From positions 1-64,000 of IMG/VR virus record IMGVR_UViG_3300029787_000021: a stretch of 64,000 nucleotides of DNA, one strand, 5' to 3'. Below, in pieces: positions 1-64,000 of this stretch (position 1 is the first letter of the stretch; each line of letters starts with the position of its first letter). The position numbers were made by a program, and so were the translations under genes. This DNA comes from a virus. The notes below the pieces were generated by a model that saw only the letters and a program-made list of their open reading frames with translations, did no database searches and had not been told where the DNA came from.

Positions 1-106
1 CTTCAGCTTGATAAGCATCATCTACAATATTAAAATCAAACTCACTAAAAGCATAAGATAATGCTTCACCTAATCCTCTTTCTAAAATAATACTTGATAA
101 TTTCAT
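1..106 (-). CDS. Partial ORF running off the window edge (MKLSSIILERGLGEALSYAFSEFDF...), probable head-internal protein
   Basis: Translated by hand; ATG overlaps the protease stop (TAATG); carries the MKLxxIILE leader seen on other ORFs. Confidence 0.7.
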   Translation of the reverse strand, partial: MKLSSIILERGLGEALSYAFSEFDFNIVDDAYQAE

Positions 107-681
107 TATGCTCTTAGAATATCGTTAATAATACCGTGTACAACTGTTAATTGAGTTACTTTCTTTTTACCCTCATTTAAGGAAATAGGATTCATAAAAG
201 CACCATGTGTAGACGGATTAGAAACGAAATCCCAACATACTAATTCAAAATCAGGTTGTACTTCTAAAGTACCCTCGTTAGTTTGTTGGACTGAGCCTGT
301 ACCTCTAGATGAGATACCTATTGTGTGTCCTGCTTTGATTATTTCTTTGACTATATTTCCGGAAGGAGTATTAAGTAACTCTACTTTACCCATTAAATCA
401 TCCCCATTCCAATATAAGTCTTTAACTATATGTGATGCATTCTTTAAAGATACGACTGGGGATTCAGGATGATCAAGTTCTCCATATGCATTACCGTTCT
501 TTACGAACTCATCCATATATTTTTTAGCTTCTCTTACTAGTATATCTTTTTCGTATACTCTACCATTCTGGTTTTTAGCACCAGCTCTTTGCATTACTCC
601 TTCTACTTCAAAGACTCCAGGTTTTAATTTGGATTCAGTAAGTATAGGATTAAACGGAGTTACATTTACTAATAATGCCAT
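106..681 (-). CDS. Prohead core protease (T4 gp21-like)
   Basis: KNQNGRVY, GELDHP, GISSRGTGS and WDFVSNPS motifs typical of gp21; lies downstream of portal and terminase. Confidence 0.93.
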   Translation of the reverse strand: MALLVNVTPFNPILTESKLKPGVFEVEGVMQRAGAKNQNGRVYEKDILVREAKKYMDEFVKNGNAYGELDHPESPVVSLKNASHIVKDLYWNGDDLMGKVELLNTPSGNIVKEIIKAGHTIGISSRGTGSVQQTNEGTLEVQPDFELVCWDFVSNPSTHGAFMNPISLNEGKKKVTQLTVVHGIINDILRA

Positions 682-687
682 ACTATA

Positions 688-2640
688 TTATTTTTTTTCG
701 TTCATTGGTTTAGAATAAACTATTTGTTTATCTTCTTCCGAAACTCTTTGTTGTCTGATCATATCTTCTTCTTCAGGAGATAATCTTCTAGTTTTAGGTA
801 ATGGTACTTTATCGTAAGATAATCTTTGGTTTGTAAGATCTTTTAAGAATGCGGCTTGTAAAGCAGGTGCTAAATATGAACCAGCTTTTTCGTATGCACT
901 AGCTAATTTATCTCTATGTTTTAAAAAGTCACTTTCTAGAGCTTCTAATACTCCCATTAGTTCTTTTGCAGCTGCTTTAGTTTCAGTATTATACTCACCG
1001 TCCACATATCCCTGTAATCTACCTGTATATGCTTCAGCTAATATATCTTTAATAATAAACTTAAAGTTTTCTTTTAAAGCTCTTAACTTACTTTTATCTC
1101 TACCTTTAAATTTTGAAGGCTCTGATTCTATTTCTTTTTCTCCTCTTCTATTATATCCAGCTAATTCGTTTTTACCCATTGCTTTTTTAATAGCTTTATC
1201 TTTAGCTGCCATATAATCATCACCATCTATATCTCCATCTCCGTCGTGATCTTTTCCTTTCTTTTCTTTAATTTCTATTTCTTCAGAAGTTTCTTTTCTA
1301 TCTGTGCTGCAATGACCTTCGCTTATATCTTTTAAAGTTTTATCAATAGCAATTTTAAAATCTCTCATAGCATCTAAAGCTTCTTTTCTATCACCAGCTT
1401 CCATTGCATCTAACATTCTACCTAAGTGTCTATTCTCTCTGTGGTAATTTACATCTTCGAAAGAAGAATATAATTGTTTTAATTGATCTGTTGGAGAATT
1501 AATTCTAATTCTTAGTCCTGCTCTTAGCATACCATCATAATCAAAATCACTAGACCACATATCTCCTAATTCATAAGATTTAGGATTAAAAGCATTTTGT
1601 TTACCGTAATCTTTAGCTTTAGCCATAAATTCGTCAGACATTTTTTCTTCTATGTCATCTTCTTTAAACATTACGACTTTTTTACCGGTAATAGGATCTT
1701 CTTCATCTGGTAGAGCATCTATATCTTTTACAGACATAGCTCCTATTCCAGGTTCTTTATCTAGTCCTCCTTTGGGCTCTTTTACTAATATACCATTAGC
1801 ATCTGCAAAATCTTCAAATTCATCTGCAATATCTACTCCTCCTAATACGTCATTCCTATGAGTTCTTATAAAGTCCATTATATCTGATTGGTCTACTGAA
1901 GGATATTTTGCTTTAATAGTTTCAATACCTCTTTTAAGTATAGCTTTTAATCTTACATTAGAAGGTTGAGACATACTATTTAATGCATTAAGTATATTTT
2001 CTTTATTATTAATATAAAATTTGTAATCCATTCCCATATTAGTAGCATCATTTGCATTAATACTTCCTAACATATCTTCGAAGCTAATTTGAGCTCCAGC
2101 TTGTCTTGCTTTTATAAACTCGTTAAATATTCTTTCTGCGTAAGCATATATTTTATTTTTTACTGCTCCTTCATCTAATACTTCTTCTTTTAAATCTGCT
2201 TTTTTAAGTCCGTTAAATGAATCTTTATCATTACCTTTTTTATATTCAACAGGTTTATCATGCTTGTCTACTTTTTTACTTTCTCCAGCTATAAGATTTA
2301 AATAATATAATACGTCTTTTCTTAAATTTTTTATAGCTATTTTTTCACACTTATTTTTATCATCAGCAGATGCGGTTACAGAATCAATTCCTTTTTTCTC
2401 CAATTCATAATCGCAGCCTCTTTGTACTGCTTCTGGGGAGAACAGGTGGTCTTTTTCTTCATGTTTATCTTCAAAGAGCATACCTTTGTTTTTTAATATC
2501 TGAACTGTGTCTTTAAATCCGTTGTATTGTGTGATATACATTGGATAAAGTAGACGCATTTGTCTAGTAAATTCAGACTCTGCCATTAAGCCTTGCTTTA
2601 CGGCCTTATGCTTTTCTGTTACTGTTATTTTTCTACTCAT
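688..2640 (-). CDS. Large acidic mosaic protein, probable head-internal/core protein
   Basis: Head module location; many (L/I/M)-x-E sites; EF-hand-like DHDGDGDIDGDD segment. Confidence 0.55.
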   Translation of the reverse strand: MSRKITVTEKHKAVKQGLMAESEFTRQMRLLYPMYITQYNGFKDTVQILKNKGMLFEDKHEEKDHLFSPEAVQRGCDYELEKKGIDSVTASADDKNKCEKIAIKNLRKDVLYYLNLIAGESKKVDKHDKPVEYKKGNDKDSFNGLKKADLKEEVLDEGAVKNKIYAYAERIFNEFIKARQAGAQISFEDMLGSINANDATNMGMDYKFYINNKENILNALNSMSQPSNVRLKAILKRGIETIKAKYPSVDQSDIMDFIRTHRNDVLGGVDIADEFEDFADANGILVKEPKGGLDKEPGIGAMSVKDIDALPDEEDPITGKKVVMFKEDDIEEKMSDEFMAKAKDYGKQNAFNPKSYELGDMWSSDFDYDGMLRAGLRIRINSPTDQLKQLYSSFEDVNYHRENRHLGRMLDAMEAGDRKEALDAMRDFKIAIDKTLKDISEGHCSTDRKETSEEIEIKEKKGKDHDGDGDIDGDDYMAAKDKAIKKAMGKNELAGYNRRGEKEIESEPSKFKGRDKSKLRALKENFKFIIKDILAEAYTGRLQGYVDGEYNTETKAAAKELMGVLEALESDFLKHRDKLASAYEKAGSYLAPALQAAFLKDLTNQRLSYDKVPLPKTRRLSPEEEDMIRQQRVSEEDKQIVYSKPMNEKK

Positions 2641-2860
2641 TGTTTAAATAATCTATAAGTTTCGTACTATACGGTCTTTTCTTTTTTTTTACTTTACTAT
2701 AACCTATGGATTTAGCTTGTTTAGTAGCTCTGTTATCTCTACTGTTCTTACTAAAAGCATGAGGTGTTAAATAACTACCACCAGCACTGCCAGTAGTATT
2801 TGCTTCCTCTAATTCTTGCAACACTTCTTTAACTAATTCTTTAAGTTGACTTAACCTCAT
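2633..2860 (-). CDS. Small hypothetical head-module protein
   Basis: 75 aa; N-terminal MRLSQLKELVKEVLQE leader; overlaps both neighbours. Confidence 0.6.
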   Translation of the reverse strand: MRLSQLKELVKEVLQELEEANTTGSAGGSYLTPHAFSKNSRDNRATKQAKSIGYSKVKKKKRPYSTKLIDYLNNE

Positions 2861-3711
2861 AGGTTCTTCAACTCTTTGATTAGATCATAATATTGCATTA
2901 TGTTAACCAGATGTGTATCAGATACTTTTTCTTTTTTAGAAATAGGTATAATATTTTTTGCTACCTCTTCTAATTTAATCTTTATCACATCATCTTTAAT
3001 ACCAGGTATTAATTTTGTAACTGCCTTAGATATCTTACCTAATTCTTCGTTGATAACATTTCGTAAACGTGTGGTCGAGTTTACTGATGTAATAAACTCT
3101 CTTAAAATATTTTTATGTTCAGGTGAAAAATCTTTATACCTGTCATTAAATTTTTCTAACAATATCTTAAATGTAAGTAATTTTAAATCTTTATCATATT
3201 TAGCAAATTCTTGTATTACTGAATCTTCTACGTCAGCTTTATTTACTATATCTGATGTGAGATGTTCTAAGATAGTTGTTCTGTTATTTACTAAGTAGTC
3301 CGGGTCTACTAGTTGATCGTTATTTTGTGCTTCTAATAAACAGTATAGAGCTGCTAAAGGTTTATAATCTGTTACTTGAATATTAAAAAATTCTTCAATA
3401 TTATAGCTTTTTTTAATTTCTGCTATAAGATGGTATTTTTGTTTTTTTAATGTTTCTTGATTGAGTTTTCTAGATATCTCTGTTATAGTCGATACTATGT
3501 TAGATGCTTTTTGAGTTGATACGTTTTTATTTCTTAAAATAAATTCGTATAATTTAAACTCTTTTGCTAAAGTTGTTTTACCTGTGTAGAATTTTTTAAT
3601 TATTCCTACAGCAGAGGAATCTTTTTTGGATAGAGTATCAGCAGCTATTTGCTTAACAAGTAGCTCAAAGATTAATCCAGTATTCCTAAACTTTGAATGT
3701 TTTATTTTCAT
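2857..3711 (-). CDS. Hypothetical protein between portal and protease
   Basis: 284-aa helical ORF preceded by the TATTTATA motif at 3728-3735. Confidence 0.6.
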   Translation of the reverse strand: MKIKHSKFRNTGLIFELLVKQIAADTLSKKDSSAVGIIKKFYTGKTTLAKEFKLYEFILRNKNVSTQKASNIVSTITEISRKLNQETLKKQKYHLIAEIKKSYNIEEFFNIQVTDYKPLAALYCLLEAQNNDQLVDPDYLVNNRTTILEHLTSDIVNKADVEDSVIQEFAKYDKDLKLLTFKILLEKFNDRYKDFSPEHKNILREFITSVNSTTRLRNVINEELGKISKAVTKLIPGIKDDVIKIKLEEVAKNIIPISKKEKVSDTHLVNIMQYYDLIKELKNL

Positions 3712-3739
3712 TATACACGTTTACTATTATAAATATGGC

Positions 3740-5626
3740 CTAATCGCCTAAATCTTTAATATTGTCTTCCTTAAGTAGATTTGACTCTTTTTTTACGAAA
3801 TCCATAGATTTAAGCGTTTCTTCATTTTTAGCATATATGTTTTTAGTAATAAAGTTTTCATTTACATTTTCATTATCACTTGGAAAGCCACCGTGCATAC
3901 CATGAATACCTAAAGGATCTCTACCTCCTACAGGATTATCATTAGTACCATATACTGAGAATTTTTCAGTTGGTCTACCGCCTTCGGGACCTGGTTCTCC
4001 ATGCTTAGGTGGTGTTTCGTATCCAGGAGGGACTTGTCCTAAACTTCCTCCTTTTTCTGTTGCTGTTGCTCTTCTACCATACATAGAAGCTAAATCATGT
4101 GGAGTACCATAAGATCTGCCAGATTTAGCAGGATCGTTACCTTCTGCCTCTAGTTGAGCTATTCTAAATGCTCTTTTACCATCTTCTCTTACAAGATCTC
4201 TCATTTCATTATACTTATCTTCTGACATATCAAATATATGTTCGTAAATATAATCAGAAGAAAATAGTTTTGAGTCTTTCATTTGATTAGCTAAATCTAT
4301 TTTTTCTTTTAGTAATGCAACTTTTTCTTGTTCGTATATAACTGAAGGTGTGGTTAATTTAATTTCAAAATTAGTTAAAGATTCTCCTTCATATCCTTGA
4401 GAATATAAATGTACTAATGCTATTTTAGTTAACTCAGATTCTAGTATTCTTTGAATTCTTTCTACTGTTCTTGCGAATCTTATATCTTCTGCTGCTAATG
4501 TAGCTTTTCCGGTTAAATCTCCTTCATATCCAAAATAAGCTTTTGGAATTTTAATTGCTGCAAATAACTTATCTCTTAAGTATATAATATCGTTAGTACC
4601 ATCATAGTCTAATCCTTTGGTAGTTTCTATACGAGTAGAAGCATCTCCACCTCTAACAGGTAAGTAGAAGTCTTCCATCATATTTTGCATATTAAACTTA
4701 AGATTATATTGACCAGTATTAGGATCTACATAAGGAGTCTTTTTCATCTGGTTAATAGTCTTCTGCATAAACTGCTCTACTTCATTAGGTGGTATAGAAC
4801 CAACATTTACGTAAAACATTCTTTTTTCTGGTGCTCTCATTATACGATGTATTAACATCGCATCTTCCATTAAATTTAGTTGCTTATAAATTTTTCTAGC
4901 AGGCTCTAAATAAGAACGTCCATAAGGTAGATAAGCAGTATCAGAAAGTAATCTAAAATGAGCTACCTCGTAGTTATCTAATCTAATAACTTTTTTATTA
5001 TTTTTTCTAGGAATATAATTTGGATCATTTGAAGTAGCTAGTCCATCTGGATCAATAGTATATTCTACTTTTGTAGGTTCCTCTTCATCTACTCCTTCAT
5101 GTCTTGCTACGTTATATACTGTATAAGGTAGTACATTATAGACTCCAAATTTTTCTGAAATTTCTAATTTTAAGAAGAAATCTCCATACTTACACATATT
5201 TCTAGTCCATGACCATAAATTAAATTCTATATTTAAAACATCATAAAATAGATTATAAAGTATCCTTTGTATATTTTCATCTGAGGATTTTATTGATAAT
5301 ACTTCTCCTATATCATTTTTTACTGTTGCTTCATCAGAAAGTATATCAAGTGCAGAAGCTAATATGGCATCTGTATCCATAGCTTCATAATCAGAATAAA
5401 GTTGTACTCTTAATGTTTGGTAATTTAAGTTAGGATTATATATGTTTTGCTTATTATTAATGTATAATCTACTAAACCTATCAATTAAAGAGTTAGTCTC
5501 ATATTTACCTGATCTTTGTATTTGGTTGGCATCTATGACTTTTAGTTGATCTCCTCCGATGTTTCTTATTACTACATCGGTAGAAAATAATTTTGTAAGT
5601 CTACCGAAAAGTGATTTATCTGCCAT
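3740..5626 (-). CDS. Portal vertex protein (T4 gp20-like)
   Basis: MEDAMLIHRIMRAPEKRMFYVNVG and NMMEDFYLPVRGG motifs; adjacent to terminase. Confidence 0.95.
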   Translation of the reverse strand: MADKSLFGRLTKLFSTDVVIRNIGGDQLKVIDANQIQRSGKYETNSLIDRFSRLYINNKQNIYNPNLNYQTLRVQLYSDYEAMDTDAILASALDILSDEATVKNDIGEVLSIKSSDENIQRILYNLFYDVLNIEFNLWSWTRNMCKYGDFFLKLEISEKFGVYNVLPYTVYNVARHEGVDEEEPTKVEYTIDPDGLATSNDPNYIPRKNNKKVIRLDNYEVAHFRLLSDTAYLPYGRSYLEPARKIYKQLNLMEDAMLIHRIMRAPEKRMFYVNVGSIPPNEVEQFMQKTINQMKKTPYVDPNTGQYNLKFNMQNMMEDFYLPVRGGDASTRIETTKGLDYDGTNDIIYLRDKLFAAIKIPKAYFGYEGDLTGKATLAAEDIRFARTVERIQRILESELTKIALVHLYSQGYEGESLTNFEIKLTTPSVIYEQEKVALLKEKIDLANQMKDSKLFSSDYIYEHIFDMSEDKYNEMRDLVREDGKRAFRIAQLEAEGNDPAKSGRSYGTPHDLASMYGRRATATEKGGSLGQVPPGYETPPKHGEPGPEGGRPTEKFSVYGTNDNPVGGRDPLGIHGMHGGFPSDNENVNENFITKNIYAKNEETLKSMDFVKKESNLLKEDNIKDLGD

Positions 5627-5654
5627 TCTGTATTTTGTTTATATATAAATAGTT

Positions 5655-7229
5655 CTATTTAAGTAACCATGTAATATCTTCTTCTCCACGGTTACTATCT
5701 ATAATATACGGATTATTTTGCATATATCCAACATTTGTCATAATAGCTTTGTTTCTGCTATTAAGGTTAGTAAATGATGATAATTGTGCTCTTGCTAAGT
5801 CCATACCTTGTTGTCTTAATTTAAGTGCAGTATCTCTTACAAATAAAGCTGTTGCACATGCTATAAGTAAATCGTCATTATAGTTTATTTGAGCTTGAGG
5901 TTTTCCATTTTTCCAAACAAAAACTCTCATTTCTGATAGTAATCTTTTAGATTGTATAGTAACTGATTTCTCTCTAACATACTCTATCATTTTAGCTATT
6001 ACTAAAGGACGAGTTCTCATAGACATAGTAAATCCTGGTACTAGTTTATCTCTTTCATATTTAGACATATATGATTCTACTGTTTCCATATTAGAAGTAG
6101 AGCTGTAGTATAAGTTTTTATACTGTCTTTCCATTATCTGTTCTATTGTAGCCCATCCTATATTGGCATTTTCAACCACTAATAGTGCATCATTATATTC
6201 AGCAGCAATACCAACTAATACATTACCAAAATCTTTAGGAGATAATTTACCTTTATACTCTGCTACTTGGACACACTGTTCAATATCGAATACATGGAAT
6301 GCAGAATAATCAGCACTATCACCTCTAGCTACGTCAGCAACTACCATATAGCTTTTAGTATAATCACATCCTTCCCATATCCACAAATTCCCATCTGCTC
6401 CTCTTCTTTCAACAGGATCTACTTGATAAGTTTTTTCATAGAATAACATATCATCTGGTTCAAAGACTGTATCACCGGAAGCTAAGAAATCACAATCACA
6501 CTCTTGACCGGCCATTCTAGGTCCTAAATCTGCATCTTGTTGTTCTCTCCACTGTTTATCTCTTTCAGGGTGTACTGTCCAAGGTAGTTTAATAGGTAAA
6601 AAACTATTTTCGCCAGTCTCTGCTTTTTCCCAAGTTTGATGAAACCAGTTACCTATACCATTAGGAGTAGATAAAGCCATACATTGACCACCGGTTGCTA
6701 ATGTTTGTTGTGCAGCAGTAAATGTTTCATCGATATTATCTATAAAGGCTGCCTCATCTATTAATAGTAGTGATACTGCTTCTGATCTTGCAGCATCTGC
6801 ATTAGATGATTTTGCAGTTATTTTAGATCCATTTTTTAATCTTAAAGATAGTTTATTTTTTTCTAATGCTGGTAGTTTAATCCATTTAGGTAATTGATCA
6901 TACATAAACATAGTCTTAGTAACTAAGTTACGAGCAGTTGCTTGAGTAGTTGCTAATGCAAGTACGTTTTTATCCTTATGAAATATCATTAACCAAAGAC
7001 TATAAGCAGAAGCTAAAGTTGAAATTCCTAACTGCCTAGACTTTAAGGTAATAATATACTGATGATCTCTAAATAAATGTAAAGCTTTTTCTTGAAAAGG
7101 ATAAAGATTAAATAGAATTCTACCTCTCGTAGGATGCTGTATAAAACAGTACTTACGCATGAAATAGGCTGGATCTTTAGCGCATTTAAGATATTCTTGC
7201 GCTATTATTTTTTTTATGTCTTGTGCCAT
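5655..7229 (-). CDS. terL: Terminase large subunit (T4 gp17-like)
   Basis: LYPFQ Q-motif, Walker A KSRQLGIST, Walker B LLLIDEAAF, STPNG coupling motif, nuclease acidic residues VADVARG and NDDL. Confidence 0.96.
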   Translation of the reverse strand: MAQDIKKIIAQEYLKCAKDPAYFMRKYCFIQHPTRGRILFNLYPFQEKALHLFRDHQYIITLKSRQLGISTLASAYSLWLMIFHKDKNVLALATTQATARNLVTKTMFMYDQLPKWIKLPALEKNKLSLRLKNGSKITAKSSNADAARSEAVSLLLIDEAAFIDNIDETFTAAQQTLATGGQCMALSTPNGIGNWFHQTWEKAETGENSFLPIKLPWTVHPERDKQWREQQDADLGPRMAGQECDCDFLASGDTVFEPDDMLFYEKTYQVDPVERRGADGNLWIWEGCDYTKSYMVVADVARGDSADYSAFHVFDIEQCVQVAEYKGKLSPKDFGNVLVGIAAEYNDALLVVENANIGWATIEQIMERQYKNLYYSSTSNMETVESYMSKYERDKLVPGFTMSMRTRPLVIAKMIEYVREKSVTIQSKRLLSEMRVFVWKNGKPQAQINYNDDLLIACATALFVRDTALKLRQQGMDLARAQLSSFTNLNSRNKAIMTNVGYMQNNPYIIDSNRGEEDITWLLK

Positions 7230-7237
7230 AACTCATT

Positions 7238-8332
7238 TTAGAAATTATAAGACCATCTAGGTAGCCCGTCTTTCATTTCAATTTTAATTTTAGAGCCAAC
7301 TAATTCAATTAACTTATCAGCTTTCACTCTTTGAAAAGCACCACTCTTATCATCTAAGAAAAATACTTCTCCAAATTCTTCATCAGCAATGTACTTATTA
7401 ATTACTTTCTTTGAAAAATGACTTTCTAATTTGTCTGCATCAATTCCGCTACCGCTTTTATATTTTGATAAATTAAACCCTTCAAAATCAATTCCTGGGT
7501 AGGTACTTAATATTGCTCTATTAGCAATTTCTATAGTATCATCAAACCTATCTTTGTTTTGATCTACTACTGCTGCTAATATTTTATTTATTCTATGAAA
7601 AGGTCTTTTACCTTTAGTTACACTAGTATCAATTTTTCTTATTAAAAAGTTGTTAACACCAGATATAATTTTATCAATCATTACTTTATCAGAATTTTTA
7701 CCAAACCCTGCTTTTTGTCCCATAGGAACTGCTCCTCTATTTTTTACTTCAATTCCTAATTCGCCTACAGAGACATCTCCTTTGCCTTTTCCATCACTTG
7801 AAACATCTTGACACATTACGCTTAAGAATACTTCTCCTTTTCCTGTAGCTATATTACCCATAGAAGGTTTAAGATCAAGTAGGTATCTTAAAGTTTCTGT
7901 AGATAATAGGTTTGTAAATTGTTTTGTTAAGTTTCCTCCGCCTTTACCGCTACCTAATGTATCGTAAGTAATCATTTTTCCACCTCTAACATATGAATGA
8001 AAATTTTGAATATCTCCATTATCTACTAAAGTATTGTATATTCTTCTTGAAGTAGCAGCTACTGATTTACCTTTGCTATTTAAATATTCAATTACATCAC
8101 CTTTGTAAGCTACTCCTGATATGCCGTTTAGTATTTGCTTTAAATCATCAGGAGTAAATTTACCATTTTGAATAGCGTCTACTACTTCTTGCTTAGAAAC
8201 TGCTCCATCTGTGTTAGTAAGTTCGTTTATTAGAGATTCTAATATAACCTTATCTTCAGGATTATTAATATTAGGTATTCCTGTTTTGGTTCTCCATGCC
8301 CACTCAGTATATAACTTATCAGTAATTTCCAT
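7238..8332 (-). CDS. Putative PD-(D/E)XK-fold nuclease with a short N-terminal EWAWR helical domain
   Basis: GKGE...GDV...IEVK pattern resembles a restriction-endonuclease-like active site. Confidence 0.45.
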   Translation of the reverse strand: MEITDKLYTEWAWRTKTGIPNINNPEDKVILESLINELTNTDGAVSKQEVVDAIQNGKFTPDDLKQILNGISGVAYKGDVIEYLNSKGKSVAATSRRIYNTLVDNGDIQNFHSYVRGGKMITYDTLGSGKGGGNLTKQFTNLLSTETLRYLLDLKPSMGNIATGKGEVFLSVMCQDVSSDGKGKGDVSVGELGIEVKNRGAVPMGQKAGFGKNSDKVMIDKIISGVNNFLIRKIDTSVTKGKRPFHRINKILAAVVDQNKDRFDDTIEIANRAILSTYPGIDFEGFNLSKYKSGSGIDADKLESHFSKKVINKYIADEEFGEVFFLDDKSGAFQRVKADKLIELVGSKIKIEMKDGLPRWSYNF

Positions 8333-8333
8333 A

Positions 8334-8624
8334 TTAGAATTTATTAAATAAATCTCTTAAAAGAGGTCTAAGTTTAGCATTCTTTTTTAAGTTGTCATTT
8401 ATATTGTCTAATAAAAAATCAAGCATTTTACCTAATTCTTGAGGTGTATTTACTCTTGCAAGATAGTTTTTTAAAGGACCGGCTAATACTTTTTCTAGTT
8501 TTTGAACTTCAGCTGAATCTCCTTTTGCTTGATCAGTAGGGGATTGTACTGCTGTACCTTGTGGTTCATTTTGCTCTACTTCTTGTAGAGGTTTCAATGT
8601 TATAATTTGACCTAGTTTTATCAT
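8334..8624 (-). CDS. Hypothetical protein
   Basis: 96-aa ORF in the operon; MIKLGQII leader. Confidence 0.55.
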   Translation of the reverse strand: MIKLGQIITLKPLQEVEQNEPQGTAVQSPTDQAKGDSAEVQKLEKVLAGPLKNYLARVNTPQELGKMLDFLLDNINDNLKKNAKLRPLLRDLFNKF

Positions 8625-8635
8625 AGTTGTTAGTT

Positions 8636-9754
8636 TTATGCTTCAGGTTCTTCACCTGGTTCTTCAAAATCTATTTCTTCTCCTCCTAAATCAGCTCCTA
8701 AATCAGCTCCTCCACCTTCTTCATCTCCTCCACCAAATTCATCACCACCTTCATCTCCGCCGCCGAACTCATCACCTCCACCAGCATCATCTCCTCCAGG
8801 AAAGTCTCCTCCTCCTCCGCCACCACCTCCGGTGTCGGTATCAGCAGGTTCTCCTGTTCCAGCTCCATCCATTGGACCTTCTTTATATAGTATAGATAAT
8901 TTATCTAATGCTTGTTGGTATTCACTAATTTTATCAATAAAGTATCTTTTACCCATTATTTCAGCTTGAAAAGATTTACCTGTCCATTTTAAAATATAAT
9001 CTTGTCCATTTTTTAAGTTTATTCTAAATGAACTTGGACGTGGTGAAATCCAATCAATAGTATCTACAAATTCTTTAAAATCTTCTGTTTGTAGTTTTAC
9101 TATAGCAGCTTGTAAGGTAGGGAATTTGCTAAGTATAGTATCTGTAGCATCTTCTAATACAGTTTCTTTTGGTGCGTCTGGATCTCCTGGTTGTTGTGGT
9201 TTAGGATCTTTAGCATTAACTTCAGCTAGCATATCAGGGTTAGGATATTTTTTCATTATACCTTCTAGTGCTACCTCCATAATACGTCTAGACTTCATCA
9301 TTGCATATTGATCAGGTCGCTCAGTTCTTAAATATCTCTGTAATTTTCTAAAATTAGTTTTTATTAACTCGAATAACTCTCTAGCTGCTTTATCTTTTCT
9401 TACATCAGCATTATTCATTAATTTTTTAATATCTAATATTATATCTGAATAGTCTTGATATAGATTTTCAAATGATGGTAGTTTAATTATTTTATGAGAA
9501 ATAGACCCTGTTGTTTTATTTTGACTGGTAAACTTAAAGTAAGTATCTCCATCGTTGGAAATAAAATCTTTATCCATATTTACTTTACCGTATCTGTCTT
9601 CTAATCCTTTTATAAATGATTTAGGATAATCTTTTAGTTTACGAGTATCAGGATCAGATTCAGGATCAATTGCATCTTCTTTTACTTCGTTTTGCTCAAT
9701 TAATACTTCTTGATATGCTTCGGCAATAATATCTTTTATATCTTTTATTTTCAT
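8636..9754 (-). CDS. Hypothetical protein with a Gly/Asp/Glu low-complexity C-terminal tail
   Basis: MKIKDIKDIIAE leader; GGGDEFGGGDE repeats at about 8640-8870. Confidence 0.6.
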   Translation of the reverse strand: MKIKDIKDIIAEAYQEVLIEQNEVKEDAIDPESDPDTRKLKDYPKSFIKGLEDRYGKVNMDKDFISNDGDTYFKFTSQNKTTGSISHKIIKLPSFENLYQDYSDIILDIKKLMNNADVRKDKAARELFELIKTNFRKLQRYLRTERPDQYAMMKSRRIMEVALEGIMKKYPNPDMLAEVNAKDPKPQQPGDPDAPKETVLEDATDTILSKFPTLQAAIVKLQTEDFKEFVDTIDWISPRPSSFRINLKNGQDYILKWTGKSFQAEIMGKRYFIDKISEYQQALDKLSILYKEGPMDGAGTGEPADTDTGGGGGGGGDFPGGDDAGGGDEFGGGDEGGDEFGGGDEEGGGADLGADLGGEEIDFEEPGEEPEA

Positions 9755-9755
9755 A

Positions 9756-12341
9756 TTATTTTTTTCTTCTTTTATGTCCGTGGTTAGATGAAGTAATAAC
9801 TTTTAATTCATTCAAAGGAATATTTTTTACTCGCTTACTACCTTCCTTGAAAAATACATCATAATGAGTAACTGTTCCGTCTTCTAATAAAGTATGTTGA
9901 CCTTCTAAACAAAGTCCATGTCCATATTTTTCATGTAGTACATGGTTAGCACAATCGTGTTCTATTTCTTTATCGTAATCTTTTTTTTCTTTTTCAATAT
10001 CTTTTTTTTCTTCTTTTAGATTCAATTTGTAGTGATCAGCGATTGCTTCGATTACCTCTTCTGCTTCATATTGTGTTGAGAATCCTGATTCGTTTGCTCT
10101 ATCATCTATAATACGGGTAATCATATCCAAATCACCTCTACCTTCTTTAACTAGCTTATCAATATATTTAGCTTGACCAGCATGTCCTTTAGAAGACTTT
10201 TTTAAAGATTTACTCATATCTTTTAATTTTTTCTTTTCTCCTTTATCAAGATCAGCTTCATCTAATTCATCTTCTTCTTCATCATAATATTTTTCGATAC
10301 CGTCAATCATAGATTCTAAAGTAGTATCGTATCTATTATAACTTGATCCCATATTAAATACACCATAAGAATCTCCTTTACTTAAGTAGCTTGGAAATTC
10401 TTGTTTTATTATCTCTCTAGCTTGGTCTCCTAAATCATTTACTCTACCTAATATATCTCTTAATTCATCTAAAGCATCTTCTTTGTCTACAGATAATTCA
10501 TCTAACTTTTGATTTTTACCTATATTTGCTACTTTATCTTGTAATGTTTTTTCTAAGTACTTCTTTTGTTTTGTAAGTTTTTTTAATTGTCCTATTAAAC
10601 TTTTATCTCCAGCATTATACTTTTTACCTAACTCTTTCATGTTATCAATTAAAACGTCATAAGCTTTTTGTATTCTAGCAACAGATTCTTCGTTAGTTTT
10701 TTTAGGTTTAACTATTTTAGTATATGCCATTGTCATTGGTGACTCATTCATATCGTACTGATCTATTTGTTTTTTTATTTTGTAAATCTTTTCATCTATA
10801 TCATTAAGTATACTTCCATAGTCATCTGCAATAGGACCTCCTTCTGGTTCTGCTTCTTGTTCCATGTTTCTAAGTATGTCTTCTCTTTCTTCTTCTAAAT
10901 CTTTAAGTCTTATTCTTAAGTCCATAGCTTCTTCTTGATCAATTCCACGAGGATCAAAATCCTCATCTATATCACTTACCGAAGAATCAACTACTTCAAT
11001 ACCGTGAGCTTGTAAATCATTAACTGCATCGTACATAAATGAATCTGCTTGTCCAGTTATAATATCATCAGATCTAAACGTAAAATAGAAAATAACATTA
11101 CCTGCTCCGTCTTTATCAACAATATCCATTTTAACAGAATTACCATCTATATTTCCATCTAAGATGTGTAAAGCTGAGTTATATTCTCTTCTTGGTACTT
11201 TAATGTAATGATGATCATCTCCTTTTCCTTCATCTAAAGGTTGATCATCATCTAAATAAGCTTTTATTAATTGTCTTATAAAGATCTGTCTTTCACCTTT
11301 ATCCCCTGCAAAATCAGCATGAACGAAATCTTCTAAATCATATGCATTTTCTACTTCAGCGAATTTATCAATCATACCTTGAAGTTCTGCTTTATTATCG
11401 AAGTAACCTTCAGCATATTGTACTATCCATACATCAAATGCTGCTTTTTGGCCTGAGTTAAGTTTGCTAAAATCCATGCTATTGAGGTCATCATTAGCAT
11501 CGTAACTTTCTCTTTCATTTAAATCTCCTGCGCTAGGAAACATATATCCATAATTAGCACCAAAGAACTCATTGAAATCATCCATCCCTCTTTCATTGCC
11601 TTCTTCAGTTCCGTCCCATTTACCATCTTGATCCCAATCTTTATGGGTTCTGAAGTATTCAGATACTATTCTATCTGATATCATACTAACTCCTGTATTA
11701 GGATTTCTATAATGGTCTTGAATTAGTTTAGCTACTGATTCTTCTTGTGTAGATTCTGTTATTTCATTTAAAGATCTAAAATGTTTTTGTAGTTCATTTG
11801 CTATAACATCTACATTTACTAAAGGCTTACCAGAAGGCATAACTCCTACATCTGCTATTTCCTTATCAAAAGACATATCGTTTAAATGTAGTGTATCGTC
11901 TTCTATATAAAAAGAAAATTCTTCTTCTCCTTTTTCTCCTTTGAATACTGCTTTAATATCAAAACTATTAGGTCTAATACGAATACCCTTCATACTAGCT
12001 AATTCTTCTCCTACTGCTAATAAAGCTTTAGCTGTTGCTTTCCCTACTTCCATAGCAATTGCAGCGGTTTCGTTTTGACCAAATTGAACTCCTTTGTCTT
12101 GTTCGGTTAATTTTACGTTAATACCTTTTTTAGCTAATTTTTCTGCCTTAGACTCGTCGTCAGTTTGTACTACCCCCTCTTGTTCGTTAAGTTTTTTCTC
12201 TAAACCTTCTTTTAAAGTTCTAAGTTCTTGTATTTTTAATTGAGTATTTTTTTTCGTTTGGTTTTTGTACCCGCCTGTTTTGATAGAATTCAATGCTTTT
12301 TCACAGATACTCAACTTATTTTTTATTTCTTCGTAAGTCAT
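9756..12341 (-). CDS. Large acidic mosaic protein, probable head-internal polyprotein
   Basis: Repeated LNE/LDE/LKE/MNE sites separating short blocks; His/Cys-rich C-terminal domain (HDCANH...HYDV...HGH). Confidence 0.55.
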   Translation of the reverse strand: MTYEEIKNKLSICEKALNSIKTGGYKNQTKKNTQLKIQELRTLKEGLEKKLNEQEGVVQTDDESKAEKLAKKGINVKLTEQDKGVQFGQNETAAIAMEVGKATAKALLAVGEELASMKGIRIRPNSFDIKAVFKGEKGEEEFSFYIEDDTLHLNDMSFDKEIADVGVMPSGKPLVNVDVIANELQKHFRSLNEITESTQEESVAKLIQDHYRNPNTGVSMISDRIVSEYFRTHKDWDQDGKWDGTEEGNERGMDDFNEFFGANYGYMFPSAGDLNERESYDANDDLNSMDFSKLNSGQKAAFDVWIVQYAEGYFDNKAELQGMIDKFAEVENAYDLEDFVHADFAGDKGERQIFIRQLIKAYLDDDQPLDEGKGDDHHYIKVPRREYNSALHILDGNIDGNSVKMDIVDKDGAGNVIFYFTFRSDDIITGQADSFMYDAVNDLQAHGIEVVDSSVSDIDEDFDPRGIDQEEAMDLRIRLKDLEEEREDILRNMEQEAEPEGGPIADDYGSILNDIDEKIYKIKKQIDQYDMNESPMTMAYTKIVKPKKTNEESVARIQKAYDVLIDNMKELGKKYNAGDKSLIGQLKKLTKQKKYLEKTLQDKVANIGKNQKLDELSVDKEDALDELRDILGRVNDLGDQAREIIKQEFPSYLSKGDSYGVFNMGSSYNRYDTTLESMIDGIEKYYDEEEDELDEADLDKGEKKKLKDMSKSLKKSSKGHAGQAKYIDKLVKEGRGDLDMITRIIDDRANESGFSTQYEAEEVIEAIADHYKLNLKEEKKDIEKEKKDYDKEIEHDCANHVLHEKYGHGLCLEGQHTLLEDGTVTHYDVFFKEGSKRVKNIPLNELKVITSSNHGHKRRKK

Positions 12342-12409
12342 ATTTTTCTTTTTACAGGTGTACTATAAAATGTAGTTTTTTATAAATAGATTGCATTTAT
12401 GTAATACTC

Positions 12410-12778
12410 CTATTTGTTTAATAGATCAACTGCTTGAGTTTCAAATATTAAACGTAGTATAATAGCACTTATTAGTGCAAATATAATCCATAATGCTTTG
12501 TTAACTCCATCTTTCCACCTATTTATCTCATCAATTTGACGTACTTTGTCTTGAAAATCAGGGTCATTTGCCTCTAATCTACGTCTAAAAGCTGAGTTTT
12601 GGTTGGTTTTTACAATAACTCCGTCTTCAGGATTAAGTAGAGTATACTTAAGCTCAGACATATCATCTTTTAACTCTCTTACATCGTCTACTAATGCTTT
12701 GAGTTCTCCATTCGGCATGTGCTTTTTGATATTAAGCAATTCTTTAAGAACGCTCTCTAATATTTGTTTCTGTGTCAT
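12410..12778 (-). CDS. Coiled-coil protein with one C-terminal TM helix (holin-like candidate)
   Basis: ALWIIFALISAIILRLIF hydrophobic segment; TATTTATA motif upstream at 12801. Confidence 0.45.
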   Translation of the reverse strand: MTQKQILESVLKELLNIKKHMPNGELKALVDDVRELKDDMSELKYTLLNPEDGVIVKTNQNSAFRRRLEANDPDFQDKVRQIDEINRWKDGVNKALWIIFALISAIILRLIFETQAVDLLNK

Positions 12779-12820
12779 TGAAAAATATTTTATATAGGTA
12801 TATAAATAAATATACCTTTT

Positions 12821-13396
12821 TTACTTAAGATGATCTTTAACCCATCCTATGTATTCGTAAATAGCTTCTTTAAACTTTTTATCTACTTTTCCTTTATTTC
12901 CTTTCCAATCCTCAACTACTCCTTGTTCAGTAACAAACGTATCTATTGAATTAACCTGGTCTAGCATCCACTGTTCAAGATCTTTAACAAATGCAGACAT
13001 ATTACCTTTTACCATGCTTTGTTCGTATGCTTCATAAAGACCATGTTTTCTTAGCTCAGCTTCGTATTTTATAGTACAGTTATAACAAAAGCCATGTATT
13101 TTATACATTTTTTTAGATAACCTATATTTCATACTACCCCCACATTTAGGGCAAGCTAGAGGTATTTTAATTGCTTTTTTAGCAGCATCTAGTTTTGTAA
13201 TATTTTGCTTAAGACCATTTTTGATAGTCCAGGTTTTTCCATTACTTTCCCAAACGTCTCCTTCTTTATGTCTTTTATTATTTTTACGATAGCCAACTCC
13301 TAATTTAGTTTTAGATGTAAAATCTTTATTTACTAAATTTCTTGCTCTTTGTAAGTCTGCTTCTTTAAATTCTTTTTTTAATAGGGATTCATTCAT
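12821..13396 (-). CDS. Hypothetical Zn-finger protein
   Basis: CPKC...CYNC. Confidence 0.6.
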   Translation of the reverse strand: MNESLLKKEFKEADLQRARNLVNKDFTSKTKLGVGYRKNNKRHKEGDVWESNGKTWTIKNGLKQNITKLDAAKKAIKIPLACPKCGGSMKYRLSKKMYKIHGFCYNCTIKYEAELRKHGLYEAYEQSMVKGNMSAFVKDLEQWMLDQVNSIDTFVTEQGVVEDWKGNKGKVDKKFKEAIYEYIGWVKDHLK

Positions 13397-13934
13397 AACC
13401 TAATTTTTTTAATTCATCTATAACAGGTGAGATATCTCCACCTTTACATCTTATAGCTATACCGTTACTATCATTCCATTCCTTAATATTAGATTTTTTA
13501 TCATCTATTAATATACTTGATGGATTAGCGTGTCTTTGCTTATCTTTTGAATATGCAAATATAACTTTTGGTTTAGGATTAAGATTATTTTTTACCCATA
13601 AGTTTTTACCTAATCTAGAGGTATCATTTCTTGAAGGTGAAGTAAGAAGATGCGGTCTATAAGGTTTAATAAAATCCCATAATGCTTGACCTCCAGGCAT
13701 CCAATCCATTCCTACCCAAAATTTTACTCCTATTTTTACATCTATAAGTTCCCAAAAAGCAGGAGTACTATACTTTTTTTCATATTCCTGAGGATTCATT
13801 CCAGTAAAGTGTTCAAACCTACCTTCAAAATTAGTTAATACACCATCCATATCACAGTAAATCTGGTATGGTGGAACTTCTTTCTGTTCCGGTAGTGGGT
13901 ATGTTTCCAATATGTTAGTCAGCTTTATATTCAT
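13389..13934 (-). CDS. HAD-superfamily 5'(3')-deoxyribonucleotidase-like phosphatase
   Basis: DMDGVL motif I, LTSP motif II, ILIDD motif IV. Confidence 0.85.
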   Translation of the reverse strand: MNIKLTNILETYPLPEQKEVPPYQIYCDMDGVLTNFEGRFEHFTGMNPQEYEKKYSTPAFWELIDVKIGVKFWVGMDWMPGGQALWDFIKPYRPHLLTSPSRNDTSRLGKNLWVKNNLNPKPKVIFAYSKDKQRHANPSSILIDDKKSNIKEWNDSNGIAIRCKGGDISPVIDELKKLGYE

Positions 13935-15099
13935 TTTTTATTTTATCTTCCCAGTTTCTAAAAGTAATATTACCTAGTAGGTATGCTTCTTTTTCTATTT
14001 CTTTTAAAGCATCATCTTCGTTAGTATTAGTACCATAATGCTTTCCTAATCTACCTTGTAAATTTTGCATATGATGAATCATTTCGTGTGAAAATGATCT
14101 CATTATATCTTTAGGATGTCTATTCATTATAAAAAGTACTAATTCTTTTTTAGCAGGACTATAATATGCTGTTCTACCAAAAAAGTCTTGAGCTTCTGAG
14201 ATATCTTTCTTTATTTTTATTTCAGGCAAAGGAGTTATTTCCATGCCTTCGTCTATCATATATTCTAATAAGGAACTCATAAAAGGTTTAAAATCAAAAC
14301 TACTAATAGAGTTATTATTAGCTAATGAAATTCTTATATGGTTTTGATTAAAATCTATATCGTAATAATCAGTACTTATTACTCCTTGTAGTTTATTATA
14401 AAGATAACCTAATCTTTCTCTTTCTTTAGATGGAAGTTGTTTTACTGATCTATCTTCTAGCAGAGCTTCTAAAGTATTAAAAGCTATTTCGCTCATTTCT
14501 TCTTGTATAATAGAAGACTTTAAGGCATTAAGTATAGTTAATAATTCTTTTCTATCTAATTCTTTCGGAAAAAAGTCTCTTATATCATCTAAACTTCCTT
14601 TCAAAGCAATATTACGTAAATTAGTTGCTCTAACACTCTGAGTAGCAGGATTACTAACTGCTAATCCCTTAGCATTAGGTACGTTTTTAAATGTAGTAAC
14701 TCTTTTTAAATCAGGTAAATCTTCTTCTCCTCTTATACCTGTAATAGCATAAAATTCTTCTTGAGGATTCGCTTTAGCATAATCTTTAGCTGCAAACATT
14801 GGATTTTTTTGTCCATCTTCTACAACTACTCCTGGTAAGTATTTAGAATATATCTCCCATATTTGATGTGCTTCTTCTTTAGTAATCCCATTTCTTTCAC
14901 CACCACCAGCAAAAATAATAACTTTATCTATTGTAGGTTTATCTCCTTTATCTTGTTTAAGTACGCTTAAACCTTTTTCTTCATAATCATTAATATCATA
15001 TACCTGTCCATTATAAGAATTTGAAAGTAGCTTTTTTACTACTTCAAAATGACCTTTATGGGGTGGTTTAAATGCTCCTGGGTATAATGCTATTGCCAT
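13915..15099 (-). CDS. HxGH nucleotidyltransferase (cytidylyltransferase-like) fused to a zincin-like HExxH domain
   Basis: YPGAFKPPHKGH at the N-terminus, RATNLR, and a C-terminal SHEMIHH...EKEA. Confidence 0.75.
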   Translation of the reverse strand: MAIALYPGAFKPPHKGHFEVVKKLLSNSYNGQVYDINDYEEKGLSVLKQDKGDKPTIDKVIIFAGGGERNGITKEEAHQIWEIYSKYLPGVVVEDGQKNPMFAAKDYAKANPQEEFYAITGIRGEEDLPDLKRVTTFKNVPNAKGLAVSNPATQSVRATNLRNIALKGSLDDIRDFFPKELDRKELLTILNALKSSIIQEEMSEIAFNTLEALLEDRSVKQLPSKERERLGYLYNKLQGVISTDYYDIDFNQNHIRISLANNNSISSFDFKPFMSSLLEYMIDEGMEITPLPEIKIKKDISEAQDFFGRTAYYSPAKKELVLFIMNRHPKDIMRSFSHEMIHHMQNLQGRLGKHYGTNTNEDDALKEIEKEAYLLGNITFRNWEDKIKNEYKAD

Positions 15100-15102
15100 T
15101 AA

Positions 15103-16035
15103 TTATAAAAAGTTTTGTATTTCTCTATCAATTTCTTCAGGAGATGAATGTTTAAGAAGTTCTTGAAACTGGGGTGAGTATAACATTGCTGCTATATTAT
15201 TTAATACTTCTTCATGAGTTGCATCTCTTTTATCTTTACCGTCTCTATATTTTTTTATAGCAAGTTTTAATTTATCAGCTCCAGGTCCTACACCGTTAGC
15301 TTGAAATGCTTTTAAAAATACTTTTTTTGCTGCTTTATCTTCAGATCTATTATTTTTATCAAAATCTATCCCAGATACTGCTTGATCAAAAGCTTTTTGT
15401 TCTTCAGGTGTTATTTCAACAGGTTTAAAAAAACTTGATCCTCCTACTCCTTTACTTATATTATATTTTTCTAAATATTCTTTTATACCATCTACTCCTT
15501 TTGTAGCTGCTACATCGAACCCTTCAATCTCTTTTTTAAACTTACCGCTATAATCGTTTACAAATATGGATAAATTACCTTTAAGTAGTTTACTAAATTC
15601 TTCAATTTTTTGATATACATTTCTCCAAGTAGAAAATACAGCTGAACCTGGTATGTTTCTTTTCCTGCTAAAATTTTGGATATAAGAAACCATTGGATGA
15701 GTATACACCATAACCATATATGTATCGTATCCTTGTTCTATTAATTTTTTAAGGGTGTTAGTAAAACGAATTCCTGATGCTGTAGTATCCCAAACGAAAG
15801 ATTCTTTTTTGTCTATAGCAGCATTTACGTCTTTATCATTTTGTGCTGCTGCTGGACCTAATTTATTATACATTGGACTGTCAGGATCTTCAACATATTT
15901 ATCAGCATTGTATTGTTTTAGGCTATCTAAACTAAGCTGATTAAGGACATATGATTTTCCTACACCTGCTCCTCCAGCCATTACTACTGCTTTCGGTCTG
16001 CCATTTTGTTCTAGTATTATATTTAATAGTTTCAT
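15103..16035 (-). CDS. P-loop kinase (AAA_33/zeta-toxin/PNK-kinase-like)
   Basis: GGAGVGKS Walker A, NAD, FVWDTT and NFSRKR lid; probable start MKLLNIILE at 16035. Confidence 0.75.
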   Translation of the reverse strand: MKLLNIILEQNGRPKAVVMAGGAGVGKSYVLNQLSLDSLKQYNADKYVEDPDSPMYNKLGPAAAQNDKDVNAAIDKKESFVWDTTASGIRFTNTLKKLIEQGYDTYMVMVYTHPMVSYIQNFSRKRNIPGSAVFSTWRNVYQKIEEFSKLLKGNLSIFVNDYSGKFKKEIEGFDVAATKGVDGIKEYLEKYNISKGVGGSSFFKPVEITPEEQKAFDQAVSGIDFDKNNRSEDKAAKKVFLKAFQANGVGPGADKLKLAIKKYRDGKDKRDATHEEVLNNIAAMLYSPQFQELLKHSSPEEIDREIQNFL

Positions 16036-16036
16036 A

Positions 16037-16999
16037 TTAATTATTAATTCTACCTCCTCTACTTGAACCACTTGAGCTTCTACCAGAAGAAGATGATGAT
16101 GAACTTCCTCTACTAATATTACTAGAGCTTCTGCTAGAGCTATTATAAGAAGGCCTGGTGGTGTTTATATTAAGGTTATTATTTGAGTTAATATTAGGAG
16201 TTCTATTGTATATTCTTATATTATTATTAGGCACATTATTAGGATTAGTATAAACTCTAGGTTTAACGTTTAATCTTTCTCTTAGTCCGTTTACAATATT
16301 ATTAAGATTATTTTCAGGTACACTTCTTCTTGGATTATTATATCTTGTAATAATATTATTTTCAATGTTAGAATTTACTCTATTGTTAATATTATTAGAG
16401 CCTCTTCTACCATTTATAAAAGCTATATTAGTATTTTCTCTACTTGAATTCCAAATTGCATTATATCCTGGGTTATTGTATGGTCCGTTATACCAATTAT
16501 TCCAAGGTCTGTAAGGTCTAAACCAATTGTGTCTCCATGGATTGTGCCAACTACTATATCCCCAGTAGTAAGGATAATTAAATGCCCAATCGTACCAAAA
16601 ATCATACCTATTAAAATATACATCAAAAGAATTAAACGGCCTCCAATAACTATATCTAAAATTATTTGCATACCAATTGTAAGGCTGGTCCATAGCGTAT
16701 TGAGCGAAATTCCATCTAAAGGTATTATCAGTTCTAAGTTTCCATTTTAATTGTGAGTACGATAATGTGTCTATCTTTACATCTGCTGGTACTTGTAAAA
16801 CAACCTCTTCAGGTCCATATATTGGATCGTAGTTTAAAGTACTAAGTCTATAGGTACTACAACTACATAAAAATAATAGAAGTAATCCCATAAGTAAGCC
16901 TTTAGTCCAAGATAACCAAGCTGCTTGATAAGAAGATATATTCCATTTTTCTAACATTCCGTAGAAAATACTTTTATGCCATTGTATAAATTTATTCAT
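16037..16999 (-). CDS. Lipoprotein with an aromatic-rich middle and an Asn/Ser/Gly/Arg low-complexity tail
   Basis: Hydrophobic stretch ending in LCSC lipobox; W/Y/N/P-rich region; SSSSSSGRSSSGSSRGG end, an architecture familiar from Bacteroidota lipoproteins. Confidence 0.65.
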   Translation of the reverse strand: MNKFIQWHKSIFYGMLEKWNISSYQAAWLSWTKGLLMGLLLLFLCSCSTYRLSTLNYDPIYGPEEVVLQVPADVKIDTLSYSQLKWKLRTDNTFRWNFAQYAMDQPYNWYANNFRYSYWRPFNSFDVYFNRYDFWYDWAFNYPYYWGYSSWHNPWRHNWFRPYRPWNNWYNGPYNNPGYNAIWNSSRENTNIAFINGRRGSNNINNRVNSNIENNIITRYNNPRRSVPENNLNNIVNGLRERLNVKPRVYTNPNNVPNNNIRIYNRTPNINSNNNLNINTTRPSYNSSSRSSSNISRGSSSSSSSGRSSSGSSRGGRINN

Positions 17000-17783
17000 T
17001 TCCTATTTTTAAAGTTGTAGGGTATTTGTAATAAATAGGCTCAGTTGTAGGGTGGTCTAACATATATAGATTGTAAATATTTTGAAATAATTTAAAGTTT
17101 TTATCTATATCATCTATCTGTAATAGTTTCCAACCCTTACCTTGTATTACATTTTTCTGTTTAGATGGACCTCTAGTATGAGCTTTTAACCAAATAATAC
17201 CAGTTCTATCTATTTTAATACCTCTAGATTCTTCTAATGCTTTAGCATAAGATGCTAGTTGAAGATCAAAAGATTTATGAATAGAGTTAGAAGTTTTAAT
17301 ATCTAATAACCAAGTTTCATTATTCATTTTAACTACTAAATCTGCTGTACCTGCATACTTATATTTATCTGACCATACAAAGTCTTCAGAAGATATCAGT
17401 TCAGGTTTAAAAGTTTCCCAAAAATCATAAAATTTTAATATCATTTCCCAAACTATTTGACTATACTTAGCTTTACCAAAATCATCCATCCAGCTTACCT
17501 CCTCTCCTAGTACGAGCTGTTCAGCAGCTTCGTGTACTTGAGTACCTTCTTTACCGGCACGTCTCATAATTAGATCGGCGTTATGCCCAACGTCTTTTAT
17601 CCATTGTTCAAAAAACTTATTTTTGGGCATATACTGGAGTATAGTAGTTACAGATGGATAAAATACTCCTTCCGATCTTTGATAAACTCTCCTATCAAGA
17701 AAGTTAATTTGTTTTAATTCTGGGTTAAATTCTAGTCTTTTCTTAGAATGTTCTTTTAATATATTTGTTCCTTGTTTAATCAT
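16992..17783 (-). CDS. PD-(D/E)XK exonuclease (Cas4/RecB-like phage exonuclease)
   Basis: PSVTTIL, GTQVH, AGTADL, DIKTS and QLASY motifs. Confidence 0.85.
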   Translation of the reverse strand: MIKQGTNILKEHSKKRLEFNPELKQINFLDRRVYQRSEGVFYPSVTTILQYMPKNKFFEQWIKDVGHNADLIMRRAGKEGTQVHEAAEQLVLGEEVSWMDDFGKAKYSQIVWEMILKFYDFWETFKPELISSEDFVWSDKYKYAGTADLVVKMNNETWLLDIKTSNSIHKSFDLQLASYAKALEESRGIKIDRTGIIWLKAHTRGPSKQKNVIQGKGWKLLQIDDIDKNFKLFQNIYNLYMLDHPTTEPIYYKYPTTLKIGNE

Positions 17784-18703
17784 AAACCTAGTTTATATTG
17801 CATAATAGCTTGAAGGTCGAGCTGTTTTGCTGTTTGTATATGTTTTGTGAATTCCACAAATCCCATTTCACTAGGATCTTTATCCTCCATTTTTACTAAG
17901 AAAACCTTTTTGCCCATATTTAAAAATTGCTCACTATATTGTAACGCTTTAGATTGGGCATCTTTATCAAGCGCTATGTAAATCTCTTCCGATTTACTTT
18001 GTACTAATTTCTTCATTAATGAATTACTAATAGATTTTCCTAAAATAGGAACTGCATTTCTTTTAATAGCAATTGCATCGAATACTCCTTCGCATATTAC
18101 AATAGGGGTATTCCAGTTAATAAAATTTTCAAATATTATTATATCTTTTGATACTTCCGGATTTTTGTATTTAAAGTAATCTCCGTTATAACTTCTTGCA
18201 ACAAAAAAGTTGAGCTGATTGGATTCAGAATAACTTGGGATAATAATTCTTCCTCCATATTCTCCACTTGTACAGTATCCAATACTATATTTAATAAAAT
18301 CATTATCGGTAAATCCTCTCTCATATAAATACTTTTTTATTATATTTCCTACATAAGACGTAGAAGTAGCATTACATAGTAATTGAAACTCTTTAGGAAG
18401 CTGAACTACTGTGTCAAGATTAAGTTTATAATTTTGACCTTTAGGTAGGTACTTAAGAACATCGTTTGCTTGTTCTTTAGGAACTTTTAATTGATATAAA
18501 AGCGACCTTATCGTTCTACCTTTAGTTTCACATACCCAACATTCCCATGGGTTTTCACCTTTTTCATTGGTTGCAAAATTAATCTCTAGTTTCTGTTTTC
18601 TATGATTACAAAAAGGACAGTGAAAAGCATGATTAGCTCTAGCTCTTTTACTTCCTTTGCCTAATATATTTTCGACAGAAGCTAATAAAACAGTATATTC
18701 CAT
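17780..18703 (-). CDS. DNA primase (Zn-finger plus TOPRIM)
   Basis: CPFC..H/CWVC, RIIIP, KYKNP, CEGVFDA, LDKDA and KDPSE motifs. Confidence 0.9.
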   Translation of the reverse strand: MEYTVLLASVENILGKGSKRARANHAFHCPFCNHRKQKLEINFATNEKGENPWECWVCETKGRTIRSLLYQLKVPKEQANDVLKYLPKGQNYKLNLDTVVQLPKEFQLLCNATSTSYVGNIIKKYLYERGFTDNDFIKYSIGYCTSGEYGGRIIIPSYSESNQLNFFVARSYNGDYFKYKNPEVSKDIIIFENFINWNTPIVICEGVFDAIAIKRNAVPILGKSISNSLMKKLVQSKSEEIYIALDKDAQSKALQYSEQFLNMGKKVFLVKMEDKDPSEMGFVEFTKHIQTAKQLDLQAIMQYKLGL

Positions 18704-18725
18704 AAAGTCTGTAACTACTCTATAC

Positions 18726-18757
18726 TAAGATAAGAAAAAATTATTAAAGAACCAACT
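18726..18757 (-). promoter_or_regulatory. Host-type (-33/-7) promoter upstream of the primase
   Basis: AGTTG-N16-TTCTTATCTTA, a variant of the repeated motif. Confidence 0.6.
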
Positions 18758-19196
18758 ATACGTCGATCATTTTTAACTTACCTGATTTAGGGTGTTGCAT
18801 AACGTTATCTCCTATAAAGTCAAGTTCTTCAGGATCGATACCTAATCTCTTTGCTTCTTTTTCAGTAGCTTCAATCCATTCTTCCGGAATATTTTGATTT
18901 AGAGGTGCAAGTACTTCCATAGTTATAATGCCTAATTTACTATGTATGGTTTCAACGTCATAAATAAAAGCAAAATTATTTGTTTTTTTTCCTTTAAGTT
19001 TTTGTGCATGTTCAAGTTCTACTGAGTCTGTAGTAACTTTTACGGCTTTACCGTTCAATAAGAATACTGTTCCATAATCTCCACTAGGTTTATCACTAAT
19101 ATATACTCCACCTTGGTCTTTAATTTTATCAACCTCAGCTTCAAAATCAGGATCATACTGAAGTACTTCTCCTAATGTGATTCTAGTTGTTTTCAT
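18756..19196 (-). CDS. Minimal protein-kinase-like fold protein
   Basis: SGDYGTVF glycine loop, AVKVT lysine, DFIGDNVM catalytic loop, terminal MID. Confidence 0.65.
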   Translation of the reverse strand: MKTTRITLGEVLQYDPDFEAEVDKIKDQGGVYISDKPSGDYGTVFLLNGKAVKVTTDSVELEHAQKLKGKKTNNFAFIYDVETIHSKLGIITMEVLAPLNQNIPEEWIEATEKEAKRLGIDPEELDFIGDNVMQHPKSGKLKMIDV

Positions 19197-19206
19197 AATA
19201 ACGTTT

Positions 19207-19632
19207 TTAATCTAGTGGACCGTAATCTCCTCTTGACATTGCATCGCCAAACTCTCGAGATTGTTTTGTATCTACACTTACATAGATAGGATGATCTCCA
19301 GCACCTTTAACTCCTACACCATAATAAGAACTAATTCTTATACCTTCCAATTTATTACCTCTTTTTTCATGCGACTCAACTACCTGGGCAATTATAGTTT
19401 TAATATCTTGTTTCCAGTTACCTTCAGGAAAAATTTCTTTTTGATTAGGGTTAAAAGAACTAGTATCAATAGGAACTTTAATACTTTGAATAGTGTCTGG
19501 TATTCTATCTACTGCTTTATAAAAGTCATCTAATGTATCTGCATTACCAATCCAGTTTTCAGTATATTTTTTTCCATTTATTATACTGGCGCTTTCTCTA
19601 AATCCTTCAAATATGATATTACTCAGTTTCAT
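19207..19632 (-). CDS. Hypothetical protein with MKLSNIIFE leader
   Basis: The start at 19632 removes most of the overlap with the upstream gene. Confidence 0.6.
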   Translation of the reverse strand: MKLSNIIFEGFRESASIINGKKYTENWIGNADTLDDFYKAVDRIPDTIQSIKVPIDTSSFNPNQKEIFPEGNWKQDIKTIIAQVVESHEKRGNKLEGIRISSYYGVGVKGAGDHPIYVSVDTKQSREFGDAMSRGDYGPLD

Positions 19633-20050
19633 TTGTAGTCTTTTTATATTTACTGTGGTTAGATTCCCAGTTTGCTTTAGCATCTTCGTTTTTTTCTTTC
19701 TCTGCTTTAGTAGCATAAATTGCTTTTCTTTGAGCATCAGATTTATATTTTCCTTCATCCATTTCAGGGTGGAATAATAATTTAATTACTTTAGCTTCTT
19801 TTGCAACTGACTTACCATCTATTTCTACTTCTATAGGATATGGTTCGAATGTATCTGCCCAATATGCTATGTCGTAACTTTTATCTTTATTATTAGTTAC
19901 TAATAAACCTCGATTATATTTATCTTCTTCTGCTTGAAGTACTATTTCTTTATCTATAGGTAATATTAAATCACCCATTAGTTTGATATCGCCTTCTTCA
20001 TATCCACCTTCGTTGTATCGATTTTCAAGTATTATATCAGATAATTTCAT
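19619..20050 (-). CDS. Hypothetical protein with MKLSDIILE leader
   Basis: 143 aa; C-terminal KYKSDAQRKAIYA segment. Confidence 0.6.
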   Translation of the reverse strand: MKLSDIILENRYNEGGYEEGDIKLMGDLILPIDKEIVLQAEEDKYNRGLLVTNNKDKSYDIAYWADTFEPYPIEVEIDGKSVAKEAKVIKLLFHPEMDEGKYKSDAQRKAIYATKAEKEKNEDAKANWESNHSKYKKTTNETE

Positions 20051-20237
20051 TACGCTTAATTAATTCTCTTTTTATTATATTCTTTTTTCTTCTAAAGCTT
20101 AAACTTTCATACATCTTCTTTAATTCTTTAGTTGAAGTATTAGATGGTGTATAATGAATCCATTTCCATTTTTGTGTCATTCTGCCTCTAGAGTCTTTTT
20201 GGTATTCTTTAGTACTTGGTTTTAACTTTGAAGGCAT
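20037..20237 (-). CDS. Small basic hypothetical protein
   Basis: Probable start MPSKLK at 20237. Confidence 0.5.
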   Translation of the reverse strand: MPSKLKPSTKEYQKDSRGRMTQKWKWIHYTPSNTSTKELKKMYESLSFRRKKNIIKRELIKRNEII

Positions 20238-20245
20238 AGCTTTTT

Positions 20246-20317
20246 TTAACAGTTGCAGCAAGAGCAGCTACATGAAGAGCCGCAGTTACAAGATTTACAA
20301 TTACAATTCATATTCAT
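20246..20317 (-). CDS. Metallothionein-like Cys-rich micro-protein MNMNCNCKSCNCGSSCSCSCCNC
   Basis: Hand translation: 23 aa, 9 Cys in CxC/CC clusters, no aromatic residues; TATTTATA motif 13 nt upstream; fits the intergenic gap. Confidence 0.75.
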   Translation of the reverse strand: MNMNCNCKSCNCGSSCSCSCCNC

Positions 20318-20481
20318 TGCTTTAATTTAATATAAATAGCTTTTAACCCGGTATCCTTATCAAAAAGTTATTAATTTAATAAAACCGTCTCTAAGCGTTT
20401 TAAATATTTTTAGATACATTTATATTACCTAAATTAGATACGTTTAAAAATACAGTAAAAAATAGAGGAGCTACTTAGCTG

Positions 20482-20973
20482 TTATATAAAGTCTTTACGG
20501 TAAAACTTGCCTAATATGTTATCGTTAATATGAGCACTATATTTATTTTCTAATACTCCATTAACCATTAAGTGTTTAGTCTCAAAATACGTTAATAACT
20601 TTTTATTGGGAACAAATTCTAATATTTTCTTTTCCCAACTTTCATTTGAATTATCTTTTTTAGAAAGCTCTAAAATTTCTTTTTGAGATCCGTAATAATC
20701 TTTCCAATCTGATTCAGTAATAATTTTTTGTTTGAGAGGTGTTCGACCTTTCAACCCTTTTAAAGCTCTTTCTTCTTTAAGTTGTTGTAAAGCTCTTTTT
20801 CCTAATCTTTTATTTCTTTCAAAATAAAGCACTTTCTTTCCTATATATCTTACATCAGTTGGTTTATACCAAACTTCGTAAATGAACCCGTAGGTTCCTT
20901 CTGGCATATCTGAAATATCTGTGATTATCCTCCCTTGGTAAGTCCAAGAAGGTACTGTTGGCATATTTTCCAT
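20482..20973 (-). CDS. GIY-YIG family nuclease-like protein
   Basis: YGFIY...YIGKK, ESDWKDYYGS and terminal NDNI motifs. Confidence 0.8.
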   Translation of the reverse strand: MENMPTVPSWTYQGRIITDISDMPEGTYGFIYEVWYKPTDVRYIGKKVLYFERNKRLGKRALQQLKEERALKGLKGRTPLKQKIITESDWKDYYGSQKEILELSKKDNSNESWEKKILEFVPNKKLLTYFETKHLMVNGVLENKYSAHINDNILGKFYRKDFI

Positions 20974-20988
20974 ATTATATCCTGGTCG

Positions 20989-21936
20989 CTATAAACGAGC
21001 TTTAAGCTCATCTATCTGTAACTGCTGCTCTTTAATTGCTTCAATTAATAACGCGACAATTTTTTCATAACGTACTGCTTTCATTCCCGATTCTCGAGTC
21101 TGAACTATTTCTGGGAGAACAGATTCAATTTCTTGAGCTATTACTCCGACATCTCTACCTGAATAGAGATCTTGTTTATCATTCCAATCAAATGAAACTC
21201 CATTAATTTTAAATATTTTTTCTAATGGTGAATCTATTGGTTGAATATTATCTTTTAACCTTTCATCCGAAGACTGAAATGCTATAACATCTCCTGATGC
21301 AGAAACTGCTCCTTTTACTAATATACCAAAAGGATTATCTCCAATTGATGATGATACTATTAAACTACCAGATACAGTAACATCCGCTGCAAATTTTTTC
21401 TCGCCTGTAAATGTTTGTGCTGTTGTTAAATGTGCTGTATCAGCATCTAAATAAGCAGATGCAATTGCAGTGCCTTGCCATACACCGGTTCCTATTGTAC
21501 CTACGGTTGTAATATTAGCTTGAGTAAAGTGTTCAGAAGATGCAAAGTTATCTGTAGAATCATGGTCAACTTGTGCTGAGCTTGATATTACTCCTTCACC
21601 TTCTTCTTTTAAAAAGTCACCATCTATTTGTGCTGATGCTGAAACTAAACCTGTTGGTAGTGCTGCAACTACTCCATCAGTAAAAGTAGCTGTTGAGGTA
21701 TCTAAAGCTATAGTTCTTGATGTTGCTATTGTACCTCCACCTGTTAATGCCCCAGTACCTGTTATACTTACACTTGAATGGTCTACATGTTCAGCAGATA
21801 CAAAACCAGTAGTACTGTCGTGATCTACTTGTGCTGATGCTGAAAGTACATTACTTAATCCATCAAAACCTAATGAGGCTGATATTGATCCAGTAATGTA
21901 TAAGGACCCTGTTAAATGTGTAGGTTGTACTGACAT
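20989..21936 (-). CDS. Tail fibre with C-terminal intramolecular chaperone (peptidase S74) domain
   Basis: SDERLKDNI, GVIAQEIE..LPE and a C-terminal coiled coil; Ser/Thr/Gly-rich shaft. Confidence 0.88.
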   Translation of the reverse strand: MSVQPTHLTGSLYITGSISASLGFDGLSNVLSASAQVDHDSTTGFVSAEHVDHSSVSITGTGALTGGGTIATSRTIALDTSTATFTDGVVAALPTGLVSASAQIDGDFLKEEGEGVISSSAQVDHDSTDNFASSEHFTQANITTVGTIGTGVWQGTAIASAYLDADTAHLTTAQTFTGEKKFAADVTVSGSLIVSSSIGDNPFGILVKGAVSASGDVIAFQSSDERLKDNIQPIDSPLEKIFKINGVSFDWNDKQDLYSGRDVGVIAQEIESVLPEIVQTRESGMKAVRYEKIVALLIEAIKEQQLQIDELKARL

Positions 21937-21940
21937 TTAT

Positions 21941-22507
21941 TTAAGTTAATCTTATTTGTACAAAGTTTCCGTTTCTATATAGACCTCCTACTGGTATACC
22001 TCCTGTTGCTGCAGCTGTATCATTAGCATAGGTGGCACCCAATACTTCTGTTAGTATAATATGTCCGTCTTTGACAGTCATTGATGTGGCTCCTGTATTG
22101 GTTAAAGTAAAAGAACCAGAAGTTAATAAACTTCCTGTTACATCTACAGAACCTGAAAATTGGTGTAAGTCCTGAGAGTCATCTCCAAACTTAGTTGAAC
22201 CAGATTGATGAATTATAGACGAAGAAACAAACTCAGTATGAAATTCTTGAGCTGTTATCGAATCAGTTATTACTAAAGAGCCGGTAATAGATGCAACGTT
22301 GTTTCCGTTTATAGAGCCGCTATAGTTAGTCCACGATGGTGATGCATTAAATGTCTTCTCAGCTCCAGAGCTTTCAGAAGTAAATAATGATAAATCACCT
22401 GTTTGAGGATTAACAGAAGATGAATTAAATACAAACCTTAGGTTATTATCCATTTCTGTTTGTGTTAATGCACTTCCTTTTACTACTCTTAATTTTATTT
22501 CAGGCAT
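21941..22507 (-). CDS. Virion/tail fibre-associated protein
   Basis: LRVVKGSALT..EMDNN N-terminus; ITGS repeats; SGSTKFGDD..D.HQFSGS motif. Confidence 0.65.
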   Translation of the reverse strand: MPEIKLRVVKGSALTQTEMDNNLRFVFNSSSVNPQTGDLSLFTSESSGAEKTFNASPSWTNYSGSINGNNVASITGSLVITDSITAQEFHTEFVSSSIIHQSGSTKFGDDSQDLHQFSGSVDVTGSLLTSGSFTLTNTGATSMTVKDGHIILTEVLGATYANDTAAATGGIPVGGLYRNGNFVQIRLT

Positions 22508-22518
22508 AATTAATTAAT

Positions 22519-23505
22519 TTACATATCTAATTTTATTACAAATGTCATATCAGTATCTTCAGTTTTAGGTAATGGTTGACCTAATTTAGCAACTGCTAAT
22601 AATTCATTTGAGTCATTATATAACCCTACAGTTGTAATGTAAGGGTTAAAACTACTTCCTGTTACATTATCTTTCAAAATACCATCACTACTTTTTACAG
22701 AAGATGGATTTTGTGAAAAGTTCATTTCATAGTCTTTTACTTTACAACGTATGTTATAAGTATAAATAGGATGAGATGCTTTCCAGCTTATATCTAAATC
22801 CTCATTTATTAAATTTGTTAAACTTTCAGAGGTTATTAGAACTAACCCATGAGGGTATATTACATCTCCTAATTTTACACTGCTTGTAAAGTTTAATCCG
22901 TCTGATGCTGAGATTACTAAATTACCTTCACCATCATCAATATACTCTCTTCCTTCACCTGTTCTTAAAAGTTCAGATGTAAGAGGTTCTCCTATATACT
23001 CTCCTACCATGTAATCACCATCAGCATCTGTAATTGAACCTCCTTCTATGTATGAACCTGAGTATGCTTTAAAAGCTTCCGCTCCAGATACATGCATAAC
23101 AAAAGATCCAGGTTTTATATTAGTACCTACATGCGCTCTTGGTATAGAAATTATAGAAGCTTCAGAAGCTATTTTTCTTGAGCCAGAGCTGAATCCTGAT
23201 TGTATGTAATTATCGAACGAACCAGATTGTAATTTATCATCACCGTGAATAAAGTTGGAATAATATAACTGGTTAATACTACTAAATGCTAAAAAGTTAT
23301 TTCTTGAATTATTATTAAGAGTTGTAATTGAATCGAAAGGACTTATATAATAATCTCCAGAGCTACTATAAGCAAAAAAAGTATCTATCCCATATGTCTG
23401 TAGCCCGTTTACCGCACCACTTTGAGAGATAGCGTTGTAGCTTTTATGAGCTACATAGGATGTTACATAAACATCTTGTTTGTTTAGTTTTTTGTAAGCA
23501 CTCAT
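22519..23505 (-). CDS. Baseplate/tail structural protein
   Basis: C-terminal YITTVGLYND..ELLAVAKLGQP, paralogous to the next gene. Confidence 0.65.
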   Translation of the reverse strand: MSAYKKLNKQDVYVTSYVAHKSYNAISQSGAVNGLQTYGIDTFFAYSSSGDYYISPFDSITTLNNNSRNNFLAFSSINQLYYSNFIHGDDKLQSGSFDNYIQSGFSSGSRKIASEASIISIPRAHVGTNIKPGSFVMHVSGAEAFKAYSGSYIEGGSITDADGDYMVGEYIGEPLTSELLRTGEGREYIDDGEGNLVISASDGLNFTSSVKLGDVIYPHGLVLITSESLTNLINEDLDISWKASHPIYTYNIRCKVKDYEMNFSQNPSSVKSSDGILKDNVTGSSFNPYITTVGLYNDSNELLAVAKLGQPLPKTEDTDMTFVIKLDM

Positions 23506-23508
23506 TCA

Positions 23509-24549
23509 TTAATAATCAAGCTTTATCCTAACTAATGCTTCTTTAGTAAAATCTTTTAATAACGGTTTTGATAGTTTAGCTGTTGCTAATAAGTCATTGT
23601 TATCATTATATAGACCTACAGTAGTAATATACGATTGAGGACTATTAATCATAACGTCATGTCTTAATTCTCCAGATCCACTCGTATTAGAAGGATTAGA
23701 AGAATAATTAAATTCTGCATTTCTTGCTCTTACGAATACTAAATTAGAAGAAACTGTCTCTTCCCCGTTAAGTTTAAATGAAGCTCCATCTACTATAGCA
23801 TTAAATATCTTACCTGGGTTAGCTCCGTTAGCATTGTTACCTCTAGTAGATCCTAGTGTAATACCACCAGCAGATCCTGTTGCATCTAATGCCGCTGCGT
23901 TAAGTAGTATTAGTCCTACATCAGGTAGAAACTTACCGTAAGAACCAAATGTTCCGTCTTTTGTAAATCCGCTACTGTTATTAAAGTTACCTGAAGTAAC
24001 AACAGTTCCTAGAGAACCTGTTACAAGTTCAAATACTCTTCCTGCATCCGTAAATGTTGTTGTAGTTACTTGATTACTATTATCGGTTAGTACAATTCTT
24101 TCGTTTGCGTCTGATGGACACTTTAACGTTAATGCTAATGTACCCGGTAATAATTTTTCTTTATATCTAGCTCTCTCTAATGATATTGCATAGAAGTGAG
24201 AACCAGAATAGTCTCCAAAAATAAAGCTATCTTCTTCATCTGCTAATACTAATGATCTGTACTGACCATATACAGTAGCGCTTGGTGTCGAACCTGTTAC
24301 TGCAGTATTAAAATAAGCTGAGCCAGAACCTTTTTCATCTGCATAAGCTAATGAAAACTGTACCGCTGCTGTTGAATCATTACTAGCTGTTTGGTAAACG
24401 TTATAATAATATTCTCCTGAAGCACCTGCTACCTGTGTTGAGGAAGTAATAAACTCTGTCTGTTCAGTTACACCATTACTAAAAATTGTTGATGTGACTG
24501 ATTCAGCACTTATTACTACGTCTTGTGGATCAAATCTTTTATATGACAT
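23509..24549 (-). CDS. Baseplate/tail structural protein
   Basis: C-terminal YITTVGLYND..DLLATAKLSKP. Confidence 0.65.
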   Translation of the reverse strand: MSYKRFDPQDVVISAESVTSTIFSNGVTEQTEFITSSTQVAGASGEYYYNVYQTASNDSTAAVQFSLAYADEKGSGSAYFNTAVTGSTPSATVYGQYRSLVLADEEDSFIFGDYSGSHFYAISLERARYKEKLLPGTLALTLKCPSDANERIVLTDNSNQVTTTTFTDAGRVFELVTGSLGTVVTSGNFNNSSGFTKDGTFGSYGKFLPDVGLILLNAAALDATGSAGGITLGSTRGNNANGANPGKIFNAIVDGASFKLNGEETVSSNLVFVRARNAEFNYSSNPSNTSGSGELRHDVMINSPQSYITTVGLYNDNNDLLATAKLSKPLLKDFTKEALVRIKLDY

Positions 24550-24559
24550 CTCTTATATA

Positions 24560-25216
24560 TTAATTAGTTTTAGTAATAGTTACAGGTATTGTAATTCTAG
24601 CTCCTGAATCTCTTCCGATTACAGTGATAGTAGTCTGTAAAGCTGTAACTGTACCAAATAAAGTATTTACTGCTGTTGCAGTTAAGTTTAATGATGTTCC
24701 TATTACAGTTTTAGATATATTAGTACCTATAGTCTCTGTGTTATTTAATCTTTCAGCTTCTTCTGTGTTTACACCTACTCCTATAAATGTTCCTAATACT
24801 CTAGCATCTGCTATAGTTGCTGAGTATCCGTTAGCTTCAAATGTATTTGTCGATCCAAGATAGTTTAGCGTTTGAGGGGTAATTGCTAAAGAAGCTCCTT
24901 GTTTTAATGTTATTGCAGCGTAACCTAAATCTAGTACAGGTATTTTTGAAGTACCTCTAGGTAGAGTAGTTAGCTTGTATTTCATTATTTGAGTTTCATC
25001 TGGAAACGCTTCTAAAAGAGGCATATTTTCTAATGCTTCTCCATAATATGCAGAACCTGAGGGATGGTTTGGATTATATAATGTATAATCTATTTCGTCA
25101 TCTGCTAGTGCAAACTGTGTTAGTTTAAAGGAACCGTCCCCTCGTGCAAGTAATTCTCTTCCTTTCTTGGTCAGAATTGCATCAACGGTTACCACTGAGT
25201 TATTTAAGTATCCCAT
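24560..25216 (-). CDS. Virion structural protein (tail/baseplate module)
   Basis: DAILTKKGRELLA...FALADDEIDY; Thr-rich beta C-terminus; TATTTATA motif upstream. Confidence 0.6.
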   Translation of the reverse strand: MGYLNNSVVTVDAILTKKGRELLARGDGSFKLTQFALADDEIDYTLYNPNHPSGSAYYGEALENMPLLEAFPDETQIMKYKLTTLPRGTSKIPVLDLGYAAITLKQGASLAITPQTLNYLGSTNTFEANGYSATIADARVLGTFIGVGVNTEEAERLNNTETIGTNISKTVIGTSLNLTATAVNTLFGTVTALQTTITVIGRDSGARITIPVTITKTN

Positions 25217-25269
25217 TTTTGTTATTAATTAATTTATTATAAATATGTTCATTATTAAAAATAACCTTT

Positions 25270-26388
25270 TTATACTCCTGAGCCGGTTATATAAGCTCCT
25301 TTTTCATTAGTACCAAATACTTCGCCGGTTTCTAAGATAAATATCTTTTGACTAGGTATACGTACATATCTCCTTGTGCTTTCATCGTAATCATAAATAT
25401 GGCTACCAGATGTTGGGTATGTGCTATATTCCGTAAAAAACTTCTGCCCTACTGAGGAAGAGGTGTTATTAATAATATGAAATATAGGAGAATTAGTTGA
25501 ACTGCTATAAAATATTCTTTCTGTACCAGTATCTTTAAAATTAAAATAAAAAGTTTCTATGCTTCTTTCATTAGGATCAATTCCTACTATTGTAGTATTA
25601 TCCGCAAATAATTCGTGTCTAGAACCTTGAAATGATATAAAAGACAGCGCCGGTGTATCTTCGAAAAAGTCAGATACTTGTGCTGTATCTCCTACAGGGT
25701 TGTAGTTTGAACCAATAGCAAATAGTTTTGAACCATTATACCTACCGTTTATCCACCCGGTAGAATAGTAATTACTTTCCTGGACTGAAGCTTCTAAACT
25801 TCTTGAAGTAGCATTTTCTAAACTTGCAGTTATTTGTTCTAGGTTATTAGGTTGTAATTGACTCCTATCTCTATCTACTACAAACCTAAAATATGATTTT
25901 TTTACTTCTATTGCATTATTTTCATTTGCTTCGTATTGACTTAAATCAATTCTTCCTTCTACAAACGGTTCTAAGAATACAGTTTTATCTACAACATTAT
26001 TACTTCCTGTGATAAGATTATTAAAGAAAGGATCTCCTTCAGTATATGTTGAAGCACTAAGTAAAAGGCCGTCATGATCTTGAGCTTCTAATCTACCAAA
26101 TTGTATAAAGTAGTATCCGGTTTTTCGAGTAAGGTTAAGGTCTTTAAAATCTAATCTTGACGGACCTTGAGTTAATTGGCCAGACGACGATTGAAATATA
26201 GTTAATTCATTTAACTGATTTAAAGCACCTTCAACGTCAATTGCATTATCACTTTCAAAAGGAATCGATACTGCCCTAATTACATAATCAACTAAAGCTG
26301 CTCCAACTATATTAGATGAAGACATAAGTATGTTAATTGACCCGTCAGCTGGTTTTTGATTCGAAAAGTCTAGTAGATTAATTGGCAT
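25270..26388 (-). CDS. Putative virion protein
   Basis: 372 aa, Ser/Thr-rich, within the tail module. Confidence 0.55.
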   Translation of the reverse strand: MPINLLDFSNQKPADGSINILMSSSNIVGAALVDYVIRAVSIPFESDNAIDVEGALNQLNELTIFQSSSGQLTQGPSRLDFKDLNLTRKTGYYFIQFGRLEAQDHDGLLLSASTYTEGDPFFNNLITGSNNVVDKTVFLEPFVEGRIDLSQYEANENNAIEVKKSYFRFVVDRDRSQLQPNNLEQITASLENATSRSLEASVQESNYYSTGWINGRYNGSKLFAIGSNYNPVGDTAQVSDFFEDTPALSFISFQGSRHELFADNTTIVGIDPNERSIETFYFNFKDTGTERIFYSSSTNSPIFHIINNTSSSVGQKFFTEYSTYPTSGSHIYDYDESTRRYVRIPSQKIFILETGEVFGTNEKGAYITGSGV

Positions 26389-27983
26389 TACTTAATATTG
26401 TGTGTTAGGATTCCGTTTGCATAATAAACGTCATCTGTTTCTACATTTAATTTATATACAGCTCCATTATACGATTCTTCTATTATGGATGTTATTTCAA
26501 TTTCTTCTCCTGCAGCATTCATAAACTTATCTCCAAGCTGTAGTTCAGTAGCATATTTAATTATCCACTCACTACCTCTTTTTACTATATGTAAATGAGC
26601 TTTAGTAGTTTTTAATAAACCGTTATTAAAGTTCCATACATACTCTGGGTTTGATGATGTATTGTTTATTACTTCAGCCTCTGTAGCTGTTCCGTCTATA
26701 CTTTCGTTAGACCATGCTCTTAAAGTATCAGCATTATCTGAATCTACTAATGTAGGAATATTTTTAGATAAAATTTTATCTCCTACTGATAGGTTTTCTA
26801 CTGCTGTTGTTGTTCCATCTGCTTTTGTAATCATAGTTCCTGCTACAACGCATAAATCTTGACAATCAGCTGCTGATGATACGTATCCGTAAGTACTTAT
26901 CGTAAGTGCATCCCCAATACCAGTTCCGAATCGTAATGCATAATAACCTGATGATAAATATCCGGTACCGGTTGCAGAAGTATATATTCTATCTCCTTGT
27001 ACAGGATTAGTTCCAGAACCATCATGATAATATGTAGAATAAGATCCTCCATTACAAGCAGCTAATAAAGTTCCTCCAGAAAACATTTGTACAGCAGTTC
27101 TTACGATCGGTGATCTAGTAGGTGTTACAGTAGGTGATGGTGTTGCACTAGGTGATGGAGTACTACTAACTGATACACTAGGAGTTACTGATGGAGTAAC
27201 GGATGGTGTTACTGACTTACTAGGAGTTTTACTCGGTGTTACAGAAGGTGTGCTCTGTGGTGTTACAGATACCGAAGGCGTTTTACTCGGTGTTACTGAC
27301 GGAGTAATAGAAGGTGTTGATGATACACCTGGTGTAGAACTTACCGTAATAGATGGTGTAATTGATGGAGTAACAGATACACTTGGTGTTTTACTTGGAG
27401 TAACGCTAGGGGTTACTGATGGTGTAACTGATGGAGTAACAGAAGCACTAGGTGTTTTAGATGGTGTAGCTGATGGTGTTTTTGTTGGTGTTATTGACAC
27501 ACTAGGTGTTTTACTTGGAGTAATAGATACCGAAGGGGTAACTGATACTGATGGGGTAGCTGAAGGTGTAACTGATACAGAAGGAGTTGGTGGTATAAAA
27601 TTAAAGTTATTTGTACACTCGTTTACACTTCTAAATATAAAAGTATTTACTCCTTGCCCTGAGGTTAGCGTAACTCCTCCGTTTAAATCATCTTTACCTA
27701 ATACATTTTTATAAGTAGTACTGTTTAAAGTAACACTTCCTGTTAAAAGAGAAGTACCAGTATACTCATCTACTATATCTGCATATTCACCATTAGCTGA
27801 TGCTGTATAGTCCCAGCCTCCTCCAGTTTCTGCAGCTGCATTAGGTCCTAAAATTTTATTTGCTTGAATTTCGGAGTTACAATATACAAAGAAAGGACCT
27901 GCATCCTGAATAGCACCTTGAGTACTACCGGTTGGGGTATCTTTAAATCCTATTACCTTATATTGAAATCCTAAAAAGCCCAT
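26388..27983 (-). CDS. Fibre-like virion protein with an S-V-T-P repeat stalk and a C-terminal Hint (intein-like) domain
   Basis: (S-x-T-P)n tract; Hint runs from CVVAGTMI through TKAH to NGILTHN, followed by IK and stop. Confidence 0.8.
   Translation of the reverse strand: MGFLGFQYKVIGFKDTPTGSTQGAIQDAGPFFVYCNSEIQANKILGPNAAAETGGGWDYTASANGEYADIVDEYTGTSLLTGSVTLNSTTYKNVLGKDDLNGGVTLTSGQGVNTFIFRSVNECTNNFNFIPPTPSVSVTPSATPSVSVTPSVSITPSKTPSVSITPTKTPSATPSKTPSASVTPSVTPSVTPSVTPSKTPSVSVTPSITPSITVSSTPGVSSTPSITPSVTPSKTPSVSVTPQSTPSVTPSKTPSKSVTPSVTPSVTPSVSVSSTPSPSATPSPTVTPTRSPIVRTAVQMFSGGTLLAACNGGSYSTYYHDGSGTNPVQGDRIYTSATGTGYLSSGYYALRFGTGIGDALTISTYGYVSSAADCQDLCVVAGTMITKADGTTTAVENLSVGDKILSKNIPTLVDSDNADTLRAWSNESIDGTATEAEVINNTSSNPEYVWNFNNGLLKTTKAHLHIVKRGSEWIIKYATELQLGDKFMNAAGEEIEITSIIEESYNGAVYKLNVETDDVYYANGILTHNIK
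27110..27592 (-). repeat. Degenerate 12-bp coding repeats encoding (S-V/K/A/I-T-P)n
   Basis: Recurring ggtgttactgat/ggagtaacaga units with synonymous variation. Confidence 0.9.
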
Positions 27984-28043
27984 TATATTTTATTATAAAT
28001 ATTTAAGTTAACATATATTTTTCTATTTTCCAACTTTTTCATA

Positions 28044-31000
28044 TTAAATCATACACATCATTGATGAACCAAAACTTGATCCATTCCAATACATTACTTT
28101 TGGTCCATTACTAAACCACCTAGCAGAAGGATAAGAAGTACTATTAGATAGTCTCCATATATAATTCGCTGATATAAAACTACTTGTATCAGTATACCAC
28201 GTACTTGGTGATGAAGACTGTGCAGCACAAGCCGATGTTTCGTCAGCTCCCCACCCTAACGTCTGTGCATATCTAGTACCTATCGGTGAATTAGATGGTG
28301 TTATCGAAGGAGTTTTCGATGGAGTTACCGAAGGTGTAGTACTAGGAGTTGCAGATGGAGTAACAGAAGCACTAGGAGTTTTACTTGGAGTAACTGATGG
28401 TGTAACCGAAGGTGTTACGCTAGGGGTAACAGAAGCACTTGGTGTTTTAGACGGTGTTACGCTAGGAGTAACTGATGCGCTAGGTGTTTTAGACGGCGTT
28501 ACTGAAGGAGTTACAGACGGTGTAACTGAAGGAGTAACAGATGCACTAGGAGTTACCGAAGGAGTTACCGAAGGAGTAACAGATGCACTAGGAGTCTTAG
28601 ATGGTGTTACTGATGCACTAGGAGTTTTACTTGGTGTTACCGAAGGTGTTACTGAAGCACTTGGTGTCTTAGATGGTGTTACCGAAGGTGTTACAGACGG
28701 CGTAACAGAAGCACTAGGTGTCTTAGATGGTGTAACAGACGGTGTAACAGAAGCACTTGGTGTTACTGATGGGGTTATCGAAGGAGTAACTGATACCGAT
28801 GCTGTCTTAGATGGTGTTACTGATACTGATGCTGTTTTAGATGGTGTTACTGATGGTGTTGCTGAAGGCGTCTTAGATGGTGTTATACTAGGAGTAATTG
28901 ACGGTGTTACTGATACTGATGGAGTAACAGAAGGCGTCGAAGATATTACCGGTGTAACAGAAACAGATGGTGTAGCGCTAGGAGTAACAGAAGGTGTTAC
29001 TGATGGCGGTACAAATAATCTAACTTCAAAGTTACAATCAAATGACATATCAAATACTGATATATCAAATATTAAATTTTTACCAGACTGCTTTTTAAAT
29101 GTATTATCTCTACTTATATCTTGTTGAGCAGCTATAATTAATGAACCACTTAATTCACCATCGAAAGTAGGACTTTCATCATCTATAATTTTTAATGCTG
29201 AACCTGATTTTGTAGGTACAAACTTATTATATGCAGTTGTGCTATTAAAAGAATATTTATCTCCTATATCATAAAGACCTGCTGATCCTGCTGATGCAGA
29301 TACTATTTCGATAGAGCCTGTGTAGTCTCTTTGTTCAAATGAACCAGATACTAATTTAGCTTTACTCCTATTTAATACGTTTGGTTTGATTATTACTCCT
29401 ACAGAAGCATTAGCTCTTGCAGGTATATAATCTTTAATAGATTTAAATAAAGTATTATCAAAAAATCTTATTAATGATACAAAGTCTTTTAAATCATATT
29501 TACTGTTATCTTTAGTATAGTCTTCTAATAGGGGTTTCAAACCTGAATATGAACTATTATGACTATCGTCTGGTGCTCCTATATAATCGTCTATATTTAT
29601 ACCTCCAGCAGCTGATGCTGAAAAGTGTATTTGAGTATTTATATTATCTGTTGGAGAAAAACCTACTTCTAAAGTATGTCTACCTGGTGATCTTTTATAT
29701 ATTTTTCTTCTTATGGTTCTATTAGCTAATAATGCATCTCCTTCTGCTAATGAACCGGTTACGTCTACCGTAACTCTATCTAAAGAGGTTAAGCTTTTAT
29801 CTTCTATGTCTATACTACCGCCCATATTAGGATGATTACCGCAGTAGTAATATAGGGTATCCGGAGCTGTTTGAGAGACTAAAAAAGTATATTTTAAATC
29901 TGTACCTAAGGTTCCTCCATTGTCTGACCATCCATTAGTATATTGATCTCCTGAGTTGTGCTCACCATCAGAGGTTGTTGATAAACGGATAGGATGAGTA
30001 CCATTAGTACTATCAGATTGATTAAATGTATAAGTATGTCCTCTTAATAAAGTTAGAGTTTCTTGCAATACTCCGTCTATATAATATCTATTACCTGCTC
30101 CTGGGTTATCAACTGTTATAGTGTATTCTCTATCTAATGATCCTGTTATATGTTCAGATGGAGATAAATAAACGTTTTGTTCTCTATCTATATCACCATC
30201 AATATTAATAGTTAATATATCAGAAGGTACTCCATAACAGTTTATTAATGCTCTTAAACCTCTTTCAGTTCCTTTAGCTTTAGTTATATAAGGAAGGTTA
30301 TGATAAATTCTTTTATATACTTCTTGTATATATGATTTTTTAGGCATAGGCTGTAAAAAGGCCTGAGGTCCGGATGATGCTGTAACGTGTGTAGTACTGC
30401 CTGATGTGTATTCCTGTCCTGTAAAATATGAGAATAGGTTTTCTAAAGTTTCATTACTAGAATATAATTTAACACCGAATCCTTTTAGTGCTTCTCCAAC
30501 TAAATCTCTAGATATTCCATGATTTAATCTATTATCATTATCATATTTATCAGACAGTGCTCTTTGGTAAATCCATATATTATCAAAGTGTTGACCTAAC
30601 ATATATGTAAATGTCAGTGCTTCATTATTACTAGTATCTTCTCTTATAAATGCGGGTATAGCGTTAGTAAGTGCATTAAAATTACTTACATCATAATTAG
30701 AAGCAGAAGAAACATTATCATTAAACCACGTTGTTGTAGCAGCATTACTGCTTGACATTAAAATATAAGGTCGAGAAGTATTAGATTTAGGCCAGGAATA
30801 GCTTCCGCTTTCATAATATAGAAATCTATCGTAGTGATCAAAGTTATCTACTACTCCCGAGATAAGTCCTTCATAGTATTCTATACTACCGGTTACGTCT
30901 GCGTTATTACTTCCCTGTGCTTTTAGCGTTGCTACACTACTGCTATATCCTTCTACTAATTGTAGTTTATATTTAAAGTTTCTTAATCTTTCCTCAGCTG

Positions 31001-31901
31001 ATCCAAAGTGTACAAAGTTTTCATAATCCTCATGATCTATACTTATAGATGAACCACTTTCATTAGCCATCGACATTAGTTCATAATAAGAACTACTTAC
31101 AGGGTAACTAAATAGTTCGTTAAAATTATAATACGGACTAGGAGTTCCTTGCTCATCATCTGTATCTACTTGATAATTAGGTCCTGCTAAGCTTTCAAAT
31201 ACTTCAGGATCTACTATTGTTTCCGCAGTTACTTCGTACGCTTGACTATCACTTATTATATCAATAATAGTTAATAGATCTTTTCTTTTTATAGATTTAG
31301 GTAAAGGTTCGTATAATTTTACTAATACGGCTGTTTGACCTTTATATTGCTGGGAGCTAATATTAACTCCTATGGCTAGTTTATTTTCTAAAAAGTTTAA
31401 CCTAAAATCACTAAAATAAGATTCACTATTTATAGAGGCTTCTATATTACTAGTTACTCTAGATATAAAACCATCTGATAGTTCTGGTGTTAAAAGTCTT
31501 AACTCCGTTCTGTCTTTTGAGATAGTCTCTATATAAAATCTTGGTTGATTAGTTCTTCTGCTATATAGGTTATTTACAAAGTTATAAACCAGTCTGATAT
31601 CTCCTGAGTTATAGCCTAATTCAATAGCATCTTGTACCGGATCTATTTCTATTCTTGACTCGCCAGACTTACCTGCTCCTGCTGCTGTAGCTAAAAACGA
31701 GTATCCTTTGTAATTATAAGATGATTTTAAGAGAACACCTGTAAGGTCATAAGCATGGACTTCCATGTTATTAACCCCTGTTTTAAATGTATTAGCTAGA
31801 GTAAAATCACCGACCAGTCTTATATCACTTTCATTATATAAGTCTATACCTGTTACTTGTTCAGGAAATAGTGAAACTACATTATACTCTATTTTAGCCA
31901 T
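28044..31901 (-). CDS. Large baseplate/fibre protein with a cupredoxin-like insert and an S-V-T-P repeat stalk
   Basis: AKGTERGLRALINCYG wedge-type motif; HPIRLS...LYYYCGNHPNMGG insert; long (SVTP)n near the C-terminus. Confidence 0.75.
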   Translation of the reverse strand: MAKIEYNVVSLFPEQVTGIDLYNESDIRLVGDFTLANTFKTGVNNMEVHAYDLTGVLLKSSYNYKGYSFLATAAGAGKSGESRIEIDPVQDAIELGYNSGDIRLVYNFVNNLYSRRTNQPRFYIETISKDRTELRLLTPELSDGFISRVTSNIEASINSESYFSDFRLNFLENKLAIGVNISSQQYKGQTAVLVKLYEPLPKSIKRKDLLTIIDIISDSQAYEVTAETIVDPEVFESLAGPNYQVDTDDEQGTPSPYYNFNELFSYPVSSSYYELMSMANESGSSISIDHEDYENFVHFGSAEERLRNFKYKLQLVEGYSSSVATLKAQGSNNADVTGSIEYYEGLISGVVDNFDHYDRFLYYESGSYSWPKSNTSRPYILMSSSNAATTTWFNDNVSSASNYDVSNFNALTNAIPAFIREDTSNNEALTFTYMLGQHFDNIWIYQRALSDKYDNDNRLNHGISRDLVGEALKGFGVKLYSSNETLENLFSYFTGQEYTSGSTTHVTASSGPQAFLQPMPKKSYIQEVYKRIYHNLPYITKAKGTERGLRALINCYGVPSDILTINIDGDIDREQNVYLSPSEHITGSLDREYTITVDNPGAGNRYYIDGVLQETLTLLRGHTYTFNQSDSTNGTHPIRLSTTSDGEHNSGDQYTNGWSDNGGTLGTDLKYTFLVSQTAPDTLYYYCGNHPNMGGSIDIEDKSLTSLDRVTVDVTGSLAEGDALLANRTIRRKIYKRSPGRHTLEVGFSPTDNINTQIHFSASAAGGINIDDYIGAPDDSHNSSYSGLKPLLEDYTKDNSKYDLKDFVSLIRFFDNTLFKSIKDYIPARANASVGVIIKPNVLNRSKAKLVSGSFEQRDYTGSIEIVSASAGSAGLYDIGDKYSFNSTTAYNKFVPTKSGSALKIIDDESPTFDGELSGSLIIAAQQDISRDNTFKKQSGKNLIFDISVFDMSFDCNFEVRLFVPPSVTPSVTPSATPSVSVTPVISSTPSVTPSVSVTPSITPSITPSKTPSATPSVTPSKTASVSVTPSKTASVSVTPSITPSVTPSASVTPSVTPSKTPSASVTPSVTPSVTPSKTPSASVTPSVTPSKTPSASVTPSKTPSASVTPSVTPSVTPSASVTPSVTPSVTPSVTPSKTPSASVTPSVTPSKTPSASVTPSVTPSVTPSVTPSKTPSASVTPSATPSTTPSVTPSKTPSITPSNSPIGTRYAQTLGWGADETSACAAQSSSPSTWYTDTSSFISANYIWRLSNSTSYPSARWFSNGPKVMYWNGSSFGSSMMCMI
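28290..29010 (-). repeat. Degenerate 12/18-bp coding repeats encoding (SVTP/SKTP/SASVTP)n
   Basis: About 240 aa of S/T/P/V repeats. Confidence 0.9.
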
Positions 31902-31911
31902 TTACCTTTTA

Positions 31912-32283
31912 TTAGCCGGTTGTATTATTATTTGTTGGTTGGAAACTGTTTGCCTTTTCAAGCTCAAGTCTCAATATATCTTCATTAGAATCTACTAATT
32001 GAGCTCTAAGGTTAGCAATTTCATCTAAAAGCGGCTGTAATTGGTCATCTGTTTCATCAAGATCCACAAGTTCTGAGCTTCTTCTAATTAAGTATTCATG
32101 AGAAGAATTAGAGTTTCTTAATGGTATCTCTAAATAAAGTTTATTATACAACCTAAAAAATTCTGCTACAGTATCAGTATCAACTAATTCTATAGGAGGA
32201 ACAAACGTTTTAAAGTTTCTATCTACTACTCTTTCGAATTCAGTTCTGTTAAATACAGTTTTTTGTATATTAATTTCAGCCAT
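31912..32283 (-). CDS. Hypothetical tail-module protein
   Basis: 123 aa with a C-terminal coiled coil. Confidence 0.55.
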   Translation of the reverse strand: MAEINIQKTVFNRTEFERVVDRNFKTFVPPIELVDTDTVAEFFRLYNKLYLEIPLRNSNSSHEYLIRRSSELVDLDETDDQLQPLLDEIANLRAQLVDSNEDILRLELEKANSFQPTNNNTTG

Positions 32284-33391
32284 TTTGAGTTACTTTAAAA
32301 ATATTATCATTATCTATAACTACTTCACTTCCGTCTAAAGATGAACTAACTAATATTTTGTAATATCTTTGAGGTTGTAAAGTATCCATATATAAATCAA
32401 AATAACTTCCATTACTATCACAACTAATCTTAGTATGTGTACTATTAAAGTCCACTACCATTTCATCTGTAAAATCATCTTTAATTCCATAATAAGAGTT
32501 TTCTGGTAGTGCTAGATTAGTGTTATAAATAGAAGCTGTAGTAAATGTTCTAGTAGGGTACTTTTGTTTAGCTGTTAGTCTAAATCTTTGTTTGCTAACA
32601 TTTTTATATGTACCTCTATTATTTTTTATTCCTATAGTAGCTACATCAGTACCTAATACAGATAATGACCCAGTACTATATGATGAATCATCCCAAGCTA
32701 TTTCTAGATAAGGAGAATATATAGTATTCGTGTCTCTGCTATAATATCTTAGTTTAATAGATGAAGTAGTTTCAAACTCGTATTCATCTGCTAATTTTAC
32801 TATAAAACCATAATTATCTATAGATTCAGAGTGTATTAATTTTACTGCGTTAGTTACGTCTATTGACATATCTAAATCACTATATAAAGGATATGATTGA
32901 GTTGTCTGCAGATCTAGCCCTAAAGATCCTGTATACCAATGTCCTCCTCCTGCGGCTGCTCCTGTATTACTACCTGAGAAAGAACCGGTTGTAAAACTAG
33001 GATAAGAGCTTACAGTCCATGCATTAGTTGCCCCGTCTGATCTATGTTTCCAAGTACATCCGCTGTTATTTACAGGATCATCATAATACTTACCTAAACC
33101 ATTATCCCATGATACAGCTAGTGGAAATGATTCTATACTTATATTATCTTTTAATTCTGTTGCATCTGCAAGAAAGTAGTTTAGACTTGCTGAAAATCCA
33201 CCTGTTACTTTACCGTTAAGGGTACTTTGTATTTCAGATAGACTATATTGAGTCAATATTCTAGAAGCTTTACCTTCCTGATTAACAGGGAATCCGCCAA
33301 TTTCAGCGATTTCATCTCTACCAGCATTTGAACCTGATCGTTCAGAGCTTATAAAGGTGTCTTTTTCTGGGTATAGTCTAAATATTGCCAT
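32276..33391 (-). CDS. Virion structural protein (beta-sandwich type)
   Basis: KDTFIS...N.G.DE, SRIL, W..G.G and YSRDTNTIYSPYLEIAWDD segments; baseplate context. Confidence 0.6.
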   Translation of the reverse strand: MAIFRLYPEKDTFISSERSGSNAGRDEIAEIGGFPVNQEGKASRILTQYSLSEIQSTLNGKVTGGFSASLNYFLADATELKDNISIESFPLAVSWDNGLGKYYDDPVNNSGCTWKHRSDGATNAWTVSSYPSFTTGSFSGSNTGAAAGGGHWYTGSLGLDLQTTQSYPLYSDLDMSIDVTNAVKLIHSESIDNYGFIVKLADEYEFETTSSIKLRYYSRDTNTIYSPYLEIAWDDSSYSTGSLSVLGTDVATIGIKNNRGTYKNVSKQRFRLTAKQKYPTRTFTTASIYNTNLALPENSYYGIKDDFTDEMVVDFNSTHTKISCDSNGSYFDLYMDTLQPQRYYKILVSSSLDGSEVVIDNDNIFKVTQNG

Positions 33392-33392
33392 C

Positions 33393-35216
33393 TTATACTG
33401 TTGTTATTCTTCCTTTTATGTCCGAATTAGGATATTTTATTTCAAATATACAAGGATCATATGAAGGATATATTACGTTGTTTCTTAAAGCTGAGTTTAC
33501 ATCGTATTCGTATTTAGAATATACTCCGCCAACTTTATTTACTATCTCTATTTTCTGTACTGTTTGTACTCCTTTTACCTTATCAAGCAATGTATTCATT
33601 TTAGAAAGGTTTATAGGTTGATTTATATTTCTATTTTCTATTGCCATATATGATTTTATAGCATTAGTACAGTTAAGTAGTACTTGTCTACCTGTATGAT
33701 TAGGTAAAGCTAATACTTCAAAGTTTATACCTATATTAACTATAAATGCATCTTTAATATTTACTGAGTCAGTAATTAGCATATATTGTGATAAGTATTT
33801 CTTAAGATTTTCTTTTAGGTTTTGAGTAGATGTTATCAACTTACCATTATTATCGTAAGCTAAAACATACATTGATAATGCAAATGGATTATTATTTACT
33901 AAGCTTGTTGTAGCTTCATCTTGAGTAGCTTCATCTTGGGTAATAAACGTTTTAGCTACACTACCAAATCTAGCAGGTAAAGAGTTAGCTCTAACGCTAT
34001 AATCTTGTAATGTTACCGCTCTTCCCTGTTCACCGAAAGCTCTCATAGCATTTTCTCTTATTTCTTGAGTACTATCTCCGTCTTTACCTCCAGTAGCGGC
34101 TAAAGGATTAGTAAACGATAATGTATTAACATAAGTATCGTCCGTAGCACTTGTAGTGACTGCTTTGGTTGTTGTAATTGTATTAGCAGGTACGTTAGAT
34201 ACTATGCCTCCTCCTTTTAAATATTTTATAGTTAACGTAGTATTTGATGGAGCTAAGCCATAAGTACCGGTAAATAAGAAGTTTGAAGGATCATAAGAGT
34301 GATCCATTCTACTTATACCTTCTGCATTACCAACACCTACGTTATTGGGATTAGGTGTAATAGAAACATCTTCAGAAGGACTTACTCCTGCACCAAATTG
34401 TAGTTGTAAATTACCTTGAGAATTAAATCTAGTAACAAATCTTCTAGGCACTTTTCTTAATACTAATTTATGAGATACTCTATTACTGTCTGAGTCTGTG
34501 TTAGCTTCGTCGTCAAATATAGTTTCTTGTCCTAAGTAAGGTACTTCGTAATAAACGTTACTATTAGTATCAGTAACTGACAGTATTCCGACTATATTAC
34601 TATCGTCTACCGTAATAGTTTTAAATTTTTCTGCATTTCCAATAGCAACTGTTGTTGTTAATACTTCTCCTGAAAATGCTTTTGCTTTCTTTTTTAATGT
34701 ATATTGAGCTGGATTACCTGACTCTACAGAATGTACTGTAATATCAGTTGGATCTAATGAACTAGAAAAAGAAAAGTCTACTGATTTATCTATTATAAAG
34801 TCCGGTTGCCCTGATACATTAGCGGTTAATTGTGCGTCTTCACTTATTAATATTGCTTGATTAAAGTTAGGTTGGTAATTATCGCCGGATGCTAATGCTG
34901 CTACTTGTTGAGATACTTCTATTTCAACTTCTGATACTGTGGTAACTTTTGGTCTATACCCTAACATGTATGCTAACGAATATAAATTCTCAGGGTTTTT
35001 AGCATGTTGTATAAATGTTTCTTGTAGTTGTATATCTTGATAAAAAGATAATACATCACCAACATAAGATGCCATCTCTATAAACATCATACCTGGAGAG
35101 GTAGGAGAGAAATCGTTATACGAATCAGGATAGTAGTTTTTTGCAAACTCTACTAACTGGTTTTTAAAGTCAGCAAAATTCCTGTTTACGTATTTTATAT
35201 CTTTAGTTTTTGCCAT
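33393..35216 (-). CDS. Baseplate wedge subunit (T4 gp6 / baseplate J-like)
   Basis: YNDFSPTSPGMMFIEMASYVGDVLSFYQD, LQFGAG, ATGGKDG and RAVTLQDY motifs. Confidence 0.92.
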   Translation of the reverse strand: MAKTKDIKYVNRNFADFKNQLVEFAKNYYPDSYNDFSPTSPGMMFIEMASYVGDVLSFYQDIQLQETFIQHAKNPENLYSLAYMLGYRPKVTTVSEVEIEVSQQVAALASGDNYQPNFNQAILISEDAQLTANVSGQPDFIIDKSVDFSFSSSLDPTDITVHSVESGNPAQYTLKKKAKAFSGEVLTTTVAIGNAEKFKTITVDDSNIVGILSVTDTNSNVYYEVPYLGQETIFDDEANTDSDSNRVSHKLVLRKVPRRFVTRFNSQGNLQLQFGAGVSPSEDVSITPNPNNVGVGNAEGISRMDHSYDPSNFLFTGTYGLAPSNTTLTIKYLKGGGIVSNVPANTITTTKAVTTSATDDTYVNTLSFTNPLAATGGKDGDSTQEIRENAMRAFGEQGRAVTLQDYSVRANSLPARFGSVAKTFITQDEATQDEATTSLVNNNPFALSMYVLAYDNNGKLITSTQNLKENLKKYLSQYMLITDSVNIKDAFIVNIGINFEVLALPNHTGRQVLLNCTNAIKSYMAIENRNINQPINLSKMNTLLDKVKGVQTVQKIEIVNKVGGVYSKYEYDVNSALRNNVIYPSYDPCIFEIKYPNSDIKGRITTV

Positions 35217-35626
35217 TATTGTTCAAAATTAATATTTAGAAAATCTTCTATACCAGTTTCAGCTATTTGGTAGCTCATACTAAAATTTACTGAGTTATTA
35301 TCAGGATCTGCTGTTGTAGAAATTTTACTTGGTATAACCGCTGGGAAGTAGTTTCTTAACGAAGATCTTACTTCTTGGTCTATTTGTTCTATTTTTTCTT
35401 CAGTTATATTATCAAATAGAAGATTTCTTAATCCTGTGCCTAAACCAGGGCTAAAGAATCTTTCTCCTCTACCAGTTAAGAAAAAATTAATTATATTATT
35501 TTTTATAGCATCTTTTGTAGTATATGTAGAGTTAAACACAGCTTGACCGCTAAACGGTAGAGAGATCCCTACAGCTTTTCTAGGCTGTCTATCTAGTGGA
35601 TTAATTCTTTTTACTTCAAATGCCAT
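35216..35626 (-). CDS. Baseplate wedge subunit (T4 gp25-like)
   Basis: IKNNIINFFLTGRGERFFSPGLGTGLRNLLFD. Confidence 0.9.
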   Translation of the reverse strand: MAFEVKRINPLDRQPRKAVGISLPFSGQAVFNSTYTTKDAIKNNIINFFLTGRGERFFSPGLGTGLRNLLFDNITEEKIEQIDQEVRSSLRNYFPAVIPSKISTTADPDNNSVNFSMSYQIAETGIEDFLNINFEQ

Positions 35627-35627
35627 A

Positions 35628-36047
35628 TTATGTTAATTGTCTACTACTTTTTTTATTAGCTAAATCTAATATATCTTTAGCTTTACCTACAAATTCTAAT
35701 TTACTTATATCTATACCCGGCTCTGGTCCGCTGTTCATACCCATTCCAGATGCCATTCTATTTGCTGTGGAAGGCTGTCCTCCCATTATATTATTAGCAT
35801 CTTCTTTTGTCATAGTATTCATAGTCTGGTTTAGCATCTCTGTTATAGGAGTCAAATTCTTTTTATTAGTCTCATTTAACTTAGGATCTACCGACCATTT
35901 TCTAGTTTTAGTGTCTGCTTTCTTGTAACCACTCGTTTCAGGTTTACTGGCAAACTTAACTGCCTCATTTAAAATGTCTTTCAACTCGTCCTGGACGGCT
36001 GCTCTGACTTCTTCTCTTATTATTTTTCGTAAACTATCTAGTTTCAT
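35628..36047 (-). CDS. Hypothetical protein with MKLDSLRKIIREEV leader
   Basis: 139 aa; TATTTATA motif immediately upstream. Confidence 0.6.
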   Translation of the reverse strand: MKLDSLRKIIREEVRAAVQDELKDILNEAVKFASKPETSGYKKADTKTRKWSVDPKLNETNKKNLTPITEMLNQTMNTMTKEDANNIMGGQPSTANRMASGMGMNSGPEPGIDISKLEFVGKAKDILDLANKKSSRQLT

Positions 36048-36065
36048 AATTATAAATATCCTTTA

Positions 36066-37271
36066 TTACAATAATGCTAGCTGAGTATTCAATCTTACTT
36101 TCATATCATCTAATATTATTCTTGGTTTTGGTGTAAAAGTTTCAGGGGATGTTAATACTACTGCACTAGGGTCCCCATTATTCCACAATTGTGCAGTACC
36201 AAATCTTCTTTGAGCTATAAGAGGTGATGTTGGATCATCTTGTACTCTTAATAAATATACGTTACCATCCAGAGCTGTAAATAATTCTGAGTTTGGAGGC
36301 AGTCCATCTACTCCTGTTGCATCTCCTGTATTAAGAGGTAATCCATCAGGTCCTATTAAACCATCTTCTCCACTACCGCCATCTACGTCTGGGTTAGTAC
36401 TATTATCAAAATCTCCTTCGATTGCTCTTCTTCTCAATCTACTTTTTATACCTTCCGGTATAAGATCTGATTGATTCATTTCATCGAATATATCAAGTAT
36501 GTCCAGCATAGCATCGTCAAATCCATCACCAGTACCTCCATCTAATTCACTTTGTATAAGTCCTAACGCGTCTGCTAATGTATCTTCTAATTCATTTAAT
36601 AGGTCATTTAATTCAGGATCTATTTCTTCATCAGGGTCTATACCATTTAAAACTTCACAATATGCTCCAGCAAAAGCACATACCTCGTTAATCTTATCTA
36701 GTACAGACATAGCTGGTACTAGTGCTGCTTGAAGGGTAGCTACTAGGGTTTGTATTGCTTGAACTATCTTAGTTATTTTTTCTACTATTTTATTTACTTT
36801 AGCTCTAATATTACTAAGCGCAGTTGTTACACTTACCGGTATACCTATACCAGGAGGAACCGATTGAGGTAAAGGAATACTTAATACTACATTAACTATT
36901 CTTAACAGCCTCGAAATAGGTCCTAAAAGCCTCTGAGCTGTACCTAGTAATTTAGTTGCGGTATCTCCTATCTTACCTGCAAAATCATTTAGTCTATCTT
37001 GTAAGGAGCTTACAGAATCCATTCTTTCACATATAGACGGTGATACTTTTTCTGTTATTGCTCCTGTTGCTACCTGGAGTATAACTGCTTTCATTTTATT
37101 AAGTATAACCTGTTTAGATTCTTTAAATTTAGATACTATATTACCTTTAGCTCTACCTATAGCTACACCTATCTTTTCTTTAAGATTAGTTTTTTCCATA
37201 CCCGAACTGTCCGGCTGGGTACCGATTGGCGGGGTATTTTCAGTTGACTGTAATCCTGGTTGATCTGCCAT
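36066..37271 (-). CDS. Helical/acidic protein next to the baseplate hub
   Basis: Amphipathic helices flanking a PPGIGIP turn, followed by an acidic region. Confidence 0.5.
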   Translation of the reverse strand: MADQPGLQSTENTPPIGTQPDSSGMEKTNLKEKIGVAIGRAKGNIVSKFKESKQVILNKMKAVILQVATGAITEKVSPSICERMDSVSSLQDRLNDFAGKIGDTATKLLGTAQRLLGPISRLLRIVNVVLSIPLPQSVPPGIGIPVSVTTALSNIRAKVNKIVEKITKIVQAIQTLVATLQAALVPAMSVLDKINEVCAFAGAYCEVLNGIDPDEEIDPELNDLLNELEDTLADALGLIQSELDGGTGDGFDDAMLDILDIFDEMNQSDLIPEGIKSRLRRRAIEGDFDNSTNPDVDGGSGEDGLIGPDGLPLNTGDATGVDGLPPNSELFTALDGNVYLLRVQDDPTSPLIAQRRFGTAQLWNNGDPSAVVLTSPETFTPKPRIILDDMKVRLNTQLALL

Positions 37272-38545
37272 TATACTCTTCTATTACGTAGATTAGGTTC
37301 TAAGAAAATATTTTCTGAAAGAGCTGTTTCTTGATCTTTCTCTAATCTTTCTAATTCAGCTTTTATTGCATTAGCTGCTGATATTTGTTTAGGTATCCAA
37401 GTTGAGGGTAAATGTGGTTGAGCCATCGAATCAACTAAACTATATAAAGCAGCTATTAAATCTTTTTGTAACGTTACCATGGTTCTACCTAGTATAGCAG
37501 GTTCAGCAATCTGTGCTTGTGAAGAACCTTTTGTTGCGTTACGTAATCTAAGCGCGTTAATACCTATGTATATTTTTTGGGCACTTATAATTACTTTATT
37601 ATCGTCTCCTCTACCATCTATATTTACGGAATTAGCAGATATACCAACTGCTTCATTACCTGATATAAGTATTGAATCTTCTTTAGAGTTTAATACTATT
37701 CTATCTGAGTTAATTACTGCTTGAGATCCAGAGTATATATTTAGTTCTGCTGGTGGTACTATTAGTCTGTTTTCAGGGTCTTCTTGGTCGCTATCGATAA
37801 AAGATGCTCCTATAAAGCTTATATTATCTTCTGAAGATGCTGATAAAGGTAGAGCATGTGCTTCAGTTAAATAAATAGATGTTGGGTCTTCGTTTATATC
37901 CTCTAATACCGGGGTATACCCATCTCCTGTTTCTTTTTGTCCATTCCTTATAATAGTAAGAGCTTTCATGTTATTGCTCTCTTCTATTTCTTCTCCACTG
38001 GTTCTTTCTATAATATAAGGATTATTAGGTGATTTAGCTCCTGTAAATCTAATAGAGGATCCAAATCTTGATTCAATCATAGTATCTCCTGGGAATGGTA
38101 GTAGTGGTGCTAGTACGGCCGAATCTATGAAAAAATTATTTTCTTCTGCTTTTGGATATTCAGATACATTAGAATCAGGGTGAGGGTTCCAGTGTGGGTG
38201 ATTCCATATCGATAAAGGTATATCATAGTAGGTTTTAGATGTATCTGAGCTATCTACCTGTTCTTGAGATATGGGTCCTATACAGATGTATACTATTTCT
38301 TGTAATAAAGGAAATGTAATAAAGTTTCTGCTTTTAGGATACGCTTTACCTAACTTATCTACTCTATTTTGTAATCCTGAATCTCCTAATATTCTGTATC
38401 TAATTGCTCCTATATCACTATATCCAGTAAAAGACGGGTGTCTTTCATCCAGTATTACGTCCATAACTCTTGCTGGTACTATTCCTGGTGGAGAATCTAT
38501 TTGGACTTTACTTGGTGATGTAGGATAAAACGGATTATTACTCAT
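37271..38545 (-). CDS. Baseplate hub/spike protein (gp5/gpV-like)
   Basis: N-terminal OB-like region (FPLLQEIV); PGDTMIESRFGSSIRF; INSDRIVLNSK beta-helix; EPAILG. Confidence 0.65.
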   Translation of the reverse strand: MSNNPFYPTSPSKVQIDSPPGIVPARVMDVILDERHPSFTGYSDIGAIRYRILGDSGLQNRVDKLGKAYPKSRNFITFPLLQEIVYICIGPISQEQVDSSDTSKTYYDIPLSIWNHPHWNPHPDSNVSEYPKAEENNFFIDSAVLAPLLPFPGDTMIESRFGSSIRFTGAKSPNNPYIIERTSGEEIEESNNMKALTIIRNGQKETGDGYTPVLEDINEDPTSIYLTEAHALPLSASSEDNISFIGASFIDSDQEDPENRLIVPPAELNIYSGSQAVINSDRIVLNSKEDSILISGNEAVGISANSVNIDGRGDDNKVIISAQKIYIGINALRLRNATKGSSQAQIAEPAILGRTMVTLQKDLIAALYSLVDSMAQPHLPSTWIPKQISAANAIKAELERLEKDQETALSENIFLEPNLRNRRV

Positions 38546-38906
38546 TACTTTCTTCTTCTTCTGGGTTAGCTTTGTCTTCTACTTCAGTTAACTCCGAAGC
38601 TTCTAGTAAATCAGCTAGTTCAGAAGGGTCGAAGAAGTCAGCTCCGTCACCTTTACTAGCAGCTGATTCTATTCTCTGTATTATAGCTGCCATTTTTATA
38701 AGGTGTTCATCATTTTTTACTCCTATTTCCATATACTCTTTAATCATAGGTACTACTAAAGTAGCATCTCCTATATTCTCTATTAAAGGTTTAAGTTCTC
38801 CAATAAGAGAGCTTACTTGATTTCGAGTACTGCTAGAGTTATTATGTATTTCTTCTAATAAATCAGATAAAGTCTTATCTTTAAATATGGTTTTATCTAA
38901 GGCCAT
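38538..38906 (-). CDS. Hypothetical helical protein (terminase small subunit candidate, unproven)
   Basis: 122 aa, all-helical; TATTTATA motif upstream. Confidence 0.4.
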   Translation of the reverse strand: MALDKTIFKDKTLSDLLEEIHNNSSSTRNQVSSLIGELKPLIENIGDATLVVPMIKEYMEIGVKNDEHLIKMAAIIQRIESAASKGDGADFFDPSELADLLEASELTEVEDKANPEEEESNE

Positions 38907-38927
38907 AGTTTTTTTATTATAAATAGA

Positions 38928-39662
38928 CTATTTAACGTAATTTATATTATGAATAATAAGTCCTTGATCTTCATACTGCTGAAATAGTTCGTAAAACTCT
39001 ATTTTTAGTTTAGATATTACTCTAGTAAGGTGAGGAGTTTCACAATCAGTCATTTCTCTAATGTAAATATAAAGAGCTTTTTTCTTAAATATACCTATAT
39101 CGTTTCTAGTTTTAAATATAGTAAGTACAGCATCTGCTACTTTTAACTCGCTTTCTTTAGAAAACAAGGTATCTATCTTATCATAGGTTTTATCTACGAA
39201 TAAATCTATAAACTGACCTAAAGTTAAGGCATCTTCATGGTACGGGTCTTGGGTTTTACCGTAAATTCTATCTGTATCATCAACATTATGCTCTAAATCT
39301 TTGAAGTCTCCATGCTGTAATAGCTTTTTATAGTTTTTATTATTGTAGTTAATTAACCATCTCTTAACGATAGTACCAAAATACGAGTAAGCTTTAGCAC
39401 CATAGGTGGGATCAAACTTCATAATCTTCTCTTCTAGTAAAACAGTAACGATCACATGCTTTAAATCCTCAATATCAGGTACGTCAGTATAATAAAACTT
39501 AAATGTGTGTATTATATTCTCTGCTAGCTTGTAAAAAGGGTAATAAATGTGGTCGGTGAAGATTTTTGCTCGGTAATCTGAGTCAGTACTCTCGTTATAT
39601 CTTACTATATACTCTTCGGTTTCTTTTGTAAAGTAGTTAGCTTTGCTTTTTGCTCTGCCCAT
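38928..39662 (-). CDS. Phage late-transcription sigma factor (T4 gp55-like)
   Basis: NYFT N-terminus, KLAENI, and KFDP..GAKAYSYFGTIVKRWLI sigma region 2 motif. Confidence 0.8.
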   Translation of the reverse strand: MGRAKSKANYFTKETEEYIVRYNESTDSDYRAKIFTDHIYYPFYKLAENIIHTFKFYYTDVPDIEDLKHVIVTVLLEEKIMKFDPTYGAKAYSYFGTIVKRWLINYNNKNYKKLLQHGDFKDLEHNVDDTDRIYGKTQDPYHEDALTLGQFIDLFVDKTYDKIDTLFSKESELKVADAVLTIFKTRNDIGIFKKKALYIYIREMTDCETPHLTRVISKLKIEFYELFQQYEDQGLIIHNINYVK

Positions 39663-39945
39663 ATTCGTTGGTTACTTGGAACTTATTAAGTTCATCTTGT
39701 ACAGTTTTTAGTTGATTAAAAAAGTAACCGGTCTCGTCATCTGATTGGAATGCTCCTTTGGAATCGAGTTCTTTTAAGTGGGCTTGTGATTGATTTATTG
39801 TATCTGATAGATTTGTAATGAATTTTGCCTGTTCTTCAACTGCATCTTCATACTTTTCCACTCTTACTAACAGATTTCTTATAAAAAATCCTGAAATTGC
39901 TATTATTAAGCCTAAGGCACAATAAATTACTATAGGATCTGCCAT
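39637..39945 (-). CDS. Membrane-anchored coiled-coil protein
   Basis: N-terminal TM helix; FQSDDETGYFF segment. Confidence 0.55.
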   Translation of the reverse strand: MADPIVIYCALGLIIAISGFFIRNLLVRVEKYEDAVEEQAKFITNLSDTINQSQAHLKELDSKGAFQSDDETGYFFNQLKTVQDELNKFQVTNEYGQSKKQS

Positions 39946-39947
39946 AA

Positions 39948-40682
39948 TTATAGTTTTTTTAATGTTTTTAATAGTCCTTCCGAAGAATTTACTCTTTTTC
40001 CTGTGGAACTACTTGTTTTTTTGACTTTAGGAGTAGTACTCCCCTTACTAGCTAACCATTTATCATATTCTACCTTGGAAGCAAGGAAGTCTGCGCAGTG
40101 TAATACGTTAACTATAGATGTTTTCATCCTAGAGTTGGGGTTATTACTAAAAAAGTAAGGTTTATTACCGTCTGCAAATACTCCATCGTGGCATTTTATA
40201 GCTAAATACTCTTTTTCTGTGATTTTTATACCATACTGCTGTAGTGTATAAAGAGATCTATCTGGGACTAACATAAATGTAAGGTCACCATTAGGGGTAT
40301 ACATCTCTTGTAGCTTATCTTGCCTCCATTTGTCGGTCTGAGGTAAGTAAGATGCTTGATCTTTGGTACCAATTTTACCTAAATCATGGAATAGACCTGC
40401 AAATACAAGTTCTTCCATAGTAAAATCAATAGTCCCACCCATTTCTTCATAAAGTCTGGATTGTTTAACGGCATATTGAACTACTCTATTAACATGATCT
40501 ACGTATCCGCCTGGAAATGCATTATGGTACCAAGTTTTTCCACTAGCAGGTGCCATAACATAGGTATCGGCAAGATCCTCAAGCATGATATTTACGTCAT
40601 TCTTACGATCTCCTATATACTTGTCTACTATCTTTAAATGTAGATCCCAATTTTTTTGAATTTGTTCTGCTGTTAAGCTCAT
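39948..40682 (-). CDS. HD-domain phosphohydrolase (YhaM-like)
   Basis: APAS..YHNAFPGGYVDH, FHDLGK, HDG and H.AD motifs. Confidence 0.85.
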   Translation of the reverse strand: MSLTAEQIQKNWDLHLKIVDKYIGDRKNDVNIMLEDLADTYVMAPASGKTWYHNAFPGGYVDHVNRVVQYAVKQSRLYEEMGGTIDFTMEELVFAGLFHDLGKIGTKDQASYLPQTDKWRQDKLQEMYTPNGDLTFMLVPDRSLYTLQQYGIKITEKEYLAIKCHDGVFADGNKPYFFSNNPNSRMKTSIVNVLHCADFLASKVEYDKWLASKGSTTPKVKKTSSSTGKRVNSSEGLLKTLKKL

Positions 40683-40863
40683 ATATTATAAATTACGAAT
40701 TAAAATTTTAATTTCCAACTAATCGAATACAATTATCCTCGCTTGGTGTAACTAATTTCTATTTCTTAATACTTTATATATAATTTCATATAATCTTTTC
40801 TATATATTCTTTATATAAATCTTATATATTATAGAAGTTAGTGTTTTTTTTGCAGAATGGCAA

Positions 40864-41499
40864 CTATTCTACAATAAATTTTTCTACGTACCCTTCTTTT
40901 TCAATAAAAGTATTACCAAACTCCCACATAACTTTCATATAAAGCGATATAGTATCACCTACTAATTCGGGAGGAAAAGGTCCAACTGTTCTTCTACTTG
41001 TATAGTTATTCTCATTTTCATTAAAATATATTCTAGTATTATTCTGAACTATAGGGAGAATAGTACCTTCGAATTGGTTTAAATATACGATAGTATCTCT
41101 AACTGGTATAGGAGTACCTTGATAATCCTCTAAACCATTATAAGGACTATATAAAGGTATAGTAAAAGCTATTGAATCTCCAAGCACCCAATAGGTATCT
41201 GTATCAAATCTAGCACTAACTATACTACTTTCTACTTTATCTGCTATAACATCTACTGAGAAGTATGGATAATACTCCTGATTCCAATCTAGATCTATAT
41301 GATAGTAACCATTTTCATCCTGTTCGGAAGGAAATACCATAGTAGCTTCCGGATCTATATATAAGTTATCTTCTTCTGGAGAACAACTAAATATAAATAT
41401 CATTAAGAAAAATATGAATATGTAAAATATTAATTCAACAATAAACTTCATTATTCTTAAAAAACAACCCGTATCATGACTATTCCATTTATCAATCAT
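40864..41499 (-). CDS. Putative lipoprotein
   Basis: Long hydrophobic stretch ending in IFSC lipobox followed by an acidic SPEED segment; start uncertain (41451 or 41499). Confidence 0.6.
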   Translation of the reverse strand: MIDKWNSHDTGCFLRIMKFIVELIFYIFIFFLMIFIFSCSPEEDNLYIDPEATMVFPSEQDENGYYHIDLDWNQEYYPYFSVDVIADKVESSIVSARFDTDTYWVLGDSIAFTIPLYSPYNGLEDYQGTPIPVRDTIVYLNQFEGTILPIVQNNTRIYFNENENNYTSRRTVGPFPPELVGDTISLYMKVMWEFGNTFIEKEGYVEKFIVE

Positions 41500-41752
41500 T
41501 TCTATAAGCATATTTATGAGTATCTGGGTATATAGTATACATGTTATCTTTGTAAGAAGAACTTTCAAAAATAAACATAACTAACTCCTCTATTTCAACC
41601 TCCTGTGGTGAATCACACTCTTGGTATTCTCTTTTTACTTCTAAAAGTAGCCCTTCGAAGTCATCCGTAGATAGAGATTTATCTACATAATTTTGCTTTA
41701 AGATATCTTTTACTTCATCTTTTAGCCAAACATCAAAATTTATATTTATCAT
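41492..41752 (-). CDS. Acidic early hypothetical protein
   Basis: Directly downstream of the promoter at 41771. Confidence 0.6.
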   Translation of the reverse strand: MININFDVWLKDEVKDILKQNYVDKSLSTDDFEGLLLEVKREYQECDSPQEVEIEELVMFIFESSSYKDNMYTIYPDTHKYAYRND

Positions 41753-41770
41753 AACCTTAATTTATTACAT

Positions 41771-41802
41771 AAATATACGAACTTTCCGGCAGATTTCCAA
41801 CT
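41771..41802 (-). promoter_or_regulatory. Host-type early promoter
   Basis: AGTTG-N16-TTCGTATATTT. Confidence 0.8.
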
Positions 41803-41805
41803 AAT

Positions 41806-42690
41806 TCACCAAGTTTTTTTAGTAATATGCTCATAAACTACCTTAGCTAACTCTAAATGATCACCAGAATTAGGATGAGCTCCAGTATAACCCGTATTAG
41901 TACCAGTAAGAAAGCTTCTTAGACTAGTAGAACCGTTAGGAAATACAATTAAGTCTCTATGTCTTATCTCTCCTTTAAATTTTTGAGACTTAAAATCTAA
42001 ATTATTCTCATCTCTATATTTGCCGTATGTATTAAAAGATGATAGATCTACAAGATTATTTACGAAAACTATCTTCACCTTATTAACCTGACAATAACAA
42101 GATAAAAGCTCTATCTGATGTAATAAATCTTGTTCTAATATATCTATTTCTGAAAAGTACTTTATATGAGTTTTCCAGTAATGATCCCACCAATCTTTCT
42201 CTATATAAGGAAACCTCTCCTTTCTATAGAAATCCAGACCGGACTCTGCACCTCCTCCTCCTTCTATAATCATATCTTTATTTATAGAAAACATCATATC
42301 AGCTATATGTATAGCCTCCCACCTTTTATATTCCACATTATATCTATCTTCTCTTAATAGCTCGGTAAGACCTACCACTAATACCCTATCATAAGGACCA
42401 TGAGTTTGCCCAGATGATTCTAACCAGTGCATAGCCTTCCTAAAGATACCGCTATTACTATCTCCTCTTACAGATAAATTAACTGATTCAGCACCGCATT
42501 TAGTTGCAATAAACTTTTCAAAGGTATTATTCCTATAGTGCGCAATATTCTCTTTACCCCCTAAAAGAAGCTTTTTATAATGTTTAGCATGTTCAGGAGC
42601 ATAGTTGGTCCTATTAATTTCTTCTCCTTCTGTAGCAGAATGAAAAAAAGAACAACCTACAGCACATATAACGTTAAAATCTTTATTCAT
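41806..42690 (-). CDS. SGNH/GDSL-like hydrolase-fold protein
   Basis: GCSF, NLSVRGDSNSGIFR and terminal HPNSGDH motifs. Confidence 0.6.
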   Translation of the reverse strand: MNKDFNVICAVGCSFFHSATEGEEINRTNYAPEHAKHYKKLLLGGKENIAHYRNNTFEKFIATKCGAESVNLSVRGDSNSGIFRKAMHWLESSGQTHGPYDRVLVVGLTELLREDRYNVEYKRWEAIHIADMMFSINKDMIIEGGGGAESGLDFYRKERFPYIEKDWWDHYWKTHIKYFSEIDILEQDLLHQIELLSCYCQVNKVKIVFVNNLVDLSSFNTYGKYRDENNLDFKSQKFKGEIRHRDLIVFPNGSTSLRSFLTGTNTGYTGAHPNSGDHLELAKVVYEHITKKTW

Positions 42691-42695
42691 AAGAA

Positions 42696-42766
42696 GTGGG
42701 GGCGGTTAGGGGGTTTATTAACAGCGTAGCTCGCCGCGCAAAAGCGCGCAAAGTTGCACCGAAAAA
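42696..42766. other. GC-rich intergenic element with a CGCGC-AAAA-GCGCG hairpin
   Basis: Perfect 5-bp stem at 42735-42748 plus G-runs in an AT-rich background. Confidence 0.6.
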
Positions 42767-42767
42767 T

Positions 42768-43241
42768 TTATGTTCTATTAAGTAAGGATTGTATATCATA
42801 ATCAGATAACTCTAGTGTATGCAAAGGCCCATCAGATAATAGGCATGCATCTATATATTTTTTTATAACGGCACATCTTTCGTACTCTTCTCTATTCTCG
42901 AAATAGCCTCTTAGGCCATCTAGCATATTAAGTAATTTAGTATAATCGTGTTCTTTAGCGGCCTTCTCTATACTGGGCGTTTCTACGAGATCAATTCTTT
43001 TAAGGCTATTGACGAGTTTTACGAAGTATTTGTGTTTAATCTTAGACTTTACTTGGGTGTACTGAGAGCCGTATTGTTCGGATTGAATTTGATTAAGAAT
43101 GTAATAGTTTTCAAAAGCTTTGATAAAGTCTCCTAATACATAAGAAGCGTTATTGAACTTGATTATGACATCATGCTCTTTATATACCTCTTTATCTTCT
43201 TTATTAAATATATCAAAGATACTCTTATTTAACTTCTTCAT
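42768..43241 (-). CDS. Hypothetical protein with a UVR-like motif
   Basis: FENREEYERCAVIK. Confidence 0.55.
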   Translation of the reverse strand: MKKLNKSIFDIFNKEDKEVYKEHDVIIKFNNASYVLGDFIKAFENYYILNQIQSEQYGSQYTQVKSKIKHKYFVKLVNSLKRIDLVETPSIEKAAKEHDYTKLLNMLDGLRGYFENREEYERCAVIKKYIDACLLSDGPLHTLELSDYDIQSLLNRT

Positions 43242-43267
43242 TCTAGTTCTATATCTCTTTAATAAAT

Positions 43268-43299
43268 AGTTGGTATTCTGAAAGATATTTCTTATATTA
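43268..43299 (+). promoter_or_regulatory. Host-type promoter on the plus strand
   Basis: AGTTG-N16-TTCTTATATTA, 20 nt before the ATG at 43320. Confidence 0.7.
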
Positions 43300-43319
43300 A
43301 TATATATACTGATAATTAT

Positions 43320-43466
43320 ATGTTCGATAATATTAAAATAATAGCTCTAGGCCACGGGTTCTTATTAGGTATGCAATATTTCGCACCTTATGAAACAGAT
43401 GAAGATGATCTCCACGAGTTAAATATATACTTGTTCTTATTCTGTATCTCATTAAGATGGAAATAA
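43320..43466 (+). CDS. 48-aa hypothetical protein (MFDNIKIIALGHGFLLG...LRWK)
   Basis: Hand translation; has its own promoter; resembles 51074-51250. Confidence 0.6.
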   Translation: MFDNIKIIALGHGFLLGMQYFAPYETDEDDLHELNIYLFLFCISLRWK

Positions 43467-43580
43467 ACCCTATATAGAGAAATTTTGCTAAAAAATTTTT
43501 TCATATATTTAGTAAAAACTGGGTAAATAACTATATCGAAATCTACCCATAGAGTCATCAGTACTATAAAGGATATTATA

Positions 43581-43763
43581 ATGGCTATAGATAATAGTTT
43601 ATATGTAGGTTTATTAGAAGAAAAGCAGCAATGGTCTGATAAACTAGATTTAGCCTTAGATGATGAAAACTATAGATTATGTGCTTTATATAGAGATAAG
43701 ATAAAAGCTATAGATAAGAAGATTATGAATATTATATATCCTACTAATAATTTAATAAGATGA
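43581..43763 (+). CDS. Stand-alone UVR (UvrB/UvrC) motif protein
   Basis: LDLALDDENYRLCALYRDKI. Confidence 0.65.
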   Translation: MAIDNSLYVGLLEEKQQWSDKLDLALDDENYRLCALYRDKIKAIDKKIMNIIYPTNNLIR

Positions 43764-43891
43764 TACCAAAAATGATACCATATTTAGAATTAGACCTTAA
43801 TCCCACCGTATTAGAAGAAGGCATAGTAGTTACTATATGCTTTGCATTACTGATGTGGGGTTTATTTGATATATTTTATAATGAAAGATAA
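43760..43891 (+). CDS. Small single-TM protein
   Basis: Hand translation MIPKMIPYLELDLNPTVLEEGIVVTICFALLMWGLFDIFYNER; ATGA overlap with the previous gene. Confidence 0.5.
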   Translation: MIPKMIPYLELDLNPTVLEEGIVVTICFALLMWGLFDIFYNER

Positions 43892-43988
43892 GAATACCAT
43901 AGGAGATAGCCTTAGAAGAGGATTTATCTTTGCTACTATAGTACTAATAGCTACGATGATATATAAATATATATACTCTATACTCTAG
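43881..43988 (+). CDS. Small single-TM protein
   Basis: Hand translation MKDKNTIGDSLRRGFIFATIVLIATMIYKYIYSIL. Confidence 0.45.
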   Translation: MKDKNTIGDSLRRGFIFATIVLIATMIYKYIYSIL

Positions 43989-44102
43989 AAGTTAGCAGAG
44001 AGATATTCTTAGGTATGGGCAAGCCAGGCATACTACGTACCGGTAAGGGAACTATACTGTCAGTGTTATATAAGGGTGATGTCTAGGTACAGGCAGTTTG
44101 AC

Positions 44103-44243
44103 CTAGCATGGACATCCAATCCATAGAGCCATATATAATAATATGCCTACTATAGATAGAAAGATTATACTCTTAATAGCCTCTATAGGATTATCTATTA
44201 TAGCTCTGATAGCATCTCTATTAAACTCATACCACTCTCTCAT
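44103..44243 (-). CDS. Small single-TM protein ending in GCPC
   Basis: Hand translation MREWYEFNRDAIRAIIDNPIEAIKSIIFLSIVGILLYMALWIGCPC. Confidence 0.55.
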   Translation of the reverse strand: MREWYEFNRDAIRAIIDNPIEAIKSIIFLSIVGILLYMALWIGCPC

Positions 44244-44252
44244 ATATATTAT

Positions 44253-44411
44253 TTATTTATTATAGTATTCTGGAACGTTATGCACTCTATATACTATATC
44301 CTTTAGTCTATCTATACTATCCATAAGCCTATTACTAGGCCTATCATCGTACATTCCTTCTAGATTAAGCAAGATCGGCATAAGATCCTGATATAGTTTA
44401 TCATTATCCAT
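44253..44411 (-). CDS. 52-aa early hypothetical protein
   Basis: Hand translation MDNDKLYQDLMPILLNLEGMYDD...; first ORF after the promoter at 44437. Confidence 0.55.
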   Translation of the reverse strand: MDNDKLYQDLMPILLNLEGMYDDRPSNRLMDSIDRLKDIVYRVHNVPEYYNK

Positions 44412-44436
44412 GTGTATATAACCTTTATTTATACTT

Positions 44437-44468
44437 AAATATACGAACTTTTCTGGTAAGATCCAACT
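44437..44468 (-). promoter_or_regulatory. Host-type early promoter
   Basis: AGTTG-N16-TTCGTATATTT. Confidence 0.8.
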
Positions 44469-44835
44469 GTTTTAACGGTTATTTTCTTGCCTATATAGAA
44501 AAAAAGTAGGAGGGAGGTAGGCAGGCCTGATTAAATACCTTATCTTTTCATACGCTAATACGTCTATCTTATATACAACCTATATATTTTTATATGTTTA
44601 TATGTGTATATCTTTATATTAATATATACTTATATCTTATTACATATACGTTAAGTGATATAGTATCTTATAGCCCTTTATCTCCCTATCATAGGTAATG
44701 TCTCCTATAGTATCTTATGTTGTTTAGTATCGAGTAGTAGCCTCAGTCATCCATACCTCAGAGACACGATAAGTACTTTGATTTAATTGTCCATATTAGA
44801 GATTGGATAGTAAGAAAGGTAGGACTATTCATCAA

Positions 44836-44887
44836 TTTTGCGCGTGGCACCTTCGGTGGAGAGAGAGAAACGCCCCCTCACTCCCCC
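44836..44887. other. GC-rich element with a CACC-GAA-GGTG mini-hairpin and a GA tract
   Basis: ttttgcgcgtggcaccttcggtggagagagagaaacgccccc; shares GGGGGCG and CGCGCAAAA with the 42696 element in inverted orientation. Confidence 0.55.
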
Positions 44888-45381
44888 TACAGCAGTCCAT
44901 CCTCACCCCTCTCATAACACGCCACAAGGCTATATCTAACTCCTGCTTGTAAGGTACACACCTCATGATCTAAAGTAGAATCAAACATCATTCCACTATC
45001 TACCCTCTTTGATATATCATATGGTTTATCTTTTATATCATATACTATAGTATTACCTCCTCTATATGTAGATGGATCACTCAATTGTACTACCAATGAT
45101 CTAGTTCTTTTAAACGATCTATCGGTATCCCATAGATCATTATGCTTCTTTATATAGTCTCCTACCTTATATCTTATAATATAAAACTCATTTAACTCTT
45201 CTCCTCTTACTTTATATTCATCTAGCTTATTAAATACTTCTGTATAACCATGGGCTGGAGTAATAGTTATTATATCTCTATTGAAGATACTTGTGCTATC
45301 ATTGCTATAGTTTACGCTTTGACTAACTCTTTGTAGCTCACTTATTATTTCTTCTCCTAATATATTATCTAATTCTTTCAT
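44887..45381 (-). CDS. 2OG-Fe(II) oxygenase (prolyl-4-hydroxylase-like)
   Basis: RY..GD...HND, YRGG, HEV and G.RYSLV motifs. Confidence 0.88.
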   Translation of the reverse strand: MKELDNILGEEIISELQRVSQSVNYSNDSTSIFNRDIITITPAHGYTEVFNKLDEYKVRGEELNEFYIIRYKVGDYIKKHNDLWDTDRSFKRTRSLVVQLSDPSTYRGGNTIVYDIKDKPYDISKRVDSGMMFDSTLDHEVCTLQAGVRYSLVACYERGEDGLL

Positions 45382-45384
45382 AGT

Positions 45385-45934
45385 TTATAATATAGAACGT
45401 TTATCACCCATTTGATCTCTAGTAAGCCATAATACTAAACTATATCTTATTCCTTCTTCTATAGGAGTTACCTCATGTAATAGATTAGCCGGAAACATTA
45501 TACAACTACCTATCTGTTTACTAGCTTTAAAATAAGCTTTATTATCTTTAATATTATTATATATCAAAAGGTCTCCTCCTTTATAGTTATCTGGATTGCT
45601 AAGTTGTATTATTAATGTTTTATATCTATTATTATATCCTTCTCCAACATCTCTATGTCTCTTAAATACATCTCCTTTTTTATATCTAACTAACTTATAA
45701 TAGACAGGAAGCTTTTGTATTCCTAATTGCTTCTTAAGCTCATATATACTAGAAACAAACTTACCATAATTATATACAGTTTGTTCAGATGATATTCTTT
45801 CTTTTGATTCATAATTAAAAGCACCTACCTTACTATTCTTCCAATTATCAGATGCATTATCTAGAATGTCAGCACATTCTTTTTCAGATAGTATTTGTTT
45901 TTGTATAACTTCGCTCATTAATGATTCATATATG
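45385..45934 (-). CDS. 2OG-Fe(II) oxygenase (prolyl-4-hydroxylase-like)
   Basis: RYKKGDVFKRHRD, YKGGDL, HEVTPIEEGIRYSLVLW; real start is probably MSEVIQ near 45918. Confidence 0.88.
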
Positions 45935-46481
45935 CTGAAGGAGAAGGTAGTCCTCCGTAGTGGCACCATTCTATTTCTTTATACTTATGATTAGTCATTG
46001 CACACCATAAATCATAATCTTCTTGATTAACTCTATAACCCCAATGTAATAACGATTGCTGTATCCTTGGACTAGCCTGCCAATCATTAGCTTCATATAT
46101 CCTTCTATAGATAAGCTTTCTCCATCTTCCATTCTTACCACAAAAATCTTGCCATCTTCTTATCTGTCTATAATCATCATCACATCTGAGACCCATATCA
46201 TATTTAATATACCATTCTATCCATCCATAAGGATCTCTCTGACTAAACCAATTCATCTCTTTCCAATAGCTATATGGCATACCACTCCTTACTTTAAATT
46301 TATTACGTTTAGGTCTATATGTTGGAGCCATATATAGATCTTTATCTATACCTATAAACATATCTTTTATAGCAGGATCCATTTTCTTTTTAGGTCCAGC
46401 GTTAGGACCAAAGTATGATCCTCCCATTATACCTTCTTCAAACATCTCTCTTGGAGTTGTATTAGGATAAAATTCTATCAT
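45918..46481 (-). CDS. Aromatic-rich conserved-type hypothetical protein
   Basis: PNTTP.EMF..G..GGSYF, DPYGWIEWY, DD.RQIRRW and RIQQSLLHW segments. Confidence 0.6.
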   Translation of the reverse strand: MIEFYPNTTPREMFEEGIMGGSYFGPNAGPKKKMDPAIKDMFIGIDKDLYMAPTYRPKRNKFKVRSGMPYSYWKEMNWFSQRDPYGWIEWYIKYDMGLRCDDDYRQIRRWQDFCGKNGRWRKLIYRRIYEANDWQASPRIQQSLLHWGYRVNQEDYDLWCAMTNHKYKEIEWCHYGGLPSPSAYMNH

Positions 46482-46642
46482 TTGAACCATTGTATTAGTA
46501 TATTAATTGATATTAGTATGTTAGTAACTACTGCTTGAATTATAATCAAAGTTCTAAATCTAGCTACTGCATCTGCTTCTCTTTTAGTTTCACCTATCTT
46601 TTCACCAAGAGCTCTAGCCCATAATCTCCATAATTTCTTCAT
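46478..46642 (-). CDS. Small membrane protein (MKKLWRLWARALGEK...ADAVARFRT...)
   Basis: Hand translation, 54 aa with a TM segment; this motif type is familiar from T4-like marine phages. Confidence 0.6.
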   Translation of the reverse strand: MKKLWRLWARALGEKIGETKREADAVARFRTLIIIQAVVTNILISINILIQWFK

Positions 46643-46646
46643 CGTC

Positions 46647-47528
46647 TTAATTTATTGTTTCAAAAAATTTATAAAAGCTAACATTATCATTAAAGAATTC
46701 ATCTGTTACCCAATCTTGATCTGTATCTTCATGATACCACGTATCAAATGTAAACGTTTTAAACCATTCTGGATTATTAATAGCTATTGGAGTTAATATA
46801 GCTTCATGATCTAATAAATGCTCTTTGGTTAAACATTTTTCAGAATTAACTTCAAACTCACTAATTAGATGCTGTATACTATCTTTATATCCTCCGAATA
46901 ATCCTCCTATAGCATTAGATTTATAAAAATGATAATTATCAAATACTTCATTCATAATCTTATTACTATGGTACTGCGCAGTATTTCTTATATCTAATAA
47001 CTTATCTCCAACCCACTTATTAATTTTATTAAATAATTCTTTATTATATATCTTATCATAAGTATATTGATATTCACACTCCGCAAAGCCAGTCGCTAAT
47101 TCTATATTACTATTGTATTTATCTGGGTACAAACCTCTATGTGATAAACCAGCATCTATCCAATAAATGTAATCATACTCAGGCAAATAATTCTCCTTTA
47201 TAAAACTCATCTTATACTGTCCTAGTTCATAATAACATTTAAACTTATCTAAATGCTTCTCTCTTATTTTAAGAGCTCTTTGATTATGTTCTGAATCTTT
47301 TAATTCTCTAACTATTACTTCTATATTACTAACGTTATATTGTGAGAGTTTATCTACTAACAATGAGGATGTAGCAGAACTTGTATAACATTTTATAGGT
47401 AAGTTAGACTTACTAATTTGAATAAGAGAATAAACATATCTCCATAATCTAGCATTACCTCCATGAAGATAATAAGGGTGACCTGGTTCAAATGCATATA
47501 TTCCTGTAACAAGTAATGTATTAGTCAC
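46647..47528 (-). CDS. HtrL/YibB-like glycosyltransferase-fold protein
   Basis: TLLVTG, K..FI, YWIDAG, IGGLFGG and HEAIL motifs. Confidence 0.7.
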   Translation of the reverse strand: MTNTLLVTGIYAFEPGHPYYLHGGNARLWRYVYSLIQISKSNLPIKCYTSSATSSLLVDKLSQYNVSNIEVIVRELKDSEHNQRALKIREKHLDKFKCYYELGQYKMSFIKENYLPEYDYIYWIDAGLSHRGLYPDKYNSNIELATGFAECEYQYTYDKIYNKELFNKINKWVGDKLLDIRNTAQYHSNKIMNEVFDNYHFYKSNAIGGLFGGYKDSIQHLISEFEVNSEKCLTKEHLLDHEAILTPIAINNPEWFKTFTFDTWYHEDTDQDWVTDEFFNDNVSFYKFFETIN

Positions 47529-47859
47529 TTATCTTTCTATTTTTTTTAAATATATCAATTAATGTCTGTACGTCTCTTTTTTTATAAAAACGAATATTCT
47601 CATAATCAGAGAACTCTACATACCATCCATCTCCTTTTACAGTAGGTAAATCAAAAGCTTTATTAGTATTAGTTACTAACTCTAATCCTGGTTTATCATA
47701 TTCTTCTTCCCATCCAGAGAAGCCATACTTACCTGCTTCATCTAAAGTAAAAGCATAAAAGTAGTAAGGTTCATCTCCAAAGAAGCCATCTTCATCTAAT
47801 TGTTCTCTTGAGTATATTACTTTTTCGAATCCTAATGATAATAAATCTTCTTGTGTCAT
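47521..47859 (-). CDS. Hypothetical protein
   Basis: 112-aa ORF overlapping its neighbours. Confidence 0.55.
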   Translation of the reverse strand: MTQEDLLSLGFEKVIYSREQLDEDGFFGDEPYYFYAFTLDEAGKYGFSGWEEEYDKPGLELVTNTNKAFDLPTVKGDGWYVEFSDYENIRFYKKRDVQTLIDIFKKNRKISD

Positions 47860-48038
47860 TTTACAAATAACTTTTTACTTTTATCTCTAGCTATTTTATT
47901 TAGCTCTTTAATATACATATTCCCTTCTATAAATCTTTTAGATAGCTCATAATATTTTAAAGCATTTAGTAGCTGATTATAATTACAACAGCTTTCTATT
48001 ACGTTTTTAACTTTAGAATAATATTGCAGCTCTCTCAT
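47856..48038 (-). CDS. Hypothetical protein
   Basis: 60-aa ORF in the operon. Confidence 0.5.
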   Translation of the reverse strand: MRELQYYSKVKNVIESCCNYNQLLNALKYYELSKRFIEGNMYIKELNKIARDKSKKLFVK

Positions 48039-48039
48039 T

Positions 48040-48261
48040 TTATTTAGTAATAGAATATATTTTATGTTTAGCTTTCCATTTTTTTATAAAAGACTCTCCA
48101 CATCCTAATTCAACTATCTCTGCTCCTCTTGGAATGTCTCTAGTTCCTATTCTATTGATCTTATCAATATGAGGACCTCTAAATACTTTCATATACTTTT
48201 TAGCTTTCTTTCTTGGTGAAAGCTTATATACTGCTACTACAGTAGGGTTTCTTTGTATCAT
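48040..48261 (-). CDS. Small basic hypothetical protein
   Basis: 73-aa ORF in the operon. Confidence 0.5.
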   Translation of the reverse strand: MIQRNPTVVAVYKLSPRKKAKKYMKVFRGPHIDKINRIGTRDIPRGAEIVELGCGESFIKKWKAKHKIYSITK

Positions 48262-48389
48262 ACTATTAAACTTAAAATAAATAAAACTAACATTATACCA
48301 ACTAATCCAATCATTGCTCCTACAGCATGACCTTCTACTTGATCTTTTCTTCTACCTTGTCTATATTTTATATCTTCTTCTGTCATAAT

Positions 48390-48683
48390 TTATTTACCTG
48401 GGTGTATTATTGTATTTAAATTTTTAGGTGTTACTATATTATTAGTACCATGCATATATAATGGACCATAATAATCTTCAGTCACCATTTCAATATCGAA
48501 GAAACCTTTTATTCCTTGCCCAGGTTGTTTTTTAGGTTGAGTGATTCTTCTTTTACCATCGAAAGATCTAAAGTCTCTAGATGTTACTCTGTACCAAGTA
48601 TCTTTGATACATACTTCTAATACTCCTGCAGTATTAAAATGATTCTCTAACTTTACTGTTTCTCCTCTTTTCTCAGCTGCCAT
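48390..48683 (-). CDS. Hypothetical protein
   Basis: 97 aa; WYRVTSRDFRSFDGKRRI segment. Confidence 0.55.
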   Translation of the reverse strand: MAAEKRGETVKLENHFNTAGVLEVCIKDTWYRVTSRDFRSFDGKRRITQPKKQPGQGIKGFFDIEMVTEDYYGPLYMHGTNNIVTPKNLNTIIHPGK

Positions 48684-48846
48684 CGTATATTGAAAATTTT
48701 TTAGCTCCTCTTGGTGCTCTTATTTTAGCTATACTAATCGCAGTAGCTTCATCTTCTGCTTCTACATCTATGATATCGAAATCGTATCCCATATCTTCTT
48801 TACCCATAAAATGCAGGTACCAATACATTACTCTATAACTATGCAT
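48673..48846 (-). CDS. Small hypothetical protein
   Basis: Probable start MHSYRV; VEAEDEATAI motif. Confidence 0.5.
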   Translation of the reverse strand: MHSYRVMYWYLHFMGKEDMGYDFDIIDVEAEDEATAISIAKIRAPRGAKKFSIYDGS

Positions 48847-49369
48847 ATGCTTTTCCTTTAACTTTAATTCTTTTACCATACTTATCTTCCATTTCATAAT
48901 AGAAATCTATAAGACTATTCGCACCTGAGCGCTCTACTTCCTTATCATAATCTGAAAGCTCCATTTTAAACTCCCAGGTAAATAGTTTCCTTATTTCAGC
49001 TAATTTAGCTGCTTCATCTTTAGCGAAGTCTTCTTCTAATCTTTTTTTACGCCCTCTATCAATTGAACATTCTCTACTCCATAAAGCAACATCAACTTCA
49101 CCATTTTGAGTAGTAGCTTTAAGATACTTATCATTCATAGTATGATATACTAATTCTATTTCAAGTAAGAAAGAACCTTGATCGAAATCACCATTCAGTA
49201 TTCTATCTCTAAATGGATGCCTGCTACTAAGTTTATTATTCTTTAAGCAGTAACTCCTCCACCACATAAACTTATTATAAGACATCTTATTATAATCAGC
49301 AGATAGTTTCTTCTCTATATACTTCCTACTCCACTTAGGTTGAAAAGGTAACTTAGAAGGGTAACTCAT
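48839..49369 (-). CDS. Hypothetical protein
   Basis: Probable start MSYPSK; YNKFMWWRSY and RILNGDFD segments. Confidence 0.55.
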   Translation of the reverse strand: MSYPSKLPFQPKWSRKYIEKKLSADYNKMSYNKFMWWRSYCLKNNKLSSRHPFRDRILNGDFDQGSFLLEIELVYHTMNDKYLKATTQNGEVDVALWSRECSIDRGRKKRLEEDFAKDEAAKLAEIRKLFTWEFKMELSDYDKEVERSGANSLIDFYYEMEDKYGKRIKVKGKAYA

Positions 49370-49586
49370 CGTTCTTATTTTTATCACTAGGTCTAGATAT
49401 ATCATCTAACTTTTTATAATCAAAGCTAGCGAAAGGCTGCCTACCTATCTCTACTACTTCAGAGTCTTGCACATTAACGATAGCATTTATCTTATCGTTA
49501 GCTTTATGAGCTCTTTTTCTAGCCATATAATCATTAGGAGCATAAACGTATGCTTCAAACTTAACTACATATCTATTATCTTTCAT
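49353..49586 (-). CDS. Hypothetical protein
   Basis: Probable start MKDNRY; ends in an SSB-like DELPF tail. Confidence 0.55.
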   Translation of the reverse strand: MKDNRYVVKFEAYVYAPNDYMARKRAHKANDKINAIVNVQDSEVVEIGRQPFASFDYKKLDDISRPSDKNKNDELPF

Positions 49587-49587
49587 A

Positions 49588-50103
49588 TTAAAATAATTCA
49601 AGTTGAACAACAGGAGGATTCTGAGTCATTTTATCAACCTTAAACGCACTCGTTACTTTACGAGTAGGTCTAAACTCTTCTCCTCTATTATCTATTAACA
49701 CACCATCCTTAACAGTAAAAGCATGCTTACTAACTCCTAAGATATAAGTACCTTTAGGGTTATCTTTAATAAAAGACTTTACAGTCTTCATTCTATTTAC
49801 TAATTCACCATAAAGTTTATACTGATTAGTAATCTTAGATTCACCTAAGACTTGAAGAGCAAACATATCGTCTCCTAGCTCGATTCCATTCTTTTCAACT
49901 TTATCTAGAACAGAAGATTCAAATTGAACTCCTTTACCTTTCTTTCTCTTGAAAGTTTTCTTAACGTATTTATGAGCTAGATCATAATCAGAGTCAGTAG
50001 CAGCTGCAAGAGCTCTTACAAAACAATCATTCTTTTCAGATTTAGCTAATTTAGAACTATTATAACCTTTAACAGTACTAGTAGATTTTTTAAATTTATT
50101 CAT
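49588..50103 (-). CDS. Putative papain/C39-like Cys-His-Asp protein
   Basis: NDCFVRALA ... HAFTVKDGVLID; start MNKF follows the promoter. Confidence 0.5.
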   Translation of the reverse strand: MNKFKKSTSTVKGYNSSKLAKSEKNDCFVRALAAATDSDYDLAHKYVKKTFKRKKGKGVQFESSVLDKVEKNGIELGDDMFALQVLGESKITNQYKLYGELVNRMKTVKSFIKDNPKGTYILGVSKHAFTVKDGVLIDNRGEEFRPTRKVTSAFKVDKMTQNPPVVQLELF

Positions 50104-50128
50104 AACCTTTTTTCTATTATTTATACTT

Positions 50129-50160
50129 AAATATACGAATTTTTTTCCAGAATTCCAACT
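50129..50160 (-). promoter_or_regulatory. Host-type early promoter
   Basis: AGTTG-N16-TTCGTATATTT. Confidence 0.8.
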
Positions 50161-50174
50161 GTTTAAGGGGTTAT

Positions 50175-50987
50175 TTACCCAACCATATTTAATGGTTGAG
50201 TATGTAACCAACCTACATTTCTATTAGTATTTAAACTAAAGAATAAAGCATCCATTTGACCACCTCTACGGTTCTTCGAGAAGAAGAAAGCTCTTCCTTC
50301 GTCCATAAACTTCATATGAGCCATACCAGTCATCATATGCTTAAACCTATTCGATCCAGCAAACTCACCCATTTTAGTAACCTGCTGAATAACAAGGAAA
50401 GCAGTATTTACTTTACCTAAGTTCTCAGCTTTATTATGCTTTTCTAAAAGATTCAATACTTCAGTCTCAGCTCTTTTTACTGACATATTAGTATGAAAGT
50501 CTGAAATAGCACCTACAACCTCAGCCATAGAATCAATTAATACAACATCCCATCCTTCAGTTAAAATACTTTTAAGAATTATTAATGGATCTTTTTCGAT
50601 AAAATCACCCATAAATAAAATACTTAAATCACCAAATTTAGGGAATCTTTTAACATATCCATGCATATCAATTCTATTCATCTCACCAGAAATAAATAAA
50701 GTCTTTTTGCCTCTAGTATTAAGATCTGAAAGTATATCTAACATAACAGTAGATTTACCAACTCCAGGATCTCCTACGATAGCATAGTTAGTACCTTTCA
50801 TTAAACCACCTTCAGCAGAAAATAAACTATCTATTTTTTTACCAGTAGGCATAGGGATAAATAAGTTTTTATCAAACTTAATATCATTCATTTTAACAGT
50901 AGAAGGTCTCCAAGTTCTGAAAGAACCAGTATTAATAGATTTTTCTACTCTTTTTTTAGTAACGGAATTTTTAACTGTAATATTCAT
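50175..50987 (-). CDS. RadA/Sms-like RecA-family ATPase
   Basis: PTG..IDSLFS..GG, GDPGVGKST, LFISGE, VLIDS, QVTKMGEFAGSN..KH and KNR motifs. Confidence 0.85.
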   Translation of the reverse strand: MNITVKNSVTKKRVEKSINTGSFRTWRPSTVKMNDIKFDKNLFIPMPTGKKIDSLFSAEGGLMKGTNYAIVGDPGVGKSTVMLDILSDLNTRGKKTLFISGEMNRIDMHGYVKRFPKFGDLSILFMGDFIEKDPLIILKSILTEGWDVVLIDSMAEVVGAISDFHTNMSVKRAETEVLNLLEKHNKAENLGKVNTAFLVIQQVTKMGEFAGSNRFKHMMTGMAHMKFMDEGRAFFFSKNRRGGQMDALFFSLNTNRNVGWLHTQPLNMVG

Positions 50988-51014
50988 AACCTTTATTGCT
51001 TTATTATTATACCT

Positions 51015-51046
51015 TAATATATGAAGAATTTTCCGGAATAGCAACT
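51015..51046 (-). promoter_or_regulatory. Host-type early promoter
   Basis: AGTTG-N16-TTCATATATTA. Confidence 0.7.
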
Positions 51047-51073
51047 TTTTTACTAGTTATTTCCGGAAAAATA

Positions 51074-51250
51074 CTAAATTTCTCCGTATTCAATCAAAAT
51101 AGTAACAAAAGCTAAGTGTATTTTAATAGTAACATAGTTACATAATTTATCGGCTTGAATTACTTCATAACCTAGAATTAAACCTTCGTGAGGCCATCTA
51201 AAGTTAAGTGCTAATTCCCAAAAACTATTATCATCAAAATTTAAACTCAT
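51074..51250 (-). CDS. 58-aa hypothetical protein
   Basis: Hand translation MSLNFDDNSFWELALNFRWPHEGLILGYEV...; ATGA overlap with the upstream gene. Confidence 0.55.
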   Translation of the reverse strand: MSLNFDDNSFWELALNFRWPHEGLILGYEVIQADKLCNYVTIKIHLAFVTILIEYGEI

Positions 51251-51567
51251 AATTTTTCTTTTACTTCTTTAATATGTTTACAATTTCTATGAGCAATATA
51301 ACCCCAACAGCTACAACTAAGCTCATTTCTAGCATTATATCTTACGATATATTCTTCACCAGATCTAGCTGATATAAACTTCCAGACCTTCTCTTCTTTC
51401 TCTTCGAATAACTCCTCGAAGGGTTTCTTTTCCATAATTATATCTTCGAAAGAAGTATCTTCTTCTACAACCGTCCAGGAAGGAACATGATACCGGACGC
51501 CGGAGGAGACGGTTATGAATCCTCCGATTCCGACGTTTGATCTCGGTACCAAATAGGTCTTACGCAT
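51247..51567 (-). CDS. SWIM zinc-finger protein
   Basis: Y.V...CSC......CKHI. Confidence 0.8.
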   Translation of the reverse strand: MRKTYLVPRSNVGIGGFITVSSGVRYHVPSWTVVEEDTSFEDIIMEKKPFEELFEEKEEKVWKFISARSGEEYIVRYNARNELSCSCWGYIAHRNCKHIKEVKEKL

Positions 51568-52447
51568 CTACAGTCCAGGAATGACTATTATACGAGCCTA
51601 TCAAAGCATCTTCCAATTTAGATATTCTAATTTTATCTAGAACATCTTCTCTAGTATGATTTTCATACTTATCAGTTTCTGAGTTCCATCTTCTAATAAT
51701 CTTCTCTACTTTAAGAGAACAAGATTTACCTGAGTAAGACATATGAACTATTTTAGCTTTTTTAATTCCACTAACATACCAGTCATATCTTACTTGAACG
51801 CTAAATCCATCTTCACGAGTAATATTGATACCTTTTTTCAGATCTGAGATCATATTATCTCTTTTGTAATTATCTCTATCAGTTTTTACTTCTTCAATTT
51901 CTCTTCTATATTTAACAATCTTCTCAGTAAGCTTTCTTCCTTTACCACTATATTTCTTTTCACAGGTATTAAGATCAGCTAAGATATCATCTTTAAAATC
52001 TTTAATAGTCATAGCAATTTGACCATTAAACATAAACCTTTCTAAATTTTTATCTGAGTATTTATCGCTAGTAGAATAAGTGCTTATACCAATATCAGTA
52101 TATTCTTTTCCTTTATCTTCATTAGAGGAATTAGTATAGATAGTACATAATTCATAACTTCTATATTTAATTACTTTATCATAATCTTCTTTTTCTTCAT
52201 TCCAAACTTCTTTTTCAAATTTATCACCTCTACAAGAAATAGTAAGATAATCGACACCTCCAGAATAATCAAGACCTTCTAAATTAGTTTCGATACCTTC
52301 AGTACCTTCAAAATAAGATAATAAAATATCTTTCATCTCTTTCTCTTGAGAATTCCAATATTCTTTTCTTTGATCTTCTAATTTTTCTTTTGCTTTTCTA
52401 AGTTTATCCTCTTTAGAATCAAGAGCTTCAAAAATGTATTTAGACAT
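51560..52447 (-). CDS. Early hypothetical protein
   Basis: 295 aa, first gene after the promoter at 52476. Confidence 0.6.
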   Translation of the reverse strand: MSKYIFEALDSKEDKLRKAKEKLEDQRKEYWNSQEKEMKDILLSYFEGTEGIETNLEGLDYSGGVDYLTISCRGDKFEKEVWNEEKEDYDKVIKYRSYELCTIYTNSSNEDKGKEYTDIGISTYSTSDKYSDKNLERFMFNGQIAMTIKDFKDDILADLNTCEKKYSGKGRKLTEKIVKYRREIEEVKTDRDNYKRDNMISDLKKGINITREDGFSVQVRYDWYVSGIKKAKIVHMSYSGKSCSLKVEKIIRRWNSETDKYENHTREDVLDKIRISKLEDALIGSYNSHSWTVDA

Positions 52448-52475
52448 AACCTTTATTTTAAAATTTATATACTAT

Positions 52476-52507
52476 AAATATACGAACTTTTATTCAGACT
52501 TCCAACT
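52476..52507 (-). promoter_or_regulatory. Host-type early promoter
   Basis: AGTTG-N16-TTCGTATATTT. Confidence 0.8.
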
Positions 52508-52544
52508 GTTCCCCCAAGTATTTTAGGAGGAACTGGAAGTTTAG

Positions 52545-52688
52545 CATTCCCGGCAGGACTCGAACCTGCGACCTCTTTAACCCATTTGCTTTTCACGATC
52601 GTATCTATTACGAGTTTCACTTTTACGTATAAGTTACTCCTCCGCGCCTGGTTAAGCTAAAGCGAGCTACCTACTGCTCTACGGGACA
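52545..52688 (-). ncRNA. tRNA-like RNA with a 78-nt insert in place of the anticodon loop
   Basis: Acceptor TCCCG/CGGGA, U8A9, D arm GAGC-AGTAGGTA-GCTC, anticodon stem CTTTA/TAAAG, variable loop AGGTC, T arm GCAGG-TTCGAGT-CCTGC; no encoded CCA. Confidence 0.8.
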
Positions 52689-52693
52689 TCTAT

Positions 52694-52725
52694 CAATATA
52701 CGAATAAAAACTCATTTAAACAACT
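52694..52725 (-). promoter_or_regulatory. Host-type promoter immediately upstream of the tRNA-like RNA
   Basis: AGTTG-N16-TTCGTATATTG, ending about 5 nt before the RNA 5' end. Confidence 0.8.
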
Positions 52726-52864
52726 TTCTCCTATGTTTTTTTAAGTGAGTCTAAAGCTATTTATTATACACAGCGATACCTCCGATAGACCTCGCTATTC
52801 TATCCCCACAGTTCCCTTAAAATTTTATCGAAGTTACTTATAACTAACATTTAAACTTTATTAT

Positions 52865-53098
52865 ATGGATTTTTTAAAGAAAGTTGGCGATTGGGCTAAC
52901 ACATTAACTGAAATTGGTATTTCTTTTATTGCTCTTGGAGTAGTAATTGAAGTATTATTTAAAGGAGCAGTAATACCTTTCTGGCCTGAAGTATCTGTAG
53001 TAGAAAATATTATGGGTATTCTTGGATCATTAAGTAACGAAGGACTACTAGGACTAGTAGGAGCATTCGTCCTTTATCATATTCTTAAAAAGAAATAA
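52865..53098 (+). CDS. Small two-TM membrane protein
   Basis: Two hydrophobic helices and a KKK C-terminus; isolated plus-strand gene with its own terminator. Confidence 0.75.
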   Translation: MDFLKKVGDWANTLTEIGISFIALGVVIEVLFKGAVIPFWPEVSVVENIMGILGSLSNEGLLGLVGAFVLYHILKKK

Positions 53099-53119
53099 GA
53101 ATATATAATTAATGACAGT

Positions 53120-53146
53120 AAGAGGTCCTTCGGGGCCTCTTTTTTT
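53120..53146. terminator. Rho-independent terminator between convergent genes
   Basis: AGAGGTCC-TTCG-GGGCCTCT followed by a T run. Confidence 0.85.
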
Positions 53147-53861
53147 ATCCAAATATCTCTATTCTAATATCTTCTTGCATTTTATAACCTAAATCATCTA
53201 AGTAACCTTTTCCTTCTTCAATCATTTTAGTCCATCCACAATAGTATATTAATGGTTTCTTATCAGCTGTTGCAAGTTCTGGTAAGTAAGCTGTATGAAC
53301 ATATCCATTATGTCCTTCCCATTTTTCTTGAGATAAACAAGGAACATATTCGAAGTTAGGTATTCTTTTTTCTAATTCTAACATTTCTTCGTAGTAACAA
53401 ATATCAGCTTTAGTTCTGGTACCGAAGAATAGTTTTAACTTTTTAGTAGGTACTTTATTATCTGCTATATAATTTAACATAGATCTAAAAGGACTTATCC
53501 CAGAACCTGTACTTACAAAATATATATCTCTATCAATTACCTCAGGTAAAGTAAATATCCCCATAGGTCCTCTATACATTACTTCATCTCCTACCTTAGC
53601 TCTATTAAAAAGATAGTCACACATTTTACCTCCTATAAGATTAGTAACTATTATTTCTAATTTATTAGAACCATCAGGCCAAGAAGATAAAGAATAGTTT
53701 CTAGCTATTACTTCATTAGGATCATTAGGATCTTTTATAGCTAATTGTATTAATTGCCCTGGTATATAATTTATTTTATCATAAAGAGGGTTCTCTATTA
53801 TAAATCTCCAGTTTTTATCAGTTTCTTTTATTATTTCGGTAATTACTCCTAATTCATTCAT
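53145..53861 (-). CDS. FAD/NAD(P)-binding oxidoreductase (ferredoxin-NADP reductase family)
   Basis: PGQ, RNYSLSS, GGKM, GPMGIF, STGSGISPF, YYCG and terminal EIFG motifs. Confidence 0.9.
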   Translation of the reverse strand: MNELGVITEIIKETDKNWRFIIENPLYDKINYIPGQLIQLAIKDPNDPNEVIARNYSLSSWPDGSNKLEIIVTNLIGGKMCDYLFNRAKVGDEVMYRGPMGIFTLPEVIDRDIYFVSTGSGISPFRSMLNYIADNKVPTKKLKLFFGTRTKADICYYEEMLELEKRIPNFEYVPCLSQEKWEGHNGYVHTAYLPELATADKKPLIYYCGWTKMIEEGKGYLDDLGYKMQEDIRIEIFG

Positions 53862-54051
53862 CTTTAAATAATTCTTGTATCCATGTTACTATAAATACCA
53901 AAAGAGAGTACGGCCAAGTACTCATTTGGTAGTATCTTTCATAATTGCTAAAAGGTCCTCCAATTCCATGTTTATTACAAAATCGTTCTAACCATAATGC
54001 CCATAAACAACCACATATTATATATAAAGATATATATTGTATTATTTCCAT
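53854..54051 (-). CDS. Small membrane protein
   Basis: Two hydrophobic segments and a WP motif. Confidence 0.55.
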   Translation of the reverse strand: MEIIQYISLYIICGCLWALWLERFCNKHGIGGPFSNYERYYQMSTWPYSLLVFIVTWIQELFKDE

Positions 54052-54052
54052 T

Positions 54053-54211
54053 TTATCTAGGGTTTGGTACTAATCTAAAAGTACAGGCTGGTCTACCATT
54101 TATTATAGGCATACCAAATTCATCATACTCTATTGTCTTTACTTTAGTTCTTTTATTTTTAAAACGACCTACCATTATAGTATCGCCTACTTTAACATTT
54201 ATTTTAATCAT
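54053..54211 (-). CDS. 52-aa basic SH3-like hypothetical protein
   Basis: Hand translation MIKINVKVGDTIMVGRFKNKRTKVKTIEYDEFGMPIINGRPACTFRLVPNPR. Confidence 0.55.
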   Translation of the reverse strand: MIKINVKVGDTIMVGRFKNKRTKVKTIEYDEFGMPIINGRPACTFRLVPNPR

Positions 54212-54999
54212 AATAATTTTGTATAAGTACTTAAATCTTTATTTTCTTTATCTTTAATTAGGCATTTTTTACCCCAGAGTTCTTTATTATCTAAATCAAT
54301 AAAGAATTTATATGTAAAATCTGATTTAAATATATTAGCAGGCATAGTCATGCACCAAGAGTCTTCTCCTTTAGGTATTTGTATAAATAACGACATAAAC
54401 TTTTTCTTAGCCAAATGAGCTGCTAATAAACTATGAGCTGAACCTTGAAATAAATCAAAAGGTCTATCGATTAAAGGTGCTCCCATTTGACCATACTTCA
54501 TAAAAGACCAATACTGTTCAGGATAAAATTGATCTGACCATGCTATATTATCATACATATTATCATCTTTCCATTGATAATCCTTTGGGTATAAATCTCT
54601 TACTAACTCAGGATATTTTTTATCATATTGTACTTTCTTATCATATAATTCTGAAGCAGTTAAATTATCTATATCTAATTCTTCACAGAATTGCTTTAGT
54701 ATTTTATAATTCATATGACCATATGGAGTAGATCTAACTTCATCTATAAAAAAACTTATAGGAAAATTAATATAAACTAAGTTACTATTTAAAGGGGTCA
54801 TCCTAACCTGAGATTGCATTTGATATCTTATTTTAGGTTCTTTACCATTTTGAAGAATAAAAGTTTCTCTAAAGTTATTTGGATTTACCTCAGTAGTAAC
54901 TTTATCAAATCCTTTTTTGATCATCTTAACGACTTCATTCTCAACTAAAACATATTCATATGCTCTAACAATATCAAAACTAATTAAAGTATCTATCAT
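54208..54999 (-). CDS. Hypothetical protein
   Basis: 263-aa ORF; no motif recognised. Confidence 0.55.
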   Translation of the reverse strand: MIDTLISFDIVRAYEYVLVENEVVKMIKKGFDKVTTEVNPNNFRETFILQNGKEPKIRYQMQSQVRMTPLNSNLVYINFPISFFIDEVRSTPYGHMNYKILKQFCEELDIDNLTASELYDKKVQYDKKYPELVRDLYPKDYQWKDDNMYDNIAWSDQFYPEQYWSFMKYGQMGAPLIDRPFDLFQGSAHSLLAAHLAKKKFMSLFIQIPKGEDSWCMTMPANIFKSDFTYKFFIDLDNKELWGKKCLIKDKENKDLSTYTKLL

Positions 55000-55151
55000 T
55001 TTTTTAGTCTCTTTTCTATAGCTGCCATCTCTTGTTGAAGCTTTTGAATTTTTAGTTTATTATCTTTAGATTTATCATATTTTAAATCTATAATTTTATT
55101 TATTATTTCATCTAGGCTTTTTTCGTCTTCGTATTCTTGTAGTGTGTTCAT

Positions 55152-55514
55152 TTATTTTCTCTTATAATCGTCTTCTAATCTTATAATATCGTCTTCACCA
55201 AAGTAAGAGCCTGTTTGTACTTCTATAAAAACTAAATCGTTATCAAAACTTGGATTCATTACTCTATGAGTATCTTCTTGATTAATATTAATTGTTTCTC
55301 CATAGCTTTTCCATATCTCTTTGTCGTTAACTTCTATTTTAGCAGTACCATTAACTATTACCCAAACTTCACTTCTATACTGATGAAGTTGTAGAGATAG
55401 TCTTTGCTGAGGTTTAACTATAATCTCTTTAACCTTACAATAAGTTTCATTTAATAATATTTTATACTCACCCCAAGGTCGTTTTGGTCCTTCTTTTAGT
55501 TTGACGTCTTCCAT
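55152..55514 (-). CDS. Mannose-6-phosphate isomerase type II C-terminal cupin protein
   Basis: RPWG, LSLQLHQYRSEVW, HR..N and IEVQTGSYFGEDDIIRLEDDY motifs. Confidence 0.9.
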   Translation of the reverse strand: MEDVKLKEGPKRPWGEYKILLNETYCKVKEIIVKPQQRLSLQLHQYRSEVWVIVNGTAKIEVNDKEIWKSYGETININQEDTHRVMNPSFDNDLVFIEVQTGSYFGEDDIIRLEDDYKRK

Positions 55515-55861
55515 AGTACTTGAATACCAATTAATACAAAACATAAACTTAGACTAACCCAAGTTTTTAAGTTCATACCTTCACTAAAATAATAATTTAC
55601 AAATAAGGCATATTGAAGCATACCTATACTAAATCCTATAAATCTAGCAGGCCATAATAAACCTTCCATTGCATCTACTGTGTACTTAGTACCCCATATA
55701 AAAAAGAATGAAATAACAAATCCTGCTGCTGCTACAGCCCATTCATTTTCTCTAAAACTTTTCCATAAGAATTGTCCGTTTAGTTGATACCATACTAATA
55801 TATGTCCTATTAGGAAACAACCTATCCCAAGGAACAAATCCTTCATATTTGCTACTACCAT
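55496..55861 (-). CDS. Four-TM small membrane protein (DMT/SMR-like topology)
   Basis: Four hydrophobic helices. Confidence 0.55.
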   Translation of the reverse strand: MVVANMKDLFLGIGCFLIGHILVWYQLNGQFLWKSFRENEWAVAAAGFVISFFFIWGTKYTVDAMEGLLWPARFIGFSIGMLQYALFVNYYFSEGMNLKTWVSLSLCFVLIGIQVLWKTSN

Positions 55862-56056
55862 TTAATTATATATTAACCAACGTTCTGTTTCGTCTTTATT
55901 TATTAAGGAATGTTTAAGTGTTCTTCCTTGTGGTTTTCTCATTACTCTTTCATATGTATAGTTATCTATTTTAATATGATAACCATCTATAACCGTTTCA
56001 GCTATTTTATACGTCATCTTTGCTCTAGGAACGTATACTACTGTATCTAATTTCAT
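55862..56056 (-). CDS. Small hypothetical protein
   Basis: First ORF after the promoter at 56074. Confidence 0.55.
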   Translation of the reverse strand: MKLDTVVYVPRAKMTYKIAETVIDGYHIKIDNYTYERVMRKPQGRTLKHSLINKDETERWLIYN

Positions 56057-56073
56057 ATAACTTTATTTATAAC

Positions 56074-56105
56074 TAATATAAGAAAAAATAGGCAGAAATC
56101 CAACT
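56074..56105 (-). promoter_or_regulatory. Host-type promoter
   Basis: AGTTG-N16-TTCTTATATTA. Confidence 0.7.
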
Positions 56106-57094
56106 TAAATCAGCTTTATCTGTGAGCTAGCTCGATAGTTACCTAATAATTCTTGATCTGTTTTTATATCTTTTAATGCTATTCCAGAATTACTATTTAT
56201 ATTTCCTTCTGAAAATGCTGTGTTTATTAATGCTAAAGGTTCTGAAAATAAAAAATTAGTATCTTTTATTAATCTAAGTTCAATTAAAGTTTTAAAGTTA
56301 GGATGTAAATCATTAGTATACGAACGTAATATATAAGCAGCTACGGATATTGGTAATGATTCTAATTCATCTCTAGTAATTTTATACCAACCTGTTTCTC
56401 CTTTCCATAATGGAAATACTTGTTCACCTGCTTTTATATCAACTAATGCAAAAAGACCTACTCCATGAATAGGACTTTGTCTTTGATATGACTTTACAGA
56501 TGAATCTAGATACTCCATAACATCTAATCTATCTTTTTTATTAAATTCTCCATTTGAAAAGTAAGTCCATCCTATTTTGTGACTTGTAGGATACCCTTCT
56601 ATTCCCCAATCAGTAGGAACTACTTTAAAATTTATATCTTTTCTAATTTTACTATATTCATATATTGAAAGAATACACCCTTCATTGGCTATAATTTTAC
56701 AATGATCCTCAAAAGATTTATATTTATTCCATTCTTGTTCTGTTGGTTCTTCATAGAAGAAGTCTAACATTTTCTTTAACTGTTTTTTAGTTTTATGTCT
56801 ACTAAAGTTTTCATCTTCAGGACAAAAAGTATCCATAAAGATACCATCATATTTCATATGTAAATTAGGTAATACGTCTATCCAATCACCATGAAATACA
56901 TTAACGTTAGGTTTATCCCAACTCCATAATAATGCTCTTTCGTATAAATCTTCTCTGATTTCAATTATTGTAAGAGATTTTACTCCTTTATTATAGAAAT
57001 ATTCTGATGTAACACCCCATCCATAACCAACATCTAATATATGCTTATCAGGAGATGTCATCAAATCTAAAACCTCTTTTTCAAATATAACCAT
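56105..57094 (-). CDS. Class I SAM methyltransferase (GAMT/Rmt2-like) fused to a SET-like domain
   Basis: ILDVGYGWG, TIIE, GDW and YDGIFMDT motifs, then SPIHGVGLFALVDIKAGE...IALKDIKTDQELLGNY. Confidence 0.78.
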   Translation of the reverse strand: MVIFEKEVLDLMTSPDKHILDVGYGWGVTSEYFYNKGVKSLTIIEIREDLYERALLWSWDKPNVNVFHGDWIDVLPNLHMKYDGIFMDTFCPEDENFSRHKTKKQLKKMLDFFYEEPTEQEWNKYKSFEDHCKIIANEGCILSIYEYSKIRKDINFKVVPTDWGIEGYPTSHKIGWTYFSNGEFNKKDRLDVMEYLDSSVKSYQRQSPIHGVGLFALVDIKAGEQVFPLWKGETGWYKITRDELESLPISVAAYILRSYTNDLHPNFKTLIELRLIKDTNFLFSEPLALINTAFSEGNINSNSGIALKDIKTDQELLGNYRASSQIKLI

Positions 57095-57104
57095 TTATTT
57101 TATC

Positions 57105-57446
57105 TTACCATTTTCTGCAACTCCAGTATCTTGCTTTCCATTTTGGTCCCGGAGTAGAACATTTATGTCTTGCTCTAAAAGATTTACGTCTAGCAGGATT
57201 ACTTTTTCTAATCCTCATAGTTTTTCTTTTAGCAGATGTTCCTCCATGACCGAAGTTAACTTTAACTACGTTACCTTTTTGATTTTTAACGTATACTTTA
57301 AACTTTTTAACATCACCTCTAGTAGGTTTATTAAGTTTTACTTTTCTTCCTCTGTATTCAGCCTCTTCAATAGGACCTAAGGATATAGTATACCCCTCAG
57401 CTAATTCTTCAGAGTATACATCCCATTCGTTAAATTGTTCTTTCAT
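57105..57446 (-). CDS. Conserved basic phage protein (DUF6321-like)
   Basis: KKFKVYV...VKVNFG...RRKSFRARHKC...ARYWSC..W. Confidence 0.7.
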   Translation of the reverse strand: MKEQFNEWDVYSEELAEGYTISLGPIEEAEYRGRKVKLNKPTRGDVKKFKVYVKNQKGNVVKVNFGHGGTSAKRKTMRIRKSNPARRKSFRARHKCSTPGPKWKARYWSCRKW

Positions 57447-57931
57447 TAGTCGTTTGCTCTATTAAACCTACCAACACAAATTCCTTGAGCGAAATAGTTA
57501 TTACTATCATTTACTCCCCAATCACCTCCATAAGAAATATGAAGTAACTCATGATCATCTACAACTCCAATAGCAGATACTTCAACATAAGCTCCTGTAT
57601 TGTCAAGACATTTATCTCCTACTTGTATTTGTACATCAGTTGCAGCAGTGATTGCAGGATCATGACAAACCCATGTTCCGCCTTCTTTATAAAAAATTTG
57701 ATTAGTTGAACATTTAACTCTTCTTCCATCAGCAAAGTCAATGTTAACTGTTGGCATAGTTTCTAATACAAATCCAGTAATCTCTTTTTCAAAGATTTCA
57801 TTACCATGCTCGAAAGAATGATATGCTATCCAATCCCCAGAAACAAGATCCTGAGCTTTAGATTGACCATTGTGGCCTACTGGTACGCCTCGGTTAACTT
57901 GGTAGATTAGTGTGTTTTGTGCTACTGCCAT
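57446..57931 (-). CDS. Stand-alone degenerate Hint-fold protein
   Basis: KAQDLVSGD, CSTNQIFY, IQVGD and NYFAQGICV segments; lacks Cys1, the TxxH His and the terminal HN. Confidence 0.6.
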   Translation of the reverse strand: MAVAQNTLIYQVNRGVPVGHNGQSKAQDLVSGDWIAYHSFEHGNEIFEKEITGFVLETMPTVNIDFADGRRVKCSTNQIFYKEGGTWVCHDPAITAATDVQIQVGDKCLDNTGAYVEVSAIGVVDDHELLHISYGGDWGVNDSNNYFAQGICVGRFNRAND

Positions 57932-57964
57932 AATATAATTATTTATTAGTTAATTTAAATACAA

Positions 57965-58108
57965 CTAGCTATGTTTAGCTTTAAAGTAAGTTATAAAATT
58001 ATTAATAGTAGTATTAATAGATGCTTTTTGTGCATCAGTTACTGAGTATAATGTTCTACTATTTACTTCAGTATTAGCTACTTTTTGATAAAATATTGGC
58101 TTCCTCAT
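57965..58108 (-). CDS. 47-aa peptide between the two Hint genes
   Basis: Hand translation MRKPIFYQKVANTEVNSRTLYSVTDAQKASINTTINNFITYFKAKHS; TATTTATA motif at 58113-58120. Confidence 0.6.
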   Translation of the reverse strand: MRKPIFYQKVANTEVNSRTLYSVTDAQKASINTTINNFITYFKAKHS

Positions 58109-58122
58109 ATAATATAAATAGG

Positions 58123-60387
58123 TTATTTATTGTGAACTATAATACCATTGGCAACATAATTGTGATATTCTTTTACTGTAAAATTGAATACTCTTTGATC
58201 TGGTTTAGAATCTATAACATCTATTGAAGAAATAGCTTTCCATTCTCCGCAACAATTTATCTCATCTCCAGGTTCTAATATACTAAACTCTTCTACATCT
58301 GGTTTTAAAGCTTTCCAACCCTGTTTAGTAAGGAAAGGATGCTCTGGTGTAAATTCAATATTACATATTCCTTCTCCATTAATAGTATATAAATCTCTAT
58401 CTCCTACTACTGTTGGTTCGATATCTATTACTTTACTTACTACCAACTCTTCTCCGTTCCAAGATAATACTTCATCACCAATTACTATATCTTCTATATT
58501 TTTTATATCTTCATTAGCTAAACTAATTTCAGTACCTTCTACGAAACAACAACCAAAACCTCCTGGAGGAACTCTGTTATGAACTAAAAATCCATTAGCA
58601 TAAAAATTATTATTATCAGCAACTTCATCTAAATTATATACTGTTTCATTATGAGGATTTTCTTCAATAAATGTAAGTTCATAAAAATTACCATCGTGAT
58701 TTAAACATTTATCTCCTACAACTAAAGCTCGATCTGCAATATTACTTTCAGCTGGTTTATATGCTGACCATCCGCTTCCACTTACATAAAATGGATGATC
58801 GAAAGTACAAGTATTAAAATTATCGTTAGAAAATTCTAAATAAACTACAGGTTGATTATGTTTAGTTTGAATTTGAGTAACTTCTCTTTCCTCTTGTTGT
58901 TCTGAGTCTAAATTATAAGTTAATACTGTATCACTAATTGCAATATCTTCTATATTTTTAATTAAAGGAACTTCTCCATTACTTAAAGTAATCTTAGTCC
59001 CAGCTACAAAACAAGGAGCATTATGTACTAAAAAGTTAGATCCAGATAATTGATAATTATCATCATCTTCAACATTAATTTGTCTATAACCAGCAGCAGT
59101 TGTAGTTACTCCAGTATATCCTTCAGTTACAGCTTCAAACCCACTACCAGATACCCAAACTGAATGAGTATTAGGAAAGATATTTTGAGCATATTCCCAT
59201 TCTACTCTATCAATCACTGCATTATAAACTAAATATGCTTCATTAGGAGAAGTGTATCCAGTTGCATTTGCTGTTTTAATCTCACTAATAATATTATTAC
59301 TAGCTGATATTTCATAAGAAGATAAAACTAAAGATCCAGTAGCATGAGAACCATCAGGTAATTGATTTCCTGAGTGACTCCACTCGTACCAGTCTTGATT
59401 ATCTTCAGGTGATCCACTAACAAAGTATGATAATACTGCATTAGAAGCTGATACATCTTTAGCTAAAATAAAATCACCAGACATGCTAATTAAACTTTCA
59501 CCATAAGGCCATACTCCATAAGTTCTTTCAGTCATATGATTGGTAGCAAAACAAAACTTATAGTATGTTTCCAATTCACTACTAATATTTGCAGTATTAA
59601 AATCGTTTAAACTTTCTGGTTCATCAAAATAAGCTCCTACTTTATAGTTACCTATAGATACTTGATCTAAATTAGCACCGTAAACAAAAGTAAAATTTCT
59701 AATAGAAGTTACTTTATCTCCTTGCTTCTCACTAGAATTATAATGATAGTTCTGAATCATTGAATCCTCATTTTTAACTTCATTTATAAAATTATTCCAT
59801 CTATCAGAAGAACCTGAAGTTGCATGACCAATTTTATACATTTTCATAGTCTGATGAGCTTCAGTTGCTTTTTTAGTAACTGCATCAATAATATTATCTG
59901 GGTTTAGATTAGATTTATCTATATGGTCTATAACTCCAGTTGCTGAGGATGAATAGTAGAATTCAGTAACTTGATCTTCAGCAGAGTTATCACTAAATAA
60001 CTTAAGTAGGTTAAGTTTACCTTTTGCATAAGTAGAATCTAATACTGCATTTTCATCATAAGCTAATCTAATAATAAATTTATTATCAGCATCTGAAGGT
60101 GAAGTAGGATAAATACTATCTATTTTTTCTGCTACTGCTGTGAAAGAATGACTATGAGCTGATGCTACAGATGACGATAAATACTCAACGAATTTGTCAT
60201 GATAAGCATCTTTATATATTACATATACTGAATCTATACTCCCAGTCATCATTGATACTATAGGAGTTACATCAACTTCGTTTCCTAAACTAGAGTTAAT
60301 AAATGAAGTATCGGTATTTATTTCTAATAACCTTATGTTATTTGATTCATCAACACAGAAGTCTGATGAGAAAATAGTTCCTTTCAT
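58123..60387 (-). CDS. Circularly permuted ATP-grasp-like domain fused to three tandem Hint domains
   Basis: N-terminal DF......LLEINT, later VTK, IQNY and IRNF; Hint1 (about 59517-59020, ends LVHN), Hint2 (59013-58576, CFVAGT..TFDHPF..LVHN), Hint3 (58548-58129, CFVEGT..TPEHPF..IVHN). Confidence 0.8.
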   Translation of the reverse strand: MKGTIFSSDFCVDESNNIRLLEINTDTSFINSSLGNEVDVTPIVSMMTGSIDSVYVIYKDAYHDKFVEYLSSSVASAHSHSFTAVAEKIDSIYPTSPSDADNKFIIRLAYDENAVLDSTYAKGKLNLLKLFSDNSAEDQVTEFYYSSSATGVIDHIDKSNLNPDNIIDAVTKKATEAHQTMKMYKIGHATSGSSDRWNNFINEVKNEDSMIQNYHYNSSEKQGDKVTSIRNFTFVYGANLDQVSIGNYKVGAYFDEPESLNDFNTANISSELETYYKFCFATNHMTERTYGVWPYGESLISMSGDFILAKDVSASNAVLSYFVSGSPEDNQDWYEWSHSGNQLPDGSHATGSLVLSSYEISASNNIISEIKTANATGYTSPNEAYLVYNAVIDRVEWEYAQNIFPNTHSVWVSGSGFEAVTEGYTGVTTTAAGYRQINVEDDDNYQLSGSNFLVHNAPCFVAGTKITLSNGEVPLIKNIEDIAISDTVLTYNLDSEQQEEREVTQIQTKHNQPVVYLEFSNDNFNTCTFDHPFYVSGSGWSAYKPAESNIADRALVVGDKCLNHDGNFYELTFIEENPHNETVYNLDEVADNNNFYANGFLVHNRVPPGGFGCCFVEGTEISLANEDIKNIEDIVIGDEVLSWNGEELVVSKVIDIEPTVVGDRDLYTINGEGICNIEFTPEHPFLTKQGWKALKPDVEEFSILEPGDEINCCGEWKAISSIDVIDSKPDQRVFNFTVKEYHNYVANGIIVHNK

Positions 60388-60426
60388 TCTTGAATTTTTA
60401 TATAAATAGTAACTAGTACTATATTA

Positions 60427-60780
60427 TTAGTTCAAATTATTAAAAAAATGTATAGTCCAAGCTACTAATCCATTCAATTGCAGTACTACTAAGTTCCACT
60501 GTCTTCTTACAGTAACTTGAAATAATACACAACAAAAACCTATAATAAATAAAATAGGTTCAACAGTCCATTGACCTGCCATTAAAAAACCAGCTCCCAT
60601 ATACCCTACTCTTGAGGACATTCTTTCTATAGGAGTTAGTTTTCTTTCTCTAACCATAAACTTTAAAAAGTGCCTCCACCATCTATGTTCACATTGACGG
60701 CAAGTTAACTTATGCTTACCTTTATAGAATTTATACATCCATAAAGGTCGTTTCTGATTACATTTATTGCATTTTCTCAC
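60427..60780 (-). CDS. Zn-ribbon plus membrane domain protein
   Basis: CNKC...CRQC followed by three hydrophobic segments. Confidence 0.55.
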   Translation of the reverse strand: MRKCNKCNQKRPLWMYKFYKGKHKLTCRQCEHRWWRHFLKFMVRERKLTPIERMSSRVGYMGAGFLMAGQWTVEPILFIIGFCCVLFQVTVRRQWNLVVLQLNGLVAWTIHFFNNLN

Positions 60781-61013
60781 CTTCTAACTTTATGCAAATT
60801 ACTACCCCATCCTTGTCTACGATCCATCGAAGCTATTTCTTTAGCTACATTAGGATCTTTTATCACCTCAGTCTCTGCATAAGTAGTCTTTCCGGAAATA
60901 ATATTTCGTACATACCATCTTCCCGTACTACTACACTTTACACAAGTTTTAGTTTCAGGTAAAGCTTCTATTCTTAGAGGGTTTATAACCTCTTGACATT
61001 TAATGCATTTCAT
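60777..61013 (-). CDS. DksA/TraR-type C4 zinc-finger protein
   Basis: CIKCQEVINPLRIEALPETKTCVKCS; probable start at 61013. Confidence 0.75.
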   Translation of the reverse strand: MKCIKCQEVINPLRIEALPETKTCVKCSSTGRWYVRNIISGKTTYAETEVIKDPNVAKEIASMDRRQGWGSNLHKVRR

Positions 61014-61170
61014 GATCGCAGTCTTTTTTATGCCTAAACCATCCACCACATTTACACTTAACGTAGTAGACAGTTGAAGCTATAACTGGGGAGCCAGCAA
61101 GGGCAGTCCAAATATTCGGATGCCAATGCTCTCCACAAAAACCTAATGCATGCTTAATTACTTCTATCAC
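61000..61170 (-). CDS. 56-aa His/Cys-rich small protein
   Basis: Hand translation from a GTG start: MIEVIKHALGFCGEHWHPNIWTALAGSPVIASTVYYVKCKCGGWFRHKKDCDHEMH. Confidence 0.5.
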   Translation of the reverse strand: MIEVIKHALGFCGEHWHPNIWTALAGSPVIASTVYYVKCKCGGWFRHKKDCDHEMH

Positions 61171-62015
61171 TATATTAAAGCTGTTGCTAGTTTAAACAAA
61201 TCTTGGTTAATTTTAAGATCTTTCTCAAAAGACTTAATCTTTCTAACCTTTCTTACTTTAGCACCTCTTAAAGCAGCACTAAATCCTCCTTGAGTAACTT
61301 TCTCTTGAACTACGTTAAAGACTTTCCAAAGATCATTACCTTTATCTTCATCCCTAGTAGGTTCTAAAATATCCTCAATCGTTTCTTCATCATAATCAAA
61401 CTTAGTAGCTTCTGGAGTATCTAATTTAATTCCAGCTCTAAGTATCATAGCATCTAAAGCTAATTTATTTTTTTCATCTTGAGTAAGCTCTCTACTTTTC
61501 ATCTGATTAAGAACTTCTACTTTAGCAGGTAAAGATTTTACAGCAGAAGAAACAACGTCTCTAAGCTCTGCAAAAGTATAACCTTTATGCCTTATCTTAA
61601 AATCAGAGAACTCTTCATCAGCAATAACTAAACCATTAGAACAAACTAATCTATAGATACCTACTTTAAATTGAAAAGCATTAAACCCATCATGAGAGTT
61701 AGTCATAATAATTCTAGGAAAAGCATCATCTCCATCTTTACCTTTTATCATAATATCAGGATTCTGAAAGGATATCATATGCTTACTAAATATAGTAGGA
61801 CCTCCTTTAGAAGTTCTCATAGTAGCTTGAACAGGTTTCCATCCTAATTTTTCTAAATCATCGATAATAGTTTCAGTATTAACATGAAGGTATTTTTTAC
61901 TAACGTCTGGGTTAGTAGGTTCAGTAGCGAATGCTACAGGACACGTTTCTCTAATTTGATCTTTTGAAAGGTAAGTCTCTAACCCTGTCTCGTAAGACTG
62001 CATAATATCTGCCAT
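61170..62015 (-). CDS. DUF932/DUF945 family protein
   Basis: NSHDG, GIYRLVCSNGL, IRHKG and LWKVFNVVQE motifs. Confidence 0.85.
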   Translation of the reverse strand: MADIMQSYETGLETYLSKDQIRETCPVAFATEPTNPDVSKKYLHVNTETIIDDLEKLGWKPVQATMRTSKGGPTIFSKHMISFQNPDIMIKGKDGDDAFPRIIMTNSHDGFNAFQFKVGIYRLVCSNGLVIADEEFSDFKIRHKGYTFAELRDVVSSAVKSLPAKVEVLNQMKSRELTQDEKNKLALDAMILRAGIKLDTPEATKFDYDEETIEDILEPTRDEDKGNDLWKVFNVVQEKVTQGGFSAALRGAKVRKVRKIKSFEKDLKINQDLFKLATALI

Positions 62016-62043
62016 AACTTTTATTTTTAATTATTTATACTAT

Positions 62044-62075
62044 AAATATACGAAAAAAAACTCGGGTAGGCAACT
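62044..62075 (-). promoter_or_regulatory. Host-type early promoter
   Basis: AGTTG-N16-TTCGTATATTT. Confidence 0.8.
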
Positions 62076-62379
62076 ATTTTATATGAAATTTTTCAATATT
62101 ATCTTTAAGTTTCCAAGTATCAATACATTGATCTTGAGTACCATTTGCTTCGTAAAATTTTAAACATACATCTAATGCTTTAGACCAATCTGAAATAGGT
62201 AAAGATATTTCATAACATATATCTTCATTTCTAAATGATATACTAAATAGTTTTACTGTCTTTTTACTAAAGAGATATCCTTCGTTTATACCGTTATAAA
62301 CTCCATCTACTATCTTCTTATTAGAATAAGAAAATAACTCTTCAAACTCCTGTAACGTATTAAAATTAAGATTTATCAT
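62074..62379 (-). CDS. Hypothetical protein
   Basis: 101 aa, downstream of the promoter at 62387. Confidence 0.6.
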   Translation of the reverse strand: MINLNFNTLQEFEELFSYSNKKIVDGVYNGINEGYLFSKKTVKLFSISFRNEDICYEISLPISDWSKALDVCLKFYEANGTQDQCIDTWKLKDNIEKFHIK

Positions 62380-62386
62380 TATAACT

Positions 62387-62418
62387 AAATATACGAACTA
62401 ACCATCAATAAACCAACT
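62387..62418 (-). promoter_or_regulatory. Host-type early promoter
   Basis: AGTTG-N16-TTCGTATATTT, overlapping the end of the upstream gene. Confidence 0.75.
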
Positions 62419-62998
62419 TATATCCGTTAAATTTTAAGATATAATCTACTGTTGTAGTTCCGAATCCATCTTTTGATACTCTACCATTTCTTAAAAACTT
62501 TCTTACTCCTCCTGCTCCTACTAAATGAGCTGCTGCTATCAATCCTGATTCAGTGATAAATACTCCATGGATAGTTTTACCATCATACTTTTCTATATGT
62601 CTACTCAAAGATTTTTTATTCTTTTTCATTAATTTTATCATAGCTTCTTCTTGAATAGAAGGATTTGATAAAAATTCTTCTTTACTTAAATTATATCCTA
62701 ACCATCTTAAAGTTTTAGGTCCGAATTGATATTTACCCATATACCCATACTTATTTACAATATCATATCTATTAGAGGATTCTCTATGACCAATAGCATC
62801 TAAAAACTCGTTTTGACTAAAAGTTATTACTTTATTTACTTTAACTGTAGTAATAGGTATTGGATCAAATATATGTATAGGTTTAGGTTTAATTTCTATA
62901 ATTGAAATTGCTGGCATTATTACTCTTTTGTAGACTGTGAATGCCATTAATGAGGACACACATAGAGCCACAACAGGTACTAAAATAAGTTTTTTCAT
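62405..62998 (-). CDS. Lysozyme-like peptidoglycan hydrolase with an N-terminal signal/anchor
   Basis: RESSNRY...YMGKYQFG and AAAHLVG motifs; hydrophobic N-terminus. Confidence 0.75.
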   Translation of the reverse strand: MKKLILVPVVALCVSSLMAFTVYKRVIMPAISIIEIKPKPIHIFDPIPITTVKVNKVITFSQNEFLDAIGHRESSNRYDIVNKYGYMGKYQFGPKTLRWLGYNLSKEEFLSNPSIQEEAMIKLMKKNKKSLSRHIEKYDGKTIHGVFITESGLIAAAHLVGAGGVRKFLRNGRVSKDGFGTTTVDYILKFNGYKLVY

Positions 62999-63017
62999 AT
63001 AGTTTGTTTAGGTTGAA

Positions 63018-63177
63018 CTTAGAAGAGGTCTAAAAATGAAGTACCAATCTTCTTATCGCGTAACTTTTCGTTTCGCTCATGTTGCTTTACGAGGTTGTCT
63101 GCAACTATTCTTTCTAAAGGTTTTTTCTTTTTGAAAGTAGAAAACTTTTTTATTTTACTAAAGTCTTTCTTTTTCAT
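63018..63177 (-). CDS. Small basic hypothetical protein
   Basis: Hand translation MKKKDFSKIKKFSTFKKKKPLERIVADNLV...FLDLF; boundaries approximate. Confidence 0.45.
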
Positions 63178-63193
63178 ATATTAAATAAATAGT

Positions 63194-63829
63194 TTATATT
63201 CTAGAAATATATTCTTCTCCAGGCTTCTCGTCATCTTCCATTAAGCCTAATTCTCTTAAATGTTCAATATGATGTTCATCCATTTCCCAAGTAAACTCTT
63301 CACCATGTTTTTCTACATAGTCTTCCATTTTAACTACTTGTTGATCTGTTATAGGACTAACTCCGTATAAAAATGAACAATTATAACATAATAACTCTAT
63401 ATTATCTAAAGTAAAATCTTTTTTATCTTTATTTTTATGATGTAATATTAAAGGAACTCTATTATCTATAACTCTTCTTTCTGCAAATCCACATTTATTA
63501 CATTTCTCTTCTATTACTGCCTCAAAAATTAATCTTTCTTTTATCTTCTGAGGATCAAAATGAGTAGAAGGAACTCTACCTTCTATTAAATCCATTAAAG
63601 GAGGTGTTTTACCTTTACCAGATAAGAACTTTGGTATACCTTTACCAGCTTGATTTAAATGCATATCTAATAATGACTTACCTGTCTTATCATCTTTATA
63701 AAGTTTAGCATATTTTTTATAATGATTATAAGATACATGTAAGTATCTAGCAGCAGCTCGATTAGATCGAGTTTGCGACATAGCTCTTAATAAATCTTCT
63801 TTAGAAAGTATTTTAGCTGGTCTACCCAT
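63194..63829 (-). CDS. HTH plus HNH-like Zn-finger protein
   Basis: SNRAAARYLHVSY HTH; CNKC..LILHHKN...NIELLCYNC. Confidence 0.75.
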   Translation of the reverse strand: MGRPAKILSKEDLLRAMSQTRSNRAAARYLHVSYNHYKKYAKLYKDDKTGKSLLDMHLNQAGKGIPKFLSGKGKTPPLMDLIEGRVPSTHFDPQKIKERLIFEAVIEEKCNKCGFAERRVIDNRVPLILHHKNKDKKDFTLDNIELLCYNCSFLYGVSPITDQQVVKMEDYVEKHGEEFTWEMDEHHIEHLRELGLMEDDEKPGEEYISRI

Positions 63830-64000
63830 TAACTATCTTCTGAGTTCATAGTATTATGAATACCTTCTTTTTGAGTTTGATTAGCCGCACTCTCATCTTT
63901 ATCATAATCTAACATCTCTAAGTCAATATTCTCTTTTAAGCCAGAACTAGCATTATCCATTTCTGCTAATCTTACAGCTGTATTTTGATCCATAATCTGT
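63830..64000 (-). CDS. 3' end of an ORF entering from beyond the window
   Basis: Open frame ending ...GIHNTMNSEDS-stop. Confidence 0.5.

Follow-up and report, generated by a model that had tools for sequence, protein, structure and literature searches.

An ATP-grasp-like/Hint fusion protein and its small partner: a candidate self-processing amidoligase of uncultured aquatic phages

What might a phage do with a single protein in which a ligase-like domain is followed by three Hint domains? Hint and BIL domains are self-splicing or self-cleaving modules found in replication proteins, toxins, Hedgehog and the ubiquitin-like arrays of ciliates, and ATP-grasp ligases make amide bonds. No described system uniting Hint domains with an ATP-grasp enzyme was found in the full-text literature searched. 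Such a protein is encoded in the window analysed here, the 64,000 nucleotides at positions 1 to 64,000 of the IMG/VR record IMGVR_UViG_3300029787_000021, which comes from an uncultured aquatic phage. A preliminary description had singled out this ORF and suggested that it is a self-processing system for making peptides or for tagging with them; its observation is confirmed and its interpretation partly supported. We lean, with a little better than even confidence, toward a two-gene module of uncultured aquatic tailed phages that acts as a self-processing two-subunit amidoligase. The features of the locus are as follows.

58123..60387, minus strand: large ORF of 754 aa, comprising an ATP-grasp-like domain, Hint1, Hint2, Hint3 and a terminal Lys
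59518..60387, minus strand: ATP-grasp-like domain, probably circularly permuted (residues 1-290; AF2, Foldseek and conservation)
60313..60363, minus strand: putative Mg-binding D...E-x-N strands DFCVDESNNIRLLEINT at the extreme N-terminus (residues 9-25)
59020..59517, minus strand: Hint1 (residues 291-456; fold match and jackhmmer)
59014..59019, minus strand: linker 1, Ala457-Pro458
58576..59013, minus strand: Hint2 (residues 459-604), complete, with Cys459, T528-x-x-H531 and H603-N604
58549..58575, minus strand: linker 2, RVPPGGFGC (residues 605-613)
58129..58548, minus strand: Hint3 (residues 614-753), complete, with Cys614, T680-x-x-H683 and H752-N753
58123..58128, minus strand: terminal Lys754 and stop codon
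57965..58108, minus strand: small partner ORF of 47 aa (MRKPIFYQK...FITYFKAKHS)
60401..60408, minus strand: upstream motif TATTTATA in the gene's orientation, 13 nt before the ATG of the large ORF
58113..58120, minus strand: second copy of the upstream motif TATTTATA, 4 nt before the small ORF

The 754-aa ORF is present together with all the motifs quoted in the preliminary description, and each of them could be positioned in the translation. Besides the N-terminal strands these are VTK (170-172), IQNY (211-214) and IRNF (229-232) in the first domain, HN at 455-456, 603-604 and 752-753, CF at 459-460 and 614-615, and the block-B motifs TFDHPF (528-533) in Hint2 and TPEHPF (680-685) in Hint3. 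The junctions read HN/AP/CF, HN/RVPPGGFGC/CF and HN/K-stop, and the protein does contain three Hints, the first without Cys1 and none followed by C, S or T. With A, R and K as +1 residues and a single Lys as the last "C-extein", the array departs from canonical (class 1) inteins.

The preliminary description had expected a permuted ATP-grasp fold for residues 1-290 and had named modeling and structural searching as the check, and the outcome agrees with it. The AF2 model of these residues has a pLDDT of 90.6 and a pTM of 0.86, and all 13 PDB matches found by Foldseek at E<=1e-3 belong to the YjfC, glutathione-synthetase or GspS type, although at a TMq of only 0.41-0.46 and an rmsd of 8.5-11 A. 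Their E-values run from 3e-7 to 1.4e-4, with YjfC at 3e-7, the potato, human and yeast glutathione synthetases at 2e-5 to 7e-5, and the putative GspS 3n6x also present; no classical ATP-grasp enzyme was significant in this PDB search. Across homologues D9, E22, N24, T25, R107 and D117 are invariant (113/113), R230 and Y236 are kept in 112/113 and K172 in 101/113. Sequence routes gave less. Pfam has no match in residues 1-457, and in 54 family members it reports ATPgrasp_ST twice and RimK once, always under threshold; PF03738 (GSP_synth) has 0 matches in the virus record, PHROGs and NCBIfam provide no firm family name, and a profile search of PDB sequences with the domain returned nothing significant. 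Alignment to YjfC by hhalign is weak (P 0.016 and 0.002; probability 3-14%) and pairs the first motif only, a protein-atlas search lists ATP-grasp families at scores of 0.91 that serve as leads only, and the sequence following K172 shows no clear glycine-rich ATP loop. The ATP-grasp name therefore derives from the fold search; by Pfam, PF03738 and hhalign the domain belongs to no curated ATP-grasp sequence family. Overall, residues 1-290 are probably a circularly permuted ATP-grasp ligase of the GS/GspS/YjfC type.

The predicted fold is common to YjfC/YgiC, GspS-type ligases and eukaryotic glutathione synthetase. Both YjfC and the phage domain place a D...(K/R)LLE-x-N-x-DT strand pair ahead of the ATP-binding Lys, the hinge Gln and the Arg, and the order D9..E22-x-N24, K172, Q212, R230 is that of translated E. 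coli YjfC, with residue equivalence judged by eye. YjfC has ~100 residues before this motif, whereas the phage domain lacks them and begins at the motif; unlike the YjfC-type enzymes it also has no detectable sequence-family membership, is fused to Hints and, by prediction, needs a separate 47-aa subunit. The account of YjfC and YgiC in PMC12568646 presents them as peptidylpolyamine synthetases, such relatives joining the C-terminal carboxylate of a peptide to an amine.

Following this domain, Hint1 goes undetected by Pfam but is recovered by jackhmmer seeded with Hint2 (domain E 1.4e-7 in the query). The AF2 model of residues 1-457 has a pLDDT of 92.7, and Foldseek matches Hint1 to BIL, intein and hedgehog structures (E 3.8e-8 to 1e-3, TMt 0.75-0.85), the top match being the BIL2 domain of the Tetrahymena BUBL1 locus (6y75, E 3.8e-8). 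Hint1 has neither Cys1 nor the block-B Thr/His, and retains block F (E440, D443) and the terminal H455-N456. The same holds across the family: the Cys1 position is empty, of Cys or any other residue, in 156/156 aligned copies, no block-B Thr/His is conserved across Hint1 copies, and Hint1 terminates in HN in 113/113 proteins. The best explanation is a half-degenerate Hint in which an N-terminal thioester would be impossible while the His-Asn pair for C-terminal cleavage is retained. If processing is real, this would be a natural case of an enzyme-linked Hint that has kept nothing but its C-terminal cutting activity.

Hint2 and Hint3 are of a different kind. Both are found by Pfam (PT-HINT at 55.9 bits against a cut-off of 27.7, Intein_splicing at 61.9 against 35.8), with PT-HINT matching Hint2 at E 7.3e-15. 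Downstream Hints across the family keep Cys1 in 220/223, the block-B His in 223/223 and the terminal Asn in 197/223, and the complete ones never have C, S or T at +1 (0/184), this position being K or R in 163/184. The last complete Hint is followed by a single K in 91/109 homologues. From these residues Hint2 and Hint3 are classed as complete BIL-type Hints, for which cleavage is predicted: according to PMC7664689, BIL domains have no +1 nucleophile and give chiefly cleaved products, and the feature set of Hint2 and Hint3 is the one said there to yield cleavage over splicing. Their likeness to the C. thermocellum BIL (2lwy) lies in Cys1, T-x-x-H, the terminal HN and the lack of C, S or T at +1. 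Unlike BIL domains, however, the phage Hints stand in tandem at the extreme C-terminus with spacers of 2 and 9 aa and a single-Lys "C-extein", and the array is preceded by a Hint without its N-terminal catalytic half. Additionally, they resemble the PT-HINT domains of polymorphic toxins, in which the Hint detaches its C-terminal neighbor, but the phage protein ends in HN-K-stop with no toxin domain and is an enzyme rather than a secreted filament. If processing is real, nature would here provide BIL domains in tandem with exteins cut to a minimum, an array that could interest developers of protein-ligation tools.

The family to which this protein belongs is large. An exhaustive profile search (E<=1e-3) gathered 456 clusters at 50% identity, the match spanning residue 1 to ~465 in nearly all matches listed, and the family is abundant in aquatic viromes, with 248 and 151 relatives in IMG/VR. 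It is known only from metagenomes, on hundreds of phage contigs; the module had no match in 50,697 GenBank phage records (tblastn, E<=0.01) or in BFVD (Foldseek, E<=0.001). This abundance points to an ecologically widespread function. No credible Hint-less form of the ATP-grasp domain was seen among 14 shorter matches, 13 of which lie on contigs of <=2.4 kb. The ATP-grasp domain and Hint1 are always N-terminal, and what comes after them is a tail of 4-9 aa, a Cys/Trp-rich ~30-mer or one to three complete Hints. Among 162 proteins there are 27 with no complete Hint, some of them with tails of 4-9 aa, 62 with one, 70 with two and 3 with three. Thus the copy number of Hints varies among homologues while the junction chemistry is kept, as the preliminary description had anticipated. 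Its proposal that AP and RVPPGGFGC are the products has fared less well. Linkers range from 0 to 14 residues in the 162 family members and show no conservation as peptides (W, Y, AP, PFGAGR.. or none in the Hint subfamily), the only conserved junction features being HN, Cys1, the basic +1 residue and the final Lys; linkers lacking conserved features are part of what the preliminary description had itself named as evidence against its reading.

A varying copy number could also mean that the region coding for the tail has taken up additional Hints that resemble mini-inteins, are selfish or neutral and do no more than remove themselves, leaving ATP-grasp, Hint1 and a short tail plus the small protein as the functional unit. 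Members with 0 to 3 copies, Hint-free proteins with short tails and catalytic residues kept intact, as self-removal would need, are all in keeping with this. We nevertheless find it improbable given the lack of a +1 nucleophile, of a homing endonuclease and of almost any C-extein to restore. Moreover, the first of two Hints is nearer the query's Hint2 in 54/69 cases and the second nearer Hint3 in 44/70, and such positional orthology as there is across phages argues for long retention and not repeated invasion.

The second gene of the module, missing from the preliminary description and new here, is a conserved small ORF. Its ATG lies 14 nt past the stop codon of the large ORF, and in both subfamilies an ORF of 43-53 aa is found directly 3' of the gene (81/81 loci of the Hint subfamily and, among loci of the Cys-rich subfamily from which the gene could be retrieved, 69/70). 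A fusion of the two by read-through or frameshifting is rejected by stop-to-ATG gaps of -1 to 99 nt with inconsistent frame, and hhalign (P 0.47) lends no support to the small ORF being a fragment detached from the ATP-grasp enzyme, the counterpart of the N-terminal ~100 aa of YjfC. The 47-aa protein is predicted to bind the ATP-grasp/Hint1 module, with ipSAE values of 0.88, 0.87 and 0.84 against 0.00 for the best control, a partner pLDDT of 90-91 and agreement between runs on at least 95% of contacts. The mark used for calibration is reached by 58/80 solved complexes and 2/110 mismatched pairs, a calibration that holds only roughly because the score is the model's own confidence and custom alignments were used. 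Predicted contacts fall on both the ATP-grasp domain and Hint1 and alternate with putative catalytic residues (8, 10 and 12 against D9; 229 and 231 against R230), which suggests that the small protein is a subunit packed against the rear face of the sheet and not a substrate lying in the active site. In the predicted interface, partner residues 7-12 meet the Hint1 strand 423-427, and the partner helix 27-46 meets helix 124-134 of the ATP-grasp domain. A 161-aa Hint-like ORF at 57446..57931 was considered as a further part of the module and set aside, because, besides the window, only its two nearest relatives (L004 and L006) have such an ORF after the gene; in L031 a cluster-1 ORF lies a few genes further downstream.

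Four things established here underlie the self-processing amidoligase reading: the architecture of the domains, the conserved catalytic residues and junctions, the linkage of the two genes and the high-scoring predicted complex. Hints with scarcely any cargo on an enzyme are a point that this reading does not account for. The ATP-grasp domain would be rigidly joined to the half-degenerate Hint1 with the 47-aa protein bound across both, and whatever follows Hint1 would be a variable, removable appendage, here two catalytically complete BIL-type Hints. Asn456 would cyclise and cut the chain after Hint1. By analogy with BIL chemistry, Cys459 and Cys614 would form thioesters with the preceding residue and Asn604 and Asn753 would cyclise, so that the Hints cut themselves out and the linkers AP and RVPPGGFGC and the final Lys are released or re-joined. 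The matured complex of ATP-grasp domain, Hint1 and small protein may then use ATP to join a carboxylate to an amine, a step that we infer from the fold and the invariant set D9/E22/N24/K172/R230; the carboxylate would probably be a peptide C-terminus, as in the closest structural relatives.

The thioesters could, however, serve a different end. In BUBL loci of ciliates, BIL domains alternate with ubiquitin-like domains, and the BUBL and Hedgehog mechanism is one of thioester-driven covalent attachment. The phage protein resembles the BUBL loci (6y75, 6tmm) in carrying tandem BIL-type Hints in one polypeptide, but differs in having spacers of 2 and 9 residues and no folded or ubiquitin-like domain between its Hints. 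By a similar route the complete phage Hints might activate the C-terminus upstream of them for transfer to a nucleophile (a Lys side chain, the small partner, a virion protein or a host molecule) and not for simple hydrolysis. The BUBL1 domain as top match of Hint1 fits this, as does the prevalence of Lys, which occupies +1 in 112/184 complete Hints and occurs somewhere in the tail after the last complete Hint in 109/109 homologues. In some members the final Hint keeps Cys1 and T-x-x-H yet lacks HN (endings of the type ...SGLGDN..LN..RQ..), which is what transfer at the N-terminal side alone would call for, and a second Hint protein of the same phage (26388..27983) also ends in a complete Hint-IK-stop. 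On the other hand, the +1 residue after Hint2 of the query is Arg, which is no nucleophile, and the 27 members without a complete Hint cannot work in this way yet keep the module and its small ORF. We therefore judge attachment to be unlikely.

The Cys-rich sister subfamily (the 151 IMG/VR relatives) raises another possibility. In place of the Hints its members carry a conserved tail of ~30 aa, rich in Cys and Trp, that follows the pattern HN/xCWCPWxYCGxYC...C..C...K., and in the protein P0107 such a tail is flanked by Hint1 on one side and a complete Hint on the other. Neighbors kept in synteny with the gene in this subfamily are a Trp halogenase (PF04820, E 2.6e-86), oxygenases of the 2OG-Fe(II) type, a radical SAM enzyme and a GDSL hydrolase. 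In related phages the gene pair lies amid tailoring enzymes with a common K-x-x-K-[ST]-[LI]-[IL]-COOH tail, a tag carried by about ten unrelated families (Trp halogenase, 2OG-Fe(II) oxygenases, radical SAM, GDSL and others). A nucleotide-level cause of the ...LI C-termini, such as overlapping starts or AT-rich initiation regions, was rejected: codons and stop codons vary, and other tightly packed families of the same operons never have the ending. Neither this subfamily nor the tagged neighborhood had figured in the preliminary description, and the latter, like the partner ORF, is new here.

Graspetide (microviridin-type) RiPP systems pair an ATP-grasp enzyme with a precursor peptide, and the phage locus is similar in tying an ATP-grasp domain genetically to a short peptide or protein. 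Graspetide systems, however, use classical, non-permuted ATP-grasp enzymes, separate leaders and proteases, whereas the candidate peptide of the phage is Hint-fused to the enzyme. The segment after Hint1 might be a ribosomal precursor peptide that is translated as an extension of the enzyme acting on it, modified by neighboring enzymes, released by Asn cyclisation at Hint1 and ligated or cyclised by the ATP-grasp domain or by Hint thioesters; in the window the product would be assembled from AP, RVPPGGFGC and K. BIL-mediated ligation reportedly proceeds without nucleophilic side chains, as the title of Aranko 2013 (PDB 2lwy) has it, and this would suit a built-in peptide factory, as would the conserved Trp in the tail of the Cys-rich subfamily, the bracketed tail of P0107 and the synteny with tailoring enzymes. 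The nearest structural relatives also act upon peptide C-terminal carboxylates, according to their account in PMC12568646. The short, unconserved linkers of the Hint subfamily speak against it. In the window just two tagged enzymes lie near the gene, and 11/77 ORFs end in two hydrophobic residues, which is about chance level as judged by eye. Cultured cyanophages and pelagiphages without the module frequently have halogenase/2OG-oxygenase clusters as well. A peptide factory of this kind is therefore rather doubtful, though a peptide-making or peptide-tagging role in a broader sense is possible.

A bolder version, which we hold just as tentatively, would make the module a scaffolded peptide-maturation system of phages with a fused precursor tail, tag-recruited tailoring enzymes and release by Hint chemistry. 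The precursor would be made as the C-terminal tail of its own ATP-grasp/Hint enzyme, and the roughly ten tailoring families would be recruited via the K-x-x-K-[ST]-[LI]-[IL]-COOH tag, which the peptide-carboxylate-binding ATP-grasp domain, Hint1 or the small subunit would recognize. Asn cyclisation and thioesters, without a protease, would release the product and possibly ligate or cyclise it, and in the variant found in the window the tandem BIL Hints would turn pieces of the tail into thioesters for nucleophile-free ligation or tagging. If processing is real, the module would also suggest what might be acted upon by the numerous halogenases and 2OG oxygenases that marine phages encode as orphans.

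Two minor observations concern the surroundings of the gene. The second Hint protein of this phage adjoins tail-fiber/baseplate genes. The octamer at 60401-60408, which had been described as a late-type motif suggesting late expression, reads TATAAATA on the plus strand and hence TATTTATA in the orientation of the gene, where it is not the T4 late consensus but its opposite orientation. Octamers number 29 in the window against 24.8 +/- 5.0 expected, a count reached by 21/100 shuffles, so there is no overall enrichment against shuffles, and a T4-type late promoter at 60401 was rejected on both grounds. Among the octamers in the gene's orientation, however, 13/20 sit 4-40 nt before a start codon, the portal gene and the small ORF being among the genes so preceded, which points to a recurrent upstream element.

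Two neighbouring minus-strand genes are concerned:

58123..60387, minus strand: large ORF, 754 residues
57965..58108, minus strand: small ORF, 47 aa, beginning 14 nt past the stop codon of the large ORF

Architecture, residue conservation, gene linkage and a predicted complex are the observations considered here, and the reading that we favour for the large protein, with slightly more than even confidence, is a self-processing, two-subunit amidoligase, the chemical steps of which we infer. The motifs quoted in the preliminary description all lie in place (DFCVDESNNIRLLEINT at residues 9-25, VTK at 170-172, IQNY at 211-214 and IRNF at 229-232), as do the three VHN endings of the Hint domains (LVHN 453-456, LVHN 601-604 and IVHN 750-753) and the junctions HN/AP/CF, HN/RVPPGGFGC/CF and HN/K-stop. 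Two Hint domains score above the Pfam cut-offs at roughly residues 458-604 and 612-753 (PT-HINT, Intein_splicing, Hom_end_hint and Vint), and residues 1-457 have no significant Pfam match. The top Pfam match on Hint2 is AXH (Ataxin-1/HBP1 module; E 2.3e-20, residues 460-563, 58576..59013 on the minus strand), which ranks above the Hint families and is probably a cross-match of this model with Hint-like sequences.

The N-terminal domain had been proposed to be a circularly permuted ATP-grasp, and structure prediction agrees, with thin support from sequence. Residues 1-290 were folded from a 54-row alignment (pLDDT 90.6, pTM 0.86) and residues 1-457 separately from a 68-row alignment (pLDDT 92.7, pTM 0.86). 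Foldseek returned 13 PDB matches to the 1-290 model at E<=1e-3, all 13 of them circularly permuted ATP-grasp ligases at modest TM-scores (0.41-0.46, rmsd 8.5-11 A), and no classical ATP-grasp was significant in this search. The matches include 7uk6, which is YjfC from E. coli (E 3e-7, TMq 0.46), the glutathione synthetases of potato, human and yeast, 3n6x as a putative glutathionylspermidine synthase, and a glutathione-synthetase-like protein from a nematode. Citing Pederick 2023, a passage of PMC12568646 describes YjfC and YgiC as peptidylpolyamine synthetases, and the RefSeq name for YjfC is 'peptide--spermidine ligase'. Among 54 family members Pfam gave ATPgrasp_ST in two and RimK in one, both sub-threshold, and the query itself matched no Pfam family; PF03738 had no match in the virus record, and a profile of the domain found nothing significant among PDB sequences. 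Aligned by hhalign with YjfC or with 25 YjfC orthologues, it reached P 0.016 and P 0.002 (probability 3-14%), with confident alignment at the first motif only. The likeness to YjfC in this motif is nevertheless telling: in YjfC, as translated from the record of E. coli K-12, ..KLLE-Y-N-A-D-T comes eleven residues after an acidic residue, and the phage family has D9 and then ..RLLE-I-N-T-D-T at its extreme N-terminus. Across 113 members D9, E22, N24, T25, R107 and D117 are invariant and Y120, K172, R230, Y236 and G237 nearly so, and the motifs follow a permuted order (metal-binding strands, Lys, IQ-x-Y hinge, Arg). From the predicted structure, we take residues 1-290 to be a permuted ATP-grasp.

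The 1-457 model also resembles BIL, hedgehog and many intein structures in Foldseek, among them 6y75, which is BIL2 from the BUBL1 locus in Tetrahymena (E 3.8e-8, TMt 0.79), and 2lwy, a BIL from C. thermocellum (TMt 0.85). Hint1 was recovered in the family set by a Hint2-seeded jackhmmer search (domain E 1.4e-7 in the query, down to ~1e-22 in relatives). It had been described as having no N-terminal Cys, and in all 156 of its copies position 1 is empty in the alignment, with neither Cys nor another residue there; a conserved block-B Thr/His is likewise lacking. Block F (E440, with D443 in 141/156) and the terminal His-Asn are retained, and the module of ATP-grasp and Hint1 ends in HN in 113/113 proteins. 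Judged by these residues, Hint1 is without its N-terminal catalytic half. The downstream Hints (n=223, from 166 distinct family proteins) carry Cys1 in 220, block-B Thr in 198 and His in 223, with the terminal His in 196 and the terminal Asn in 197, and are catalytically complete by residue set. The query's Hint2 and Hint3 share 36% identity, and the positional orthology of first and second Hints from phage to phage is moderate. As stated in a passage of PMC7664689, BIL domains yield mainly cleaved products because the +1 nucleophile is missing; the same source cites a title on ligation by BIL domains 'without nucleophilic side chains' (2lwy).

A word-indexed search returned 112 homologues of 472-968 aa, and an exhaustive profile scan across 1.84 billion representatives gave 456 clusters at E<=1e-3, 230 of them at E<=1e-30, with the match spanning residue 1 to ~465 in nearly all of the 150 clusters listed. 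IMG/VR holds 248 relatives of the window's Hint-bearing subfamily and 151 of a sister subfamily. Across 50,697 GenBank phage records the module of either subfamily had no tblastn match at E<=0.01; the full-length protein matched 9 GenBank phage records, through its Hints only, and BFVD gave no structural match at E<=1e-3. Three arrangements follow Hint1:

a tail of 4-9 aa
a Cys-rich tail of 28-52 aa
a linker of 0-14 residues and then Cys1 of the next Hint

The preliminary description asked whether Hint copy number and inter-Hint peptides vary among homologues around conserved junctions, and copy number does vary while the junctions are conserved. Extra Hints number none in 27 of the 162 parsable proteins, one in 62, two in 70 and three in 3. 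The +1 residue after complete Hints is C, S or T in 0/184 cases and K or R in 163/184, and the tail after the last complete Hint contains K in 109/109 and is a lone K in 91; some members have a last Hint with Cys1 and T-x-x-H present and HN absent. Linkers vary (AP, W, Y, none, PFGAGR.., LGISGS) and are not conserved as peptides. What is conserved in the family is the junction chemistry, not the linker sequence, and the bracketed peptides look like spacers. That the extra Hints are selfish or neutral, mini-intein-like elements seems to us very unlikely.

The small ORF lies 3' of the gene in 81/81 loci of the window's subfamily (52 distinct sequences, mean column identity 42%) and in 69 of 70 sister-subfamily loci, the exception being a locus that ends at the gene; the 70 remain from 80 loci, in 10 of which the search pattern missed the gene. 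Its products (43-53 aa) share the pattern ..Y-K-K......N-R-T......K..v..iv..F-i..f-K-a-K-H-[SL] and have no family in PHROGs or NCBIfam. The predicted complex of residues 1-457 with the 47-aa protein reached ipSAE 0.88, 0.87 and 0.84, where the highest of three controls stayed at 0.00, on a tool whose mark was reached by 58/80 solved complexes and 2/110 mismatched pairs, a calibration that is rough here since our own alignments were supplied. Partner pLDDT was 90-91 and at least 95% of contacts were common to runs, and the prediction supports binding of the small protein to residues 1-457. Its N-terminal strand is placed on Hint1 422-432 and its C-terminal helix on ATP-grasp 8-37, 115-140 and 222-254. 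Contacts at 8, 10, 12 and at 229, 231 alternate with the putative catalytic D9 and R230, and the small protein is therefore read, in this model, as a structural subunit behind the catalytic sheet and not as an active-site substrate. Its derivation as a split-off piece of the ATP-grasp was unsupported (hhalign P 0.47).

For the amidoligase that we favour, Hint1 would be a C-terminal-cleavage-only Hint, the Asn456 of which cyclises and detaches everything after it. Hint2 and Hint3 would act as BIL domains, forming thioesters at Cys459 and Cys614 while Asn604 and Asn753 cyclise, and would by these steps excise themselves, with the short spacers and the final Lys freed or re-joined. The remaining complex of ATP-grasp, Hint1 and small protein may then ligate an amine to a carboxylate, the latter probably that of a peptide C-terminus.

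Sister-subfamily proteins have a conserved tail after the HN of Hint1, x-C-W-C-P-W-x-Y-C-G-x-Y-C-x4-C-x2-C...K.., and in one of them (P0107) that tail stands between Hint1 and a complete Hint. Gene and small ORF are syntenic there with a Trp halogenase (PF04820, E 2.6e-86), and several 2OG-Fe(II) oxygenases, a radical SAM enzyme, a GDSL hydrolase and unnamed families are further conserved neighbours. This Cys/Trp-rich tail and halogenase neighbourhood strengthen, for the sister subfamily, two readings that overlap the preliminary idea and that the unconserved linkers weaken for the window: a RiPP-like peptide factory with the tail as product, which we consider unlikely, and a transfer, by thioester as in Hedgehog or BUBL, that attaches the upstream polypeptide to Lys or another acceptor, which we consider quite unlikely. 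A conserved ~120-aa Cys-rich (zinc-ribbon-like) protein lies directly 5' of the ATP-grasp/Hint gene in most loci with a Cys-rich tail (L085-L164); it forms cluster 4 (62 members in 62 loci, one copy each) and ends in ...KKSII.

About a dozen unrelated enzyme families beside the module, among them the Trp halogenase, 2OG-Fe(II) oxygenases, radical SAM and GDSL enzymes, share the C-terminal consensus K(-7)..K(-4)-[T/S]-[L/I]-[I/L]-COOH (451 distinct proteins in 12 clusters, from loci among L004-L164), an ending that resembles a class-I PDZ-ligand motif. By enzyme cluster, 119/119, 59/59, 50/52, 48/48, 49/49, 35/38, 33/33 and 14/15 proteins end in two hydrophobic residues (about 93-100%, with 35/38 the lowest). 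Such an ending occurs in 0/44 small-ORF products, in 1/55 ATP-grasp/Hint proteins and never in several other families of the same operons. Pelagibacter phage HTVC008M, the one control genome, has a halogenase homologue and 2OG oxygenases and no module match, and K-x-x-K-[ST]-[LI]-[IL] ends 0/6 of its enzymes checked. Within the window's subfamily 351/852 distinct ORFs have the two-hydrophobic ending, concentrated in enzyme clusters. Since neither codons nor stop codons are constant, the signal is one of the protein. The phenomenon is weak in the window, where 11/77 ORFs end so, about the chance level as judged by eye, and close to the gene the tag is matched by no more than two ORFs, 56105..57094 (...QIKLI) and 54208..54999 (...YTKLL).

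ATP-grasp and Hint are both known domain types. The searchable literature, to which subscription journals and supplementary files do not belong, held no description of an ATP-grasp/Hint fusion, of a half-degenerate cutter Hint, of tandem BILs with minimal exteins, or of an obligatory small subunit or tagged enzyme neighbourhood of such a module.

The window belongs to an IMG/VR virus record (73,431 bases, estimated 44% complete, G+C ~30%) with genes for a portal, a large terminase and a baseplate wedge. The portal protein shares 73.7% identity with its counterpart in Flavobacterium phage vB_FspM_immuto, which makes a member of Flavobacteriia the probable host, and the G+C fits this. A late-type motif had been noted upstream of the large ORF; at 60401-60408 the plus strand reads TATAAATA and the gene strand TATTTATA, which differs from the T4 late consensus in that orientation. 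The octamer has 29 copies in the window vs 24.8 +/- 5.0 expected, with no overall enrichment, and 13 of the 20 copies in the gene's orientation sit 4-40 nt 5' of start codons. The portal gene, the Hint-bearing 531-aa ORF (motif at 27994), the large ORF and the small ORF all have it upstream. The 20 plus-strand sites, read as TATTTATA in the orientation of minus-strand genes, include 3728, 5644, 25238, 27994, 38918, 58113, 60401 and 62041, often in the context C/A-TATTTATA-T/A-A. In this Flavobacterium-phage-like virus the octamer is a candidate element for promoter function or for initiation, and co-regulation of the large gene with virion genes is plausible.

Three other products of the window deserve mention. 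The 531-aa protein (26388..27983, minus strand) is encoded beside genes for tail fibre and baseplate. A long stretch of it consists of repeats of the (T/S)PSVSV type, and at its C-terminus stands a complete Hint (C...THN) with IK-stop after it, so that the phage has a second protein with a terminal Hint-plus-Lys module. A stand-alone Hint-like protein of 161 aa (57446..57931, minus strand; E 1.2e-10 vs residues 479-602 of the large protein), without Cys1 and without terminal HN, lies 3' of the gene in the window; elsewhere only L004 and L006, the two nearest relatives, have it there, and at locus L031 a cluster-1 ORF lies a few genes farther downstream. The 329-aa product of 56105..57094 (minus strand) joins an N-terminal SAM-methyltransferase-like half (RrnaAD, E 1.2e-5) to a C-terminal SET-like half (E 0.007), and the two halves are separate genes in close relatives (L004).
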